Source: a virus | Taxonomy: Duplodnaviria > Heunggongvirae > Uroviricota > Caudoviricetes | IMG/VR virus record: IMGVR_UViG_2721755646_000014 | Reading direction: 5' to 3' (one strand) | Length of the DNA: 45,219 bases | Shown here: one piece after another, positions 1 to 45,219 of the stretch | Layout of the letters: every line of letters begins with the position of its first letter | Position numbering within the stretch: the stretch's first letter is position 1 | Program-made: the position numbers and the translations under genes | The notes under the pieces: generated by a model | The model's database searches: none | Told to the model about the DNA's origin: nothing | Seen by the model: the letters and a program-made list of their open reading frames with translations, nothing else

Positions 1-22499: not shown

Positions 22500-24161
22500 T
22501 TATATGAAAAAAACCGCATATTCTTTCTTTTTCGGTTCCGGGTTAAGGGACATCAGGGAGACCGCATTGAACAGCGCCATCAGCGGGTCAATTTTTCCCC
22601 GTCCACTGGCCTGTTTGGTGATAAGAATGGCGTTACCTTTAGGCTCCACCCGGGCATTGCCGACACACCAGGCCATCAGGGGCTGGTCACCATGCACCAG
22701 CACCCCTTCAGCCAGTTTGCGCTCGGTGGTTTTAATGGCCCCGCCCAGTTTCCAGCCCTGGCTTATCCCCACCACAATTCCGTCGGGGATCCCGGCTTCC
22801 GCCAGTGAATCCAGAATCTGCCCCACCCCTGACGGGTCAATACCGATATGGTCCAGTAACTCAGCCTCATGAATGCGACGCACATATTCCGCCACTTCCG
22901 CCGTGTCATCCCCGACACGCCGGACAATGGTCATATCTCCACAGGCAACAAGATCCTGAAACCGGGACGCCTCGCTCTTCCGTCGGACCACCGCGGTTTC
23001 ATGCGCCCAGGCATGGCCCCAGCCCAGCCATTCGCGGGTTTCCCTGTCACGGCCAATCACGTACATTCCCAGCAGATCATCCAGGCCCCCGCCGTCAATC
23101 CCCACCGTCACCACATCAGCGCGCTGCAGGATATCGTCCAGGCTGACGCGCCTGCCCTGCTGCTCCCAGAAATCCGCACCCGCCCAGCGGTCAGAACGCA
23201 GGGCAAGACCAATTTCCACATTGGCATGTTTTGACATGAAGCCACGAAATGCTTCCTCACCAGCCTCCCGGGCTTTACGGTACTCCCGGTACAGAAAAGC
23301 CTCATCCACCGAATAACCGAGATTCGGGTTAACCATGGCGAGGTTTTCCATCAGCAGGTGAGCCCCGCTTTCCACCATTTCAGGAGGATGCTCAAAAATC
23401 ACCGGCAGAAAGTGCGGATCATGAATTTTGCCGTCACGGACATCCCGGGCGTACTGCAGTTTCTGTCTGAACACCCCGGCTGGCGGCTCATTCGACTGGG
23501 TGGTCGTATACACCACAAACCCTTCCGGGCGGGAGGCAAGGCCGCCTATGGCTTCACGTAACATGTCCTCCGCTTTGTACTGCTTGCCAAATAACCACAG
23601 TTCATCAATCAGCGTCCCCACGGACTTGATACCGGATACCGTATTCGGATCGGCAGCCACCACCTTCAGGGTGGTGTCCGTCACCCTGTGGGTGATGGTC
23701 CGGATATGTGTCTGCACCTGACAGAGGTCATCCAGATCATCGTCCCGTCGTACCATATCCCTGGCAGGGTTGAAGGCGTTAGCCGCCACCTCCACGGTCG
23801 GGGCCAGAATGGTGTAGCCCGCCGCCTGCCGCCAGTTCAGTAACAGCGCCGTCATCATGATCCCGGCAGCCAGCGTGGACTTGCTGTTTTTCTTGGGGAT
23901 AAGGATAAAAACTTCCTTGATATGGCGTACACCGGTCTGCGCATCGTAGGAGCCAAACAGGGCCGCCACCAGGTCAAACACCCACTGTGCGCAGGACTCC
24001 CCGAACGTCGGGCTGCCCGGTGCATCCACAATCCGCAGTTGTTTAAAAATCGCCAGGGCATGTGCGGCCTGCTCCGGATAAATCGGAGCCGGAATAATCG
24101 ACAGCCCCTTTTTCAGGCGCTCTGCCCAGTCCGGGCAGGCCGTGCTCCACACAGGTATCAT
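22500..24161 (-). CDS. Terminase large subunit
   Basis: 553-aa intact ORF; 4-bp overlap with the upstream small-subunit gene; identification by sequence recall and position. Confidence 0.8.
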   Translation of the reverse strand: MIPVWSTACPDWAERLKKGLSIIPAPIYPEQAAHALAIFKQLRIVDAPGSPTFGESCAQWVFDLVAALFGSYDAQTGVRHIKEVFILIPKKNSKSTLAAGIMMTALLLNWRQAAGYTILAPTVEVAANAFNPARDMVRRDDDLDDLCQVQTHIRTITHRVTDTTLKVVAADPNTVSGIKSVGTLIDELWLFGKQYKAEDMLREAIGGLASRPEGFVVYTTTQSNEPPAGVFRQKLQYARDVRDGKIHDPHFLPVIFEHPPEMVESGAHLLMENLAMVNPNLGYSVDEAFLYREYRKAREAGEEAFRGFMSKHANVEIGLALRSDRWAGADFWEQQGRRVSLDDILQRADVVTVGIDGGGLDDLLGMYVIGRDRETREWLGWGHAWAHETAVVRRKSEASRFQDLVACGDMTIVRRVGDDTAEVAEYVRRIHEAELLDHIGIDPSGVGQILDSLAEAGIPDGIVVGISQGWKLGGAIKTTERKLAEGVLVHGDQPLMAWCVGNARVEPKGNAILITKQASGRGKIDPLMALFNAVSLMSLNPEPKKKEYAVFFI

Positions 24162-24721
24162 CCGTTGCCCTCATTATCATTATTCACCACCAGGCGGGGT
24201 GGTGGTGGCACCGCAAAACGGTTAGCCGCTTTTTTCGCCGCGTCACCTTTTGCCGATTTTTTACCGGCATCCCCTTTTTTGTGGTGCGTGAACTGCGCCA
24301 GCTTATAAGCCGCATCCAGCGCCAGCCTGGGGTCGGTATTAATGTTCTCCACCAGAAGACGCCCCATCGCTTTCACCGGATCGGGAAGACCGTCCTCCAT
24401 ATACTCAATACCAGGAGATATCACCACGGGCGGTGGCATCTCCGGATTTGTTTCGTCCGGCTGTGGTATTGCAGCCGCCTCACGGCGACGGGGTTTATCC
24501 TCCTGCTCTGATTTTTTCTGCCGGTAAACAGGAACCTCATCCACCTCCACCGTCTCGCATTGTTTACGGGCTATAAACGCAAGCACCTCAGGATCTTTTG
24601 CCAGCTGCGAGCCTTTAACCCTGGCGGTCTTCGCCGAATAACCGGCGGCAATGGCTGACGCTGTTTTGTTTTTCCCGGACATGAGCGCCAGCGCAAATTT
24701 TCGTTTTTGCGTTGTCAGCAC
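24158..24721 (-). CDS. Terminase small subunit
   Basis: 187-aa ORF directly upstream of and overlapping the large subunit; basic, Lys/Ala-rich C-terminus. Confidence 0.65.
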   Translation of the reverse strand: MLTTQKRKFALALMSGKNKTASAIAAGYSAKTARVKGSQLAKDPEVLAFIARKQCETVEVDEVPVYRQKKSEQEDKPRRREAAAIPQPDETNPEMPPPVVISPGIEYMEDGLPDPVKAMGRLLVENINTDPRLALDAAYKLAQFTHHKKGDAGKKSAKGDAAKKAANRFAVPPPPRLVVNNDNEGNG

Positions 24722-25011
24722 AGCCTCCTCCCGGGTCCAGAACGCACTCAGCCGGGTATGGTTCAGCCCATTTTTCCCGGCATCTCATGCCGCAAATGTT
24801 AACTGCTGCCTGGTTAACATTTGCTGAAAAAGCCAGTTAACATTTTTTCCGCACAACAAACTGAATAATAAAGATAAAAACCGCAAAAATGCCCGGACAG
24901 CCAGTTAACATGTTAACTGCCCTGAAACGGGAATTTTTTCTCTGCGTGAGAGGGGGCGCGGTGTCCGGAGCGATCGTTTTTTTCGCCGGATGATCCCCCC
25001 CCCGGGGCGGG
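24722..25011. promoter_or_regulatory. Putative cos / packaging-initiation region with repeated GTTAAC-containing motifs
   Basis: Between the HNH and TerS genes: tgttaactg, ggttaacat, agttaacat, agttaacatgttaactg, plus a C9 run at 25000-25008. Confidence 0.35.
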
Positions 25012-25377
25012 TCACAGTCCGATGATATCGTCTGCCCTGCCATGACCTCCGGACACCTCCGGCAGCGTCGGGTCCGGCATACCACCCGCCGCTTCACGAG
25101 CAGACTTTTGTCGATGGCATTCGGTACAGAGCGTCCAGAGATTCGTCTCCTCATTACCACCACCGAACTGAAGTGCAATTCGGTGATCGAGTTCACTGTC
25201 ACAGAGGTCAACCACACGACCACAGAGACAGCACTGCCCGGCATCCCTGAGCCAGATATGACGCTTGAGGGAAACACGTGCACTGCCACTGACACGACGC
25301 TGTTCACCCTTCAGAATATTCACCCGCCGGGTGTTCAGAGTTTTGATTCTGCCCGGTAACGTACGAAGCACAGCCAT
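25012..25377 (-). CDS. HNH endonuclease (packaging-associated)
   Basis: 121 aa with CxxC…H…N…CxxCH arrangement (…GQCCLCGRVVDLCDSELDHRIALQFGGGNEETNLWTLCTECHRQK…); position next to cos/TerS. Confidence 0.8.
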   Translation of the reverse strand: MAVLRTLPGRIKTLNTRRVNILKGEQRRVSGSARVSLKRHIWLRDAGQCCLCGRVVDLCDSELDHRIALQFGGGNEETNLWTLCTECHRQKSAREAAGGMPDPTLPEVSGGHGRADDIIGL

Positions 25378-25418
25378 GTAAAATCCTCGCCATATAGCTT
25401 GTCACCAGAGGAAAGAAA

Positions 25419-25604
25419 ATGTCATCGAAAAACCGGCCCCGCAGAACAACAACCCGCAACATCCGATTTCCAAACCAGATGATTGAACAGATCAATATCG
25501 CCCTTGAACATAAAGGTTCCGGTAACTTTTCAGCGTGGGTTATTGAAGCCTGCAGAAGAAGGCTGTCAACAGAGCGTTCGGGTATGAATTACATAATTAA
25601 GTAA
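25419..25604 (+). CDS. YlcI/YnfO-like small prophage protein
   Basis: 61 aa (MSSKNRPRRTTTRNIRFPNQMIEQINIALEHKGSGNFSAWVIEACRRRL…); resemblance to DLP12 YlcI is from memory. Confidence 0.45.
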   Translation: MSSKNRPRRTTTRNIRFPNQMIEQINIALEHKGSGNFSAWVIEACRRRLSTERSGMNYIIK

Positions 25605-26015
25605 CATGGTGTTCACAGAACACACAGTTACCGGACACATCAGTTTTCCATTCGTCCCCCGGCAGTACAGGCTTCCCGTCTGACGGGATAGCCTGAAAAA
25701 ACACAGAAAATTATTTGTTATAATTAATATAACTTACTCAAAAAAAAGCGACGAGAAAATCAGCATCAACGAGCAATAAGCGCCAATACGTGATAACAAA
25801 TGGCAGCCATATTTATCTGCAGTATAAGCAATGGACAGGATAACCACACCAGAAACCGTCAGCATAAAATCCATTTGAACTTCCCCGGACAAAATCGACT
25901 CATCTAAAGATTTACAGCTCTTTTTATTATCAATATGTTAAAAGTAAAATAAACAGATGTTCAATAATACGAATACAAAAACGTGCTGAAAATCAATGAA
26001 TCCATTTCTGTGTTA

Positions 26016-26452
26016 TCAATTAATAGTGATAAACATCCGGCTTCTTCCACCATCGCACCGGACCAGCGACCATGAGGGGACAACGCCGCGCTCCGTTAAC
26101 GCGGTAAACCCCGGTGTGTATCGTTTTTGATTATCCCCGCACACTCGCGCAGAGGATTCTCCCGGTCGGGCTGCGGTCTCTGTTAATGCAGGAATACGGC
26201 GACAATACCGCGCATGAATAATAAGGTCGCTCAACACACTGGCTGTAATGCAGCGGATACCATGCGGCATTTAGCGGCATTCATCGTACACTCAACGGTT
26301 AGCTCTTCATTCGTGGCATTCACCTGAAAGGTCCTGGAGTGTAATTGCGTACATTTACCACTGAACGAACCTTCAACAAGAACACGACCACGCTGCAAAA
26401 TACGGAACGGAATTGTTCCCTGAAAAGGCTTTACGGTTACCAATAATTTCTT
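26016..26452 (-). CDS. Hypothetical ORF(s) between Rz and the ylcI-like gene; likely one gene split by a frame change
   Basis: MKKLLVTVKPFQGTIPFRILQRGRVLVEGSFSGKCTQLHSRTFQVNATNEELTVECTMNAAKC… (from 26452), continued in another frame by ORF 26016-26270. Confidence 0.25.
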
Positions 26453-26478
26453 CATGCATTCTCCGAATAACAAAAATA

Positions 26479-26946
26479 CTAGTTAATACACTGAGTGCGG
26501 ATATATTCCTGAAGCATTCTCAATGCTGCCTGGTCGCTGATGATTCCGTCTCTGATACCGAGAACGTTTCGTCCAGCAACCGGAGAGAGTTCGACGGCGG
26601 CATCATTGCCCACGCCGGAGGTGCCGGTGGCTTCACGCACGGTACCGGGGCAGGTGGCGTTGATCCGCAGGCGCTTACGACCAGCGGCAACATCAGCACG
26701 CAGAGTTTCATTTTCAGCTCTCGCATCGGCTAATTCCCTCGAGTATTTTGCATCGAGCGCAGCAACATCACGCTGGCGCACCTGCATGTCAGTAATGGTG
26801 GCATTCGCCTGTTCCAGCTCTCTGGCTTTTTTATCGCGCTGCGCTTTGTAGGTGAGCGCGTTGTCACGGTAATGGTTTGTTGCCAGCCACAGCGCACCAC
26901 AGCCAACCGCCATGACAATAATCACCACACACAGAACACGGTTCAT
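26479..26946 (-). CDS. Rz i-spanin
   Basis: 155 aa, N-terminal membrane anchor then coiled coil (…[60 protein letters not shown]…), closely lambda Rz-like. Confidence 0.8.
26520..26711 (-). CDS. Rz1 o-spanin lipoprotein embedded in the +1 frame of Rz
   Basis: [39 protein letters not shown]… with lipobox-like LVVSAC and a Pro-rich stretch, nested in Rz. Confidence 0.55.
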
Positions 26947-27099
26947 CTCTCTTTCACCCCACCAGTCCCGATAACGTCAGGACTCGCCAGGCGGTGGAAA
27001 AGAAAATGGCAACCAGCATGACTAAAAATGAAATGCCGACAAGTACACAGAGGCTCTTCACCAGCGTTATGAGTTTATCTGATATCATTAGCCACCCCA

Positions 27100-27669
27100 T
27101 CAATCCGCCTTTGTTATTTTCCCTTTGCCTGTATCAGCCAGGACAAAATCAATCAGCATATTCGCTTCATTTACCAGCGTACGGATTTTTGATACATGCG
27201 CGGCTTTAACCTGTTTCCACTCATTCAGCCCGGTAGCAAACACACTGGCAATGTTTTTATCCCGTTTCATGTCAGCACAAGCCTGGTTGAGTTCTTCCAT
27301 CACGCTCATTTTACGGGGATTAACGACAAAACCCTTCGTCCAGTACTCGTAAAGAACATCGTCGCACTCTTCCTGATACCGGATGACCTTATCGCGGATT
27401 TCGGGTTTTACTTTGTTGGGATTAATGGTTTGTAGCCAGCCGGCAAGTTTTCGAAGTGGCATGGACACCATATTGCGTTGTTTCCCATCCTCAGCAACCA
27501 TAACGATTTCCGTTATAGTTGACGCAAAACGCTGTCTTAACTTAGCCAACTGTGATTGCCAGGCCAGCCCCATCCCCGCAACGACAGGTTTCATGGGAAC
27601 GTATGGTTCGCCATTATGGTTAACTACATAAAGAGAGTTGCCGTGAAACGGCACGGCCATCATATTCAT
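27100..27669 (-). CDS. Ant-like antirepressor / Bro-N-type phage regulatory protein
   Basis: 189 aa (MNMMAVPFHGNSLYVVNHNGEPYVPMKPVVAGMGLAWQSQLAKLRQRF…) between endolysin and Rz; family call from memory. Confidence 0.45.
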   Translation of the reverse strand: MNMMAVPFHGNSLYVVNHNGEPYVPMKPVVAGMGLAWQSQLAKLRQRFASTITEIVMVAEDGKQRNMVSMPLRKLAGWLQTINPNKVKPEIRDKVIRYQEECDDVLYEYWTKGFVVNPRKMSVMEELNQACADMKRDKNIASVFATGLNEWKQVKAAHVSKIRTLVNEANMLIDFVLADTGKGKITKAD

Positions 27670-27939
27670 CGGTTATTTCCTTTTAGTGATGAACCTTGTC
27701 TCACAGGAATCCAGCCCACAGAAAGGCACCGACAGCCAAACCGGTATCCTCAAGGGTCATCCTGAAAGGTTCTGTGTTGTGAGATGCGCGTGAGATGCGC
27801 AGAAATGACAAAGGCATCATTACGGTGCCTGAGTGTTAAACAACTGCTTTGACTTTATTCACTTACATTTTGCCAATTTGCAGGATTTCGTGTTATCCGT
27901 CCATGTAAGCAAACCTCATTTTTCAGCAAAATATTCTGC

Positions 27940-28473
27940 TTATCTGTCGATTCCCCAGCACGCCAGCGCGCTCTCCTGGTCACGACGGGATACCTGACCG
28001 TAACAGTTATTTGAGCGAATACGGCAGTCCCTGCCACCGTCCTTAATCCACCAGCGAATAGCTTCGCAGGCACCTTTTCGATCTCCTGCATTAATCCGTC
28101 TGTAAAACGTCGACGGGAAACACTTACCGGGGCCAATGTTGTACGGACAGAATGACGCAATCCCCGCTTTCTGGGGTTCGGTCAGTGGCACTCTGATGTT
28201 TTTCTCCACCCATGCCAGCGCCTTATCACGCTCAATGGCGTTAACCCGGTCGCATTTTTCCTTCGACAGCTTCATGCCAGGAATAACAGGCTTACCATCC
28301 ACCCGGGTGGCTCCACGGCAGATGGTCCAGATACCCGCACCATCACGGTATGCTGTGGTGTGGTTACCTTCCTTTTCATCCAGAAACTGGTCGAGGATTT
28401 CAGGCGCAGACGCCCCTGCACCAATCAGCGCCAGAACGGCAGCCGACAGGCCGTATCTGATTTTTGCGTTCAT
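27940..28473 (-). CDS. Endolysin R, lysozyme with N-terminal signal-anchor-release (SAR) domain, phage-21 type
   Basis: 177 aa; hydrophobic N-terminus (MNAKIRYGLSAAVLALIGAGASAPEIL) followed by a lysozyme-like domain. Confidence 0.8.
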   Translation of the reverse strand: MNAKIRYGLSAAVLALIGAGASAPEILDQFLDEKEGNHTTAYRDGAGIWTICRGATRVDGKPVIPGMKLSKEKCDRVNAIERDKALAWVEKNIRVPLTEPQKAGIASFCPYNIGPGKCFPSTFYRRINAGDRKGACEAIRWWIKDGGRDCRIRSNNCYGQVSRRDQESALACWGIDR

Positions 28474-28523
28474 GGATATTTATCAGGGTTTATCGATTTC
28501 AAATCCCTGGATATGTTAAGTCT

Positions 28524-28868
28524 TCAGGCCAGCGGTGGAGTCTTCAGAGAACCCGTAATTATTCCCGGTAGTTTTCCTCTGTAGGTTATCAACACATCCT
28601 GCGCCTCTAAAATTACGGGACGCTTTTCCGGTAACGGACCATCCCCTTCACATAACCCGGCAGCAACATCCATGAAAAACTGCTTCGCCTGCTTTTTCGC
28701 CTCAGCTTCGTAAAACTCCAGCGTGGCACCTTCAGTACGGTCAAGACTAATCGCCACATCTGGCAACAACAGTGACGGATACCCACCAATTTCCAGTGCC
28801 ACAGTAACAGTAATCTTATCCGGGTAATTATTTATCCCTTTAACAACCAGTTCGTATTTTTTCTTCAT
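28524..28868 (-). CDS. YdfR-like protein (DUF1327-type) inserted between holin and endolysin
   Basis: 114-aa ORF with 4-nt spacing to the holin stop; arrangement recalls essQ-ydfR-rrrQ of the Qin prophage (from memory). Confidence 0.4.
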   Translation of the reverse strand: MKKKYELVVKGINNYPDKITVTVALEIGGYPSLLLPDVAISLDRTEGATLEFYEAEAKKQAKQFFMDVAAGLCEGDGPLPEKRPVILEAQDVLITYRGKLPGIITGSLKTPPLA

Positions 28869-28872
28869 CGCT

Positions 28873-29088
28873 TTACTCTCCCCGCGCCGCCTTACGACGG
28901 TCCTCTCTGATTTTGAAATACAGGTTAGTCAGATACGTCAGCAGGCCAAACAGCAGACTCCCCAGCACACCTATCGCCACCCACTGGGACGGAGAGACTT
29001 TGTCCAGCAGCTGCAGTAACCAGTATCCCGTCCCCACCGCTGACGTGGTGTATGACACACCCGTTGTGATTTTTTCCATCTGGTACAT
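28873..29088 (-). CDS. Holin, S21-like pinholin
   Basis: 71 aa, near-identical over much of its length to phage 21 S as I recall it (…[36 protein letters not shown]). Confidence 0.75.
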
Positions 29089-29163
29089 ACCCCGTCTCCC
29101 GCAATCCGGAAGCTCACAACAACAGGAGGGGCATCAGCTCACACCGACAGCCCCTGCGTATGG

Positions 29164-29433
29164 TTACATCATCATTTCGCCGCCAGGCTGAGGCTCACTG
29201 CTACCGTCAGGCTGAGACACAACGCCATCTGAAACAGCACTGTCACCCGCGCCGTCTTCAGGCTCAGGAGCAGCCGGTCCCCCCAGCAGCTCATCCAGAA
29301 TGGCATCCACTTCAGCATCAAGACGCGCCTCAAGATTCTGGCGGAGTTGCTGTTTCAGTGCGCTTCTGACTTCTTCAGAGCGCAGGACGTCCTTCACTGC
29401 TTCAGCAGTGACCAGAGATTTTATTTCTGACAT
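29164..29433 (-). CDS. Hypothetical acidic protein (start at MSEIKSL… inferred)
   Basis: ORF 29164-29589; internal Met at 29433 gives an ~89-aa acidic product; no family assigned. Confidence 0.3.
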   Translation of the reverse strand: MSEIKSLVTAEAVKDVLRSEEVRSALKQQLRQNLEARLDAEVDAILDELLGGPAAPEPEDGAGDSAVSDGVVSQPDGSSEPQPGGEMMM

Positions 29434-29470
29434 GGGATTTTCTCGTTGAAAGGTGTTGTTAAGAAAGTTG

Positions 29471-29653
29471 CTACGAAATGAGAGGCTCTTCGGGTTTTGT
29501 TCCGGCTGACTGGCTGGCGCTGATTTTTTCCGCCGCCGCGGCATCAATCTTTTTGCGTATATAGTTCCGGATAACCTTATACCCGCCACTTACCAGATAT
29601 AACGTGCACACCACCGTGCAGAAATACAATAAAATAAGCTGTACAAATCTCAT
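29471..29653 (-). CDS. Hypothetical small membrane protein
   Basis: 60 aa with a hydrophobic N-terminal segment (MRFVQLILLYFCTVVCTLYLVSGGY…). Confidence 0.3.
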   Translation of the reverse strand: MRFVQLILLYFCTVVCTLYLVSGGYKVIRNYIRKKIDAAAAEKISASQSAGTKPEEPLIS

Positions 29654-29800
29654 TATCCCTCCCGGTTATTGATATGGTGTTGACATCGTTAATACCTGTT
29701 GGTTAAAAAAGTGTCCTGCATGTTTTGCTTTGGATATAACGACATTTGCCGCCGGTTCTGGCTCCTTGTTTTCCCTGCCCCGGCGGCCTTTTTTTCCTGC

Positions 29801-31738
29801 TTACGGGTTATTCACTTCCACTGTTATACTTTCAATCAGCACCGGATATGTCGCACCGCTAGTGATATCGGTCACGCGCAATTTGTCTGCCGTAAACGTG
29901 CCGACCGGTGACTGTGACAGCATGAACGGCGTCCCGTCCTTACCATCAATGACCGGCGTCACCTCAATACTGTTGTTACCGGCAAAACGGAAGCCCAGCG
30001 TATGCCATTCGTTATCAAATGCGCCGAATGACCCCAGCTTCGTGTTCTGACCAGCATTTCCCTTGTGGTACATCACATTAAGGTCTGTGGCATCGCTCTG
30101 TACGTAAAACGACGCCAGCAGGTTATGACCGGCATTACCTTCCAGTGTGACGCCCTGAGGCAGTGAAGAAACCGGCCAGTACAGCGCCAGTGCGTACTGA
30201 TTAGCTGTCAGTGTGCCATCAACTTTAAAACGACAACTGATAAGCCCGCCCTTCTCCAGCAGGTCTGCGCCATTACCGGCATCATGCTGCATAAACCACG
30301 AGGAACTTCCTGTCTGTTTGGTCCACCTCAGCGCCTTACCTCCTGCAGCACCTGCATCATCAACTACCAATGCACGCCCTCCTTCAGCTCCCCATCCCTG
30401 CGGATTCAGTAAACCACCTGACTCTGTTGCACGGTAATAAAGCAGCGTTGTCACTGATTTCCCGTCCGTTGACGGTGTTGATGGTGTGTCCGGTGACGGC
30501 TTCTCATCCGGCGGCATCACAACCTGTTCCCCACCCACCAGTTCAGCCGTCCGTCCTGCATGGAGAAGAATCGCTGAGGCAAGACGGTCAGAAATAATCC
30601 CCCTGCGTGCCCATGAGCTGAAATGGCTCGCACGGTCTGCTGACGTCCAGTTTGCCGACGTCCGGGAGGCCGCACCGTAATATCCTGATGCCGGAATATC
30701 CGGGTCTTCTTCCGGTTTGTTCGTCGGGACATTTGCTCCGTTCTCATCGGTCATGAACGGCACAAAGTGAATATTCTTTTCCGTTTTGTTTTTGTAACTG
30801 CCGTACACCGTCTGGTAAGTGGATTCGCTCTTCTGCTTCCAGAAATAAGTTGTGTCTCCACATATCCAGGGAACACCGTCAGCAGAACCACCAGCGCACT
30901 GTCCCACCATATCTGCAAGGTCCGTACGATATTGTTCCACTACTTCTGTAAAACGGGCTGTGTGATTTGCTGGCGTTCCGTCAAAGTCAAATTCCCCCTG
31001 CATCCACACCACGGCAAGCAGCACATTTTTCGGGTTCTTTGCCAGCGCGGCTTTTGTACGACCGATGAGATCCTTATACAGCGGCCTGCCCACACCCCAG
31101 CGGGTAGAACTCTCTGAGGCACCGGTCACGTCACTGTATGTTCCATCTGCCCCGGTGGTGAAAGCTGAACCACCACGGCAGCACGGAACCAGAAGAATAC
31201 CCGCATTCGCCGGTATAAACGGCAGCAGCTTTTTGGCAATATGCAGCCCCTGCCCCACGGTTCCGTACTGACCTTTCGACAGGTCAGCTTTCGGATGGTT
31301 AAGACGGCTCATGTCCTGTACATCATGCAGACAGTGGTCTGCCGGAATAATGTCGTTATATTTACAGGGAGCGCCATCCGGCGTCACTGTGCTGCGACGA
31401 GCCAGTTGCTTTATACGCGGGTCAGGACGGTCATATGTCTGCGGCAGAGGAAGCCCCTCACCGTAAGCCATGCCGTTCGACTGCCCGGCCAGTGGAATAA
31501 CGTAGTAATAATCTGGCTCCGTGGTGACCACTCCCGGATAGCCACCATCCCCCGTGCCGGGCACAACCACTGGCGTGGTCACATCCCCCTCCGCGGCAAT
31601 CGCCTGCATCAGGGTATAAGGGGTTATGGCCACAGGACTACCAAACGGCTGCCAGCCCTCTTTCAGTTTGTGTGTCAGCTTTTCCGCAAGATCTGACGGC
31701 GACGCCGCCCTGACAACATCATAATGTTTAATCGACAT
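29801..31738 (-). CDS. nanS: NanS-p-type prophage sialate 9-O-acetylesterase (DUF1737 N-terminal domain + esterase domain)
   Basis: 645-aa ORF with GGAG-type RBS; N-terminus MSIKHYDVVRAASPSDLAEKLTHKLKEGWQPFGSPVAI…; occupies the position downstream of Q where Stx phages carry their YjhS/NanS homologue (recalled). Confidence 0.7.
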   Translation of the reverse strand: MSIKHYDVVRAASPSDLAEKLTHKLKEGWQPFGSPVAITPYTLMQAIAAEGDVTTPVVVPGTGDGGYPGVVTTEPDYYYVIPLAGQSNGMAYGEGLPLPQTYDRPDPRIKQLARRSTVTPDGAPCKYNDIIPADHCLHDVQDMSRLNHPKADLSKGQYGTVGQGLHIAKKLLPFIPANAGILLVPCCRGGSAFTTGADGTYSDVTGASESSTRWGVGRPLYKDLIGRTKAALAKNPKNVLLAVVWMQGEFDFDGTPANHTARFTEVVEQYRTDLADMVGQCAGGSADGVPWICGDTTYFWKQKSESTYQTVYGSYKNKTEKNIHFVPFMTDENGANVPTNKPEEDPDIPASGYYGAASRTSANWTSADRASHFSSWARRGIISDRLASAILLHAGRTAELVGGEQVVMPPDEKPSPDTPSTPSTDGKSVTTLLYYRATESGGLLNPQGWGAEGGRALVVDDAGAAGGKALRWTKQTGSSSWFMQHDAGNGADLLEKGGLISCRFKVDGTLTANQYALALYWPVSSLPQGVTLEGNAGHNLLASFYVQSDATDLNVMYHKGNAGQNTKLGSFGAFDNEWHTLGFRFAGNNSIEVTPVIDGKDGTPFMLSQSPVGTFTADKLRVTDITSGATYPVLIESITVEVNNP

Positions 31739-31822
31739 CGAATTTCTCCCGTGTACAGGAACAGAGTTAAAAAGCCGGAACCGGAATCAAATCACAGGAT
31801 GACCATCTGCCAGTGGCTGGTC

Positions 31823-31853
31823 GTAAAAAAAAGGCCGCGCCATGCGCAGCCGG
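31823..31853 (-). terminator. Putative rho-independent terminator upstream of nanS-p
   Basis: Minus strand ccggctgcgcatggcgcggcc followed by T8. Confidence 0.45.

Positions 31854-45219: not shown

Follow-up and report, generated by a model that had tools for sequence, protein, structure and literature searches.

What is the 290-bp stretch between an HNH endonuclease gene and a small-terminase gene, and why does the short motif GTTAAC recur in it? The question was raised by a piece of viral DNA of 45,219 nucleotides, called here the window, in which the late genes lie on the minus strand in the order HNH, terS, terL, and in which positions 24722-25011 are exactly the HNH-terS intergenic region. 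A first-pass annotation had proposed that this interval is a cos region of the HK97-like kind, with at least five GTTAAC-centred repeats as plausible binding sites for the small terminase (TerS); the orientation of the genes and the predicted position of the cut, at 24951-24960, are added here. The reading we favor, to which we would give a probability of roughly three in four, is that the interval is the complete cos site of a long-tailed Stx-family prophage of the BP-4795/1717 type, and that the five GTTAAC-centred repeats are putative TerS recognition sites.

The proposed arrangement of HNH, cos and TerS is supported by the order of the Pfam families as well as by the mapped 3' cos of a near-identical phage, Lys8385Vzw (PMC7946995). 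The HNH gene (25012-25377, minus strand; 121 aa) lies directly upstream of cos in the direction of transcription. Its product scores 29.7 bits with Pfam PF01844 (cut-off 21.4), shares 97.5% identity with the "DNase" of Lys8385Vzw, and has homologs upstream of terS in 21 distant loci. On the other side, terS (24158-24721, minus strand; 187 aa) starts with the GTG at 24721, preceded by a Shine-Dalgarno sequence, GGGAGGAGG (24724-24732, minus strand), that can be read directly from the DNA. TerS has an N-terminal helix-turn-helix (HTH) of the Terminase_2, or SF6-G1P, type: the match to PF03592 Terminase_2 (35.7 bits, cut-off 26.1) covers residues 2-57 only, with no match of the C-terminal part to that Pfam model, and the profile of the TerS family matches the DNA-binding domain of the SF6 small terminase (4zc3, 2cmp, 3zqp) with E = 3e-4 to 8e-4. 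The next gene, terL (22500-24161, minus strand; 553 aa), has the Pfam TerL_ATPase and TerL_nuclease domains and is followed by a prohead protease-capsid fusion (20499-22436, minus strand). TerS and TerL are 97.9% and 98.7% identical to the proteins of Lys8385Vzw. Divergent from these genes, and just upstream of HNH, the window encodes a 61-aa DUF3950 protein (25419-25604, plus strand; PF13132, 70.9 bits), which looks ribbon-helix-helix-like.

The interval is far from being a rarity. Its counterparts between HNH and terS in the long-tailed Stx phages BP-4795, 2851, 1717 and YYZ-2008, and in many Stx1a, Stx2a and Stx2c phages as well, share 95-100% identity with it. Of 5426 complete E. coli genomes, 1277 (about a quarter) contain the region, some of them as many as seven times, and its carriers include the long-tailed Stx1 and Stx2 prophages of O157:H7. 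Among the matches listed for the complete E. coli genomes, no annotated feature lies under it. The annotations of terS itself differ between public records: in Lys8385Vzw (L124, 185-793) the gene is annotated from a CTG, 45 nt upstream of the GTG with the strong Shine-Dalgarno sequence, and the record of vB_EcoS_phi330 (L001) is cut inside terS. The boundary of the latter record was considered as a possible terminus and rejected; it is accompanied by a generic note and gives no evidence of termini.

The position of the cut can be predicted from relatives with mapped ends. Lys8385Vzw, an Stx1 phage that was induced and purified, was assigned by PhageTerm to the HK97-type 3' cos class, with CGCCCCCCCT at the genome end (PMC7946995). 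Its record ends with GGACACCGCCCCCCCT and starts with CTCACGCAGAG (in the longer reading, it ends with GATCGCTCCGGACACCGCCCCCCCT and begins with CTCACGCAGAGAAAAAATTCCCGTTTCAGGGCAGTTAACATGTTAACTGG), and both lie inside sequence homologous to the interval. Because the record of this near-identical phage ends and starts in homologous sequence, the 10-nt 3' cohesive end (cosN) of the window, CGCGCCCCCT, is predicted at 24951-24960 on the minus strand, with nicks between 24961 and 24960 and between 24951 and 24950. The minus strand of the window reads GATCGCTCCGGACAC, CGCGCCCCCT, CTCACGCAGAGAAAAAATT across this site, and by homology the packaged genome has its +1 at 24950 and runs from there towards terS. 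The cut is anchored a second time, and independently, by the Acinetobacter phages fEg-Aba01 and fLi-Aba03, the TerS of which is a homolog of the window TerS. The 10-nt 3' cohesive ends of these phages, CGCCCCCCAT, were found by PhageTerm and confirmed by a gel assay of heated and cooled restriction fragments (PMC7354433). The fLi-Aba03 record starts with CGCACGCACAAAAAAAATTCCC and ends with GGGGGG, 35 nt, GGACAC and CGCCCCCCAT, the last 10 nt being annotated as the 3' cohesive end. In addition, the record of Burkholderia phage Bcep176 has its boundary exactly 10 nt upstream of the homologous +1. The phages with record ends at the homologous site were found by protein search; a blastn search for distant matches to the cos region of a relative in the phage collection gave no further phage record ending there. 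Among close relatives the cohesive end occurs as the alleles CGCGCCCCCT, CGCCCCCCGT and CGCCCCCCCT. The cut in the window is placed by homology rather than from virions of this prophage, and the termini of the Stx phages come from one PhageTerm analysis.

Two other possibilities for the termini were rejected. Headful (pac) packaging is contradicted by the PhageTerm 3' cos of the near-identical phage (PMC7946995) and also by the annealable ends of the homologous Acinetobacter phages (PMC7354433). The cos of SfV/SfI, TGCCCGCCCC (PMC3636060), resembles ACCCGCCCC at 25004-25012, beside the HNH stop codon; this stretch was rejected as the cut site because it is poorly conserved among relatives and the mapped ends fall elsewhere. 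Judged by the homologous ends, the packaged DNA of the prophage family is one genome unit with 10-nt 3' cohesive ends, as in HK97.

The predicted cut is embedded in a conserved core. The homopolymer C9 that the first-pass annotation had counted among the features of the interval is indeed there, at 24995-25003 (G9 in gene orientation), but it falls on the side of the HNH gene, ~34 nt before the cohesive end and away from the putative TerS sites. In 90 distinct close relatives the run is anywhere between 7 and 12 long. Nor can the exact figure of 9 be relied on, as long-read-type indel errors occur elsewhere in the window. Such errors are seen in a perfect tandem duplication of ~7 kb (9299-16268 and 16265-23338) that runs through head and tail genes to the middle of terL: its two copies differ by 0 substitutions and 70 small indels across 7075 aligned columns, 69 of the 70 being losses of 1-4 nt from copy 1 that fall for the most part in homopolymers and break its ORFs. 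The duplication has the appearance of an artefact of long-read assembly and not of a biological feature, and because of its indels homopolymer lengths in the window, that of the C9 included, are unreliable. All Enterobacterales and Burkholderiales relatives have a G-run of 6-9 equally far from the cut, and a G-run is also present in the satellite islands described below and in fLi-Aba03; it is possibly a cosQ-like element or one used by TerL or HNH. The stretch between the G-run and the HNH stop codon is the most variable part among close relatives. From the G-run to the cut runs an upstream flank (24961-24994, minus strand) with CGATCG and GGACAC (24966-24961), and the latter stands directly before the cohesive end in nearly all relatives, the satellites and fLi-Aba03. 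On the terS side, +1 to +31 of the packaged genome is CTCACGCAGAGAAAAAATTCCCGTTTCAGGG (24920-24950, minus strand), with an A-tract at 24934-24939 (+12 to +17). Phages and satellites share the conserved pattern CTCAYGCR.AGAAAA(A/T)TT, and this segment is therefore not tied to one type of TerS.

One group of prophages has lost the integrity of this core. In the PPompW prophages (L162, 2775-4233; PPompW_132418) an IS110-family element, ISEc20, is located inside the C/G-run of cos, at a position homologous to ~24999 of the window. Beyond the ISEc20 come tRNA genes and Q, with HNH and the lysis genes absent. Unaided, the PPompW prophages are probably unable to finish packaging.

We now turn to the repeats. 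The first-pass count of at least five GTTAAC-centred repeats was accurate: the interval contains exactly five GTTAAC, at 24798, 24813, 24836, 24904 and 24912. The whole 45-kb window has 16 copies where shuffles lead one to expect 8.1, 11 of them spread over the remaining ~45 kb outside the interval, and all five in the interval fall within 120 bp, a span for which our own arithmetic gives an expectation of ~0.03. The repeat unit is longer than the hexamer, too. The 10-mer ATGTTAACTG occurs exactly four times within 24796-24919, against ~0.09 exact copies expected by chance in the window. The sole other exact copy in the window, at 35776-35785, lies between ORFs ~11 kb from cos and is probably there by chance.

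Counted from the cut, the five GTTAAC start at +34, +42, +110, +133 and +148, all between the cut and terS, and the repeated motifs span +34 to +153. The proximal site, CAGTTAACATGTTAACTG (24902-24919), is a perfect 18-bp palindrome with half-sites at +34 and +42 and a putative TerS site. It is separated by an A/T-rich spacer (24846-24901, minus strand) from three distal sites: site 3, CAGTTAACATTT (24834-24845; GTTAAC at +110), the core of which is invariant in the 90 distinct relatives; site 2, TGGTTAACATTTGC (24811-24824; +133); and site 1, GCAAATGTTAACTG (24792-24805; +148). Sites 2 and 1 are the two arms of a 12-bp inverted repeat with a 9-nt spacer (24792-24824). The spacings of the sites, 8, 68, 23 and 15 bp, have no simple helical phasing. 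A weak IHF-like match, ATTCAGTTTGTTG, with one mismatch, is present in the A/T-rich spacer at 24854-24866, and such matches are at chance frequency in the window (76 versus 67 expected).

Among 90 distinct sequences, 86-99% identical and taken from a pattern scan in which the distal sites were not used for selection, variation was found in 5 of the 38 columns of the distal sites, all five at the edges, compared with 61 of the 173 other columns of the leader (p = 0.007, Fisher test); none of the GTTAAC cores varies. An unbiased sample of 79 loci, chosen by protein and not by the sequence of the palindrome (a search of viral contigs gave close relatives only), tells the same story: the 18-bp palindrome is intact in 76 of the 79, and all five GTTAAC are kept in 78. 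Judged by this pattern of substitution, the distal sites are under purifying selection.

Comparison with the cos sites of relatives, which the first-pass annotation had named as a check, can be carried much further out. We used 29 distant relatives of TerS, 28-49% identical and encoded in genomes of Enterobacterales and Burkholderiales, together with Salmonella phage FSL SP-016 and the mapped phages. These share a common layout that reads, in gene orientation, as the HNH stop codon, a G-run of 6-9, ~34 nt ending in GGACAC, a 10-nt C-rich cohesive end, CTCACGCACAGAAAAAATTCCC, and a GTAAAC/GTTAAC double hexamer at +34. The first repeat is at +33 or +34 in the lineages examined, leaving a gap of 33 nt from the cohesive end. 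In the Enterobacterales relatives GTAAAC is at +34 and GTTAAC at +42, and in most of them the GTAAACATGTTAAC at +34 contains the start of terS (ATG TTA ACA, Met-Leu-Thr), with a leader of 39 nt. In the Stx lineage the start of terS, GTG CTG ACA, lies 190 bp farther downstream, and the palindrome is still at +34/+42; the added stretch contains the A/T-rich segment and the three more half-sites at +110, +133 and +148. Because the palindrome stays at +34 after the terS start has moved, it is in register with the cut and not with the start of the gene. Non-coding versions are found in other lineages: GTTAAC at +36 in Proteus, GTTAAA at +34, +47 and +58 in fLi-Aba03, and TTGTTAAC-N5-TTGTTAAT in Burkholderiales, in prophages of the Bordetella group. 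GTTAA-type repeats are in this way conserved at the same distance from the cut down to ~30% TerS identity, with the caveat that in most relatives one GTTAAC doubles as the Met-Leu-Thr start of terS, so that coding could explain part of the conservation. A lack of the motifs in relatives, named in the first-pass annotation as grounds for refutation, is thus not what the comparison shows.

Two further observations belong to this comparison. In the palindrome of the window, the ancestral ATG of terS now begins an ORF of no more than 24 codons, MLTGCPGIFAVFIFIIQFVVRKKC (minus strand, from 24911 downwards), and a second copy of ATGTTAACTGGCT (minus strand, from 24842 downwards) begins one of 9 codons; both ORFs are probably relics of the displaced terS start. 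In most of the Enterobacterales relatives (L126-L145) there is also an extra GTAAACAT box ~24 nt upstream of the predicted cohesive end, on the HNH side, which takes the form GTTAAC in L139 and GTCAAC in L143-L145, and where the window lineage has GCGAAAAAAAC. By analogy with pacL and pacR of SPP1, boxes of the TerS type would then flank the cut in these relatives.

The overlap with the start of terS gives rise to an alternative explanation of the extra copies. The cos site could be real and the GTTAAC copies non-functional, left over from duplications of the ancestral 5' end of terS (ATG TTA AC, Met-Leu-Thr) when ~190 bp were inserted in the Stx lineage. The palindrome does contain the terS start codon in most relatives, and the proximal site and one of the distal sites share 16 nt of flank, AGCCAGTTAACAT(G/T)TT, which suggests a duplication; the close relatives, moreover, are 86-99% identical, so that their conservation carries limited weight. 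We nevertheless regard this explanation as unlikely, since the cores of the distal sites are invariant while the surrounding leader varies (p = 0.007), non-coding GTTAA-type repeats at +34 to +58 are present in the Proteus, Acinetobacter and Bordetella-group relatives, and the long leader of the satellite L159, a parallel case, holds a motif of its own seven times. Duplication accounts for the origin of the extra GTTAAC copies, but not for their selective conservation or for the parallel leader of L159.

The most telling comparison is with elements that are not phages. Four TerS homologs (P0061, P0053, P0090 and P0085) are located in small, satellite-like islands. These islands (L155-L158 and L167 in E. 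coli, L159-L161, L250 and L248) have an integrase gene, a replication gene of the AlpA or primase/AAA_25 type, terS and a capsid-like gene, and one of them is inserted beside yejM/narP-ccm. No terL or HNH was called on the contigs of L155-L159 and L167; in L248 a TerL_nuclease gene follows downstream, and this element may be more complete. The islands keep the cos core of the phages: G7-9, ~30 nt, GGACAC, CGCCCCCCGT or CGCGCCCCCT, and then CTCAT.C..AGAAAA. In L155, for example, cos is at 2376-2480 and terS at 2501-2989. The C-terminal half of the island TerS resembles that of the window TerS, and the recognition helix reads KGWQL or KGYQL as against KGSQL. At +33, in place of GTTAAC, the islands have GTTACAC: two direct copies in L155 (+33 and +45), one in L248 (~+33), and in L159 and L250 seven GTTACA(C) sites over a 228-nt leader with an A/T-rich spacer, which parallels the 229-nt leader of the window; the spacer of L159 is similar to that of the window.

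The helix and the repeat go together. KGSQL is paired with GTTAAC, KGWQL or KGYQL with GTTACAC, and GARL or GSRL with GTTAAA or GTTAAT, a co-variation that comes from few independent helix types (Ser versus Trp/Tyr, plus GARL/GSRL). At the level of sequence, the repeats co-vary with the DNA-binding domain of TerS, and the elements that the TerL and HNH of a helper would need to read are constant. That the repeats change with the TerS helix while the cos core stays the same is the strongest available argument that the GTTAAC repeats are TerS sites. Together with the fixed +33/+34 register, it gives substance to the first-pass suggestion of plausible TerS sites, and the most likely role of the repeats is that of landing sites for the small terminase.

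The same comparison bears on a reading closer to HK97, in which TerS would read the A-tract segment at +8 to +22, CAGAGAAAAAATTCC, and GTTAAC would be the context of the terS translation start or a binding site for a host or accessory protein. HK97 is the only HNH-type cos system that has been structurally solved, and its TerS has as minimal site a single 15-bp site at +15 to +29, over the A-tract (PMC11331095). The A-tract segment is also the most widely conserved part of the region studied here. However, the window TerS is a Terminase_2 protein with an SF6-type HTH and has no match to the HK97 TerS; the A-tract segment is unchanged in satellites with a different TerS helix, whereas the repeats at +33 change; and the palindrome has kept its distance from the cut after terS moved away. 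On these grounds we consider recognition of the A-tract by TerS quite unlikely.

Short inverted and direct repeats are typical of operators as well, and the repeats could in principle bind another protein, such as the DUF3950 protein (25419-25604), the 61-aa gene of which is ~400 bp away, or a host nucleoid protein that regulates the expression of terS or the late genes. A weak plus-strand promoter-like match overlaps two of the sites. That match is 9 of 12, which is chance level, and a scan of 24500-25700 for promoters and terminators gave chance-level hits only, with none on the gene strand inside the interval. A tblastn search over 2.5 kb around terS found no DUF3950 homolog in any of ~35 distant loci in which the motif is retained, and the motif co-varies with TerS. 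An RNA element was also rejected, as the fold of the 229-nt leader is unremarkable (z = -1.1) and an Rfam search at permissive E-values gave no match. An operator function is, in our judgment, very unlikely.

Taking the repeats as TerS sites, one can picture how the cos site would work. A TerS oligomer would bind the palindrome and the distal cluster through its N-terminal HTH domains, recognizing the half-site ATGTTAAC, and the A/T-rich spacer, which is probably bent, would let both clusters contact one and the same oligomer. The palindrome and the distal cluster would in this case be the counterpart of lambda cosB in position and layout. The C-terminal part of TerS would recruit TerL, and the bound TerS would place TerL on the cut 33 bp away. 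TerL, with the adjacent HNH, would then nick the strands 10 nt apart at 24951-24960 to give the overhang CGCGCCCCCT. Packaging would run from 24950 towards terS and the head genes and stop at the next cos. The G-run, GGACAC and the CTCACGCAGAGAAAAAA segment would be read by components of the helper type (TerL/HNH); alternatively, the side with the G-run and GGACAC, which would be packaged last, may act at termination in the manner of lambda cosQ.

How does this compare with the systems that are already known? HK97 has the same order of HNH, cos, terS and terL, a 10-nt, G+C-rich 3' overhang followed by an A-tract, and a TerS that binds downstream of the cut on the terS side, as proposed here. 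Its TerS is of a different family, the window TerS having no detectable match to HK97 gp1; it uses one site at +15 to +29 as opposed to the proposed GTTAAC half-sites repeated over +34 to +153, and the conserved G-run ~34 nt upstream of the cut sets the window apart from it. The likeness to the HK97 cos is functional, not familial. Lambda cosB (R3-I1-R2-R1; gpNu1, IHF) has multiple repeats recognized by an HTH protein between cosN and the small-terminase gene, as is proposed here, and in both cases an A/T-rich stretch divides the repeats, two of which are inverted relative to each other, with a leader of ~200 bp. The differences are that the overhang of the window is 3' and 10 nt (5' and 12 nt in lambda), that an HNH partner is involved, that there is no sequence similarity and that the IHF site of the window is only putative. 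The pac systems of SPP1 and SF6 (G1P, Terminase_2) have a homologous N-terminal HTH and repeated short boxes that flank the cleavage site, similar to the GTAAAC/GTTAAC box that relatives of the window have ~24 nt upstream of the cut; those phages package headfuls from pac, while here the ends are precise and cohesive, as mapped in relatives.

The closest systems are Lys8385Vzw and fEg-Aba01/fLi-Aba03, which have a homologous cos core with the ends CGCCCCCCCT and CGCCCCCCAT, respectively, for CGCGCCCCCT, the same G-run and GGACAC, and repeats from +34. The papers on these phages report the 10-nt end only, with no repeats and no wider architecture. Cos sites of this type are familiar, and for two relatives the 10-nt end is already in print. 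The repeat architecture, the fixed +34 register and the co-variation with TerS were not found in the searchable literature, and literature searches for the overhang sequences, and for GTTAAC together with terminase, returned nothing relevant. The feature itself is an ordinary cos site that has so far been without annotation.

The hybrid cos of the satellites is the more interesting lead. Redirection of packaging by satellites is known from SaPI TerS, the cos-SaPIs and Rpp of the E. coli PICIs; L155 and L159 likewise combine a helper-like cos core with a TerS of their own, which suggests redirection of the helper terminase. Different from the SaPI and PICI cases, the change of specificity in L155 and L159 appears to lie in the hybrid cos, a point that concerns these related loci and not the window. 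No description of such a hybrid, with the cosN core kept and the TerS repeats swapped, was found in the literature searched. From their sequences, the islands may have Stx phages of the BP-4795 type as helpers, the terminase of which they, as satellites, would redirect. We would go one step further, tentatively and at somewhat below even odds, and propose a readable code, in which the variable residue of KGxQL (Ser versus Trp/Tyr) would go with GTTAAC versus GTTACAC repeats at exactly 33-34 bp from a shared cut, and PICI-like satellites of Stx-type phages would carry a hybrid cos, the G-run and cosN core of the helper combined with TerS repeats of their own, through which their own TerS would bring the helper TerL and HNH to satellite DNA.

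With the exact cut and the likely TerS sites in hand, the genomes of Stx phages can be oriented correctly, and prophages with a still usable cos can be predicted, the PPompW prophages with the insertion in their G-run being the counterexample. The cos site also helps in interpreting transduction and the mobilization of satellites by Stx phages. HK97, so far the one model worked out in detail, has a TerS of another kind, and the natural variants seen here offer a system for studying a small terminase of the HTH type in an HNH-dependent 3'-cos machine. Should the recognition code be true, the packaging specificity of Stx phages and their satellites would be predictable, and could be reprogrammed, from sequence.
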